Part shown: positions 1 through 36,682 of the stretch, piece after piece
How the letters are laid out: every line of letters starts with the position of its first letter
How positions within the stretch are numbered: position 1 is the stretch's first letter
DNA from: a virus
Taxonomy: Duplodnaviria > Heunggongvirae > Uroviricota > Caudoviricetes
Direction: 5' to 3' (one strand)
Length of the DNA: 36,682 nucleotides
IMG/VR virus record: IMGVR_UViG_2545824713_000010
Notes under the pieces: generated by a model
Seen by the model: the letters and a program-made list of their open reading frames with translations, nothing else
What the model was told of the DNA's origin: nothing
Database searches by the model: none
Made by a program: the position numbers and the translations under genes

Positions 1-1005
1 TTAATCCCCCGTGGACACTGCGTGGACACTCACGCCACCTTTCAGCGGATTAAGGGCCACCGCATCCTGCAGGTAATCCGGTGCAAAATGTGCATATGCC
101 ATTGTTTGCTGAATGGTTGCGTGGCCAAGAATCTTCTGAAGCGCAATAATGTTTCCTCCGTTCATCACAAAATGGCTGGCGAACGTATGCCGCAGCACAT
201 GTGCAGCCTGGCCTTTTGGTAAATCGGGCTTAACTCTTTTCAGCGCCAAGCAGAATTCCCGGTACTTCACCTCAAACAAGCCGCCTGTTTCTCTGGTTTT
301 GATCGCCTCACAAACTGCCTGCGAAATTGGCACTGTTCTCTTTCGGCCATTTTTGGTTTCAAGAAACGTTACACGGTTATGAACTATCTGTTCACCACGA
401 AGCTTACAAGCTTCACTCCAGCGCGCCCCTGTGCTTAAACACAAAAGCGCAACACGCCAGTAGTCGCCATCCAGTGTATCGAGCAATAGCGCTACTTCCT
501 TCTGGGACAGGAAAGCCATTTCTCGCGGGGATACATAAAGAATGGAGATCCCCCTTACCGGATGTTCTACATCCCAAAGGCCTATTCTTTTCAGAACAGT
601 AAACATGCCGGATAGTCGGTTCATGTACCTGTTAGCAGATGACGGTTTCAATCCAGCAGCTATCTTTTGAGAACGCCACGCGATAATTTTCAGCTTATCA
701 AGATCCACAGCCTGCATATCAGCGCCAAGCTCATTGATTATGTTGCACAGTTGTTTTCGGTCTTCTTCCGCCTTACGCCTGTGTTGACCGTGATACATCC
801 ACCACAACTCAAGCAAATCATTTAGCGTTCGGCGATCACGGTAGCCCTGTATATATTCCCGCTTTTCAGCGTTCGCCATGATGTAGCGTTCAGTGGCCAC
901 CGCTACCGATTTTTTGTCAAATACCTTACGCACGCGCTTTCCCTTGCGTCCGTTCGGCCTGATGTCCAGCAAATAACGACCATCTTCGAGCTTCTTAATT
1001 GACAT
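1..1005 (-). CDS. int: Tyrosine integrase, P2 Int-like
   Basis: ORF 1..1020(-); the likely true start is the internal MSIKKLEDGRY (P2 Int begins MAIKKLDDGRY from memory). C-terminal region carries conserved tyrosine-recombinase residues (ARWSEA, HVLRHTFASH, YAHF). Confidence 0.9.
   Translation of the reverse strand: MSIKKLEDGRYLLDIRPNGRKGKRVRKVFDKKSVAVATERYIMANAEKREYIQGYRDRRTLNDLLELWWMYHGQHRRKAEEDRKQLCNIINELGADMQAVDLDKLKIIAWRSQKIAAGLKPSSANRYMNRLSGMFTVLKRIGLWDVEHPVRGISILYVSPREMAFLSQKEVALLLDTLDGDYWRVALLCLSTGARWSEACKLRGEQIVHNRVTFLETKNGRKRTVPISQAVCEAIKTRETGGLFEVKYREFCLALKRVKPDLPKGQAAHVLRHTFASHFVMNGGNIIALQKILGHATIQQTMAYAHFAPDYLQDAVALNPLKGGVSVHAVSTGD
11..28. other. Putative att core copy (gtggacactgcgtggaca) overlapping the 3' end of int
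   Basis: 17 of 18 bases identical to 35502..35519 (gtggtcactgcgtggaca); lies in the last codons of int, where P2-type att cores sit. Confidence 0.45.
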
Positions 1006-1101
1006 TGCGAAGCCCTCCAATGAACCGCCCTACAATTTCTCCAGCCTCTTTCCAGCAATAATCAGACCAGACAAAGAGCAGGTCTAACCAGTTTTCTGGC
1101 C

Positions 1102-1422
1102 TTAGCGGGGTAATTTTTGGTTTGTTTCGGTTGAAACCTGATCGCCCTCCGAACCGAAGAAGCCATCAAGAGAGAGAGGCGGAGCAATCTGCCCCGTCGC
1201 AGCATTAGTTTGATTAAACATCACCCAATCCGAATACTTCCGAAAACGAGGATGATTCAAAATCAGGAGTAACGTTTCTCCAGGTATCATTCTTCCCAAT
1301 ATTTCATAATTTTTGAGATTGTATTGAGATACCCCTGTCACCTCTTCCATCTCTCTACGTGACAATCCCTCTGCCTCTCGAATCAGGCGAAGTTTTTCTC
1401 CAAGGCTTGATTTATGGATCAT
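1102..1422 (-). CDS. C: Immunity repressor, P2 C-type
   Basis: ORF 1102..1440(-); the track start is a GTG, the probable start is the ATG at MIHKSSLGEKLR. Similar to P2 C as recalled (RFRKYSDWVMFNQ and TGQIAPP versus QFTKYTLWFMTNQ and SGQIAP). Divergent from cox. Confidence 0.8.
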   Translation of the reverse strand: MIHKSSLGEKLRLIREAEGLSRREMEEVTGVSQYNLKNYEILGRMIPGETLLLILNHPRFRKYSDWVMFNQTNAATGQIAPPLSLDGFFGSEGDQVSTETNQKLPR

Positions 1423-1537
1423 ATGTGATCTAAACTCCACGCTATTGGGTTACATGTGATACAAAGCATTCAAATAGCCAAAATAAGCCTATATAAGCTA
1501 TTTTGGGCCATTTGGACGAATTAAGGAGATTACCACA
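1419..1537. promoter_or_regulatory. C/cox divergent switch region with direct repeats (catatgtgatc at 1420..1430, tacatgtgata at 1451..1461)
   Basis: Intergenic region between divergent repressor and cox; P2 C binds direct repeats overlapping Pe. Exact operator and promoter positions not determined. Confidence 0.35.
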
Positions 1538-1825
1538 ATGAGCGAATCAGAGCTTGAGGGGTTCATTCAGGTAGCACCATATCCACTTGAAGCGGTGCCA
1601 TATCAACTATTTGCCAAGATGATTGGTCGCAAAGAATCAACCGTCAGAACCATGATTGACGCTGCAAAGTTACCAACGATTGACTTTGTGAAACCAGGTT
1701 CAGTGAAGACGCGAGCATCAGAAAACTGGGTATATCTGCCAGCATTTAACGCAGGTATGCGCAAAGCGTTTTTTGATCAGCCGAAAGAACGCCGCGATGC
1801 ATGGTTGTTGTGGCTGGGGCTTTAA
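1538..1825 (+). CDS. cox: Cox excisionase/transcriptional regulator
   Basis: 95 aa; motifs AVPYQLFAKMIGRKESTVRTMID, NWVYLPAFN and AWLLWLGL match P2 Cox as recalled; RBS aaggag upstream. Confidence 0.85.
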   Translation: MSESELEGFIQVAPYPLEAVPYQLFAKMIGRKESTVRTMIDAAKLPTIDFVKPGSVKTRASENWVYLPAFNAGMRKAFFDQPKERRDAWLLWLGL

Positions 1826-1831
1826 TCATAA

Positions 1832-2038
1832 ATGACCAGCAATATCACCAGCGCCATTTTGGATCTTGTATTCCTAGAAGTGAGTGTAATAGCGATTTAT
1901 CTGCTTAGCAAGCTAACAGGACAAAAAGAACGCTTTATTGTTCTCAACGTTCATTACCTCGCCGCTTATGCCAGAGGTCTTTTTCCGATCACCATTGGTG
2001 CGGTGCTCATGGCGTTTGTTATTTGGCTCATCGGGTAG
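1832..2038 (+). CDS. Small hydrophobic protein (P2 orf78 position)
   Basis: 68-aa ORF directly after cox with two predicted hydrophobic segments; positional only. Confidence 0.4.
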   Translation: MTSNITSAILDLVFLEVSVIAIYLLSKLTGQKERFIVLNVHYLAAYARGLFPITIGAVLMAFVIWLIG

Positions 2039-2049
2039 AGGCACGAAAA

Positions 2050-2508
2050 ATGAATAAGCAACAGCGAAATGGCAAGCCCCATAACACGGGATTTCGTCGC
2101 AATTACTTTGAAAATGGGCGTTATGCCGGGGAAGTAAATAGGTACGGAGTTTTTGACATGAAGCAACAGTGCAATTCTTCACAGCAACGCTTCCGCAACG
2201 GGGAGGAACGCCATGCTAACCGTTTCGCTACCAGTACATCGCGTAGCAACTATCGCTACAGCCTGAGCGAAACACACGCCACACCTGATGGCCATCCCGT
2301 AAAACAAATTGGTGAACACACCTGGCTGATTGAGAAAGCTGGAATCGTGGTTCACAGATGCCCGCACAACCCATTTACCGGAAACCGCATTTTTGCTCTG
2401 AGCAACGGCGACAATCAGTTTGGGCAGGATTTCACATTGTACGAAGCGCTACGCACGGTTGATCGTCTGCTGCGCGGACAGAATTTCATTAAACAGGCTG
2501 ATTTATAA
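2050..2508 (+). CDS. Early-operon protein in the P2 gene B position (putative replication accessory protein)
   Basis: ORF 2023..2508; ATG at 2050 has the better RBS (agagg). Assignment is positional; sequence not confidently recognised. Confidence 0.5.
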   Translation: MNKQQRNGKPHNTGFRRNYFENGRYAGEVNRYGVFDMKQQCNSSQQRFRNGEERHANRFATSTSRSNYRYSLSETHATPDGHPVKQIGEHTWLIEKAGIVVHRCPHNPFTGNRIFALSNGDNQFGQDFTLYEALRTVDRLLRGQNFIKQADL

Positions 2509-2518
2509 CAGGTGCTTT

Positions 2519-2797
2519 ATGACCAAAGAGCATGCACAAGGTGTATTTATCCGTTTTATTGATTTTCGCGGTGAACTGTTATTACGCGCATCAGCTATTG
2601 ATGGAGTCGTCCCATCAGAAAAAAATGCAGCTACTTACGTTTATCTGAACGGCACGCGCCTGACCGTAGAACTTCCGTACCAGACTGTACACGAAATCAT
2701 TAGCGAAGCTGAAAAAGCACGTAATATTGATGGCGATAAACCCTATATCGAAATTATCTGCATGGATTCAGAAGCTGAAATTCAGAAAGCAGATTAA
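2519..2797 (+). CDS. Hypothetical early protein
   Basis: Internal ATG of ORF 2420..2797 with RBS aggtg; about 92 aa; co-oriented in the early operon. Confidence 0.5.
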   Translation: MTKEHAQGVFIRFIDFRGELLLRASAIDGVVPSEKNAATYVYLNGTRLTVELPYQTVHEIISEAEKARNIDGDKPYIEIICMDSEAEIQKAD

Positions 2798-2808
2798 AGG
2801 ACGTTGCG

Positions 2809-3051
2809 ATGGGCAAAGAATATAAAACTCTCATTAACAAAGCACTTGAGCGTTTTTATTTTCGCTTAAGTGCATCAGGCGCGCATGCTGAACGTGCAGC
2901 CCGTGACTCATTGACCAGGGCAATCCGGAGTCTGTATGACGTGGCTTTTTACGCTGATGATCTGGATGCACTTAACGAACTTTCCGAGCTGATCTGTGCC
3001 GCAGAATGCGGGGAACATATTGAACCGTATAAGCTAGGGAATATCGCATGA
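2809..3051 (+). CDS. Hypothetical early protein
   Basis: 80-aa ORF with RBS aagga upstream. Confidence 0.5.
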   Translation: MGKEYKTLINKALERFYFRLSASGAHAERAARDSLTRAIRSLYDVAFYADDLDALNELSELICAAECGEHIEPYKLGNIA

Positions 3052-3161
3052 GTATATTTATCTCATGGCTTGTTCTGATTATTTCGGTGGCCTGCGCCAT
3101 TGGGATTATGCGAATTATTAATTCAGTGAAAAAGATTGAACGCTTTTTCACTGGCGAATAA
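3048..3161 (+). CDS. Possible 37-aa membrane peptide (MSIFISWLVLIISVACAIGIMRIINSVKKIERFFTGE)
   Basis: ATGA start/stop overlap with the preceding ORF; single hydrophobic helix; below the ORF-track size cutoff, found by reading the sequence. Confidence 0.3.
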   Translation: MSIFISWLVLIISVACAIGIMRIINSVKKIERFFTGE

Positions 3162-3247
3162 CAGCGCAAATAAAACCACAGGTTAAATAAGAAAATGTAA
3201 AAACAATCCGCATTCGCGGAGGTATTCGCACACGCCAAGGAGGCGTA

Positions 3248-3451
3248 ATGGCAATTAAGCATTTTCCTGTCGTTCGTTTTACCTCCAGAGGACGTGAATA
3301 CGAAGTCGACGAACGCCTGATTACCACAATCGACAAACACCGTTCGGAAAAGGATGCACACCACATCTACCTCACTGACGGCACTTACTTCTGCGCCACC
3401 AACGTGGCGCGGGTGAATCTTATCCGACAGGTACAGGAGCCACGCAGATGA
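3248..3451 (+). CDS. Hypothetical early protein
   Basis: 67-aa ORF with strong RBS aaggagg. Confidence 0.55.
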   Translation: MAIKHFPVVRFTSRGREYEVDERLITTIDKHRSEKDAHHIYLTDGTYFCATNVARVNLIRQVQEPRR

Positions 3452-3714
3452 CCATTCTGGACTACATCGCTACCCATCCGGGTTGTAGCGGCGGAGAAAT
3501 CGCCGCAGCACTGAATACCCCAACCACAGCCATCAATGCTGAGTTACGCCGACTCTGGCGCGGCGGCTTAGTCATCAGAACAAACCGCAGCACAGGTGGT
3601 CGCGCTCGCAAAGCAGGAGGCCAGGCTTCTTATCACGTAAACCCGATGCCGTTCGGGTGTAGCAATCCACTTACTCACATGTTTAACCAGCTACTGAAGG
3701 AAGCCAGAGCATGA
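3448..3714 (+). CDS. Hypothetical protein, possible winged-helix DNA binder
   Basis: 88 aa; ATGA overlap with the upstream ORF; the segment GEIAAALNTPTTAINAELRRLWRGGLV looks like an HTH. Confidence 0.5.
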   Translation: MTILDYIATHPGCSGGEIAAALNTPTTAINAELRRLWRGGLVIRTNRSTGGRARKAGGQASYHVNPMPFGCSNPLTHMFNQLLKEARA

Positions 3715-4010
3715 GCACCATCAATCACCAGAAGCTACGCGAACTGGCATTTGCCCTGCAACGAATGGCAACGCTTCAAAAATTACTGGCATTTCGCGCA
3801 ATGCTCTCGCCGTCTGCTGTGCTGGCGCTGCAGGATGAGCTGGAGCACGCCAGAACCACACCTCTAGCCATTCGCCTGACGCTCCGTCATGAAATCGAGG
3901 ATTTCTGCGCGACGTTGGAGGCGCCAGGTGAACCGGAAACGCCGGAAGCAATACAGCAAGAGCTGCTGCAACGCATTGACAAGGTTTTTGATTTTTTTCT
4001 GAACCACTAA
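3711..4010 (+). CDS. Hypothetical early protein
   Basis: 99-aa ORF, ATGA overlap with the upstream ORF. Confidence 0.5.
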   Translation: MSTINHQKLRELAFALQRMATLQKLLAFRAMLSPSAVLALQDELEHARTTPLAIRLTLRHEIEDFCATLEAPGEPETPEAIQQELLQRIDKVFDFFLNH

Positions 4011-4332
4011 GAAACCAGAACATGCACACACAAAAAAACCGCTTGCCATGCCGCAATCAGCCAGGTTACATTTCCGCTGCACCTCACAAAACGGGTGCCG
4101 GGTTTCGCAGCCTGCTGACAAACATAGCGCACAACCGCGCCAGCGGTTTTTTTGTGCGTACTGTATCGCCACGTTTTTTTCGCACACGAATTATGGCGGG
4201 GCGTACGGGGCCGACTTCGGTCGGGCCGGGTTCTATGTTTGCCGGTACTGCGAACCTCGTACGTCTCGCCACCCACAGTTTCGCAGCTCTGGATGGTGAG
4301 TTTTCAAAACTTACACACATAGAGGCCACACC

Positions 4333-4563
4333 ATGGCAAACCGCAAACAGCACCGCACTATCGCGGAGCGTCGTCACATCCAGACTGAAATCGATCGCAG
4401 ACTCACCCGCGCTGCACACATCGCCTTTATCATGCAATCCAACACATTGCACAGACTCAACAGCACTATTTCAGCCGACTACTGCGCCGCTGTATTCAGC
4501 TATCTGGCGGAAGACCTCCTGTCTCTTCAGGATCTCATCCAGCAGCAAAACAAACTCCATTAA
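4333..4563 (+). CDS. Hypothetical protein
   Basis: 76-aa ORF with RBS agagg. Confidence 0.4.
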   Translation: MANRKQHRTIAERRHIQTEIDRRLTRAAHIAFIMQSNTLHRLNSTISADYCAAVFSYLAEDLLSLQDLIQQQNKLH

Positions 4564-4635
4564 TTCCTGTTCCGGGCCTTTCCTGCACCTTGCGGCGGGA
4601 GGCCTTCGCACATCTGTAACAAGAGGATTGCCGCA

Positions 4636-5001
4636 ATGATTCTCGCCAACGACTTTCTTGAATACCTGCTCAACACAGAGCGTGATCTTGCCGTTCGCGT
4701 GCGTGAACGTTATGACATGTACCTGAAATCCCTGCCTGTACCGCAGCTCGCTGACGGAAAGATTGTTATTGATGGTCGCTACATGATTGACAGCCACGAG
4801 GGAAATTACAGGCTTTACCGCATTGAAGGTGGCACTCCGTCCGTTATTGGCATTTACCAGCGCCCATCCTCTGCAATCGTCGATGTGATTGCCGACAGCA
4901 TCCGCATCACACATCGCTATGCCGACACAGAAGACACCGTGCTGGAAATTCAGCGGCTGGCTGCCGTTTGCCGTGACACCCTGAACGGTATGACGCAGTA
5001 A
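4636..5001 (+). CDS. Hypothetical protein immediately upstream of A
   Basis: 121-aa ORF with RBS aagagg. Confidence 0.5.
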   Translation: MILANDFLEYLLNTERDLAVRVRERYDMYLKSLPVPQLADGKIVIDGRYMIDSHEGNYRLYRIEGGTPSVIGIYQRPSSAIVDVIADSIRITHRYADTEDTVLEIQRLAAVCRDTLNGMTQ

Positions 5002-5007
5002 ATCAGT

Positions 5008-7830
5008 ATGACGACAGAGTACATCAGGGACTGGCAACAACCGCGCCACGCAGTGGGGCGTGAAGGAACGGGGATCCCCGCACCTGAATCCGCGCTTTCC
5101 TCCTGGCTGGATGCCTACCGGGCAGAGAACGAGCGCCGACAGGAAAAGGCTGATGCGGCGTTCTCCGCCACGCCGCTGGGCAACCTGATTAATAAAAGCC
5201 TGGATGCACAGGAAAAACAGGACAAAACCATCACACTGGCAGGAGACGCCAGAAAGCAGGCACGCGGCGCGGTGGATGAAGCCATGGCCTCGCTGCGCCT
5301 GCTGCCGTCCTATCTGCGCGATCCGCTTATTCGCCACCTCTCCTTCCTGCGCAAAAAACAGGAATCTGACCGCCAGAAAGGTAAAAAGAACCAGCAGGCG
5401 GAACGCTATGCACGCGGAACCCTGCGCAAAATATTCGAACGTCTGGATCGCACTGACGGACGCTGGCTGACACCGGGTTATCGCTCCCTTGCCGGACGCG
5501 AACGCCTGGACGATTTGCTTTACCTGCCGCAGCTCAACAAACACCAGATACAGACGCTGGCCACCATGACGGCGGCGATGTTCAGCAGCACCTTCGAAAA
5601 ACTCTGCGATGGCTTTGGCGCGACCGATGGCGAACTGACCATGGATGTAACGCTGAAGACGTATCAGATGCTGGCCCGCATGGCGTTACACCTGCACATC
5701 ATGCCTCCACATTATGACGCACTGACAACAGATAAAGACCGGAGGAACGAACCGGACACGGAGCTGCTGCCGGGCGCAGTCCTTCGCCTGACCTGTGCGG
5801 AATGGTGGAAACGCAAACTGTGGCTGTTACGTTGCGAGTGGAGAGAAGAACAACTCCGCGCCGCCTGTCTGGTTTCCAGAAAAACATCGCCCTATCTGAG
5901 CCAGGACGCATTAAGCGAGTTTCGCGCACAGCGCGAGAAAACACGCGATTTCCTGAAAAGTTTCATGCTGGAAAATGAAGACGGGTTCACGATTGATCTC
6001 GAGACGGTGTATTACGCGGGAGTAAGTAACCCGGTTCACCGTAAGGCAGAAATGATGGCCACCATGAAGGGGCTGGAACTTCTGGCCGAAGCCCGTGGCG
6101 ACAGAGCGGTGTTTCTGACTGTCACCTGCCCGTCAAAATACCACGCAACAACGGAGAACGGTCATCCGAATCCCAAATGGAACGGGGCCACCATGCGCGA
6201 CTCCAGCGATTACCTGGTTAACACGTTTTTTGCGGCGGTCCGCAAAAAACTGAACCGCGACGGTCTTCGCTGGTATGGCATCCGCACGGTGGAGCCTCAC
6301 CATGACGGCACTGTGCACTGGCATATGATGGTCTTTGCACATCCGGACGAGATTGAAACCATCGTGTCCCACGTCTGCGATATTGCCATTCAGGAAGACC
6401 GCCACGAGCTGGGCGATGACATAACTCCGCGTTTTAAAGCGGAGTACGTCGACGGCTCAAAAGGCACGCCAACCAGCTACATCGCCACCTACATCGGAAA
6501 GAACCTGGACAGCCGCGCCGTGGATGGTATCGACCCGAAAACGGGCAAGCCACGCGTTGACCACGAAACCGGAAAATCAATGGCCGAGAGCGTGGAGCGC
6601 GCCATCGGCTGGGCGCGCCTTCACCGGGTCCGCCAGTTCCAGTTCTTTGGCATCCCCTCCCGTCAGGTGTGGCGTGAACTGCGCCGCCTTGCCAGCCAGA
6701 TGGCACGCAACCCGGAAGGCCCGCAACGGCTGAAGGATGACGCAATGGATGCAGTGCTCGCTGCCGCTGATGCCGGGTGTTTTGCCTCCTACATTGAAAA
6801 ACAGGGCGGCGTACTTGTTCCACGCAAAGACTACCTGATTCGCACCGCCTACGACCTCGCAGATGAGCTGAACGATTACGGCGAACAGAGCGTACAGATT
6901 TACGGGATCTGGTCACCACTCATCGGGGAGTCTTCCCGTGTGTGCACACATCCGGATAACTGGAAGCTGGTAAGACGTAAACCGGAAGCGGAAGACAGCG
7001 CCCGCGAAAATGGTTTTGACCTTCAGGGCGGTCCTGCCGCCCCTTGGACTCGTGGCAATAACTGTCCCCGTGTACAGGAAACAGGCAACAGCGGGACAGA
7101 ACAGTCGAAAGAACGGCCAGCACCGTGGCCGCAGCTTCCTGACGGCGTTGAAGTGAACGAATGGATGCGCTCACTGAAACGGCACGAACGCCGGGCGCTG
7201 ATGCGTTCGCTTCGTGACAAACAGGCAAAAAACAGCAGTGATGAAATGCAGAGCTGGACACAGAGCCGCAAACAGCAGCGGCCTTTGCCTGATAACCACG
7301 AATTACTCGCTAAAGAATGGCGGGAGTCTGCCGAATCTCTCGGCCTGCATATCGGTGAACAGCAGACGCAGCACCTGCTACGGGGCGGCAGCCTGTACGT
7401 TGACGGCAGCATCATTGCACCGCAGGGATATGAAATTGTACGCAAACCGGATACCCGCCCGGACAGCCGAATCACGCAGCTCTGGCAGCACCTGAGCCGT
7501 AATCACGGCGTAAGCAGCACGGAGATCCGCCATAACCCGGTCGCCAGCTATCTGGCACAGCTGGGGGCATCAGACCCCGAAGCCGCCGCACGCCTGGCAT
7601 CCGCACTTCAGCAGGATCAGAACACCATGAAAACACCCGTTACCGTGCTTTCTGACATGCTGCGCGCCATCCGCGACGCAGAGCACGCACAGAGAATCAG
7701 TGAAACCACTGAACGCGCCAGCCGCAAAGCAGACCTGCTGCAGGGTGGCCTGACCAGTGGAAACAAAAAACAGACAGAAACGGGACTCACGAATCCCGTA
7801 AATGAGCAAAAAACGCGCAGCGATATATGA
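5008..7830 (+). CDS. A: Replication initiation endonuclease, P2 gpA family (rolling-circle initiator), with a long C-terminal extension
   Basis: 940 aa; HUH-like motif TVHWHMMVFAHPDE and paired tyrosines in YIATYIGKN are typical of the gpA nickase; position matches P2 A. Confidence 0.85.
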   Translation: MTTEYIRDWQQPRHAVGREGTGIPAPESALSSWLDAYRAENERRQEKADAAFSATPLGNLINKSLDAQEKQDKTITLAGDARKQARGAVDEAMASLRLLPSYLRDPLIRHLSFLRKKQESDRQKGKKNQQAERYARGTLRKIFERLDRTDGRWLTPGYRSLAGRERLDDLLYLPQLNKHQIQTLATMTAAMFSSTFEKLCDGFGATDGELTMDVTLKTYQMLARMALHLHIMPPHYDALTTDKDRRNEPDTELLPGAVLRLTCAEWWKRKLWLLRCEWREEQLRAACLVSRKTSPYLSQDALSEFRAQREKTRDFLKSFMLENEDGFTIDLETVYYAGVSNPVHRKAEMMATMKGLELLAEARGDRAVFLTVTCPSKYHATTENGHPNPKWNGATMRDSSDYLVNTFFAAVRKKLNRDGLRWYGIRTVEPHHDGTVHWHMMVFAHPDEIETIVSHVCDIAIQEDRHELGDDITPRFKAEYVDGSKGTPTSYIATYIGKNLDSRAVDGIDPKTGKPRVDHETGKSMAESVERAIGWARLHRVRQFQFFGIPSRQVWRELRRLASQMARNPEGPQRLKDDAMDAVLAAADAGCFASYIEKQGGVLVPRKDYLIRTAYDLADELNDYGEQSVQIYGIWSPLIGESSRVCTHPDNWKLVRRKPEAEDSARENGFDLQGGPAAPWTRGNNCPRVQETGNSGTEQSKERPAPWPQLPDGVEVNEWMRSLKRHERRALMRSLRDKQAKNSSDEMQSWTQSRKQQRPLPDNHELLAKEWRESAESLGLHIGEQQTQHLLRGGSLYVDGSIIAPQGYEIVRKPDTRPDSRITQLWQHLSRNHGVSSTEIRHNPVASYLAQLGASDPEAAARLASALQQDQNTMKTPVTVLSDMLRAIRDAEHAQRISETTERASRKADLLQGGLTSGNKKQTETGLTNPVNEQKTRSDI

Positions 7831-7878
7831 AGCGCGCAAAAAACAGGCAAAAACGGGATTTCAGAATCCCGTAAACGA
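7765..7878. repeat. Two imperfect 41-bp direct repeats (7765..7805 and 7838..7878), each with an internal palindrome (acggga...tcccgt)
   Basis: Copy 1 encodes the last codons of A; copy 2 lies in the A-parM spacer with a perfect 8-bp inverted repeat acgggatt/aatcccgt. Confidence 0.6.
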
Positions 7879-7906
7879 TTAATTAATCAACATAAGGAAA
7901 AGCGAC

Positions 7907-8866
7907 ATGAAAATTTGTATCGACGACGGCTCCACCAACATCAAGCTGGCATGGACTGAGAACGGCGAACGCCGCAACGCCATCAGCCCGAACAGCTTCA
8001 AGTCGGAATGGTCTGCGCCGTTCGGTGGCACGCAGCCCGCGAACTACATGCTTGATGGCGTGCGCTATGGTTTTGATCCGGTCAGCGATCGCTTTGTCCA
8101 GACGACCGACACGCAATACCAGTACAGTGATGTGAATGTCATTGCCATTCATCACGCGCTGGTCAAATCAGGCATCACGCCACAGGAGGTGGATGTGGTT
8201 GTCACCCTGCCACTGAGCGAGTATTTCGACACAAACGCACAGCCGGACATAGCCAACATCAACCGCAAAAAAGCGAACGTTATGCGCCCGGTGGAGTACC
8301 AGAACGGCGAAGCATTCACTATCCGTAACGTGCGGGTTATGCCTGAATCCATTCCGGCTGGCTTTAAGGCACTGGCTGACATGAGTCCGTTTGAATCCCT
8401 GCTGATTGTGGATTTGGGCGGAACCACGCTGGATGTGGCAAAGGTTCAGGGGCAGCTGGCAGGTATCAGCCAGGTGTTTTGCGATCCACACGTAGGCGTT
8501 TCCCTGATGGCTGATGCCGTGCTGTCGGTGATGGCCACTAACGGTATGCGTACCAGTCACCACATCGCCAATACCATTATTGAGCACCGTCACGATGAAG
8601 CCTGGCTGCGCCAGCACATTCACAATGACGCGCATTACAACAGCCTGATGGCGGTTATTCGTGAAAAGGAGGAGACACTGAAACAACGAGTGATCCGCGC
8701 GCTGGCGGGTTTTTCCGGTTACGGGCGGGTGATGGTTGTCGGTGGAGGGGCGGAGATTGTGGCACCCGCTATCCGCGAAGCCTGCGGAGTTAATGCGACT
8801 TTCATCACGGACGGGGTGCCACATTTTGCTCTGGTTAATGGGCTGTACGCAATGAACAAGGAGTAA
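7907..8866 (+). CDS. parM: ParM/StbA-family actin-like ATPase
   Basis: 319 aa; N-terminus MKICIDDGSTNIKLAW closely matches plasmid R1 ParM/StbA as recalled (FIDDGSTNIKLQW), and YSDVNVIAIHHAL resembles the R1 WQYSDVNVVAVHHAL region; length equals ParM; RBS aagga. Confidence 0.8.
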   Translation: MKICIDDGSTNIKLAWTENGERRNAISPNSFKSEWSAPFGGTQPANYMLDGVRYGFDPVSDRFVQTTDTQYQYSDVNVIAIHHALVKSGITPQEVDVVVTLPLSEYFDTNAQPDIANINRKKANVMRPVEYQNGEAFTIRNVRVMPESIPAGFKALADMSPFESLLIVDLGGTTLDVAKVQGQLAGISQVFCDPHVGVSLMADAVLSVMATNGMRTSHHIANTIIEHRHDEAWLRQHIHNDAHYNSLMAVIREKEETLKQRVIRALAGFSGYGRVMVVGGGAEIVAPAIREACGVNATFITDGVPHFALVNGLYAMNKE

Positions 8867-8870
8867 ACCA

Positions 8871-9182
8871 ATGACGACACCAACCAGAAGAATAAGTTTC
8901 TATCTGAAGCCAGCTGCCGTCAAGAACGAAGGAGAAGCATGCGCCTGGCTGGACAGCCTTACACCAGAAGCCCGCAAAAGCGGCCAACGCGTGGCTTTTC
9001 TGGCCGGGCTGGCACTTCTGAAGACGAATCCGGCAGAGGCTTACCGACTGGCCGCATGGGCTGATGATGAGATGTTACCTGTGACACAAATCAGCTCAAA
9101 AAAGTTTGAAGCACAGTCTGCACCAGTGGCTAAGATAACCAGCCAGATGGCTGGGAATATCCGGGCGTTATTTCCTGAGTAA
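8871..9182 (+). CDS. parR: ParR-like ribbon-helix-helix adaptor
   Basis: 103 aa directly after parM. RISFYLKP and LDSLTPEARKSGQRVAFLAGLAL parallel R1 ParR (RTIAFKLNP, LDSIPQGERSRLNRAALTAGLAL) as recalled from memory. Confidence 0.55.
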   Translation: MTTPTRRISFYLKPAAVKNEGEACAWLDSLTPEARKSGQRVAFLAGLALLKTNPAEAYRLAAWADDEMLPVTQISSKKFEAQSAPVAKITSQMAGNIRALFPE

Positions 9183-9310
9183 AAGCATCTGCGCGAAAAA
9201 TGCTCACATTTATAGAAACAGTATCATTCCATTTGGCGCACTTACTTCAATAATCGATCTGTTAAACAAATAGATTGTCTATTATCTATCGATTAAAACG
9301 ATCAATTATC

Positions 9311-9338
9311 TTGACAGTAATGTGCCTTTTTGTAAGAT
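9311..9338 (+). promoter_or_regulatory. Sigma70-like promoter (TTGACA, 16-nt spacer, TAAGAT) preceded by a dyad aatagattgtctatt
   Basis: Near-consensus -35 and -10 hexamers read directly; dyad at 9270..9284 could be an operator. Confidence 0.4.
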
Positions 9339-9344
9339 CGTTCG

Positions 9345-9530
9345 CATTGTGAGCGACAAGATAATTGCGCGGCATTGTCCATGCAAAACGCCCCAATAGC
9401 AGCAACTATTGGGGCGTAGAACTCGGTCGGACTCACTTAACCTGATATGCGTGCCTTCCGAAGTAAATCAAAATGTGCGTCGTATATTTTATTGCTTACA
9501 CGCACCTCTGTAAAGGCACGCATATTTTTC
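9345..9530 (+). ncRNA. Candidate structured RNA or attenuator leader
   Basis: Perfect 12-bp stem acgccccaatag/ctattggggcgt (9388..9417); long-range 13-bp pairing atatgcgtgcctt (9445..9457) with aaggcacgcatat (9513..9525) followed by a T-run, immediately before the RBS of the 9547 ORF. Confidence 0.3.
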
Positions 9531-9546
9531 CTATGAGGTAAATAAA

Positions 9547-9816
9547 GTGCGGGCTAAAACAGGTATTTGCAAGAACCCTCATCGTTATAACCCAACATTT
9601 CTGTCTCTCCCTGAATATCAAGGACAAGAAGGTCGGCACAAATGCGCTGCCTGTGCTTTTGAGCTAGGCATAAAAGATGCGCTTGAAGGACGCGCTATGG
9701 CTCAGAATGATTTAGTTTTAGCTAACATTCCGTTTAGCCAGGCTGGAACTGTAAGGCACAGAGATGCTTATGAAGCATATGTTCGTGGTTGGCGATTAAT
9801 ACACAGCAACAATTGA
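9547..9816 (+). CDS. Hypothetical 89-aa protein with paired cysteines (CKNPH...CAACAF)
   Basis: GTG start with RBS tgaggt; followed by a strong terminator; function unknown. Confidence 0.5.
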   Translation: MRAKTGICKNPHRYNPTFLSLPEYQGQEGRHKCAACAFELGIKDALEGRAMAQNDLVLANIPFSQAGTVRHRDAYEAYVRGWRLIHSNN

Positions 9817-9823
9817 TATTTTT

Positions 9824-9849
9824 GAAGCGCCGATAAGGCGCTTTTTTTT
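9824..9849 (+). terminator. Rho-independent terminator (aagcgcc gata aggcgctt plus T8)
   Basis: GC stem and run of eight T immediately after the stop of the 9547..9816 ORF. Confidence 0.65.
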
Positions 9850-10060
9850 GTTTGCACGATAGTGCACAAGTTTGCACAATTTTTTTGAACGACTTTTTGT
9901 ACTTCCGGCCCGCGTGGCGGCTGGATCCGTCAAGGATCCGTACGTGCACAAAAAACGCGTTTTTTCTACGCGCAGGTGACGGGGGAACAGCCCGCGTTTC
10001 AGGGGGTAAATAGCATTCCCTGAACGATGTCGCAGAGATAGAACAGAATGGCTGTATTTC
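9850..10060. other. Probable cos / packaging region
   Basis: Non-coding stretch between the cargo slot and Q, where P2 cos lies; contains cgcgtggcgg reminiscent of P2/186 cohesive-end sequences (from memory), ggatccgt direct repeats and the palindrome aaaaaacgcgtttttt. Exact cos termini not determined. Confidence 0.3.
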
Positions 10061-10302
10061 TCACGCTGAGCGTGAAAAAGACGTGAGGGCTTTTGATTTG
10101 ATGGGGTGAAAGGTAAGGCCGTCAAAATCGCACTGAGACGGCGAGAACATGCAGTCAACGCGGTGGGATTGCGTAAGAGTCTGACTGTCGATGATGGCAA
10201 TCAGCAGGAAAGCGTCGTGAAATTATCTGACTGATACAGGAGCTGGAGAGTCGGGGCATAAATTTTTTATGCCCCGGCGAAGCAGCAGACAAGCGAAGCG
10301 CG

Positions 10303-11349
10303 TCAGGATGTGGGCTGGGTGTCTAACAGTGCGTAAGGGTTAAAGCGGATCACCTCTTCGCCAAGCCAGTCATTGATGTGCTTCATGGCCTCCATGACGG
10401 GCATCAGCTCGTTAATTGCGTAAACCCGCGCGGCCTTCTCCACATCACCAAACGCACTTTTTTCGCCCGGCATCGCCCCCATCAGTTGCGGCGGAACGCG
10501 GTGCGCAGCCAGCACATCATCACGGGATGCCGCCTTAACATTCATGAACTCATCCTTTGCGGTGATCTGCTGGAACGGCAAAATTTGCACCCCTTCTTTG
10601 CCCCCGTTGGGCGCATGAATGAGCACGTTTTTAAATGCACCACCACCACGCGCACCCTGTAACGTTTCTTTCAGGGAGTCCATGCTTTCGCGGTTTACCT
10701 GCGCTGCACCGATGTAGATGATGCACCCGGCGTGGGATCCGTTGTCGTAGTACAGTTTTCTGAACATGTCCGCCGAATGAGAAAGGCTGGCCGAGAGTAA
10801 TGCGCCAAGATATTCCGGCATGCCGTAGATTTCCTGGTTAATATCCGGATTCATCAGGTGGCACACTTTGCCAGGGCGAAACTGGAACGCGTCCTTGCCA
10901 TCCTGCACATACCACCATGATTCAAGATCGCTTCCGCGTCGCATGTATTTCGCCAGGGCGTGCCGTAATTTAAGCGGTTCGCCGAGCATATTGCTCCGAA
11001 GCTCAAGGAATGCGTTACCGAACACAAACCAGTCCAGCGCCAGCGCCGAGAAATCCTGCCGGGAAAGCAGCGGGTGCGGGATGTAGCACCCGAGCAATAC
11101 ATTACGCTTAAAGTAAAGCGCAGACTGATGCCAGGACGTTTGCCGGGCGGCTCTTGCCAGACCGTACCAGTCCACCGGGGTTTCATACCACCGCCCGTTA
11201 TCAGCACAGTACATATTGTCCAGCAGGTCATGCCCGGTCAGGCGATAAGGACCATCAAATGTGAATGCACTGAGCGATGATTCTTTCCTGAGCGCATCAG
11301 CGAGATCAATGCGTGAACTCATGCGCACTTTTTTATTTTTTCTGCTCAT
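10303..11349 (-). CDS. Q: Portal protein, P2 gpQ-like
   Basis: 348 aa; size and position (upstream of P, divergent from O) match P2 Q. Confidence 0.9.
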   Translation of the reverse strand: MSRKNKKVRMSSRIDLADALRKESSLSAFTFDGPYRLTGHDLLDNMYCADNGRWYETPVDWYGLARAARQTSWHQSALYFKRNVLLGCYIPHPLLSRQDFSALALDWFVFGNAFLELRSNMLGEPLKLRHALAKYMRRGSDLESWWYVQDGKDAFQFRPGKVCHLMNPDINQEIYGMPEYLGALLSASLSHSADMFRKLYYDNGSHAGCIIYIGAAQVNRESMDSLKETLQGARGGGAFKNVLIHAPNGGKEGVQILPFQQITAKDEFMNVKAASRDDVLAAHRVPPQLMGAMPGEKSAFGDVEKAARVYAINELMPVMEAMKHINDWLGEEVIRFNPYALLDTQPTS

Positions 11350-13100
11350 CAGAACTCCATAACCGTAAAACGCTCGTTTTCCCCTTCGCCGCCAATCGGT
11401 TCGTTAATGACAGCAAGCATGGTTGCCCACGCAAGGTCGCCGTGGCTGATCCCCCTCGCACGGTCCGTTTCGTAAGTGATAAAGCCGCCCGGTGTTTTCA
11501 CCTTACGCACGGCGTTAAAGGCTGCGACCAGCTCGCGTTCGGCGCGATCATATTCCCACCGCCCGGCACGCATTATTTGCAGCATTTTCAGTACCAGCGA
11601 CCGTTTTGATGACAGCGTGAAGGTGTACGGAATAGCAGCAGGGAAAAACCGTTTCACTATCTGATAAACAGCCTCCCCGTTCCCGCCCGTCACATCAATG
11701 CCGATGTGTTCCACGTTGTAGCGACACGTGAACTCTTCAATGACTCTGGCCTGTTCTTCAAACTCCAGCCCCTGAACGCGTCGCGTCTCCACCGTTCGAA
11801 AACGGCCTCCAGGAACAGCCGGAGGAACCACCACGGACACAGCGCCGCTGTCGCCGTTTCCACTGCTGCCGTTTGCGTCATACCCAATCCATACCGGACG
11901 ATTCCCCATCGGGCGGGGAGCAAAAGGTTTCCAGTCTTTCCAGTCGTCGTATCCGTCAACACCGCAGCCAATCAGGATATTCAGGTTAAATGCCGATTCC
12001 CCTTCGCGGACAAACTCACACATATAGAGATTGCGGAACTCGTCTTCGGTGTTTTCATCACGAATTTCGTCAATATCGGTGTGTTTCCAGCCGTGATTAA
12101 CCACATCTTCCAGCGTGACAATTTGCCGCCACGTCCGGTCAGGGCAGATAAGCCCGTTATGCAGCGTTTTCCAGTCCACAGAAAAACGCTGGCGTTTATG
12201 CGTGGCCTTTTTCTCGTTCCAGCGGTCGCCATTCCAGTAGGCGTATGCCTCGTGCGTTTCGGTGGATGGCGTGGAGAAGTAGGTGCGCCGCAGTCCGCTG
12301 AGGGTTGCCATAGCGCCAGCCACCTTGCGCAGTTCAGCAAAGCGACTGACCCAGAAAAATTCATCAAAATAAAAATTGCCCGTGTAGGACTGTGCCGTCG
12401 CAGCAGAAGTACCAAGAAAATGCAGCTCTGCGCCGTTGGAGAGGATGATTTTATCGCCCCCTTTCAGCTCCACATCAACTTCAGCCGCAGCCTTCTGAAT
12501 AATGCTTTTAAACTGGAACGCCTGACGACGCGACGCAGACAAAAAAATCTGGTTACGCTGGTAAGGTTGTGCCACATCGTCACGCAGCGCCATCAGCAGT
12601 GCTTCCTGTGCAAAATACCAGGTCGCCCCAATCTGTCGGGATTTCAGGATCATCCTGTTACGTATCCCGGCTTCCCTGCAAAGGGTCAGGGAGTCAAACC
12701 AGCCCCGCTGATGCCACTCCAGCCTGCTGATGATTTTTTCCCGCAGTGCGGCAATCTGTTCCGGCGTGAAATGATTTTTGAGTTTTTTCGCCCGGCCTTT
12801 CTTTCCTGCGGCCATCACATCCGGCTGGCCATCATGCAGCTTTTTAAGCTGCCGGGTCAGCAGGTCTATTTCCTTGAAGTCACCACCTGTTTTATTCTGT
12901 TTTTCAGTAAGCTGGATGAGGCGCGCATCGATGGACTGCGCGACACGCTGCACGGGTGGCGTTTCATCCCACTGGTCGCGTTTTTTCCACGCATAAATCG
13001 TGTTCGGGTTTATTCCCATCAGACGTGATATTTCTGCGGGCGGATAACCCTGCCAGTAAAGTTGCCGCGCACGCTGGCGCACAAAAGCGTCCTGAATCAT
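11349..13100 (-). CDS. P: Terminase large (ATPase) subunit, P2 gpP-like
   Basis: 583 aa; N-terminal HTH-like region and central nucleotide-binding region typical of gpP; overlaps the Q start as in P2. Confidence 0.9.
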   Translation of the reverse strand: MIQDAFVRQRARQLYWQGYPPAEISRLMGINPNTIYAWKKRDQWDETPPVQRVAQSIDARLIQLTEKQNKTGGDFKEIDLLTRQLKKLHDGQPDVMAAGKKGRAKKLKNHFTPEQIAALREKIISRLEWHQRGWFDSLTLCREAGIRNRMILKSRQIGATWYFAQEALLMALRDDVAQPYQRNQIFLSASRRQAFQFKSIIQKAAAEVDVELKGGDKIILSNGAELHFLGTSAATAQSYTGNFYFDEFFWVSRFAELRKVAGAMATLSGLRRTYFSTPSTETHEAYAYWNGDRWNEKKATHKRQRFSVDWKTLHNGLICPDRTWRQIVTLEDVVNHGWKHTDIDEIRDENTEDEFRNLYMCEFVREGESAFNLNILIGCGVDGYDDWKDWKPFAPRPMGNRPVWIGYDANGSSGNGDSGAVSVVVPPAVPGGRFRTVETRRVQGLEFEEQARVIEEFTCRYNVEHIGIDVTGGNGEAVYQIVKRFFPAAIPYTFTLSSKRSLVLKMLQIMRAGRWEYDRAERELVAAFNAVRKVKTPGGFITYETDRARGISHGDLAWATMLAVINEPIGGEGENERFTVMEF

Positions 13101-13254
13101 TGCTCCCCCTGAGTAATTACAGGAAGATTACCCGCGCGCGAAACCGTTCTCCTTAACCCCCTGTTCTGACTGTTTTCTTACAACAAAAGCCCTTTGTATC
13201 AGCCTGTTACGCTTTGCCATCATGACTGAAGAACCAGTCAGAGGGGCAAAAACT

Positions 13255-14091
13255 ATGACTAATGAAAAAAAGACATCCCGCAAAAAGTTTCGCGTGGCTG
13301 TCTCCGGTGTGACGGCAGACGGGCGCGAAATCAACGGCGACATGCTGAAAGCTGCCGCCACCAGTTATAACCCGTCCGTTTATGGTGCACGTGTGAATAT
13401 TGAGCACATCCTGTCACCACTCCCCGGTAGCGAGTTTTCCGCTATGGGCGATGTTGTGGGGTTGAGCACCGAAGACATAACCGATGGCCCGCTGGCAGGC
13501 CGCACGGCACTGTATGCCGAAATTGAGCCGACCGCTCGCATGATGTCCCTGCTTAACGATGGTAAAAAAATTTACTCCAGTATTGAGCTGGAACCACAGT
13601 CAACCATCACGGGAGGCCCTTACCTGCGCGGGCTGGCAATGACCGACACCCCCGCCAGCCTGGGCACGGAACGTCTGGCCTTTGCGGCACAACAACGTAT
13701 GCAACTGATGACATTCAACTGTCAGCAGGGAGACGTGGCGATGTTCACCGCCGCTATGGAGTCAGAACTTATCGAACTCACCGAACAACGTCAGGAAGAA
13801 GGCACCCAGTGGTTTAACCGCGTTATGGGGATTATTGGCCGTGGCCGCAAAGCGGATGACGCCAGTTTCTCCCGTATTCAGGAAGCGGTGGAAGGTGTCG
13901 CAACGTCACAGGCCGATATTATCGACCGTTTTAATGCACTGGAAACCCGCCATCAGCAGGACAGCCAGAAAATCACTTCGCTGACCACAGAGCTGACAGC
14001 ACTGAAGGAAAAGCTGCGCACGCAGGACGGCGATCCGCAGAACCGGTTCACCGCAACGGGCGCAGCCTCCGACCAGCTGGCTGACTTCTGA
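13255..14091 (+). CDS. O: Capsid scaffolding protein, P2 gpO-like
   Basis: ORF 13222..14091; the internal ATG at 13255 has RBS gagggg; resembles P2 O as recalled (VYG.R.N.EH, LAMTDTPASLGTE). Confidence 0.85.
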   Translation: MTNEKKTSRKKFRVAVSGVTADGREINGDMLKAAATSYNPSVYGARVNIEHILSPLPGSEFSAMGDVVGLSTEDITDGPLAGRTALYAEIEPTARMMSLLNDGKKIYSSIELEPQSTITGGPYLRGLAMTDTPASLGTERLAFAAQQRMQLMTFNCQQGDVAMFTAAMESELIELTEQRQEEGTQWFNRVMGIIGRGRKADDASFSRIQEAVEGVATSQADIIDRFNALETRHQQDSQKITSLTTELTALKEKLRTQDGDPQNRFTATGAASDQLADF

Positions 14092-14114
14092 TAAGACAAA
14101 GGAGCAAATTTTTT

Positions 14115-15167
14115 ATGAATCTGGTGATGTCAGATAATGCCCGTAACAAGCTGGGCTGCTACATGACGCGACAGGCGTCGATTAACAATATCCCGGTTTC
14201 TGGGCTGGTATCGCGATTTACCGTGGAACCCTCGGTGCAGCAGCGTTTTGAAAACGCCTCAAAGGATAGCACCGAACTTACAAAAAAAATTAACGTGATC
14301 GGTGTGACCGACCAGAAAGGCGAAAAAGTCCTCATGGACACCACCGGGCCGATTGCGCGCACAAATACCAGTTATGACGGCACAGATCGCCGCAACCCGA
14401 TTAACGCTGTCGACCTGAAGTCCCGTCAGTACCAGTGTGAGCAGGTGAACTACGACACGTTTATTTCGTATCCGCAGCTTGATGCCTGGGCGGCGCACAA
14501 TGACTTCCAGACCCGCATCAGCGCACAGATTGCCCGACAGGTGGCGCTTGACCGCATCATGATCGGCTTTAACGGCACGTCACACGCGGAAAAATCCAAC
14601 TTCAGCACCAACAAGCTGCTTCAGGACGTTAACGTGGGGTGGCTGGAGCACATCAGAACCAATGCCAGCGCGCGCGTAATGAATGACGTGACGCTGACCT
14701 CCCGCAACATGGACAACACCGTGGCGCACGCGGGTAAGTATGCGAACGCTGATGCACTGGTTCAGGACGCACGCTCATCCCTGCTGGATGAATGGCACAA
14801 GGAAGCTGACGACCTCGTGGTGATTATGGGGCGCAACCTGTTTAACTCGCTGCGTCTGCCCGTGCTGAACAGCATCAGCGGCCAGAATCCCAATGCGGAA
14901 TTACTCGCCGGACAGCTCATCCTGTCATCGCGCACCATTGGCGGGCTGGGTGTGTTCCTTGCGCCGTTCTTCCCGGATGCAACGATGCTGATCACCTCGT
15001 TCAACAACCTGTCGATTTACTGGCAGAAAGGTTCAATGCGTCGTCTGATGAAAGACGAGCCGGAATACAACCGCATCGCCACCTACCAGTCCATCAATGA
15101 CGCTTATGTCGTTGAAGACTATGGCAAGTGCGCGATGGTCACTGGCCTGAAGTTCGCCGACAGCTAA
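14115..15167 (+). CDS. N: Major capsid protein, P2 gpN-like
   Basis: 350 aa; motifs FTVEPSV, GFNG, DVNVGWL and YVVEDYG align with P2 N as recalled; RBS aaggag. Confidence 0.85.
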   Translation: MNLVMSDNARNKLGCYMTRQASINNIPVSGLVSRFTVEPSVQQRFENASKDSTELTKKINVIGVTDQKGEKVLMDTTGPIARTNTSYDGTDRRNPINAVDLKSRQYQCEQVNYDTFISYPQLDAWAAHNDFQTRISAQIARQVALDRIMIGFNGTSHAEKSNFSTNKLLQDVNVGWLEHIRTNASARVMNDVTLTSRNMDNTVAHAGKYANADALVQDARSSLLDEWHKEADDLVVIMGRNLFNSLRLPVLNSISGQNPNAELLAGQLILSSRTIGGLGVFLAPFFPDATMLITSFNNLSIYWQKGSMRRLMKDEPEYNRIATYQSINDAYVVEDYGKCAMVTGLKFADS

Positions 15168-15212
15168 TCAACTCACGGCGGGCATCATGCCCGCCAGTAA
15201 CGGAGAGAACAA

Positions 15213-16013
15213 ATGATTACTCCTGCACAGCAACACTGGCAGAACGTGATGGCACAGCGCGCAGGCCGGGCGAATGAAGGCGTGGACCACGCCGCGCGTA
15301 CCGCGCATGAAGAGGTGCTGTATCGTCTGCGTCTGGCACAGGCCCGGCTTAAGGGCGTACAGGCCAGAAGCGCGAAAGCCGCCATCAAAAAAGAGTTGTT
15401 GCCGGATTTTTCCGGCTGGATTGAGGGAACGCTGGAGGCTGACGGCGGGCAGCAGGATGAAGTGATTGCCACGCTGATGGTGTGGGCGATTGACTGCGGC
15501 GATCTTCCGCTGGCGTTGCGTATTGGTGCGTATGTGGTCCGTCATAACCTCATTATGCCGGATAACTTTGGCCGTACTGCTGCCACAGTGCTGACCGAAG
15601 AAATCTGCAACCCGGTACTGACGCAGGCCGGGGCGGATGCCGACGCGGATTTGTCCGCCTTTATCGAACCACTGGACACCCTCCGGAAGATTGTCACCGA
15701 CCAGGACATGCCGGACGAAGTACGCGCCAAATTATGCAAGGCGTGCGCCTTTGCCCGTCGTGGTCTGACCGATGCAGACAACATGGCCTTATCACTGAAG
15801 CTGCTGCGCGAAGCGATGCACCTGAACCCGAACGCAGGTGTGAAACGCGAGATTGCAACCCTTTCCCGCGCCCTGAAAAAAGCCGATTCCGCAGCCGCAT
15901 CAGAAGACGCCAGCGCACAGCAGGCGCAGGACGAAAGCAGCAAAAGTAAAAAGACAACGCGGAAGCCTGCAACACGAAAAACCACCGCGACGCAGAAGGC
16001 GAAGCGCGGTTAA
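15213..16013 (+). CDS. M: Terminase small subunit, P2 gpM-like
   Basis: 266 aa; KELLPDF, MPDEVRAKL and GVKREI match P2 M as recalled; basic C-terminal tail. Confidence 0.85.
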   Translation: MITPAQQHWQNVMAQRAGRANEGVDHAARTAHEEVLYRLRLAQARLKGVQARSAKAAIKKELLPDFSGWIEGTLEADGGQQDEVIATLMVWAIDCGDLPLALRIGAYVVRHNLIMPDNFGRTAATVLTEEICNPVLTQAGADADADLSAFIEPLDTLRKIVTDQDMPDEVRAKLCKACAFARRGLTDADNMALSLKLLREAMHLNPNAGVKREIATLSRALKKADSAAASEDASAQQAQDESSKSKKTTRKPATRKTTATQKAKRG

Positions 16014-16114
16014 CGACTGACCCCGTCAGCGGGCGGCGTGCGCGGTGTTCCGGTTTGACTCCGTGGCCGTTTACACCGCGCACCCACCGCCCGATTTTTT
16101 CAGGAGTGAATCCC

Positions 16115-16609
16115 ATGAGCATGGTTGCCAGAACCAACCCCGGCCCCGCAGAGGACGACATCACCGATACCGATGATGGTGATACCCGTATTTCAGCGGG
16201 TGCATTCTGGCCGGATATTGTGCTGCGTGAGCTGCGTCTGGCGATACGACTGCCGGGCCGTGTGACCACCTCCCGCCTGCTGCATACCGCCACCGGGGCC
16301 GTGGCACACGTTACCCGCGAGCTGGAAGCGTGGCAGCAGGAACAGCAGGCGGCTGGCCATCAGACGCTGGCCGATGTTCCGGCCCCCGTAATTAACGGAG
16401 AAAGCGTCAATCTCTGGCTCTGGCGCAATGCTGTTTATACCGCCACACGCGCCCTGATTCTGGAGCGTTACCGCGATGCGGACACAACGGACAAGGGCGA
16501 CCGCCGGGCGGATGCACTGGATATACAGACATCGGATTTGTGGCGCGATGTGAGCTGGGCCATCTCTGACATTCTGTGCCGCCCGCGAATCTTTGCGGAG
16601 TTGTGCTGA
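16115..16609 (+). CDS. L: Head completion/stabilisation protein, P2 gpL-like
   Basis: ORF 16055..16609; the ATG at 16115 has RBS aggagtg and gives 164 aa (P2 L is about 169 aa). Confidence 0.8.
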   Translation: MSMVARTNPGPAEDDITDTDDGDTRISAGAFWPDIVLRELRLAIRLPGRVTTSRLLHTATGAVAHVTRELEAWQQEQQAAGHQTLADVPAPVINGESVNLWLWRNAVYTATRALILERYRDADTTDKGDRRADALDIQTSDLWRDVSWAISDILCRPRIFAELC

Positions 16610-16809
16610 TGAAAGTGAAGGCACTGGAAGGCGACACCGTGGATTCGCTCTGTTTCCGGTACTACGGCACGACGCAGGGCGTCACCGAAAAGGTGCTGGA
16701 TGCCAACCCCGGACTCTGTCAGCAGGTATTTCTGGACGCCGGGCAGGAAGTGGAGATGCCGGAGCCGGAGAAGAAGAAACGAGAAATGATTCAGTTGTGG
16801 GGGGAGTAG
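16609..16809 (+). CDS. X: Tail protein X (LysM-like), P2 gpX-like
   Basis: 66 aa from the ATG overlapping the L stop; resembles P2 X (GDT.D..C.RYYG...G....VL.ANPGL). Confidence 0.75.
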   Translation: MKVKALEGDTVDSLCFRYYGTTQGVTEKVLDANPGLCQQVFLDAGQEVEMPEPEKKKREMIQLWGE

Positions 16810-16811
16810 CA

Positions 16812-17135
16812 GTGAGCACCATTCAAACAGGGATCACAGAGCAGGTTATTGCGTGGCTCTTTGACCACCTGCCAACGGTGTATGCAGTAGGCGCGGCGGT
16901 CAGCATTTCCGCGCTGATGAGTCTTTATGACGGACGAACACTGGTTCAGACCGTAACGGGATCGCTGGCGTGCGGCGTTCTGGCCATGGCCGTGGCCGGG
17001 TCGTTGCGCTTCTTCGGTTTTCCTGAAGATGCCGTGACGTTTATCGGCGCATCAATCGGTTTTATGGGCGCAGAGAAAGCACGCGACAAGGTTATTGCAG
17101 CCTTTAATCGCAGGGTGAAGGAGAAGGACGAATGA
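16812..17135 (+). CDS. Holin (P2 gpY position)
   Basis: GTG start after RBS ggggag; about 107 aa with three hydrophobic segments; sits before the endolysin. Confidence 0.6.
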   Translation: MSTIQTGITEQVIAWLFDHLPTVYAVGAAVSISALMSLYDGRTLVQTVTGSLACGVLAMAVAGSLRFFGFPEDAVTFIGASIGFMGAEKARDKVIAAFNRRVKEKDE

Positions 17136-17524
17136 GCAACACATTTAAATTCAGCAGCCGGAGCGAAAAGAATTTGCAGGGCGTAAATCCTGATCTGGTG
17201 AAAGTGACCCGACGGGCACTGGAAATCTCGGAAGTGGATTTTGGTATCACCGAAGGGTTGCGCAGCCGTTACCGCCAGAAGCAACTTGTGGCCACGGGTA
17301 AGAGCCAGACCATGAACAGCCGCCACCTTACGGGGCATGCCGTGGATGTTGTGGCTTATATCGGCAGCCAGGTGTCATGGGAATGGCCACTGTACGAAAA
17401 AATCGCAGCAGCATTCAGACAGGCCAGCCGGGAACTGAATATTCCGGTGGAATGGGGCGGCGACTGGAAGACCCTGAAAGACGGACCGCATTTTCAGTTA
17501 CCACACGGAGCCTATCCGGCATGA
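17132..17524 (+). CDS. Endolysin, peptidase M15-type (L-alanyl-D-glutamate or D-Ala-D-Ala peptidase family)
   Basis: 130 aa; the HLTGHAVDV and WGGDW motifs are typical of zinc M15 peptidases; occupies the P2 K lysozyme slot. Confidence 0.7.
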   Translation: MSNTFKFSSRSEKNLQGVNPDLVKVTRRALEISEVDFGITEGLRSRYRQKQLVATGKSQTMNSRHLTGHAVDVVAYIGSQVSWEWPLYEKIAAAFRQASRELNIPVEWGGDWKTLKDGPHFQLPHGAYPA

Positions 17525-17928
17525 AGCTCTGGCACACGCTGGGCGTCGCTTTCCTTCTGATTGCCGCATGGGGAACATCCATGCGTCTGTCGTGGTCGCT
17601 GGGCCGGGAGAACGCCAGAAACGAAGCGCAGGCCAGCGCCCTGAAAAGTACCGCCGACACCCTGAATATCATCAGCGCCGGGGTACAGGATATGCAGCAG
17701 GTGCTGGCGCAACTCCGCGTGGAAAATCAGCAACGCAATCAGGACGGAGAGGTAAGACGTGAACAGCTACGCAACGATATTGCAAAAGATGAATGCGCCC
17801 ACGCTTTGCCTGACGCTCGTTTTACTGACAGGTTGCGCAGGCACGCAGAACGCGCCACGGCCAGCGCCGTCAGTCCGGCTTATACCGCAGACGCTGACCA
17901 TACCGGTAACGCCTCCCCCCTTCCCTGA
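17521..17928 (+). CDS. i-spanin (LysB/Rz-like)
   Basis: ATGA overlap with the endolysin stop; N-terminal TM helix then a coiled-coil-like region; internal start of ORF 17377..17928. Confidence 0.6.
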   Translation: MKLWHTLGVAFLLIAAWGTSMRLSWSLGRENARNEAQASALKSTADTLNIISAGVQDMQQVLAQLRVENQQRNQDGEVRREQLRNDIAKDECAHALPDARFTDRLRRHAERATASAVSPAYTADADHTGNASPLP

Positions 17929-18079
17929 CACTCCCACATGGGGAAATCTCGGTATATGGGGCGACCGCCTTCTGGATGCACTGGAAACCTGTAACGCGGA
18001 TAAACGGGCCATTGAATTACTGGAACAGCGCAGGCTGCAACGACTGAACAACGAGGACAACAACCATGCTGAAAACTGA
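17759..18079 (+). CDS. o-spanin lipoprotein (LysC/Rz1-like) overlapping the i-spanin 3' end out of frame
   Basis: Lipobox LLTGC after a hydrophobic leader and a proline-rich region; the alternative start at MNAPTLCL (17789) is possible. Confidence 0.55.
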   Translation: MNSYATILQKMNAPTLCLTLVLLTGCAGTQNAPRPAPSVRLIPQTLTIPVTPPPFPDTPTWGNLGIWGDRLLDALETCNADKRAIELLEQRRLQRLNNEDNNHAEN

Positions 18080-18533
18080 TTCCCTGCGTGAAGCCATGAC
18101 CCGTTCATGCCGATGGTGTCAGGCCAACCCGGAAAAATTCACCATTTTCGTGGAGAGCGGCAACATTGAAACGACAGGAGAAACCCCATCGTTTGTTTAC
18201 CGCTATCAGATGGTGATGTTTGTCATGGATTACGCCGGGGAGCTGGACGACCTCACGCTGCCGCTGCTGGCGTGGTTATCCAAAAATCAGCCACAGTTGT
18301 TGCTCAACCCTGAGCGTAATCAGGACATCAAATTCTCCGCCGTTATTAATGACGATGACAGCGCCGATCTCCTGTTTACGCTCCCCCTGCGGGAACGCGT
18401 TCGCATCACGCGCAGCAGTCAGGGCACACCGCAGGCAGAACACCTGCCGGAGCCAAAACCCCGCCTGCCATCTTCCGAAGGCGACTGGTCGCATGTATTC
18501 CAGGATGTGACGTGGGGTGAAAGCGATGGATAA
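18066..18533 (+). CDS. R: Tail completion protein, P2 gpR-like
   Basis: 155 aa, same length as P2 R, with a similar N-terminus (MLK.DSLR) and the motif PLLAWL.KNQP. Confidence 0.8.
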   Translation: MLKTDSLREAMTRSCRWCQANPEKFTIFVESGNIETTGETPSFVYRYQMVMFVMDYAGELDDLTLPLLAWLSKNQPQLLLNPERNQDIKFSAVINDDDSADLLFTLPLRERVRITRSSQGTPQAEHLPEPKPRLPSSEGDWSHVFQDVTWGESDG

Positions 18534-19161
18534 GGCATTCACCCGCGTGGATGAAACCTTTGAGGCCATCCGCGACAGCCTGAATCAGCAGGCCATCAAT
18601 AACATCGCCAGAAAGCTGGCACAGAATTTACGCCGCGCCCAGCAGGCGCGTATCCGGTCACAGAAAGCGCCGGACGGGACCGCGTGGACACCACGCAGAC
18701 GCCGCGTAACCCGGATACAGGAACGCATTCGCTTTATCTGGAATAACGAAGCACGCACGCTGAAAAACTGGCATCACGACACGGGGAAATACGGGCGAAC
18801 CATTACCGGGTGGGATGAGGATAAAAACAATATCCGCACGTTTTACCGGGATGACATCGACCGTTTTCTGGAAATACGCACCCGGCGCATCAACCAGGAC
18901 AGCACCAGGCGCGTCCCCATGTTCGTAAAACTGCGCACCGCCCGCTACCTGAAAGCCCGTGCAGATGCTTCCGGTGTGACGGTGGGTTACAGCGGCGTGG
19001 CTGCACGTATTGCACGCGTTCATCAGTTCGGTGAGCGCGATCAGGTTGCGCCGGGCATTTTCACCGATTACCCGGTACGTGAGCTGCTGGGTATCAGCCA
19101 GACAGATGAACGCCTGATTTATAACACGGTGCTGGGCCGGATTGCGGAGGCTGTACGGTGA
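18526..19161 (+). CDS. S: Virion morphogenesis / tail completion protein (P2 gpS position)
   Basis: ORF 18517..19161; ATG at 18526 (a GTG at 18517 is the alternative start); positional call, longer than P2 S. Confidence 0.65.
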   Translation: MDKAFTRVDETFEAIRDSLNQQAINNIARKLAQNLRRAQQARIRSQKAPDGTAWTPRRRRVTRIQERIRFIWNNEARTLKNWHHDTGKYGRTITGWDEDKNNIRTFYRDDIDRFLEIRTRRINQDSTRRVPMFVKLRTARYLKARADASGVTVGYSGVAARIARVHQFGERDQVAPGIFTDYPVRELLGISQTDERLIYNTVLGRIAEAVR

Positions 19162-19739
19162 GCGCAGAACTCATGCGGCTGCTGAGCAACATCATCCGCA
19201 CCGGGATCATCTCTGAAGTTGATGAGGAATCCTGGTGCGTGCGCGTTCGCAGCGGCGAACTGGAAACAGGCTGGCTGCGCTGGAACACCACGCGCGCGGG
19301 TGCCTTCAATGTGTGGTTGCCGCCATCACCAGGCGAACAGGTGGTAATTGCCTGCATTGGCGGCAACCCGGAAACCGCCATGATAATTGGCAGCCTGTGG
19401 AGTGATGCCAGTCCGGCCCCCGGCAAAAGCCTGAAAGAAATCGTGGTCAGCGCGCCGGATGGCGCGGTGTTCCGCTACGACGCAGACGCTGGCGCACTGA
19501 GCGCCAGCGGCATGAAAACAGCCACCCTGCAGGCATCCGTCAGCGTGACACTGGATACGCCCGTCGTGGAATGCACAAACCTTCTGAGAACAGCGACGCT
19601 TGACGTCACAAAAGGGGGAAAGATGAGCGGCAATATCACGCACAGCGGCGGCGATTTCACCTCAAACGGCATCACAGTGCATACGCATAAGCACGGTGGC
19701 GTTAAAGGTGGCAGCGATTCGACAGGAGGCCCGCAGTGA
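19158..19739 (+). CDS. V: Baseplate spike protein, P2 gpV-like
   Basis: 193 aa; ATGA-type overlap with S; C-terminal region HTHKHGG fits a spike apex metal-binding motif. Confidence 0.8.
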   Translation: MSAELMRLLSNIIRTGIISEVDEESWCVRVRSGELETGWLRWNTTRAGAFNVWLPPSPGEQVVIACIGGNPETAMIIGSLWSDASPAPGKSLKEIVVSAPDGAVFRYDADAGALSASGMKTATLQASVSVTLDTPVVECTNLLRTATLDVTKGGKMSGNITHSGGDFTSNGITVHTHKHGGVKGGSDSTGGPQ

Positions 19740-20086
19740 CAACCCGCTACACAGGAATGAACCCGGACGGAACGGGAAACCTGAACGATACGGAGCACCT
19801 GAAACAGTCAGTCAGGGACATCCTGACCACCCCGCTGGCCAGCCGGGTTATGCGACGGGAATATGGCAGCCTTGTACCTGATTTGATTGACGAACCCATG
19901 AATAACACCACGCGTCTGCAATGCATGAGTGCTGCCGTGATTGCACTGACACGATGGGAACCCCGCATTGCCCTGGACGCCATCGACGTTGTCTGGAAGG
20001 CAGGAGGCCGCGCCGGGGTGACGCTGTCGGGCACTGTCATGCAGACCATGCAGAATGTTGAATTAACCATCACGCTGAGGGAGTAA
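19736..20086 (+). CDS. W: Baseplate wedge protein, P2 gpW-like
   Basis: 116 aa (P2 W is 115 aa); position after V. Confidence 0.8.
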   Translation: MTTRYTGMNPDGTGNLNDTEHLKQSVRDILTTPLASRVMRREYGSLVPDLIDEPMNNTTRLQCMSAAVIALTRWEPRIALDAIDVVWKAGGRAGVTLSGTVMQTMQNVELTITLRE

Positions 20087-20089
20087 ATC

Positions 20090-20986
20090 ATGCCCGCCGT
20101 TGACCTTTCCCAGTTACCGGAACCCGCCATCATCGCGGAGCCTGACTTTGAAGCAATTCTGGCTGACACAAAAGCCATGATGATTGCGTCCTATCCCGCC
20201 GAACAGCGTGAAGCCGTTTCCGCCGCGCTGGAGCTGGAATCGGAACCCCTGAACGTTATCGCCCAGACAACAGCGTTTCGTGAAATGCTGTTACGCCAGC
20301 GGGTTAACGAGGGCGCACGCGCCTGCATGTTAAGCCACAGCGCCGGGACAGACCTGGACAACCTCGCGGGCAATATGAACACAAAGCGCCTGGTTATCAC
20401 TCCGGCAACGGATACCACCGACGCGGTGATGGAGAGCGACACCTCGCTTAGACTGCGGGCGCAGCGGGCGTACGACGGCCTGAGTGTTGCTGGCCCGTCA
20501 GGTGCATACGAGTATTTTGCCCGCAGCGCCAGCGGTCTGGTGCGTGATGCGCGGGCTATCAGTCCGTCTCCGGCCAATGTGACGGTTTCCATCCTGTCCA
20601 CTGAAGGCGACGGCACAGCAACGGAGGCGTTGCTTAATACCGTTCGCGCCGTTCTGAATGCAGAGGATACCCGCCCGGTGGCCGACCGCCTGACGGTACA
20701 GAGCGCCAGAATCGTGACATGGCGGCTGAATGCAAAACTGTACTTTTACCCCGGCCCGGAATCCGAACCTATTCTGGCCGCAGCTGAATCGTCGTTCAGG
20801 AAGTGGCTGGCTGAGCAGGGGCTTATCGGTCAGGACGTGGCGTTGTCCGCCATTGCTGCCGCACTGCATGTGCACGGTGTGCAACGCGTGGAGATAATCG
20901 AACCCACACAGAATATGGCCATCAGCGACATACAGGCGGCGCGCTGTGAGTCATTCACCATCAGCGAAGGTGGGCGTAATGAGTAA
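20090..20986 (+). CDS. J: Baseplate protein, P2 gpJ-like
   Basis: 298 aa (P2 J is about 302 aa); position. Confidence 0.85.
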   Translation: MPAVDLSQLPEPAIIAEPDFEAILADTKAMMIASYPAEQREAVSAALELESEPLNVIAQTTAFREMLLRQRVNEGARACMLSHSAGTDLDNLAGNMNTKRLVITPATDTTDAVMESDTSLRLRAQRAYDGLSVAGPSGAYEYFARSASGLVRDARAISPSPANVTVSILSTEGDGTATEALLNTVRAVLNAEDTRPVADRLTVQSARIVTWRLNAKLYFYPGPESEPILAAAESSFRKWLAEQGLIGQDVALSAIAAALHVHGVQRVEIIEPTQNMAISDIQAARCESFTISEGGRNE

Positions 20987-21509
20987 TTCACTGTTACCGC
21001 CATCAGCCAGCAATTTCATGCGTTGCGCCGAAGCTGTCGGAGCGCGCATTACAGACATCCCGGTAGACCTCAACACGCTGTGGTCACCGGACACCTGCCC
21101 GGTGCATCTGCTGCCTTATCTCGCCTGGGCATTTTCCGTTGACCGCTGGGATCGCAACTGGCCGGAAGAGACAAAGCAACAGGTGATTCGTGATGCATGG
21201 CTGATACACCGACACAAAGGGACCATCAGCGCACTGCGCCGGGCCATTGAGCCGCTGGGATACCTCATTCGCGTGTCTGAGTGGTGGGAGTTCGGCGGAG
21301 AACCGGGAACATTTACCGTTGAAGTCGGCACGCTGGACAGTGGCGTGACGGAGGAAATGTATCTGGAAATGGAGCGGTTGATTGCTGATGCCCGCCCGGT
21401 CAGCCGCCACATGACAGGGCTGAATATCATTCAGGAAATTCCGGGAGATATTTTCGCGGCGGCAGCAACTTACGACGGTGAAGTCATTACCATTTATCCG
21501 GACGATTAA
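20979..21509 (+). CDS. I: Baseplate protein, P2 gpI-like
   Basis: The ATG overlapping the J stop gives 176 aa, identical in length to P2 I. Confidence 0.85.
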   Translation: MSNSLLPPSASNFMRCAEAVGARITDIPVDLNTLWSPDTCPVHLLPYLAWAFSVDRWDRNWPEETKQQVIRDAWLIHRHKGTISALRRAIEPLGYLIRVSEWWEFGGEPGTFTVEVGTLDSGVTEEMYLEMERLIADARPVSRHMTGLNIIQEIPGDIFAAAATYDGEVITIYPDD

Positions 21510-21511
21510 GC

Positions 21512-23794
21512 ATGAGTACCACAACACGAAAATTTAAAACCGTTATCACCGATACGGGTGCAAAAAAATTAGCTCAGGCAGCCGCGCCAGATGGTAAGCC
21601 TGTCCGCCTGACTCATATGGCCGTGGGCGACGGTGGCGGCACGTTGCCCACACCAGACAGTAAGCAGACCCGTCTGGTGCATGAGGTGTGGCGACACACT
21701 GTTAATCGCGTCATCCTGGACGCAACACATCAGAACCGCATTATTGCGGAGCTGGTTATTCCTCCTGAAACGGGCGGATTCTGGATCCGGGAAATTGGTG
21801 TATTTGATGAGCACGGCGATTTAATCGCGGTGGGCAATACTGCCGAAAGTTACAAGCCAGCCGTTGCCGAAGGGTCCGGTCGTGCACAAACGTTTCGCAC
21901 CATTCTGACCGTATCCAGCACTGCCACCGTGGCGCTTACCGTGGATAACACCATGGTGATGGCCACAGTGGATTACGTGGATGACAAACTGAAAGAGCAT
22001 GAACGGTCACGACATCACCCGGACGCCTCGCTGACCGCAAAAGGCTTTGTTCAACTCAGTAGCGCCACTAACAGCGTGTCTGAAACGCAGGCTGCAACGC
22101 CGAAAGCAGTAAAGGCAGCATATGACCTGGCTAATGGCAAATACACCGCACAGGACGCTACCACTGCGCGGAAAGGGATAGTTCAGCTCAGTAGCGCCAC
22201 CAACAGCACGTCTGAAACGCAGGCTGCAACGCCGAAAGCAGTAAAGACCGCGTATGATCTTGCTAACGGTAAATATACTGCGCAGGATGCCAGCACGACG
22301 CGAAAAGGCCTTGTCCAGCTCAGTAGCGCCACCAACAGCACGTCTGAAGCGCAGGCTGCAACGCCGAAAGCAGTAAAGGCCGCGTATGACCTTGCTAGCG
22401 CAAAATATACCGCTCAGGACGCCACGACGACACAAAAAGGGATAGTCCAGCTCAGTAGTGCCACCAACAGCACGTCTGAAACACTGGCCGCGACACCGAA
22501 AGCGGTTAAGGCGGTAATGGATGAAACGAACAAGAAAGCGCCTTTAAACAGTCCTGCGCTGACCGGAACGCCAACAACGCCAACTGCGCCAAAAGGGACT
22601 AATAATACTCAGATCGCAAGCACGGCTTATGTGATGGCCGCGATTGCCGCACTTGTAGACTCGTCGCCTGACGCACTGAATACGCTGAACGAGCTGGCGG
22701 CGGCGCTGGGCAACGACCCGAATTTTGCGACCACCATGACTAAAGCGCTTGCGGGTAAGCAACCGAAAGATGCCACCCTGACGGCGCTGGCCGGGCTTGC
22801 TACTGCGGCAGACAAGTTTCCGTATTTTACGGGGAATGATGTCGCCAGCCTGGCAACTCTGACAAAAGTCGGGCGGGATATTCTTGCGAAATCGACCGTT
22901 GCCGCTGTTATCGAATACCTCGGTTTACAGGAAATGGTAAACAGGGCCAGGAACGCGGTGCAAAAGAATGGCGATACCTTGTCCGGTGGGCTTACTTTTG
23001 CAAACGACTCAATCCTTGCCTGGATTCGAAATACTGACTGGGCAAAGATTGGTTTTAAAAATGATGCTGACAGCGATACTGATTCATTCATGTGGTTTGA
23101 AACAGGCGACAACGGCAATGAATATTTCAAATGGAGAAGCCGCCAGGGCACCACAACAAAAGACCTGATGACGCTGAAATTGAATGCACTAAATATTCTG
23201 GTTAATGCCGTCATTAATGGCAGTCTTGGAGTTGGTACAACGAATGCGTTAGGTGGTAGCTCAATTGTTCTTGGTGATAATGATACCGGATTTAAACAGA
23301 ATGGTGATGGTATTCTGGATGTTTACGCTAATAGTCAGCGAGTATTCCGCTTTCAGAATGGAGTTGCTATTGCTTTTAAAAACATTCAGGCAGGTGATAG
23401 TAAAAAGTTCTCGCTATCCAGCTCCAACACCTCCACAAAGAATGCAACGTTTAATTTATGGGGTGCTTCAACCCGTCCAGTAGTTGCAGAGTTAGGCGAT
23501 GAGGCAGGATGGCATTTCTATAGCCAGCGAAATACAGATAACTCGGTAATATTTTCTGTTAACGGTCAGATACAGCCCAGCAACTGGGGGAATTTTGATT
23601 CACGCTATGTAAAAGATGTTCGCCTGGGTACGCGTGTTGTTCAATTGATGGCGCGTGGTGGTCGTTATGAAAAAGCCGGACACGCAATTACCGGATTAAG
23701 AATCATTGGTGAAGTAGATGGCGATGATGAAGCCATCTTCAGACCAATACAAAAATACATCAATGGCACATGGTATAACGTCGCACAGGTGTAA
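21512..23794 (+). CDS. H: Tail fibre protein, P2 gpH-like, with constant N-terminal part and invertible C-terminal receptor-binding part
   Basis: 760 aa; four tandem 43-aa repeats; crossover site inside the gene at 22908..22933; C-terminus ends INGTWYNVAQV, like the alternative segment. Confidence 0.9.
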   Translation: MSTTTRKFKTVITDTGAKKLAQAAAPDGKPVRLTHMAVGDGGGTLPTPDSKQTRLVHEVWRHTVNRVILDATHQNRIIAELVIPPETGGFWIREIGVFDEHGDLIAVGNTAESYKPAVAEGSGRAQTFRTILTVSSTATVALTVDNTMVMATVDYVDDKLKEHERSRHHPDASLTAKGFVQLSSATNSVSETQAATPKAVKAAYDLANGKYTAQDATTARKGIVQLSSATNSTSETQAATPKAVKTAYDLANGKYTAQDASTTRKGLVQLSSATNSTSEAQAATPKAVKAAYDLASAKYTAQDATTTQKGIVQLSSATNSTSETLAATPKAVKAVMDETNKKAPLNSPALTGTPTTPTAPKGTNNTQIASTAYVMAAIAALVDSSPDALNTLNELAAALGNDPNFATTMTKALAGKQPKDATLTALAGLATAADKFPYFTGNDVASLATLTKVGRDILAKSTVAAVIEYLGLQEMVNRARNAVQKNGDTLSGGLTFANDSILAWIRNTDWAKIGFKNDADSDTDSFMWFETGDNGNEYFKWRSRQGTTTKDLMTLKLNALNILVNAVINGSLGVGTTNALGGSSIVLGDNDTGFKQNGDGILDVYANSQRVFRFQNGVAIAFKNIQAGDSKKFSLSSSNTSTKNATFNLWGASTRPVVAELGDEAGWHFYSQRNTDNSVIFSVNGQIQPSNWGNFDSRYVKDVRLGTRVVQLMARGGRYEKAGHAITGLRIIGEVDGDDEAIFRPIQKYINGTWYNVAQV
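22042..22525 (+). repeat. Four tandem ~129-bp coding repeats (KG.VQLSSATNS.SETQAATPKAVKAAYDLANGKYTAQDA)
   Basis: Repeats start near 22042, 22175, 22304 and 22436; typical phage tail-fibre repeat. Confidence 0.75.
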
Positions 23795-24325
23795 ATGATG
23801 CAGCATTTAAAAAATATTAAGTCAGGAAATCCAAAAACAAAAGAGCAATATCAGCTAACAAAGAATTTTGATGTTATCTGGTTATATACAGAAGACGGTA
23901 AAAACTGGTATGAGGAAGTGAAAAACTTTCAGCCAGACACAATAAAGATTGTTTACGATGCAAATAATATTATTGTCGCCATCACTAAAGATGCCTCCAC
24001 GCTTAACCCTGAAGGTTTTAGCGTCGTTGAGGTTCCCGATATTACAGCCAACCGCCGCGCTGATGATTCAGGAAAGTGGATGTTTAAGGATGGAGCTGTA
24101 GTTAAACGGATTTATACGGCAGACGAACAGCAACAACAGGCCGAATCACAAAAGGCCGCGTTGATTTCCGAAGCTGAATCAGTCATCCAGCCGCTGGAAC
24201 GCGCTGTCAGGCTGAATATGGCAACAGACGAGGAACGCACACGACTGGAAGCATGGGAACGCTACAGCGTTCTGGTCAGCCGTGTGGATACGGCAAATCC
24301 TGAATGGCCACAAAAGCCTGAATAA
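23795..24325 (+). CDS. G: Tail fibre assembly chaperone, P2 gpG-like
   Basis: 176 aa (P2 G is 175 aa); conserved N-terminal half shared with the inverted paralogue. Confidence 0.85.
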
Positions 24326-24330
24326 AAATT

Positions 24331-24350
24331 AAGGCCCGATAGCGGGCCTT
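24331..24350. terminator. Bidirectional hairpin between convergent chaperone genes (aaggcccg atag cgggcctt)
   Basis: Perfect 8-bp GC-rich stem in the 28-bp spacer between the two convergent genes. Confidence 0.45.
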
Positions 24351-24353
24351 GTT

Positions 24354-24887
24354 TCATTCTGGTTGTTCTGGAAACGTTACTGGCAGGCTGGAGGTGTCTG
24401 TGGATTCGACCTTCTGCGCATAGAGCATCCACTCGGTTAATTTTTGTTTATTCTCGTTGGAAATGATACCCAGCCGTAGCTGTGAGTCCCATAGCTGGGT
24501 TTTATCCCTGACGAGCTGTAGCAGGCTTTGCTTTTCATTTTCCGCTTGTTGCCTCTGCTCTTCCTCGGTATAAGTTCGCTTTATCACTACGCCATCTTTG
24601 AACATCCATTTCCCCGAAATATCAGCCCGGCGATTTGCTGTAATATCAGGTAATTCAACGACGCTTGCACCCTCTGGATTAATTGCTGAAACATCCTTTT
24701 CAATACAAATAATAACGCCGTTATGGTCATAGACCATTTTCAAAGTGTCTGGCTGGAAATTCTTTTGTTCCTCATACCAGTTTTTTCCATCATCTGAATA
24801 AAGCCATTTGATGTTAAATTGCTTTGTTAGCTGGTATTGCTCTTTTGTTTTAGGGTTGCCAGCAGTAATGTTTTTTAAGTGCATCAT
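24354..24887 (-). CDS. Alternative tail fibre assembly chaperone (G', Mu U'-like)
   Basis: 177 aa; N-terminal half near-identical to G ([29 protein letters not shown]), C-terminal half divergent. Confidence 0.8.
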   Translation of the reverse strand: MMHLKNITAGNPKTKEQYQLTKQFNIKWLYSDDGKNWYEEQKNFQPDTLKMVYDHNGVIICIEKDVSAINPEGASVVELPDITANRRADISGKWMFKDGVVIKRTYTEEEQRQQAENEKQSLLQLVRDKTQLWDSQLRLGIISNENKQKLTEWMLYAQKVESTDTSSLPVTFPEQPE

Positions 24888-24889
24888 CG

Positions 24890-25834
24890 TTAAATACTCC
24901 CCGCGTTATACCACGTCCCATTAATGCAATACTGAATTGGCCTTGCCTGAGTTGTATCAATTAATTCATCACGGTTTCCGTTAACTGAACCCGTAACGAC
25001 ATAACCTGACCTGTCAGACCAGCCGGGACCATTCCATGTCTGAACAGATGACAGACCGCCAAGGCGAATACCTGTAATAAACCTTGAGTTACATTCTGCC
25101 TGCGTATATGCTCCAACATCTCCCGCAGAGGGTTTGCGGGTTGTGGTGTAAAACTCTGACCAGTCAGCTTCAAAGCCATAACCATCTCGCGCTGAACGAT
25201 AATAAATACCGCCGTTCTTATAATTCACACGGAACTGAACCGCCGGGCAACTCCCCGCATTCATATTAAAGTGAAGAATCAATGTTGACGCTCCACTAAT
25301 AGTCGCATTATAAACGCCGCTATTTGAGTTCCATCCAACAGCTTTGTCATTTCCAACAGTGCTTCCTGTCTGCCCTAAAGCAAATGCAGGCTGCTGGTTT
25401 TTCGTGTTGTAGTCTCTTCGCCAGCCAGGAGCATAAGCATTACCATGATTAATATAGGTGAATTGAGCGTTAGTAATTCCGCCACCGCTGGATGTACTCG
25501 GCGTAGTAACGCGTATGGTCATTGCGCCGCGAGTGCCAATAACTTCCACCACAGCACCTGCAAGACAAATATTTCCGCAACCTGTATCTGTAATGACCTT
25601 ATTGTTTGCATAAGCCCATGAGCCTTTGCACATCCAGTAAGGATGGTTAAATGCCCCCTGACTCTCCAGCCACGAAATGAATTGTGCGGTTGTCCAGGTC
25701 TGACTATCGCCACCAATATTCAGCCATGCGCTATATGCGCGGCAGGCACCAATATTTTTGGTGAAGGTATCTTTTCCTGGAATATCTGCGCCGTTCTGTT
25801 TTTTCTGTAATGCGCCAGAAGCCTGATTTACCGT
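24890..25834 (-). CDS. Alternative tail-fibre C-terminal segment (Hv'), no own start; expressed only after inversion fuses it to the H constant part
   Basis: Open frame continuous from the right crossover site to the stop at 24890 (track ORF 24890..25633); ends QYCINGTWYNAGSI, parallel to the H C-terminus. Confidence 0.7.
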   Translation of the reverse strand, partial: TVNQASGALQKKQNGADIPGKDTFTKNIGACRAYSAWLNIGGDSQTWTTAQFISWLESQGAFNHPYWMCKGSWAYANNKVITDTGCGNICLAGAVVEVIGTRGAMTIRVTTPSTSSGGGITNAQFTYINHGNAYAPGWRRDYNTKNQQPAFALGQTGSTVGNDKAVGWNSNSGVYNATISGASTLILHFNMNAGSCPAVQFRVNYKNGGIYYRSARDGYGFEADWSEFYTTTRKPSAGDVGAYTQAECNSRFITGIRLGGLSSVQTWNGPGWSDRSGYVVTGSVNGNRDELIDTTQARPIQYCINGTWYNAGSI

Positions 25835-25914
25835 TTCCTGTAAACCGAGGTTTTAGATAATGGCCGTTTCTGGCCTGCATGGCATGATTTGCGCTTTTGG
25901 ACGGGAGATTCAGT

Positions 25915-26505
25915 GTGCTGATTGGCTATGTAAGGGTATCAACAAATGACCAGAATACAGACCTGCAACGAAACGCTCTTGTTTGTGCAGGATGTGAACA
26001 AATATTTGAAGATAAATTAAGCGGGACAAAGACTGACCGACCGGGATTAAAACGCGCTTTAAAGCGCCTTCAACAAGGTGACACGCTGGTTGTCTGGAAA
26101 CTGGATCGCCTCGGGCGAAGCATGAAACATCTGATTTCTCTCGTCGGGGAACTACGGGAGCGAGGGATTAATTTTCGCAGTCTGACCGACAGCATAGATA
26201 CATCTTCTCCAATGGGGCGTTTTTTCTTCCACGTGATGGGTGCCCTGGCTGAAATGGAACGTGAATTAATTGTTGAACGTACACTGGCCGGACTGGCGGC
26301 AGCGCGCGCACGGGGGCGCACAGGCGGACGTCGACCGAAGCTGACAAAAGAACAGCATGAGCAAATAGCAAGGCTGATTAAAAACGGTCACGACAGAAAA
26401 CAACTGGCAATAATTTACAGCATTGGTATATCGACAATTTATCGTTACCACCCCGCAGGAGAATCAAGTGGAACAATTGAGAAGAGTAAACAAAATAACC
26501 GCTAA
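25915..26505 (+). CDS. Serine DNA invertase, Hin/Gin/Cin/Pin family
   Basis: GTG start gives MLIGYVRVSTNDQNTDLQRNAL, strongly matching e14 Pin / Hin as recalled; catalytic-serine motif VRVST and a C-terminal HTH. Confidence 0.85.
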   Translation: MLIGYVRVSTNDQNTDLQRNALVCAGCEQIFEDKLSGTKTDRPGLKRALKRLQQGDTLVVWKLDRLGRSMKHLISLVGELRERGINFRSLTDSIDTSSPMGRFFFHVMGALAEMERELIVERTLAGLAAARARGRTGGRRPKLTKEQHEQIARLIKNGHDRKQLAIIYSIGISTIYRYHPAGESSGTIEKSKQNNR

Positions 26506-26527
26506 TCTGGCCATTAGCGGTTTTTGT
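26498..26527. terminator. Bidirectional rho-independent terminator between the convergent invertase and U genes (accgctaat ctggcc attagcggt then TTTTT)
   Basis: 9-bp stem overlapping the invertase stop, T-run on the plus strand and A-run upstream for the minus strand. Confidence 0.55.
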
Positions 26528-26533
26528 GTTAAA

Positions 26534-27028
26534 TCAGAACAGCCCTTTAACGGAGCTGGCCGCGCTGTTAAGGGATAATGTGACCTTATCTTTGAAGCCG
26601 GACAGCATATCGCTGAACGATGAGGATTGCAGGCGCTCCCGCAAATCCTCATCACAGCGTTCAAGGGTCAGTGAAAATTCTATTTTTTTCGCCTTACCGT
26701 AGCGATCAAATTCAGAGCGGGTCGTACTCGTTTCGGTCAGGACATACATGCCGTAAATCTGCCCGACGCCATCAATCAGAGGCCAGGGGCGTCCTGTATA
26801 TGCCTGCGTGGTCAGCAGCGACAGCGACACTTCGCCACCTGTAATTTCAGGATAAAGCACGCCTGAAAGCACGATGCGATCATTACCTGCACCGATATAC
26901 TGCCAGCTTGCTGAACGGTTAACGCGTTCATTTTTCACATGCCGCCAGCTTTTGTTTTGCTGTAACTGCTGATGCGGCAGCGTGCGCAACTCAAAAACAA
27001 ACATGCCGTAGATCATCATCATGACCAT
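26534..27028 (-). CDS. U: Tail protein, P2 gpU-like
   Basis: 164 aa; N-terminus resembles P2 U as recalled; position downstream of T on the same strand. Confidence 0.75.
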   Translation of the reverse strand: MVMMMIYGMFVFELRTLPHQQLQQNKSWRHVKNERVNRSASWQYIGAGNDRIVLSGVLYPEITGGEVSLSLLTTQAYTGRPWPLIDGVGQIYGMYVLTETSTTRSEFDRYGKAKKIEFSLTLERCDEDLRERLQSSSFSDMLSGFKDKVTLSLNSAASSVKGLF

Positions 27029-27034
27029 GACTCC

Positions 27035-29878
27035 TCAATCTTTATCGTAAAAACTGCCACGCCCGGCACGGGCGCGCCGTTCCATTTCTGCCCTGACCAT
27101 TTCGCCAACCAGTTTCGCCAGTTCACGGGGATTCTGCGTAACAACGTTATGCAGATGAACATGAATTTCACCGCCAAATCCGGAGGCAACAGGCTCCCGG
27201 TTACGGGAAGTTGCAGGAACTGATGCCACTGGCGATCGTATAGCCTCCGCCACCGGGCGGGAGCTGGCCGCAACAACAGGGACCAGCGCCGGAGGCAGCG
27301 GAGCCGGAACTACGGGGGTGATATTAATTGCGGGGGCAGGCTTACTGACCTGCGGAATCTTCCGCTCCTGCCACTCCCCACGAACGGCAAGTGCGCGGGG
27401 CAGGTTCTTAAAGACAATATCGCCGGGGCCAATACGTTTTTTCGTCTCATCAACCAGCTTACCTGTGTTATCAGCAATTTTGCTGAGCCTGCGTAGCGTA
27501 CCGGTATTGTTGTCTGTGAGCGGTTTGTTGTCTTTGGGTTTATCACCTCCGGAGCCATTTCCATTTTCCACAGGCTTCGGCGGATTGATTTTCGCCAGGT
27601 CCCCCTGAAGCAAGGCAACCTTGTCCTGAAGAATGGCCGCACGCTGTGCGTCTTCGATTTTCTTTCTCGCCCGTTCCGCTTCATCCGGAAGCACTCCGAG
27701 CTTTTCAAGTATCCACGCCAGTGAATCCATCAATGCTTTTGTTGGTGTCAGGACAAGCTCTATCGCTCCACCAAGTACCCTGCCAAATACCTCGCCAGCA
27801 CTGGTACATTTATCCAGCGTTTCCTTGCTGGACTCCATCGGTGACAGCAGCGATTTAAACCAGTTAAACACCTGGCTGATCCCGCTTCCGATTGCGTCAA
27901 AAACAGGACCGAACCGTTCAAAGGTTTCGCGCAACGGAGCCAGCCGTTCCATAATCCCACTGAACACCCCTGCATAAAACGCCTTGATGGGTTCCCAGTA
28001 TTTCCAGATGAGAACCGCCGCAGCCACAAACGCAGCAGCAATCAATCCGACCGGGCTGAACAGCGCCCCGATAGCGCCCCCCAGTAACGAAACGGAACCC
28101 GTCACCATTCCCCATAGTGCTGGCAGGAGCCTGACAGCATTCATTGATCCGGTCAGGAGGGAAAAGCCAAGACGCAGTTTTGCCAGCGGGCCAGCAAGCA
28201 CACCAATAGCCAGCGACAACGAGCCGACCGTTGCAGTCATCGCCAGCAACGCCCCACCTGCAATCAGTAGCTGGCGCGTCAGTGCCGGATGGGCCTGCGC
28301 CAGCGCCGTCACCTTTGATACCACCCGCGTGAGCCACTGCGTGACAGAACGCAGCGGACCGTCAATCAGATCTGCAATGCGGATGCGCAACCCTTCCCAT
28401 GCACTGCCGAGTGATTTCAGATCGCCGTCAAGGTTGTTGGCCATAACCTTTGCCGTGCGTTCAGCCTCACCGCGTGCGCCTTCAAGTTCTTTTCTCAGTT
28501 TAGGTAAGGATCCGTCACCTGCCGCATCAACGAGGGCCATAAATGATGTGAAAGCCTCTTCTCCGGCAATGTCCTTAAAGAACGATACCCGATCAACTTC
28601 TCCGTATTTGCGGGTGGCTTTATAAAGGTCAGTCAGCAGATCTTCCATCGGGCGCATTTTGCCCCCGGCATCCGAGACAGACACGCCCAGCTCTTTCAGC
28701 GCCTCTGCTGCCGCCTTTGGCGGTGATGCCAGACGAGCCAGGCTGGCACGCATTGCCGTCCCGGCATCACTTCCCCTGATACCCATATTCGCCAGCACGC
28801 CCGCCATCGCTGCGGCCTGCTCCAGCGATATTCCCAGCTTACCCGCCACCGGACCTGCATATTTCATGGTTTCGCCCAGTGCGCGAAGGTCAGTGTTGGT
28901 ACGGGTAAACGCTGCAGTGAGTGTGTCACCGACCCGGTCCATCTGGTCAGCAGAAAGGCCGAACTGCGTCAGGATATTTGAGCCAATATCCGCCGTCTCG
29001 CCGAGATCCATACCGCCAGCCGTTGCCATGCTCAACACGCCGGGAAGCGCAGCCTGAATGGCCTGCGGTGTGAAGCCAGCCATTGCAAGAAATGCCTGCC
29101 CACTGGCGGCATCGCCTGCGGTGAACTGCGTTTCAGAGCCAAGTTTTAACGCCTGCTCACGCAGCGCCTTAAACTGCGGGCTGTTCTGGTCGATTCGCGT
29201 CAGCGCCTGAACGCGGGACATCTCTTTCCCGAACCCGATCGCAGGCTGCAAAAAACGCCCGGCAGCATAGCCGCCCGCCGCTGCCGCACCAGTTGCCAGC
29301 GCACCACCTGTTTTCAGTTTTCCCGCGGTTTCCTGCACGCGCGAATACCGCTCACGCGCCCGCGTTACACGCGCAAGCGCCTGCCGTTCGCGTTCAAGCT
29401 GGTTGTTGTACTGTTCGGTGCGTCTGATGGCCTGCTGGATGGTGTTATCGCTGCCTGTCAGGGAAATGCCGTGGCGTTTCAGCTCTCCGCCAAGCTCCCG
29501 CATTTTCTGAATTTCCCGTGTGCGCGATTCATTCAGGCGTTCAAGCCGGGTGCTTAACTGCTGCATCAGCTTTTGTTGTTTTTCGCTGAGCACTGTACCC
29601 GTGCGTTGTAACTGATTAAGGGCGTTAAGCTGGCGTCGCGCTTTCACGATGCCCGCATCCGCTGTACTGACAGCGTCGCGGGCGCGCTCAAATGAACGCG
29701 CCTGACGCTCGAGATTTTTGATCGCCCCCTGCGTTCGCTGGATGGAGTCACCAAACCGCCCCATCAGGCGGCGGGCGTTTTCGGCAGGCCGGGTCAGCCT
29801 GTCAACGGCGCTGAAAGCGACCCGGATATCAAGAGTCTTCATTATCTGCATTCCCGCTGCGAAGTGCCGCCCGCTCAC
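27035..29878 (-). CDS. T: Tail tape measure protein, P2 gpT-like
   Basis: 947 aa; coiled-coil N-terminus, Ala/Gly-rich hydrophobic central region; follows the E/E' chaperone pair. Confidence 0.85.
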   Translation of the reverse strand: MSGRHFAAGMQIMKTLDIRVAFSAVDRLTRPAENARRLMGRFGDSIQRTQGAIKNLERQARSFERARDAVSTADAGIVKARRQLNALNQLQRTGTVLSEKQQKLMQQLSTRLERLNESRTREIQKMRELGGELKRHGISLTGSDNTIQQAIRRTEQYNNQLERERQALARVTRARERYSRVQETAGKLKTGGALATGAAAAGGYAAGRFLQPAIGFGKEMSRVQALTRIDQNSPQFKALREQALKLGSETQFTAGDAASGQAFLAMAGFTPQAIQAALPGVLSMATAGGMDLGETADIGSNILTQFGLSADQMDRVGDTLTAAFTRTNTDLRALGETMKYAGPVAGKLGISLEQAAAMAGVLANMGIRGSDAGTAMRASLARLASPPKAAAEALKELGVSVSDAGGKMRPMEDLLTDLYKATRKYGEVDRVSFFKDIAGEEAFTSFMALVDAAGDGSLPKLRKELEGARGEAERTAKVMANNLDGDLKSLGSAWEGLRIRIADLIDGPLRSVTQWLTRVVSKVTALAQAHPALTRQLLIAGGALLAMTATVGSLSLAIGVLAGPLAKLRLGFSLLTGSMNAVRLLPALWGMVTGSVSLLGGAIGALFSPVGLIAAAFVAAAVLIWKYWEPIKAFYAGVFSGIMERLAPLRETFERFGPVFDAIGSGISQVFNWFKSLLSPMESSKETLDKCTSAGEVFGRVLGGAIELVLTPTKALMDSLAWILEKLGVLPDEAERARKKIEDAQRAAILQDKVALLQGDLAKINPPKPVENGNGSGGDKPKDNKPLTDNNTGTLRRLSKIADNTGKLVDETKKRIGPGDIVFKNLPRALAVRGEWQERKIPQVSKPAPAINITPVVPAPLPPALVPVVAASSRPVAEAIRSPVASVPATSRNREPVASGFGGEIHVHLHNVVTQNPRELAKLVGEMVRAEMERRARAGRGSFYDKD

Positions 29879-30065
29879 GCCAGCTAACCACTTCGCCGGG
29901 CGTCATCATGAAGATTTCGGCGGGCGACCAGTTAAAAATAACGGCAATATCTGCCACAAAGTCTTCTATGTGCTCAAAGCACACAACCGTGATCAGGCTT
30001 CCGTCGCCTGTTCGTTCTTCCCGCCAGAGTCCGCACCGCTCAAAAAATTTACGGCAACCACACAT
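29829..30065 (-). CDS. E' extension reached by programmed -1 frameshift (E+E' product)
   Basis: The -1 frame ORF 29829..30065 overlaps the E 3' end; slippery T TTT TTG on the minus strand at 30041..30047, as in P2 E/E' and the lambda G/GT paradigm. Confidence 0.55.
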   Translation of the reverse strand: MCGCRKFFERCGLWREERTGDGSLITVVCFEHIEDFVADIAVIFNWSPAEIFMMTPGEVVSWRERAALRSGNADNEDS

Positions 30066-30358
30066 AACTGAATAAAGTCACGGGATGCCATTTTTTTGAT
30101 CGTCACTTCATCCAGTCGCGGTGATGTCACGCGTGACAGCAGCGTAAACATGGATTCCGCTTTCAGATTCAGCACATCAGACAGCGACAAATCTCGCAGA
30201 GATCCAGCCTGCTCAATAGCCCCGGTGATCTCCACATACGTGATTTTTTCGCCGCCTCGCTCAATTGGTTGGGTAAGTTTTACGCCACGCTCACTGGTTT
30301 CTTTCACAGTGTCAGTAACTACCGTGTTTTCGGTATCGATGTTTTTCGTCTCTTTCAT
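29993..30358 (-). CDS. E: Tail assembly chaperone, P2 gpE-like (frame 0 product)
   Basis: 121 aa between the tail tube and tape measure genes; contains the slippery T-run. Confidence 0.7.
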   Translation of the reverse strand: MKETKNIDTENTVVTDTVKETSERGVKLTQPIERGGEKITYVEITGAIEQAGSLRDLSLSDVLNLKAESMFTLLSRVTSPRLDEVTIKKMASRDFIQLCVVAVNFLSGADSGGKNEQATEA

Positions 30359-30412
30359 CAGGAAACTCCTTTCAGTCAGAGGCGACGCACTGCGCCGCCT
30401 GCATATTACTTA

Positions 30413-30925
30413 TCAGCCAAGCCCAAGCGCGGAACGGATGCGATCGGGCACAATGTCCTTGCCGTCCTTCCGGTAAATGAAGTTCAGCAGGTCAATCTCC
30501 CACAACGGGCGATCGTTAACGCTCAGCTTGTAGTAGGTGTTTTTAATGGCGTAAGTGTGTGATGTGGCTTCGCCCTGTTTGGCTTCCCCCATATCAATTT
30601 CCGTCACACGTCCGCGCATTTCGACTTCATACAGGTCGCTTTCTGCATCGGTGTAGTATTCACCCGCAAAACGCAGCAGCGTGCCGTCAATCGTGCCGCC
30701 ATACTTAAGGAACAGCTCACGAACTGCGCCCCCCATGACAAAGCTCGCATCAAGCGCGGAGTCGTCCAGACCGAGATCAATACTTACCGCCCCCATCATG
30801 CCACCACCCCGGTAGCTGTCGGTTTTGCGCGTCAGTTTGGGCAGAGTGACGGACGTCACCTTACCCACTTCGTTTTCACCATCCACAAACAGCGTAAAAA
30901 AGCGAAGATGTTTTGGCACAGCCAT
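30413..30925 (-). CDS. FII: Tail tube protein, P2 gpFII-like
   Basis: 170 aa (P2 FII is about 172 aa); immediately downstream of the sheath gene. Confidence 0.85.
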   Translation of the reverse strand: MAVPKHLRFFTLFVDGENEVGKVTSVTLPKLTRKTDSYRGGGMMGAVSIDLGLDDSALDASFVMGGAVRELFLKYGGTIDGTLLRFAGEYYTDAESDLYEVEMRGRVTEIDMGEAKQGEATSHTYAIKNTYYKLSVNDRPLWEIDLLNFIYRKDGKDIVPDRIRSALGLG

Positions 30926-32109
30926 CAGGCACCTCCCAGCACCGCAAATGCGGGTTCAAAGTATTCATCAGTAAACGTCTGGTAAAGCTCCATATCTTCC
31001 AGCGGGGGAACAGGCGTATATTTGTAGCGAATACGCACACGCCCCTGACGTAAATCCGTGGTGCTGTTATCCACCACGTCATACCAGCACTCCGCGCCAA
31101 TCAGTTTCCCGGCAGTCACCAGTGAATCCAGTTTTGCCCTGATGGCGCTGATAACATCCTTCACGTTCGCAGGCGTCAGTGGACTGTCGATGGTTTCAAA
31201 CTGCGCTTCCGCAATTGAATCAGCCAGCACCTGTGCGGTTCGGGTATACACCTCAAAGATGTAGGCGTTCGTTTCCGGTGTGCGGTTGCCCCAGAAGCGG
31301 AACCCGTTGCGACGAATAATGGTCGTGATTTCTTTGTTATTGAGGCTGTTGGCATCACTGTCTTCGGCCTGCAACGACCAGAACACATGCCTCGACATCC
31401 CCAGCACATTTTTAACCGGAACGTTGGACAGCGATTTGTGCCAGCCCTGCTCATGGTCAATGTACGCACGAAGGCCGCACGCATAAGCAGGAGCGGGGAA
31501 CGTTTCGTTTTTGCCACTTTTCGGGTTGTAGGCGATGAAGTCCGGCCATAAGAGCATCACCTCACGTTCGTTGAATTTCTGGCGGTAGGTAATTGCCTCA
31601 GCCATCGTGTTACAGTCATGACATGAGGCATACACAAACGCGCGCAGTTTACCCGCAATCACGCACAGGGATTTTGTCACCGCCTCCGTGTCCAGCTCCG
31701 GCGCGGCCAGAATACGCGGACGGTATCCGATGCTTTCATCCTGCTCTGCAACAAGCAGCGCATACATCCCCGTATAGCTGCCGTCAGATTCAGAACCACC
31801 GATAACCAGTTGATCCTGCGTCTTACCGCCTTCTTCTTTGTGTTCAGCCACGCGAACGACGATCACCTTTGTGCTCACCTGGTCTGCGATGGCCTTAAGC
31901 GCACGATAAAGCGTCCCCGTTGTCCCGCATTTTCCCAGCACGTCATTGACGCGGGTCAGCAATGTGGGCTTGTTCAGCGGGAACAGCTTCGCGTCCGCAT
32001 CATCCGCCGTTGCCACGATACCGATAACACTGGAATCAACATCATTAATCGCTGTTACCAGGTCGGTATTTTCCGTAACACGGGCACCATGAAAACGAGT
32101 TTCACTCAT
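30925..32109 (-). CDS. FI: Contractile tail sheath protein, P2 gpFI-like
   Basis: 394 aa; FPLNKP, LRAF.Y, WPDF, EQGWHK.LSNV, IRR.GFRFWGNRT and YTPVPPLE match P2 FI as recalled. Confidence 0.9.
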   Translation of the reverse strand: MSETRFHGARVTENTDLVTAINDVDSSVIGIVATADDADAKLFPLNKPTLLTRVNDVLGKCGTTGTLYRALKAIADQVSTKVIVVRVAEHKEEGGKTQDQLVIGGSESDGSYTGMYALLVAEQDESIGYRPRILAAPELDTEAVTKSLCVIAGKLRAFVYASCHDCNTMAEAITYRQKFNEREVMLLWPDFIAYNPKSGKNETFPAPAYACGLRAYIDHEQGWHKSLSNVPVKNVLGMSRHVFWSLQAEDSDANSLNNKEITTIIRRNGFRFWGNRTPETNAYIFEVYTRTAQVLADSIAEAQFETIDSPLTPANVKDVISAIRAKLDSLVTAGKLIGAECWYDVVDNSTTDLRQGRVRIRYKYTPVPPLEDMELYQTFTDEYFEPAFAVLGGA

Positions 32110-32266
32110 AGCTTCAGCCCCTTGTATCCGTTAAATGATTCGGCAACAATCATCACCCACCACGCGCGTAATCTCACCCCCTGCGCCGTTCTCCCGCCAC
32201 GGCGACAACAAAAAGCAGTAACCCCCTCCGCACGCACATGCGACCATGCCGCACAGGGAGGGAAAG

Positions 32267-33376
32267 ATGACCGACACCACCATGCAATTGCTCAGTCAGA
32301 GCACAGACCCCGTGAAAATGCCGGATTTTGATATTCTCGCGGAGGGGGAAACGCTGTCCGGCGTGGCAGAGCGCCTGATGAGTCTGTCACTGACCGACAA
32401 CCGGGGATTTGAAGCGGACCAGCTCACCATCACGCTGGATGATGCGGATGGTCAGTTGCAGCTACCGCCACGGGGCGCGCGCCTGACGGTTCTCATTGGC
32501 TGGAAAGGAGAACCGCTGACAGAAAAAGGCACTTACATTGTTGATGAAATCGCTCACGAAGGACCGCCGGACAGGCTGACGGTTTCAGCCAGAAGCGCAG
32601 ATTTTCGGGGTGAATTTAACGTTAAACGTGAGGTGTCCTGGCATGATGTGACCGTTGAGCGAGTGGTATCCGCCATCGCTCATCGGTACGGTCTGAAACC
32701 GCAAATCAGCGAAATGCTGATGGATATCGAAATCGACCACGCCGACCAGACCGAAGAAAGTGACATGTCCTTCCTTACGCGCATGGCGGAAATGCTGGGC
32801 GCAATCACCACGGTAAAAAGCGGTAATCTGTTATTCATCATGCCCGGCGGTGGCGTGAACGCACAGGGCCAGCCGTTGCCATCGTTCGCCATCACACGCA
32901 GCAGCGGCGATCGCCATCAGTTTCGCATTGCTGACCGCGAGGCGTATACGGGGGTACGCGCTTACTGGCTTGATCTTAATTACGGGAAAAAGAAAAAAGT
33001 CAGCGTGAAACGCCGCAAACCGCCAAAACCCAAAAAGGAGAAAAGCAGCAGCCGTGAAGGTGATTATATGGAAGGCGCAGAAGGCAATGTGTTTGTGTTA
33101 CGCAAGACTTATCAGAACGAGCAGGCAGCAAGACGCGCAGCAGCGGCAAAATGGCAGCAGCTACAACGCGGAGCCGCATCATTCTCCATCACGCTGGCGC
33201 GTGGACGCGCAGAACTCTATCCCGAAATGCATGGCACGGTGAAAGGCTTCAAAAGTGACATCGACAATCAGGACTGGATTATTGCAAAAGCTGAGCACAC
33301 CATTGATAACAGCGGCTTTACCACACAGCTTGAGCTTGAGGCAAAAATCCCGGAATGGATAGCGGAAACAGAGTGA
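32267..33376 (+). CDS. D: Tail protein D (late control gene D family)
   Basis: ORF 32246..33376; the ATG at 32267 has RBS gggaggg; about 369 aa. Confidence 0.85.
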   Translation: MTDTTMQLLSQSTDPVKMPDFDILAEGETLSGVAERLMSLSLTDNRGFEADQLTITLDDADGQLQLPPRGARLTVLIGWKGEPLTEKGTYIVDEIAHEGPPDRLTVSARSADFRGEFNVKREVSWHDVTVERVVSAIAHRYGLKPQISEMLMDIEIDHADQTEESDMSFLTRMAEMLGAITTVKSGNLLFIMPGGGVNAQGQPLPSFAITRSSGDRHQFRIADREAYTGVRAYWLDLNYGKKKKVSVKRRKPPKPKKEKSSSREGDYMEGAEGNVFVLRKTYQNEQAARRAAAAKWQQLQRGAASFSITLARGRAELYPEMHGTVKGFKSDIDNQDWIIAKAEHTIDNSGFTTQLELEAKIPEWIAETE

Positions 33377-33418
33377 AGAACTTAGAATAGCGGCAGCACC
33401 ACGTTAAGGGAGGTCGCT

Positions 33419-33679
33419 ATGTTCCGTTGTCCGCTTTGTGGCGCATCTGCCCGTATCCGCACCAGTCGTCCGGAAAATGATTCAAACACCGTGCGGCAAA
33501 AGTATTACCAGTGTAACAACCTGGAATGCGGCGTATGCTTCTCAACACTGGAAGCCTTCCATAAATTCACATCGAAACACGCCTCCGGCGTTCACTCATC
33601 AGAAGGTATTCCGTGGCATGAGCTGCCAGCTTCACACAGGGGAAACAATCAGATGAGTTTGCCTTTACCTCAGAATTAA
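33419..33679 (+). CDS. ogr: Ogr/Delta-type zinc-finger late-gene activator
   Basis: MFRCPLCGA...YYQCNNLECG gives a C-x2-C...C-x4-C zinc motif matching P2 Ogr as recalled (MFHCPLC...YHQCQNVNC). Confidence 0.8.
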   Translation: MFRCPLCGASARIRTSRPENDSNTVRQKYYQCNNLECGVCFSTLEAFHKFTSKHASGVHSSEGIPWHELPASHRGNNQMSLPLPQN

Positions 33680-33767
33680 CAGGCAGAATTGCCGGAGTAA
33701 CAAAAAAGCGATAGATTACGTGCGGGTGCCTTTCGGCTGATGGTCGGAGGGAATACCCGAAGGCCAG

Positions 33768-33953
33768 ATGTGGAAAGGCCCCGAGTCAACTTTAACGTTA
33801 ACCCGAGGCCCTAACCATCTACCCTTAGCAAGTGATAGGTTAGCGCCTCCCCGAAAAAGGAGCAAGCGCTATGTCGCAAAAATCGCTTACGGCCATCACG
33901 TTCTGCGTGACGGCAATCCTCATCATCTGGATGCTGCACGGTTCGCTGTGTGA
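33768..33953 (+). CDS. Possible mok-like overlapping reading frame of the hok-like locus
   Basis: 61-aa ORF in a different frame that overlaps the hok-like start, the arrangement seen for mok/hok; weak evidence. Confidence 0.3.
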   Translation: MWKGPESTLTLTRGPNHLPLASDRLAPPRKRSKRYVAKIAYGHHVLRDGNPHHLDAARFAV

Positions 33954-34011
33954 AATACGGATGAGCTTCTGGGGAGCGGAGTTTGCGGCGTTCTTACAGT
34001 GTAAGCAGTAA
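33871..34011 (+). CDS. Hok/Gef-family type I toxin-like small membrane protein (46 aa)
   Basis: MSQKSLTAITFCVTAILIIWMLHGSLCEIRMSFWGAEFAAFLQCKQ: a hydrophobic helix then SLCEIR and EFAAF, matching Hok (KSLCEIR...EVAAF) as recalled; RBS aaggag; below the ORF-track cutoff. Confidence 0.6.
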   Translation: MSQKSLTAITFCVTAILIIWMLHGSLCEIRMSFWGAEFAAFLQCKQ

Positions 34012-34020
34012 GGAAACCGC

Positions 34021-34042
34021 GACGGGGGAGTAATCCCCCGTC
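34021..34042 (+). terminator. Stable hairpin after the hok-like stop (gacggggga gtaa tcccccgtc)
   Basis: Perfect 9-bp GC stem immediately 3' of the toxin ORF; no clear U-tract. Confidence 0.4.
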
Positions 34043-34188
34043 AATCAGTTGCCGGGATAAGGTCGATAAGGCATCCTGTCTCACTCTATACCAGCTAATC
34101 AATTGACACATATCAATAAAAAGCCTGATAAAATCAAAATATTTTGTTACAAATGTCAGCTAGTAGAGGGCCAAAGGAGGCAGATTAT

Positions 34189-34521
34189 ATGGCATTAATC
34201 AAATGTCCTGAATGCCAGAAAGAGGTGATCGATTCAGTATTGTCTTGCCCTGCTTGTGGCAAACAACTGAAAAATCTTAAACGCTCATTTTTTGGAGAAC
34301 TCATTAAGTGTTTTTTTATATTATTTAATATTTTTATAATCTACACGATTTGTATTGGGCTAAGAGAGGTGGGTGAAATAATAAACAACGCCACATCCGA
34401 TGTCGAAAAAGCCGGTACAGTTATTGGTACGGGCTTAGGTTTAATTGCTATTGGAGGCTTATGGGTTATTGGCAATATCATTATCGGAAATTTAGTATTT
34501 CTTACTAAACCAAAGGGATAA
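34189..34521 (+). CDS. Zinc-ribbon membrane protein (CPEC...CPAC then two TM segments)
   Basis: ATG with RBS aaggagg; AT-rich gene; the N-terminal C-x2-C-x13-C-x2-C is followed by hydrophobic and Gly-rich helices. Confidence 0.55.
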   Translation: MALIKCPECQKEVIDSVLSCPACGKQLKNLKRSFFGELIKCFFILFNIFIIYTICIGLREVGEIINNATSDVEKAGTVIGTGLGLIAIGGLWVIGNIIIGNLVFLTKPKG

Positions 34522-34525
34522 CAAA

Positions 34526-35419
34526 ATGAAAAATGTGATTATTTCTATAGGCGCATCATTTATATCAATTAGTGTGCTACCTGCTCACGCAGCAACTGAG
34601 CATAATAACTTTAAGTCATCACTCCAGTGCCGAGCAATAGAAAATAATAAAGAAAGACTTTCTTGTTATGATAAGTCAATACAACCGACTCGAACGACAG
34701 TTGCTGAAAAATTCGAAAGCAGAGATCAATGCCCTGATGAGAAAGATGATGACAGACGTTTATCTTGTTATGACCGTTTTTTTTCTCCAACATTTACTCC
34801 GCCTGTAAGCTCAAAATCTAAAGTGAAACAGCTAGTAACAACAGAGACTCAGCAACCAAATCTTTCTGAGATATCTAAATGTCGAGCAGAAAACGATAAA
34901 GAAACTAGAGTAAACTGCTACGATAAACTATTTTCACAGGAAAAAGCTACGCAATCTAAATCAAAATTAGAGAAAGCCACAGACTCAGGAAAATGGCACA
35001 CATCCATTACTACATCGCCAATTGATGATTCGAAAAATGTAATTTTATCGTTAGAAAGTGATGATTATATAAGAACTCCATTTGGAGAAGCGGTTACCCC
35101 TACTCTGTTTATAGCTTGCCGAGAAAAGAAAACCGAAGTATTTCTTAATTGGGATGTATATTTAGGCCTTGAACAAACCAGCATGCTGTATCGCCTTGAT
35201 AAACAGAAAGCAGTTGAGCGAAACTGGCTAGTATCTACAGATACAAAGGCTGTTTTTTATAAAGGCAATGACATTAACTTCATCAGAAAACTAGCCAACT
35301 CAAACAAAATGTATGCAAGAATAACCCCTTATAATGAAAGCCCTGTAAGTGCAACTTTCAATTTAAACGGCCTGTCAACCACGCTAAAACCGCTTCAAGA
35401 AGCCTGTAACTGGAAATAG
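34526..35419 (+). CDS. Secreted/periplasmic protein with three Cys-pair repeats (C-x9-11-R/V-x-CYD)
   Basis: N-terminal signal peptide ending AHA-ATE; repeats LQCRAIENNKERLSCYDK, QCPDEKDDDRRLSCYDR and KCRAENDKETRVNCYDK; AT-rich. Confidence 0.6.
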   Translation: MKNVIISIGASFISISVLPAHAATEHNNFKSSLQCRAIENNKERLSCYDKSIQPTRTTVAEKFESRDQCPDEKDDDRRLSCYDRFFSPTFTPPVSSKSKVKQLVTTETQQPNLSEISKCRAENDKETRVNCYDKLFSQEKATQSKSKLEKATDSGKWHTSITTSPIDDSKNVILSLESDDYIRTPFGEAVTPTLFIACREKKTEVFLNWDVYLGLEQTSMLYRLDKQKAVERNWLVSTDTKAVFYKGNDINFIRKLANSNKMYARITPYNESPVSATFNLNGLSTTLKPLQEACNWK

Positions 35420-35447
35420 TATAAATCATGCGGCTAAGCCACAATCA

Positions 35448-35487
35448 CAGATAACACAAAGCCCGTGAAAACGGGCTTTGTGTTATC
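35448..35487. terminator. 17-bp perfect inverted repeat hairpin (agataacacaaagcccg tgaaaa cgggctttgtgttatct)
   Basis: Read directly from the sequence; lies between the last cargo gene and the attR core. Confidence 0.5.
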
Positions 35488-35501
35488 TATAACTCGAAAA
35501 T

Positions 35502-35519
35502 GTGGTCACTGCGTGGACA
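35502..35519. other. Putative att core copy (gtggtcactgcgtggaca), right prophage boundary
   Basis: 17 of 18 identical to 11..28; phage-type genes stop here and a host-like gene follows. Confidence 0.45.
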
Positions 35520-35686
35520 TGCGCCGATACAAATCCTTTTATATCAAAAAGTTAAATCAACATCTTTTTCATCAACAAGGATTTTCACGTTTGTGTTACC
35601 TGTATGAGACGAGAGTTAACCGGACAAGTGTGCCATAATCTCGCGGCCAGGCATACTTGCGAAGATTTCAGGTATAAGGATACGTA

Positions 35687-36682
35687 ATGATACAACCTAT
35701 TTCCGGCCCTCCTCCTGGGCAACCACCAGGTCAGGGAGATAACCTGCCGTCTGGCGCGGGCAATCAGCCTTTATCCAGTCAGCAACGTACTTCGCTGGAA
35801 AGCTTAATGACGAAAGTGACCTCACTGACGCAACAACAAAGAGCAGAACTGTGGGCGGGTATCAGGCACGATATTGGTCTGTCGGGAGATTCACCGCTGC
35901 TTTCGCGTCACTTCCCTGCCGCTGAGCATAATCTGGCGCAACGTCTGCTGGCCGCGCAAAAAAGCCATTCTGCCCGCCAGCTTTTAGCGCAATTAGGGGA
36001 GTATTTACGTCTGGGGAATAATCGTCAGGCGGTCACGGATTATATCCGTCATAACTTTGGTCAGACGCCGCTGAATCAGCTCTCACCGGAGCAATTAAAA
36101 ACCATTCTCACCCTGTTGCAGGAAGGGAAGATGGTTATTCCGCAACCACAGCAGCGCGAGGCGACCGACCGTCCTTTATTACCGGCGGAGCACAATGCGC
36201 TAAAACAGCTGGTGACCAAACTTGCGGCGGCAACGGGGGAACCCAGCAAACAGATCTGGCAATCGATGCTGGAACTTTCCGGGGTGAAAGATGGCGAGTT
36301 AATTCCAGCGAAACTGTTTAACCATCTGGTGACCTGGTTGCAGGCGCGCCAGACGTTAAGCCAGCAAAATACGCCGACGCTGGAATCACTACAGATGGCG
36401 CTAAAACAACCTTTAGATGCCAGTGAACTGGCGGCGTTATCGGCATATATCCAGCAAAAATATGGCCTTTCTGCGCAATCATCGCTTTCTTCTGCCCAGG
36501 CCGAGGATATTCTTAATCAGCTTTATCAACGGCGGGTTAAAGGGATTGATCCGCGTGATATGCAACCGCTGCTTAATCCTTTTCCACCGATGATGGACAC
36601 GTTGCAAAATATGGCAACGCGTCCCGCGCTGTGGATACTGTTAGTCGCGATTATCCTGATGCTGGTCTGGCTGGTTCGTTAG
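35687..36682 (+). CDS. flk: Host chromosomal gene, Flk-like flagellar regulator (C-terminal membrane anchor)
   Basis: 331 aa; Pro/Gln-rich N-terminus and a single C-terminal TM helix (ALWILLVAIILMLVWLV); matches enterobacterial Flk as recalled; stop codon is at the window end. Confidence 0.55.
   Translation: MIQPISGPPPGQPPGQGDNLPSGAGNQPLSSQQRTSLESLMTKVTSLTQQQRAELWAGIRHDIGLSGDSPLLSRHFPAAEHNLAQRLLAAQKSHSARQLLAQLGEYLRLGNNRQAVTDYIRHNFGQTPLNQLSPEQLKTILTLLQEGKMVIPQPQQREATDRPLLPAEHNALKQLVTKLAAATGEPSKQIWQSMLELSGVKDGELIPAKLFNHLVTWLQARQTLSQQNTPTLESLQMALKQPLDASELAALSAYIQQKYGLSAQSSLSSAQAEDILNQLYQRRVKGIDPRDMQPLLNPFPPMMDTLQNMATRPALWILLVAIILMLVWLVR

Follow-up and report, generated by a model that had tools for sequence, protein, structure and literature searches.

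Among type I toxin-antitoxin systems the paradigm is hok/sok (parB) of plasmid R1, in which the SD of mok, GAGG, is at +104-107 and the mok AUG at +116-118, i.e. 9 nt after the GAGG; 3' truncation of the R1 mRNA is followed by tac/ucb refolding, and the truncated mRNA becomes less stable when its last 3' stem-loop is mutated (PMC9841398). A prophage-borne hok/sok is also known, hokW-sokW of the Stx2 prophage Sp5/933W, which is experimentally a type I TA dependent on RNase III and Hfq and whose sokW promoter has been shown by mutation to be functional (Takada et al. 2021, PMC8621323). 3' processing, RNase III cleavage and differential RNA stability have been shown for R1 and hokW (PMC8621323; PMC9841398). 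The closest match to the locus considered here is in the catalogue of Escalera-Maurer et al. (bioRxiv 10.1101/2025.08.07.668861, a 2025-26 preprint), whose cluster 72 (peptides 72_1621 and 72_1589) includes an identical protein. The preprint deliberately leaves out mok, Sok and mRNA structure, and does not describe the RNA anatomy presented below.

The locus lies in a window of 36,682 nt, this being the whole stretch of viral DNA analysed, from whose first letter all positions are counted. It is very probably a hok/sok-family type I toxin-antitoxin cassette, complete and ~390 bp long (33689-34076), with a Hok of '60% cluster 72' (Escalera-Maurer et al.) and PHROG 251, lying as a moron immediately behind ogr in a P88-like prophage (Xuanwuvirus, P2-family) that is integrated between pdxB and flk in E. 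coli. The cassette runs from the promoter -35 to just past the 3' fold-back element; the initial annotation, which had placed the locus at 33700-34045, captured its core and missed both edges of the slightly larger unit. Its placement of a type I toxin locus between ogr and attR was borne out, with a Hok family gene in the cargo region and a candidate attR downstream (Table 1). The att core was found by comparison with integrase-side sequence beyond the window; no direct repeats serving as att sites were found within the window, because attL falls outside it. The endolysin of the prophage is flagged as frameshifted in RefSeq and part of the tail block is on the opposite strand, and the prophage may be rearranged or defective.

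Similar DNA is present in ~1750 of 5426 complete E. coli genomes, and also in P88-type and Stx phages and some plasmids. The cassette boundaries are kept across unrelated insertion contexts, whether the cassette follows ogr, lom or gpJ or sits in an O157 island, and mark a mobile moron. The P88 locus is 94% identical to the window cassette, and the Stx-phage copies, 82% identical, match window positions 33703-34076 only. Sp5/933W has such a copy of cluster 72, separate from hokW-sokW, unannotated and next to lom (82% DNA and 74% protein identity). hokW-sokW was itself considered as the direct homologue of the window cassette and was rejected, being a distinct locus in the same phage; HokW differs from the window protein in being HokD-like, 51 aa long and accompanied by an in-frame 70-aa MokW, and its locus scores 113 bits in Rfam vs 42.7 for the window. 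The comparisons below use 92 related loci with 43 distinct leaders, and 36 distinct homologues for structure; an alignment search of genome contigs gave 7 loci. The best 80 viral-contig loci, many of which end 3 nt past the stop codon, all encode the identical Hok peptide, and close relatives are accordingly over-represented in this sample.

The amino acid sequence establishes the 46-aa gene as a member of the Hok/Gef family. The hallmarks read in the initial annotation (a hydrophobic helix, SLCEIR and EFAAF) are all present, as is the strong RBS it had noted. The N-terminal half of the peptide is hydrophobic, with a Kyte-Doolittle 17-residue mean of up to 2.44 at residues 6-22, and C12, T14, L26-C27-E28 and E37 align with C16, T18, L30-C31-E32 and E41, the conserved Hok residues given in the preprint (bioRxiv 10.1101/2025.08.07.668861). 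The family profile search that had been suggested was positive, with 29.9 bits for Pfam HOK_GEF PF01848 (gathering score 22; the match spans profile positions 5-42 of 42 with E 4.1e-7) and 80.6 bits for PHROG 251 ('MokW-like host killing', E 1.3e-22). Profile score, a length within ~45-55 aa, hydrophobic helix and conserved residues together place the peptide in PF01848. R1 Hok, of 52 aa, is 39% identical over 31 residues and shares SLCEIR. The best-scoring characterised Hok is K-12 HokA, 43% identical over 47 residues, and HokA is the top model match in NCBIfam, but the peptide reaches 34 bits on the HokA equivalog NF007290 vs a cut-off of 89 and is therefore not a HokA orthologue. PADLOC returned no match for Hok or for the two cargo proteins downstream. 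The description of the ORF as unannotated was mistaken with respect to RefSeq, which names it WP_000078916.1, 'Hok/Gef family protein', in E. coli NZ_CP097001 (100% identical to window 33680-34140); some older phage records do lack the gene.

Toxicity on overexpression, a test proposed in the initial annotation, has in effect been published. Residue for residue the window Hok is homologue 72_1621 of Escalera-Maurer et al., which was cloned (LRP137) for toxicity testing; 42 of the 45 homologues tested are reported as toxic, and the three named exceptions are sequences other than 72_1621 (bioRxiv 10.1101/2025.08.07.668861). This evidence is that of the preprint's text and tables.

Table 1. Positions in the window of the cassette elements and the candidate attachment site.
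Feature	Position	Strand	Description
Predicted hok promoter	33689-33717	+	-35 TTGCCG 33689-33694, 17-nt spacer, -10 TAGATT 33712-33717
Predicted full-length hok mRNA	33724-34076	+	~353 nt; 3' end just past the fold-back element
tac-like 5' element	33724-33738	+	GGGUGCCUUUCGGCU; pairs with 3' fbi in full-length RNA (MFE folds)
61-aa ORF proposed as mok	33768-33953	+	out of frame with hok, which it overlaps; relative frame as for R1 mok
ucb-like box	33771-33781	+	GGAAAGGCCCC; predicted to pair with GAGG(CC) 33805-33810 in the closed form and with tac in the truncated form
Predicted Sok RNA	33772-33829	-	~58 nt: 13-17-nt single-stranded 5' tail, 16-bp hairpin 33812-33775, UUUCC tail
Sok-target region	33805-33843	+	GAGGC 33805-33809 (R1 mok SD equivalent); target hairpin CUAACCAUC...GAUAGGUUAG 33811-33843
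Predicted Sok promoter	33837-33865	-	-35 TTGCTC 33865-33860, 17-nt spacer, -10 TAACCT 33842-33837
hok RBS-sequestering hairpin	33843-33869	+	GCGCCUCC 33843-33850 pairs with GGAG 33859-33862 and GCGC 33866-33869
hok ORF	33871-34011	+	46 aa, MSQKSLTAITFCVTAILIIWMLHGSLCEIRMSFWGAEFAAFLQCKQ; RBS AAGGAG 33857-33862, 8 nt ahead of ATG
3' stem-loop of hok mRNA	34021-34042	+	GACGGGGGA/UCCCCCGUC; 9-bp G+C-rich stem, GUAA loop
fbi-like 3' fold-back	34060-34075	+	GGUCGAUAAGGCAUCC; core GGCAUCC 34069-34075 complementary to 5' GGGUGCC
Candidate attR	35566-35585		20-bp repeat

A generic sigma-70 promoter scan found nothing on either strand of the region, so homology and conservation served instead to place the promoters. 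The predicted hok promoter begins 10 nt past the ogr stop codon and has 8 of 12 consensus matches, the scan cut-off being 9 of 12; the position of TTG-N3-N17-TAnAnT is kept, with a diverging spacer, in 92 loci from unrelated upstream contexts, and it is here that similarity between loci begins. The mRNA would start near 33722-33724, position 1 of the Rfam model RF01794 aligning to 33724, and similarity among the 36 distinct homologues stops after GGCACCC. RF01794, which spans +1 to the hok AUG in hokC, hokW and R1, matches the leader (33724-33884, hok strand) over the full model with 42.7 bits (E 2.9e-8 in a 601-nt search). At its gathering score of 59, Rfam gave no hok or sok match across the whole window, and the lom-adjacent copy of the cluster was likewise missed at the gathering threshold. 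A covariance-model search, as the initial annotation had advised, accordingly returns homology at a sub-threshold score: to judge by this alignment the leader is evidently homologous to RF01794, yet the cluster is outside the curated family boundary. Like R1, the locus has tac/fbi, ucb, GAGG, a target hairpin and a 3' protective hairpin in or around a leader homologous from +1 to the hok AUG, with a predicted Sok promoter at the corresponding position, its spacing likewise 17 nt. It differs from R1 in having a leader ~26 nt shorter (hok AUG at ~+148 vs +174), AUC in place of the mok AUG, an Rfam score below gathering, and a location in a prophage rather than on a plasmid.

Comparison of sequences and modelled folds establishes that the cassette has the architecture of a hok mRNA, with tac/fbi closure, a leader like those of R1, hokC and hokW, a sequestered SD and a 3' hairpin backed by covariation. 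The full-length RNA has a predicted MFE of -151.3 kcal/mol (z = -5.6 vs shuffles). In the RNAalifold consensus built on the 36 distinct homologues the paired share of cells is 97.6%, vs ~40-44% in slid controls, and double-sided changes are seen at 21 pairs vs 2-9 in those controls. The tac-like and fbi-like elements form 15 pairs in the MFE fold, and seven core pairs are in the consensus (99.2% paired in 36 sequences), with changes from G-C to G-U only; as the changes in these pairs are all one-sided, covariation is neither proof nor disproof of tac/fbi. The window departs from the fbi core consensus, GGCACCC, by one C-to-U change, which other loci have too and which yields a G-U pair. At the tac-like element, the 20-mer has one occurrence in the window and none in 100 shuffles. 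The helix of the ucb-like box (helix 5) is 98.6% paired across homologues and mostly invariant, and on the minus strand the same box supplies the predicted Sok hairpin with its 3' arm and U-tract. In the modelled fold of a truncated RNA (33724-34046) the 5' end pairs with the ucb-like box and the GAGGC/GCCUC target hairpin forms. The strong hairpin that the initial annotation saw after the ORF was upheld by the comparison, four pairs of this helix (helix 20) being compensatory (e.g. G-C to A-U in 9 sequences) and 99.1% paired. No T-run comes after it on the + strand, and it lies 340 nt past the ogr stop; by analogy with R1, it probably protects the processed 3' end. The RBS-sequestering hairpin (-10.5 kcal/mol, z = -2.4) has helices, 9 and 10, that are 99.5% and 96.5% paired in the 36 sequences with one-sided changes only. 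For 21 homologues the modelled probability that the hok SD is paired is 0.98 in full-length RNA, 0.90 in truncated RNA and 0.97 with the Sok target blocked.

On the minus strand, sequence comparison shows that a promoter-like site is conserved, and a strong hairpin present, where characterised systems encode Sok. The promoter hexamers at the homologous model positions are TTGCGC-17-TATCCT in R1 and TTGCCT-17-TAACCT in hokW, the latter with the same -10 as the window. TAACCT is kept in 91 of 92 loci (TAATCT in one) and cTTG in 91 of 92 (cTTT in one), and the predicted promoter overlaps the hok SD and start region. The Sok ends were transferred from annotated K-12 sokC (L019:553-611) via Rfam model positions 44-106, giving a predicted start near 33829 (-); the predicted fold is stable (-27.9 kcal/mol, z = -5.1), with a short U-tract of UUU only. 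The Sok-target region was placed by aligning hokC, hokW, R1 and the window to the Rfam model, and the target hairpin taken on its own (-7.5 kcal/mol, z = -0.4) is no more stable than shuffled sequence. The sok-like minus-strand gene anticipated in the initial annotation can be placed by homology, with a terminator-like hairpin; within 33750-33880, where it had suggested looking for a promoter, a predicted one was likewise placed by homology, the generic scan having found none.

By analogy with R1 and hokW, the weak constitutive hok promoter would give a stable ~350-nt mRNA that is translationally inert while both its ends are paired. Slow 3' trimming would then strip fbi, allowing the 5' end to re-pair with ucb and expose the Sok-target hairpin; short-lived Sok of ~58 nt would base-pair with 33772-33829, RNase III would cut the duplex, and hok would stay silent. 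Were the supply of Sok to fail, which may happen on prophage loss, on shut-down of host transcription by an infecting phage, or on prophage induction, Hok would be made, enter the inner membrane and depolarise or kill the cell. On the same analogy the cassette would be likely to stabilise the prophage, exclude phages or bring lysis forward upon induction, and a role for it in addiction or abortive infection is plausible.

With respect to mok the locus departs from R1. The out-of-frame ORF that the initial annotation likened to mok does exist, overlapping hok, but its start is noncanonical and an ORF of this kind is absent from 27 of the 92 loci. It may be that the locus is a canonical three-gene hok/mok/sok, in which the 61-aa ORF is the true mok, translation through the SD hairpin is needed and Sok blocks initiation, a possibility that we regard as somewhat unlikely. 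R1 needs mok translation up to the hok SD, and the 61-aa ORF, in the same relative frame, passes through the sequestered hok SD. Its ATG lies 2-4 nt past where the 3' end of the Sok-complementary stretch is predicted, and a Sok duplex would therefore be inside the footprint of an initiating ribosome. Moreover, pairing of the hok SD does not fall below 90% in any modelled state, and some unfolding activity therefore seems needed. Among the 92 related loci, 65 have some upstream ORF that passes through the hok SD, but with differing starts (ATG at -130 in 43 and at -103 in 12). However, the canonical mok position is 49 nt downstream of the start of the 61-aa ORF and is occupied in the window by AUC (33817-33819), with a frame that closes after three codons, and no R1-type mok frame was found in the Sok-target hairpin ~9 nt past the GAGG. 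Its SD is weak (GAAGG) and is inside a stem of the predicted fold, its product had no match in Pfam and NCBIfam searches, and the start codon in use differs among lineages because of 1-2-nt indels. The 27 loci without such an ORF in any frame (18 of the 43 distinct leaders) include P88 and all Stx-phage copies, and many loci of this kind still encode the identical Hok. To judge by these sequences, the 61-aa ORF is probably not a conserved gene. We tentatively consider, with no greater confidence, that cluster 72 may instead be a mok-independent hok/sok variant, in which the R1-type switch (tac/fbi, tac/ucb, GAGG and target hairpin) is kept and the mok start is lost; the dcb-like GCCUC(C) would double as hok anti-SD, 3' processing would free the SD and Sok would re-sequester it, without a leader peptide. 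A thermodynamic form of this mok-independent switch was examined, and the direction was as predicted in 19 of 21 homologues, but the effect is too small for support. With the canonical mok start missing and the SD at least 90% paired in each modelled state, the model therefore leaves the activation of translation unaccounted for.

The role and origin of the cassette can be read in other ways. It could be a functional cassette that mainly aids host lysis and progeny release on induction, as hokW-sokW does in Sp5, with post-segregational killing or abortive infection secondary; this we hold to be possible though doubtful. In Sp5, mitomycin C induction depletes sokW RNA, HokW is produced RecA-dependently, and deletion of hokW-sokW halves phage release (PMC8621323); hok genes are given as ~four-fold enriched in prophages in the preprint text (bioRxiv 10.1101/2025.08.07.668861), and Sp5 carries the lom-adjacent copy of cluster 72. 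However, hokW belongs to another Hok cluster, the data on a prophage role come from hokW, and, if the present prophage is defective, a release function would be moot in this strain. It is improbable that the cassette is a silent relic with recognisable sequence and no expressible toxin, like most K-12 chromosomal hok loci, of which hokA is disrupted by IS150. Such decay would fit the missing canonical mok, the tightly sequestered hok SD, the C-to-U change in the fbi core and the signs of decay in the surrounding prophage. In contrast, none of the recognisable elements is damaged (the two predicted promoters, tac and ucb, the target hairpin, the SD, the ORF, the 3' hairpin and fbi), IS elements and frameshifts are absent, and the C-to-U change, which other loci share, leaves a G-U pair in place. 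The peptide is also identical to the form common in the sampled phage contigs, as encoded by the best 80 loci, and to one that the preprint's text and tables give as cloned for toxicity testing. That the ORF is a chance one and the hairpin the transcription terminator of ogr has next to no probability. In its favour, small ORFs abound, with 22 of 20 aa or longer in 1.2 kb, and the hairpin is downstream of ogr, but family matches with E values from 4e-7 to 1e-22, a cassette kept in unrelated contexts without ogr, and a hairpin that lacks a T-run and is so distant from the ogr stop all argue against it; the family matches and the conservation of similar DNA refute this reading.

The locus is an already catalogued Hok/Sok-type cassette and ordinary prophage cargo, and its first identification was correct. 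The value beyond correct annotation is small, as RefSeq, Pfam, PHROGs and the published catalogue and toxicity screen already cover the gene and family; the 46-aa gene and the predicted antisense RNA, where unannotated, can be corrected in prophage and phage records. Present in about one third of complete E. coli genomes, cluster 72 is a convenient natural case in which to ask whether mok is truly obligatory in hok/sok.

Protein and RNA evidence together indicate that the window locus is very probably a hok/sok cassette, a type I toxin-antitoxin unit, with the standard mechanism. The 46-aa peptide is strongly hydrophobic in its N-terminal half and matches Pfam HOK_GEF (29.9 bits, gathering score 22, E 4e-7) and PHROG 251 'MokW-like host killing' (80.6 bits), bearing out the Hok-like ORF recognised in the initial annotation; the ribosome-binding site before it and the strong hairpin after it are likewise present. 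It shares 39% identity over 31 residues with Hok of plasmid R1 and 43% with K-12 HokA; in the profile search the HokA equivalog cut-off lay far above its score.

Features of the hok/sok cassette and neighbouring cargo
Feature	Window position	Strand	Basis
Predicted hok promoter, TTGCCG, 17 nt, TAGATT	33689-33694, 33712-33717	+	locus comparison
61-aa ORF, overlaps hok out of frame	33768-33953	+	ORF read from sequence
Predicted Sok RNA, ~58 nt	33829 to 33772	-	sokC ends and fold
Predicted Sok promoter, TTGCTC, 17 nt, TAACCT	33865-33860, 33842-33837	-	conservation, homology
AAGGAG (RBS)	8 nt 5' of hok ATG	+	sequence
hok ORF, 46 aa, MSQKSLTAITFCVTAILIIWMLHGSLCEIRMSFWGAEFAAFLQCKQ	33871-34011	+	ORF read from sequence
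3' hairpin, 9 bp, G+C-rich	34021-34042	+	sequence, fold, consensus
Two cargo genes, hok cassette to attR	34189-35419	+	PHROG, RefSeq

The element had been correctly identified, yet it is an ordinary one, already known and annotated. E. coli NCCP 15734 (NZ_CP097001) is 100% identical to window 33680-34140, and the ORF is annotated there as Hok/Gef family protein WP_000078916.1. Of 5426 complete E. coli genomes, 1750 contain cassette-like DNA, up to nine copies each; it also occurs in phages (198 records) and on 35 plasmids. Among phages, the P2-family Xuanwuviruses, P88 for one, come closest (94-95% identity); further copies lie behind ogr of another P2-like prophage, behind lom, behind gpJ and in an O157 island. 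The copy in Stx phages (933W, VT2-Sakai/Sp5 and others) is 82% identical and aligns only with 33703-34076, which delimits the mobile unit. Near-identical E. coli-type cassettes also occur in assemblies labelled Planococcaceae MAG, Vagococcus sp. and Xanthomonas pisi, most likely reflecting contamination. A recent preprint (Escalera-Maurer et al., bioRxiv 10.1101/2025.08.07.668861) catalogues 32,532 hok loci with a four-fold prophage enrichment; in its Table S2 the identical peptide appears as 72_1621 (high-abundance cluster, cloned as plasmid LRP137) and the Stx-phage variant as 72_1589. According to its text, 42 of 45 cloned homologues are toxic and the three named exceptions are sequences other than 72_1621. 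As the identical peptide was cloned and the exceptions are other sequences, the toxicity test suggested for this ORF has, on the word of this preprint, in effect been reported.

The covariance-model search that had also been suggested gave a full-length alignment to RF01794 (33724-33884, E 2.9e-8), but at 42.7 bits it fell short of the gathering score of 59. RF01794 ('sok', 157 nt) represents the hok-sense leader, +1 through the hok AUG, so a hit shows neither the strand nor the coordinates of the Sok gene; its K-12 match is on the hokC strand, and of the model only positions 44-106 are covered, in antisense, by the annotated 59-nt SokC. Expectation of a minus-strand sok-like RNA is supported in silico, with a Sok promoter-like site kept in all 92 related loci compared. 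At the corresponding model positions R1 has TTGCGC-17-TATCCT and sokW, of the Sp5 locus hokW-sokW, has TTGCCT-17-TAACCT, the latter promoter being functional as judged by mutation (PMC8621323). With ends transferred from sokC via RF01794, the predicted Sok RNA begins with an unpaired 5' tail, followed by a hairpin of 16 bp (-27.9 kcal/mol, z = -5.1) and UUUCC. For the predicted hok promoter, similarity between loci of unrelated contexts begins at TTGCCG, the hexamer cores being kept and the spacer diverging. A generic promoter scan picked up neither promoter.

For the predicted hok mRNA (33724-34080) the fold has z = -5.6, and the 15 nt at its 5' end pair with 34060-34075 in the tac/fbi closure (5' end with 3' fold-back) typical of hok mRNAs. 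The RNAalifold consensus of 36 distinct homologues contains this closure, the leader helices, a hairpin sequestering the hok Shine-Dalgarno sequence (SD), the 3' hairpin and long-range pairs that join the start-codon region to the 3' coding region. In this alignment 97.6% of cells were paired, against 39-44% with slid partners, and 21 pairs had two-sided changes, against 2-9 in slid controls. Most compensatory changes fall in helices of the coding region and in the 3' hairpin; tac/fbi and the helices of the leader hardly vary, and so are conserved yet unproven by covariation. In the fold predicted without the last 34 nt (33724-34046), GGAAAGGCCCC (33771-33781) becomes the partner of the 5' end and a target hairpin closed by GAGGC/GCCUC arises, the same tac/ucb rearrangement (5' end with leader box) as described for R1 (PMC9841398).

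In R1, mok must be translated as far as the hok SD; the mok SD, GAGG, lies at +104-107 and the mok AUG at +116-118 (PMC9841398). An overlapping, out-of-frame 61-aa ORF does exist in the window, as the initial annotation noted in likening it to mok, but it lacks the canonical start and has no counterpart in 27 of the 92 loci. The window retains GAGGC (33805-33809), followed nine nt on by AUC in a frame that is only three codons long; the start of the 61-aa ORF is 49 nt upstream of the canonical position. We surveyed the 92 loci (43 distinct leaders) for ORFs with ATG, GTG or TTG starts reading through the hok SD, and found them in 65, counts that are descriptive because the sample is phylogenetically redundant. 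Their starts vary (-130 ATG in 43 loci; -103 ATG in 12, including the window), and 1-2-nt indels change which is in frame. Where no such ORF exists, as in P88 and all copies from Stx phages, the loop of the target hairpin carries a TAA or TAG in frame. These sequence comparisons lend the mok part of the initial annotation no support: we conclude that the window locus's Hok cluster (cluster 72 of the preprint) does not have a mok-like ORF as a conserved feature, though the 61-aa ORF could be functional in the window's own allele. A mok-independent switch is conceivable, since the GCCUC box can pair with either GAGGC or the hok SD, but the modelled thermodynamic effect is too small to support it: the SD, GGAG (33859-33862), pairs with GCGCCUCC (33843-33850) in a conserved hairpin, and its predicted pairing probability is 0.98 in full-length RNA, 0.90 when truncated and 0.97 when the Sok target is blocked.

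The 36.7 kb of the window make up the right-hand part of a P2-like prophage and do not include its attL or integrase. A direct repeat of 20 bp, TTTTCATCAACAAGGATTTT, occurs without mismatch in the integrase-pdxB spacer and at 35566-35585 (E 5.6e-7); it is likely the att core and, flanking both sides, puts the prophage between pdxB and flk. The cassette does lie between ogr and attR, as first described, together with two more cargo genes encoding a 110-aa zinc-ribbon membrane protein (PHROG 6586) and a 297-aa protein (RefSeq 'T6SS-associated TagO', PHROG 1848), both PHROGs being families of unknown function. Neither protein had a match in PADLOC; the genes may be a moron or defence pair. The prophage itself may be rearranged or defective. 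In the RefSeq annotation of ~26500-32100 and ~17100-17500, a sheath-tube-E-T-U tail block lies on the strand opposite to gpD/ogr and the V-W-J-I-H genes and adjoins a recombinase gene and duplicated tail-fibre cassettes, and the M15 endolysin carries a frameshift flag. A large tail-fibre gene holds a 132-nt unit three times in tandem (22039-22510, 85-86% identity). Close to the replication genes, in the early region, isrK (RF01394, 4079-4153, plus strand, 65.4 bits) is directly followed by C4 antisense RNA (RF01695, 4189-4276, plus strand, 83.5 bits), both above gathering in Rfam, a P1/P7-type c4 immunity-RNA arrangement.

We infer the steps beyond sequence anatomy from R1 (PMC9841398) and hokW-sokW (PMC8621323). 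A closed, stable hok mRNA would be slowly trimmed at its 3' end and refold; labile Sok would capture the open form and RNase III cleave the duplex; once Sok was no longer replenished, Hok would be made and damage the membrane. Sp5 carries two unrelated hok loci (20001-20375 and 32970-33294 of the VT2-Sakai/Sp5 sequence), hokW-sokW and an unannotated cluster-72 copy adjoining lom, so that the published hokW-sokW deletion leaves a second Hok toxin in Sp5. Candidate roles for the cassette would be prophage stabilisation, exclusion of other phages and help with lysis on induction, the last having been shown for hokW-sokW (PMC8621323).

Follow-up and report, generated by a model that had tools for sequence, protein, structure and literature searches.

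The window, the whole 36,682-nucleotide stretch of DNA that we analysed, holds a P88/P2-like E. coli prophage bearing a 1.4-kb AT-rich cassette of two co-oriented genes, with ogr and hok as neighbours on one side and attR and flk on the other (Table 1). The original prediction had described these two open reading frames as having visibly lower GC, and measurement agrees: the GC content of the cassette is 0.362 as against 0.532 for window positions 1-34084, and the cassette is the minimum-GC 1.4-kb stretch of the whole window (the runner-up has 0.434). GC at third codon positions is 0.31 in the first cassette gene and 0.27 in the second, compared with 0.60 for gpD. The limits of the cassette were set by comparison with related phages and chromosomes. 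On the left, homology to phages Chuche and PhiR44_2 breaks at 34084, the window position (about query position 685) at which E. coli genome matches to the ogr-hok end also stop, and on the right homology to Chuche resumes at 35493. A search at 34085/35492 for flanking direct or inverted repeats, the signature of a mobile cassette, found none.

Homology to E. coli K-12 begins at window position 35566, and the 20 bp that start there are a direct repeat (20/20) of the attL side of the same prophage in NZ_CP097001.1. Because of this junction and this repeat, the earlier placement of the genes just inside attR is correct; attR lies downstream of them, which rules out that the region is outside the prophage. 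The slot that they occupy lies between hok and attP and the cassette is therefore found just inside attR in the prophage. A housekeeping host operon is likewise ruled out, as the empty pdxB-flk site of K-12 is without the cassette. That the genes are horizontally acquired cargo is upheld by their position between ogr/hok and the attR core, by their absence from the empty K-12 site, by their presence in deposited phage genomes and by the polymorphism of the slot in otherwise syntenic phages. The cassette is a self-contained two-gene accessory operon (moron) of a P88/P2-like temperate phage.

Strong ribosome binding sites had been predicted for both genes. This holds for the first, where AAAGGAGG lies 7 nt before the ATG, and less so for the second, whose AAGGGA is weaker. 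The longest open reading frame of the first gene opens further upstream, at a TTG (34144). Reading the sequence by eye we noted a candidate promoter composed of TTGACA (34103-34108) and an extended -10-like TGATAAAAT (34126-34134), with a non-canonical spacing of 20 nt between the -35 element and TAAAAT; it was not reported by a sigma-70 consensus scan upstream of the cassette. Late-gene status was rejected since no Ogr-type late promoter element (TGT-N12-ACA) was found upstream of the cassette. Beyond the second gene, 30 nt past the stop codon, a perfect 18-bp stem with a 4-nt loop folds at -36.6 kcal/mol (z = -7.1 versus shuffles). This hairpin is strong but without a clear U-tract, and may be terminator-like or protect the 3' end.

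Table 1 Features of the cassette and its borders, in window coordinates.
Feature	Position	Strand	Basis or remark
AT-rich accessory cassette (moron)	34085-35492		variable slot between hok and attP/attR
Candidate sigma-70 promoter	34103-34134	+	read off the sequence by eye
110-aa inner-membrane protein gene	34189-34521	+	ATG start; topology inferred from the positive-inside rule
C4 zinc ribbon of the 110-aa protein	34198-34269 (aa 4-27)	+	CPEC-x10-CPAC
297-aa exported VasI/TagO-family protein gene	34526-35419	+	begins 4 nt after the first stop
Predicted Sec signal peptide of the 297-aa protein	34526-34591 (aa 1-22)	+	hydropathy and sequence
Three C-x11-CYD units	34628-34924	+	regular-expression search and AF2
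C-x11-CYD unit 1	34628-34672 (aa 35-49)	+
C-x11-CYD unit 2	34730-34774 (aa 69-83)	+
T8 homopolymer tract within the 297-aa gene	34777-34784	+	T7 in the 98%-identical copy, frame shifted
C-x11-CYD unit 3	34880-34924 (aa 119-133)	+
Predicted C-terminal IalB-like beta-sandwich domain	34973-35416 (aa 150-297)	+	invariant pair C198/C294
Terminator-like or 3'-protective hairpin	35449-35488	+	inverted-repeat search; RNA fold
attR core	35566-35585		TTTTCATCAACAAGGATTTT; overlaps the first pdxB codons (pdxB on the minus strand)

The two encoded proteins

The N-terminal zinc ribbon and the two transmembrane helices predicted for the 110-aa protein were both recovered. The ribbon matches Pfam Zn_Ribbon_1 with an E value of 2.3e-5 (24.5 bits, just below the cutoff of 25) and its four cysteines are invariant among 12 homologues. 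Between the hydrophobic segments (approximately aa 38-59 and 78-105) is a loop of some 20 aa that includes a conserved SDxExAG, and the protein ends with TKPKG at its C-terminus. From the distribution of positive charges we infer that the ribbon and both termini are cytoplasmic and that the loop of about 20 residues is periplasmic. The protein matches PHROG 6586 (E 7e-32), which is annotated as of unknown function, and its homologues, 57-80% identical, occupy the same position in prophages of Klebsiella, Dickeya, Brenneria, Salmonella, Enterobacter and Raoultella, with a mean column identity of 79% in the alignment. A word-indexed search retrieved close E. coli relatives only; the full profile search was broader and gave 253 representatives at E <= 1e-10, many of which consist of the two transmembrane segments only and have no Pfam family. 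We also considered the divisome protein DrpB (YedR) as a possible identity and rejected it: the score on NCBIfam NF038392 is 16.7 bits against a cutoff of 50 (E 0.007), hhalign with E. coli DrpB gives a probability of 29% (E 6e-4), and a Pfam search of ten of the relatives with two transmembrane segments only found no match, to DrpB or otherwise.

The family of the 297-aa protein had not been recognised from the sequence. Profile searches change this, as the protein is a clear member of the Pfam family VasI (PF11319), scoring 87.6 bits (gathering threshold 26.5) over three matched stretches, the best of which (aa 118-296) spans model positions 1-184 of 184. RefSeq names it "T6SS-associated protein TagO" and it falls in PHROG 1848, annotated as of unknown function. 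Hydropathy and the AF2 model agree with the original prediction of a signal-peptide protein with a beta-rich C-terminal domain. The predicted Sec signal has a hydrophobic core at aa 5-20 and a predicted cleavage site between AHA and A; a lipobox is absent from the N-terminus, and the signal pattern is common to all homologues in the alignment. The three cysteine repeats are present as predicted, with a different spacing: each is exactly C-x11-CYD instead of C-x9-11-CYD.

AF2 modelling with a 74-sequence alignment of homologues gave the model used here (single-sequence AF2 gave a pLDDT of 47). With model helices at H29-35/H41-51, H75-85 and H113-120/H125-135, each C-x11-CYD unit is drawn as a helical hairpin, and a disulfide probably joins its two cysteines. 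The third unit alone is universal, homologues having one, two or three units, and its cysteines C119 and C131 are invariant in the 74 sequences, as are C198 and C294. The C-terminal domain is beta-rich with a pLDDT above 90 and, as modelled, has the fold of IalB. Foldseek retrieved similar folds in uncharacterised proteins of the lytic T4-like phages RB16, KP15, Aeromonas 65.2 and Vibrio VH7D, and a search of PDB sequences with the cassette protein gave nothing significant. The fold is a generic binding sandwich and points to no ligand.

Distribution among phages and relation to type VI secretion

Among deposited phages the cassette is carried by Xuanwuvirus P884B11, PhiR44_2, Citrobacter phiSM and 500465-2. 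The 297-aa protein is 88-90% identical in E. coli/Citrobacter phages and 63% identical in Klebsiella phages (e.g. 3LV2017). The phiSM copy has already been named as prophage cargo by Magaziner et al. 2019 (PMC6456863). Close homologues lie directly after ogr in P2-like prophages across the Enterobacterales, namely of E. coli, Klebsiella, Raoultella, Dickeya, Pectobacterium, Brenneria, Pantoea and Salmonella at many integration sites, and the same pair of genes occurs in Klebsiella and Dickeya prophages integrated elsewhere. When the same position was compared in related prophages it was found to be empty, to hold Com plus a DNA methyltransferase (Com/Mom-like), or to hold the cassette. It is empty in most P88-like prophages and in those at serS, ihfA and tRNA-Leu; the Com/Mom-like pair is found in Chuche and in some chromosomes, and other chromosomes hold a RES toxin plus the cassette. 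The deposited genomes of Chuche and P88 are without the cassette.

The gene for the 110-aa partner is present in most enterobacterial loci. Its pairing with the VasI-like gene is not obligatory, because the latter is found without it in Pectobacterium and Pantoea prophages. In another E. coli prophage lineage the partner is swapped for an unrelated protein with a zinc ribbon and a TM2 domain (Pfam TM2, 68.4 bits), and in Izhakiella a gene for a similar zinc-ribbon protein with two transmembrane segments follows the VasI-like gene. An analogous zinc-ribbon membrane partner has been recruited independently.

More distant relatives occur in other temperate phages, including phages of Brucella, Roseibium and Pasteurella, and in variable islands, some of them rich in defence genes. 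In Brucella phage BiPBO1 the VasI-family gene begins 8 nt after, and in the same orientation as, a gene for a CI/LexA-type repressor (HTH_3 plus Peptidase_S24). Just after the repressor is where exclusion genes classically lie, lambda rexAB being an example. In Pasteurella phage Pmp14 tail genes surround the homologue. A VasI-like relative in Pseudomonas viridiflava is flanked by an OLD-family nuclease and GmrSD, one in Shewanella adjoins TerB-N/TerB-C and helicase genes that match the Shango models, and one in Photobacterium adjoins a Csx1/CARF gene; DruH, BrxC/D and SIR2 are also among the neighbours of distant relatives. The association of these distant relatives with defence islands is suggestive; however, it has no background control, defence neighbours could be mapped to only 3 of 18 loci, and nine of ten large neighbours examined one by one were without a defence match. 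The cassette proteins themselves were compared with PADLOC-DB v2: its defence models gave no match to the zinc-ribbon protein and a chance-level hit to Cas1e alone (E 0.019) for the VasI-like protein.

Within E. coli, the allele of the window is rare and intact, being found at 99% identity or more in 2 of 5426 genomes. A 98%-identical copy on plasmid p204446_146 of enterotoxigenic E. coli (ETEC), where a fragment of the prophage end persists, has a 1-nt deletion in the T8 tract that splits the open reading frame, and carries C47Y in addition. In the O6:H16 chromosomal copies of the same 98% class an extra "hypothetical protein" is annotated between the two genes. Because of the frameshifted plasmid copy and the extra open reading frame of the O6:H16 copies, the 297-aa protein looks dispensable in those lineages.

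The RefSeq name raises the question of type VI secretion (T6SS). The 297-aa protein scores 72.6 bits on TIGR03360, below the equivalog cutoff of 124.2, and other members of the prophage clade score 36-78 bits, as against 257.4 bits for the genuine T6SS-2 TagO of E. coli Sakai, ECs_0222, to which the 297-aa protein is only 22% identical. A T6SS TagO/VasI gene typically lies between clpV/vasH and tssA/tssM. We searched 42 related loci (up to 8 kb) by tblastn for TssB, C, F, G, K, L and M, ClpV and Hcp and found none. By this sub-cutoff score and by the absence of T6SS core genes from the 42 loci, the protein is not a T6SS TagO equivalog. Judged from sequence and gene neighbourhood, the prophage clade is independent of type VI secretion genes and is recurrent cargo of temperate phages. 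This indicates that the T6SS label over-reaches when applied to the prophage copies, which form a separate clade, T6SS-linked in none of the 42 loci. That the cassette encodes a VasI/TagO-superfamily protein and is a moron can, the two taken together, be held with high confidence.

Possible functions of the cassette

As a whole, the locus is best explained as a foreign two-gene prophage cassette with an envelope-level exclusion role in the lysogen, a proposal that we make tentatively and rate somewhat short of an even chance. The exclusion role taken on its own is argued from context and by analogy, and we regard it as possible and rather doubtful. The cassette would be transcribed in the lysogen from its own promoter and not as part of the Ogr-dependent late regulon. 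Lysogenic expression is suggested by the lack of an Ogr-type motif, by the repressor-adjacent homologue of BiPBO1 and by a figure cited in Magaziner 2019 (PMC6456863), according to which about 90% of the prophage genes of C. rodentium are transcribed. The 297-aa protein would be exported by Sec and be soluble and oxidised in the periplasm. There, on the outer side of the inner membrane, it would work together with its zinc-ribbon partner as a binding or adaptor module that has no enzymatic activity. A functional pairing of the two is suggested by the presence of the partner in most enterobacterial loci and by the analogous zinc-ribbon partners found elsewhere. The cassette of the lysogen might then intercept something that crosses the periplasm, for instance the tip of a superinfecting phage or its DNA conduit, a tailocin or a T6SS spike. 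In function, such exclusion would resemble that by proteins of the T4 Imm/Sp or P22 Sie type.

A more general form of this proposal, to which we give a low probability, takes the VasI/TagO fold for a periplasmic module of general use, one that engages contractile injection devices on their way across the envelope. In T6SS clusters it is the firing cell that would benefit from the fold. After capture by temperate phages, in many cases along with a zinc-ribbon anchor of two transmembrane segments and with the cysteine hairpins multiplied, the fold would shield lysogens from incoming phage tails, tailocins or T6SS spikes.

Other roles have to be weighed against these. The protein could be a host-interaction or envelope-fitness factor, a periplasmic or inner-membrane-associated IalB-like protein that changes the envelope (adhesion or invasion, resistance to stress, homeostasis of the cell wall or of division) and so benefits the lysogen in the gut instead of protecting it against phages. 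The cassette is indeed frequent in ETEC and other pathotypes, the IalB-domain protein RgsG is an essential periplasmic protein of the growth zone in Sinorhizobium (PMC7327166), and the 110-aa partner weakly resembles DrpB. The Pfam IalB match is nevertheless below threshold (16.5 versus 22.1 bits), the DrpB link is unconvincing for the reasons given above, and ETEC itself holds frameshifted alleles. The cassette is also found in the environmental and plant-associated genera Pectobacterium, Dickeya, Brenneria and Shewanella, which counts against a role specific to animal hosts, and we consider an envelope-fitness function unlikely. We think it quite unlikely that the prophage protein acts in trans as a T6SS accessory, enhancing the T6SS of the host or giving it new targets. 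This role is implied by the RefSeq name and by the 2019 Citrobacter paper, which treats the phiSM VasI protein as a T6SS virulence factor (PMC6456863), and it draws on the PF11319 homology, on a hairpin and beta-domain architecture like that of ECs_0222 and on the T6SSs that many E. coli, Klebsiella and Citrobacter hosts possess. V. cholerae VCA0118 is dispensable for secretion of Hcp and VgrG-1 and needed for amoeba killing and for full killing of E. coli (PMC3166118), a phenotype pattern that fits an add-on factor. Against it stand the TIGR03360 score and the low identity to T6SS-2 TagO, the absence of T6SS core genes from all 42 clade loci, the relatives in phages of Brucella, Roseibium and Pasteurella, and the zinc-ribbon partner gene, for which the Sakai T6SS cluster, the only one examined, has no comparable position.

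The pair of a periplasmic and a small inner-membrane protein also recalls lysis-control pairs, and a role in the phage lytic cycle (lysis timing, spanin or endolysin action, protection of progeny from debris, or genome delivery) would be consistent with the place of the Pmp14 homologue among tail genes and with the Foldseek-similar proteins of lytic T4-like phages. Yet the cassette is optional, as the empty slots of most P88-like prophages and the genomes of Chuche and P88 demonstrate, it lies outside the late operons without an Ogr-type promoter element, and its base composition is foreign; we hold a lytic role to be improbable. It is more improbable still that the cassette is a neutral or decaying hitchhiker with no current selective function, linked to an int/attP module that targets pdxB. 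Of the 237 E. coli genomes with most of the cassette, at least 225 do have it beside flk, and the frameshifted plasmid copy with C47Y and the prophage-end fragment kept on the ETEC plasmid look like decay. However, across genera, at 35-66% identity, homologues of the 297-aa protein are intact open reading frames with invariant cysteines and core residues, the 110-aa partner is strongly conserved, the pair recurs in prophages of Klebsiella and of Dickeya whose integration sites differ, and an analogous partner has been recruited independently.

Prophage copies of the gene travel with temperate phages of several families, usually with a conserved zinc-ribbon partner, and VasI-like cassettes will be miscounted in genome surveys of prophage "T6SS genes" or "virulence cargo". 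To learn what the VasI/TagO fold binds, a small, portable pair of genes for expression in any E. coli offers a convenient system. Prophage-encoded defences would gain a periplasmic class should the cassette turn out to work by exclusion or against injection, and if it shields the lysogen as proposed, it would provide a new envelope-level exclusion or immunity system together with a two-gene handle on TagO/VasI function. If the exclusion proposal is false, the cassette is an ordinary moron.

Comparison with known systems

Superinfection exclusion offers the nearest likeness in mode of action. T4 Imm/Sp, P22 SieA and lambda RexAB may be compared with the cassette in the pairing of a small inner-membrane protein with one facing the periplasm, superinfection-exclusion proteins are optional cargo as the cassette is, and the BiPBO1 homologue is placed directly downstream of a CI-type repressor as rexAB is in lambda. 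The likeness is one of how the systems might work, not of sequence or fold kinship.

By fold, the C-terminal domain of the 297-aa protein resembles IalB of Bartonella (PDB 3dtd, PF06776); IalB is an alphaproteobacterial chromosomal gene product without cysteine hairpin repeats, whereas the 297-aa protein has hairpins and is encoded in a prophage. A periplasmic ring component from the polar flagellar motor in Vibrio (PDB 8z5n chain A, by its length and name probably MotY) is 7% identical and belongs to an unrelated context; unlike it, the 297-aa protein is without an OmpA-like domain.

TagO/VasI of T6SS clusters (VCA0118 of V. cholerae, ECs_0222 of E. coli O157; PF11319, TIGR03360), whose function is still given as unknown in a 2026 review (PMC13584744), is homologous to the 297-aa protein. 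ECs_0222 shares with it the signal peptide, the C-x11-CYD hairpin with its RLxCYD motif, the beta-rich domain and a conserved C-terminal C-x-W. The two differ in that the prophage protein has three hairpins where an ordinary VasI/TagO has one, and in that its gene lies in a prophage beside a zinc-ribbon membrane partner and not in a T6SS cluster. The closest counterparts are found in phiSM, whose ORF1 is annotated "T6SS VasI family protein", and in P884B11, 500465-2, PhiR44_2 and 3LV2017, which carry the same cassette at the same position.

Genes, composition and position of the cassette

The ORF listing and direct reading agree on two co-oriented genes between hok and attR, the second starting 4 nt past the stop codon of the first (table). 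The ATG of the 110-aa gene is preceded by AAAGGAGG, and further upstream a TTGACA and an extended -10-like TGATAAAAT can be seen by eye, a candidate promoter with non-canonical spacing that the consensus scan does not report. A perfect 18-bp hairpin lies 3' of the operon (35449-35488; -36.6 kcal/mol, z -7.1). GC content is 0.362 in the cassette (34085-35492) compared to 0.532 in the remaining prophage, GC3 is 0.27-0.31 in the two genes compared to 0.60 in gpD, and no other 1.4 kb of the window is as low in GC. The stretch is compositionally foreign. A search for flanking repeats around the cassette found none.

Coordinates of the cassette genes, their neighbours and the invertible tail-fibre segment (window positions)
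Feature	Position	Strand	Place	Remarks
gpD	32246-33376		upstream of cassette	
ogr	33419-33679		upstream of cassette	Pfam Ogr_Delta
Hok/Gef toxin gene	33871-34011		upstream of cassette	46-aa ORF; Pfam HOK_GEF 29.9 bits
partner gene	34189-34521		cassette	110 aa from ATG
VasI-like gene	34526-35419		cassette	297 aa
flk	35687-36682		downstream of cassette	NCBIfam 507 bits
tail fibre gene	21512-23794		invertible segment	
tail-fibre assembly gene	23795-24325		invertible segment	
inverted alternative assembly gene	24354-24887	minus	invertible segment	
alternative fibre C-terminus	24890-25633	minus	invertible segment	
resolvase-family invertase	25897-26505		invertible segment	

The 110-aa protein contains a CPEC-x10-CPAC motif (Pfam Zn_Ribbon_1, E 2.3e-5) and two hydrophobic helices, roughly aa 38-59 and aa 78-105. 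The 297-aa protein has a Sec-type signal peptide, three motifs, all of them exactly C-x11-CYD (aa 35-49, 69-83 and 119-133), and two further cysteines, C198 and C294. It scores 87.6 bits on Pfam VasI (PF11319; gathering score 26.5), in three stretches because each motif matches the start of the model. AlphaFold2, run on 74 homologues, models every Cys motif as a helical hairpin and aa 150-297 as a beta-sandwich with pLDDT >90. One cassette product is an exported protein of the VasI/IalB fold. The original prediction had described two co-oriented genes of lower GC content, encoding a zinc-ribbon protein with two TM helices and a signal-peptide protein with three Cys-CYD repeats and a beta-rich C-terminal domain. 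Since the gene, composition and motif checks all agree, this observation is correct in every particular.

K-12 has the unoccupied site, pdxB-flk, and its homology to the window starts at 35566, where the initial 23 nt of pdxB lie (minus strand). A 20/20 repeat of TTTTCATCAACAAGGATTTT (window 35566-35585) is found at the opposite prophage end, between int and the pdxB body, in the near-identical genome NZ_CP097001.1. This repeat and the K-12 junction therefore place the cassette about 75 nt inside attR, where it had been predicted to lie; the true attR is not upstream of it. Integration is into the first codons of pdxB (window 35566-35590; L050:3416-3460 in a compared locus). The native GTG start and the upstream region stay at attR beside flk, and the pdxB body at attL, without a start codon and annotated from Met9, lies directly downstream of the phage int gene and co-oriented with it.

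Between ogr and the cassette is a hok/sok-like type I toxin-antitoxin locus (33724-34011), with an Rfam sok match of 42.7 bits, under the gathering score of 59, and a GC-rich hairpin on its 3' side (34020-34043). In RefSeq, gpD is an 801-nt gene called "contractile injection system protein, VgrG/Pvc8 family" (L001:5177-5977) that is preceded by a short pseudogene, whereas the window holds a single intact 376-aa ORF matching the full-length gpD of related phages; the short version is probably an annotation start-site problem. Elsewhere in the prophage, a plasmid-type partition pair follows the large replication gene (7907-9182; a 319-aa ParM/StbA, Pfam StbA_N 274 bits, and a 103-aa Plasmid_stab_B protein), at the site that the tin/old accessory genes occupy in P2. 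The tail-fibre genes form an invertible segment of the Mu G / P1 C type with a lower GC content of 0.41-0.47 (21512-26505).

Distribution in phages and bacterial genomes

The same two genes occupy the same place in the deposited genomes of Escherichia phage 500465-2, Xuanwuvirus P884B11, PhiR44_2 and Citrobacter phage phiSM, and are also found, at 63% protein identity, in Klebsiella phage 3LV2017 and its relatives. Phage Chuche aligns collinearly over gpD-ogr-hok as far as window 34084 and from 35493 onwards to attP-int; the interval holds Com and a DNA methyltransferase. Prophages that occupy serS, ihfA or a tRNA-Leu site have nothing in the slot, and in some flk-site prophages a RES-family toxin is inserted ahead of the cassette. 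An ogr, hok and cassette query matched 1574 of 5426 complete E. coli genomes, but the cassette itself is present in only 236-240. This is a real, foreign and optional two-gene cassette of P2-like phages; the horizontally acquired cargo originally proposed is borne out by its GC content, its carriage by phages and a slot that is empty or replaced elsewhere. Those 1574 genomes share the ogr-hok end, the hok part of which also occurs in Stx phages. A second slot of variable content lies at the junction of gpD and ogr, where a P88-like prophage of E. coli O104:H4 FWSEC0009 (L047:1900-4400) has a copy of ISKpn26 and a DUF3800 gene.

P2-like prophages at a wide range of chromosomal sites carry homologues of the 297-aa protein (38-66% identity) immediately past ogr, at their attR end; they come from Klebsiella, Raoultella, Pantoea, Dickeya, Pectobacterium, Brenneria, Salmonella and a second lineage of E. 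coli. No P2 marker genes were detectable near the homologues of Enterobacter mori, Phytobacter and Izhakiella. Unrelated temperate phages of Brucella, Roseibium, Pasteurella, Klebsiella and E. coli likewise encode the beta domain. In Brucella phage BiPBO1 (L053:2617-4034) the VasI-family gene gp67 (64 bits) starts 8 nt past the co-oriented gp68, a CI/LexA-type repressor gene (HTH_3 and Peptidase_S24), a layout which suggests that the two may be co-expressed in the lysogen. Copies of the BiPBO1 record name gp67 either "type IV secretion protein" or "TagO".

Homologues in non-enteric Gammaproteobacteria are singletons in variable regions. Scanning 125 neighbours gave three defence contexts assignable to a locus: in Pseudomonas viridiflava (L042:4900-10905) the gene has an OLD-family ATPase-nuclease (PADLOC Old, E 3.5e-63) on one side and a GmrSD type IV restriction enzyme on the other, in Shewanella it adjoins TerB-N/TerB-C and helicase genes (Shango models), and in Photobacterium a Csx1/CARF gene. 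DruH, BrxC/D and SIR2 were also found among the 125; nine of ten large neighbours checked individually gave no defence match. Taken without a background comparison, these surroundings are a hint and not a result. Of note, a small lipoprotein gene lies just upstream of the P. viridiflava singleton, in a defence-island-like setting.

The zinc-ribbon partner and the hairpins

The 110-aa partner accompanies the VasI-like gene in most enterobacterial loci (57-80% identity), with its four cysteines, a periplasmic-loop motif and a C-terminal TRPKG near-invariant. A profile search of 1.84 billion representatives returned 253 relatives at E <= 1e-10, many of them 85-100-aa proteins that match the two-TM part only and belong to no Pfam family. 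A relationship to the divisome protein DrpB was rejected, as the resemblance is faint and does not hold up.

In the second E. coli prophage lineage, at ytfP/tamB (L008:5800-9000), the partner is replaced by an unrelated 98-aa zinc-ribbon and TM2-domain protein (Pfam TM2, 68.4 bits); the slot there reads hok, zinc-ribbon/TM2 gene, bidirectional hairpin and a convergent 250-aa VasI-like gene with two Cys hairpins. Between its gpD and ogr, this prophage also has an alpha/beta-hydrolase gene as an insertion. The VasI-like gene of Izhakiella is followed by one for a similar zinc-ribbon/2-TM protein. The strongest indication that the two proteins may work together is that the pairing recurs, with zinc-ribbon two-TM proteins of two distinct families. 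The VasI-like gene can also stand alone, as in Pectobacterium and Pantoea prophages, and the pairing is hence not obligatory. Members of the clade have one, two or three hairpins, and the one adjacent to the beta domain is alone universal.

Possible role and relation to T6SS TagO

We tentatively prefer a protective role, because of the optional-cargo position, the repressor-adjacent BiPBO1 homologue and the defence-type surroundings of some distant relatives. The cassette would be expressed in the lysogen, and the exported, disulfide-bonded 297-aa protein would act with the zinc-ribbon protein at the periplasmic face of the inner membrane, excluding something that must cross the periplasm. Neither protein matches known defence models. 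A fitness factor acting on the envelope or in host interaction, in the sense of IalB, whose fold the 297-aa protein shares, is unlikely. A lytic-cycle function is very unlikely; the Ogr-type TGT-N12-ACA element is absent upstream of the cassette. That the cassette is a decaying hitchhiker seems the least probable of these readings. ETEC plasmid p204446_146 (NZ_CP025911.1; L051:9377-10290) carries a 98%-identical copy of the VasI-like gene in which a T8 tract (34777-34784) is shortened to T7, splitting it into 93-aa and 188-aa ORFs, and in which the first hairpin has a C47Y change. At the place of the frameshift, an extra ORF is annotated in chromosomal O6:H16 copies of this identity class. The T8/T7 difference could reflect decay, phase variation or a homopolymer sequencing error. 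This frameshifted copy and the lack of a defence-model match limit any strong functional claim. The 146-kb plasmid keeps a prophage-end fragment (gpD tail, ogr, hok, zinc-ribbon gene and split VasI-like gene) surrounded by IS elements, a group II intron and the parM and colicin Ia genes. Plasmids account for 9 of the 241 copies of the cassette in E. coli genomes.

A trans-acting T6SS accessory is quite unlikely, and the 297-aa protein was rejected as a T6SS protein. It scores 72.6 bits on the NCBIfam equivalog TIGR03360, under the cutoff of 124.2 (36-78 bits for five other clade members), and tblastn with nine T6SS core proteins gave no match in the 42 collected loci. Genomically, the clade is unlinked to T6SS genes, and its members turn up repeatedly in temperate phages. 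RefSeq and GenBank already include the cassette under the name TagO, and the phiSM copy was listed, without experiments, as a "T6SS VasI family protein" and predicted virulence cargo (Magaziner et al. 2019, PMC6456863); a 2026 review gives the function of TagO as "unknown" (PMC13584744). What is new here is that the TagO label is probably functionally wrong, that the clade is phage-borne and T6SS-independent, that its zinc-ribbon membrane partner is conserved yet replaceable and that the hairpin is multiplied in some members. By comparison, the T6SS-2 TagO of E. coli O157 Sakai, ECs_0222, encoded between clpV and tssA/tssM, scores 257 bits on TIGR03360, and shares with the 297-aa protein a common architecture at 22% identity.
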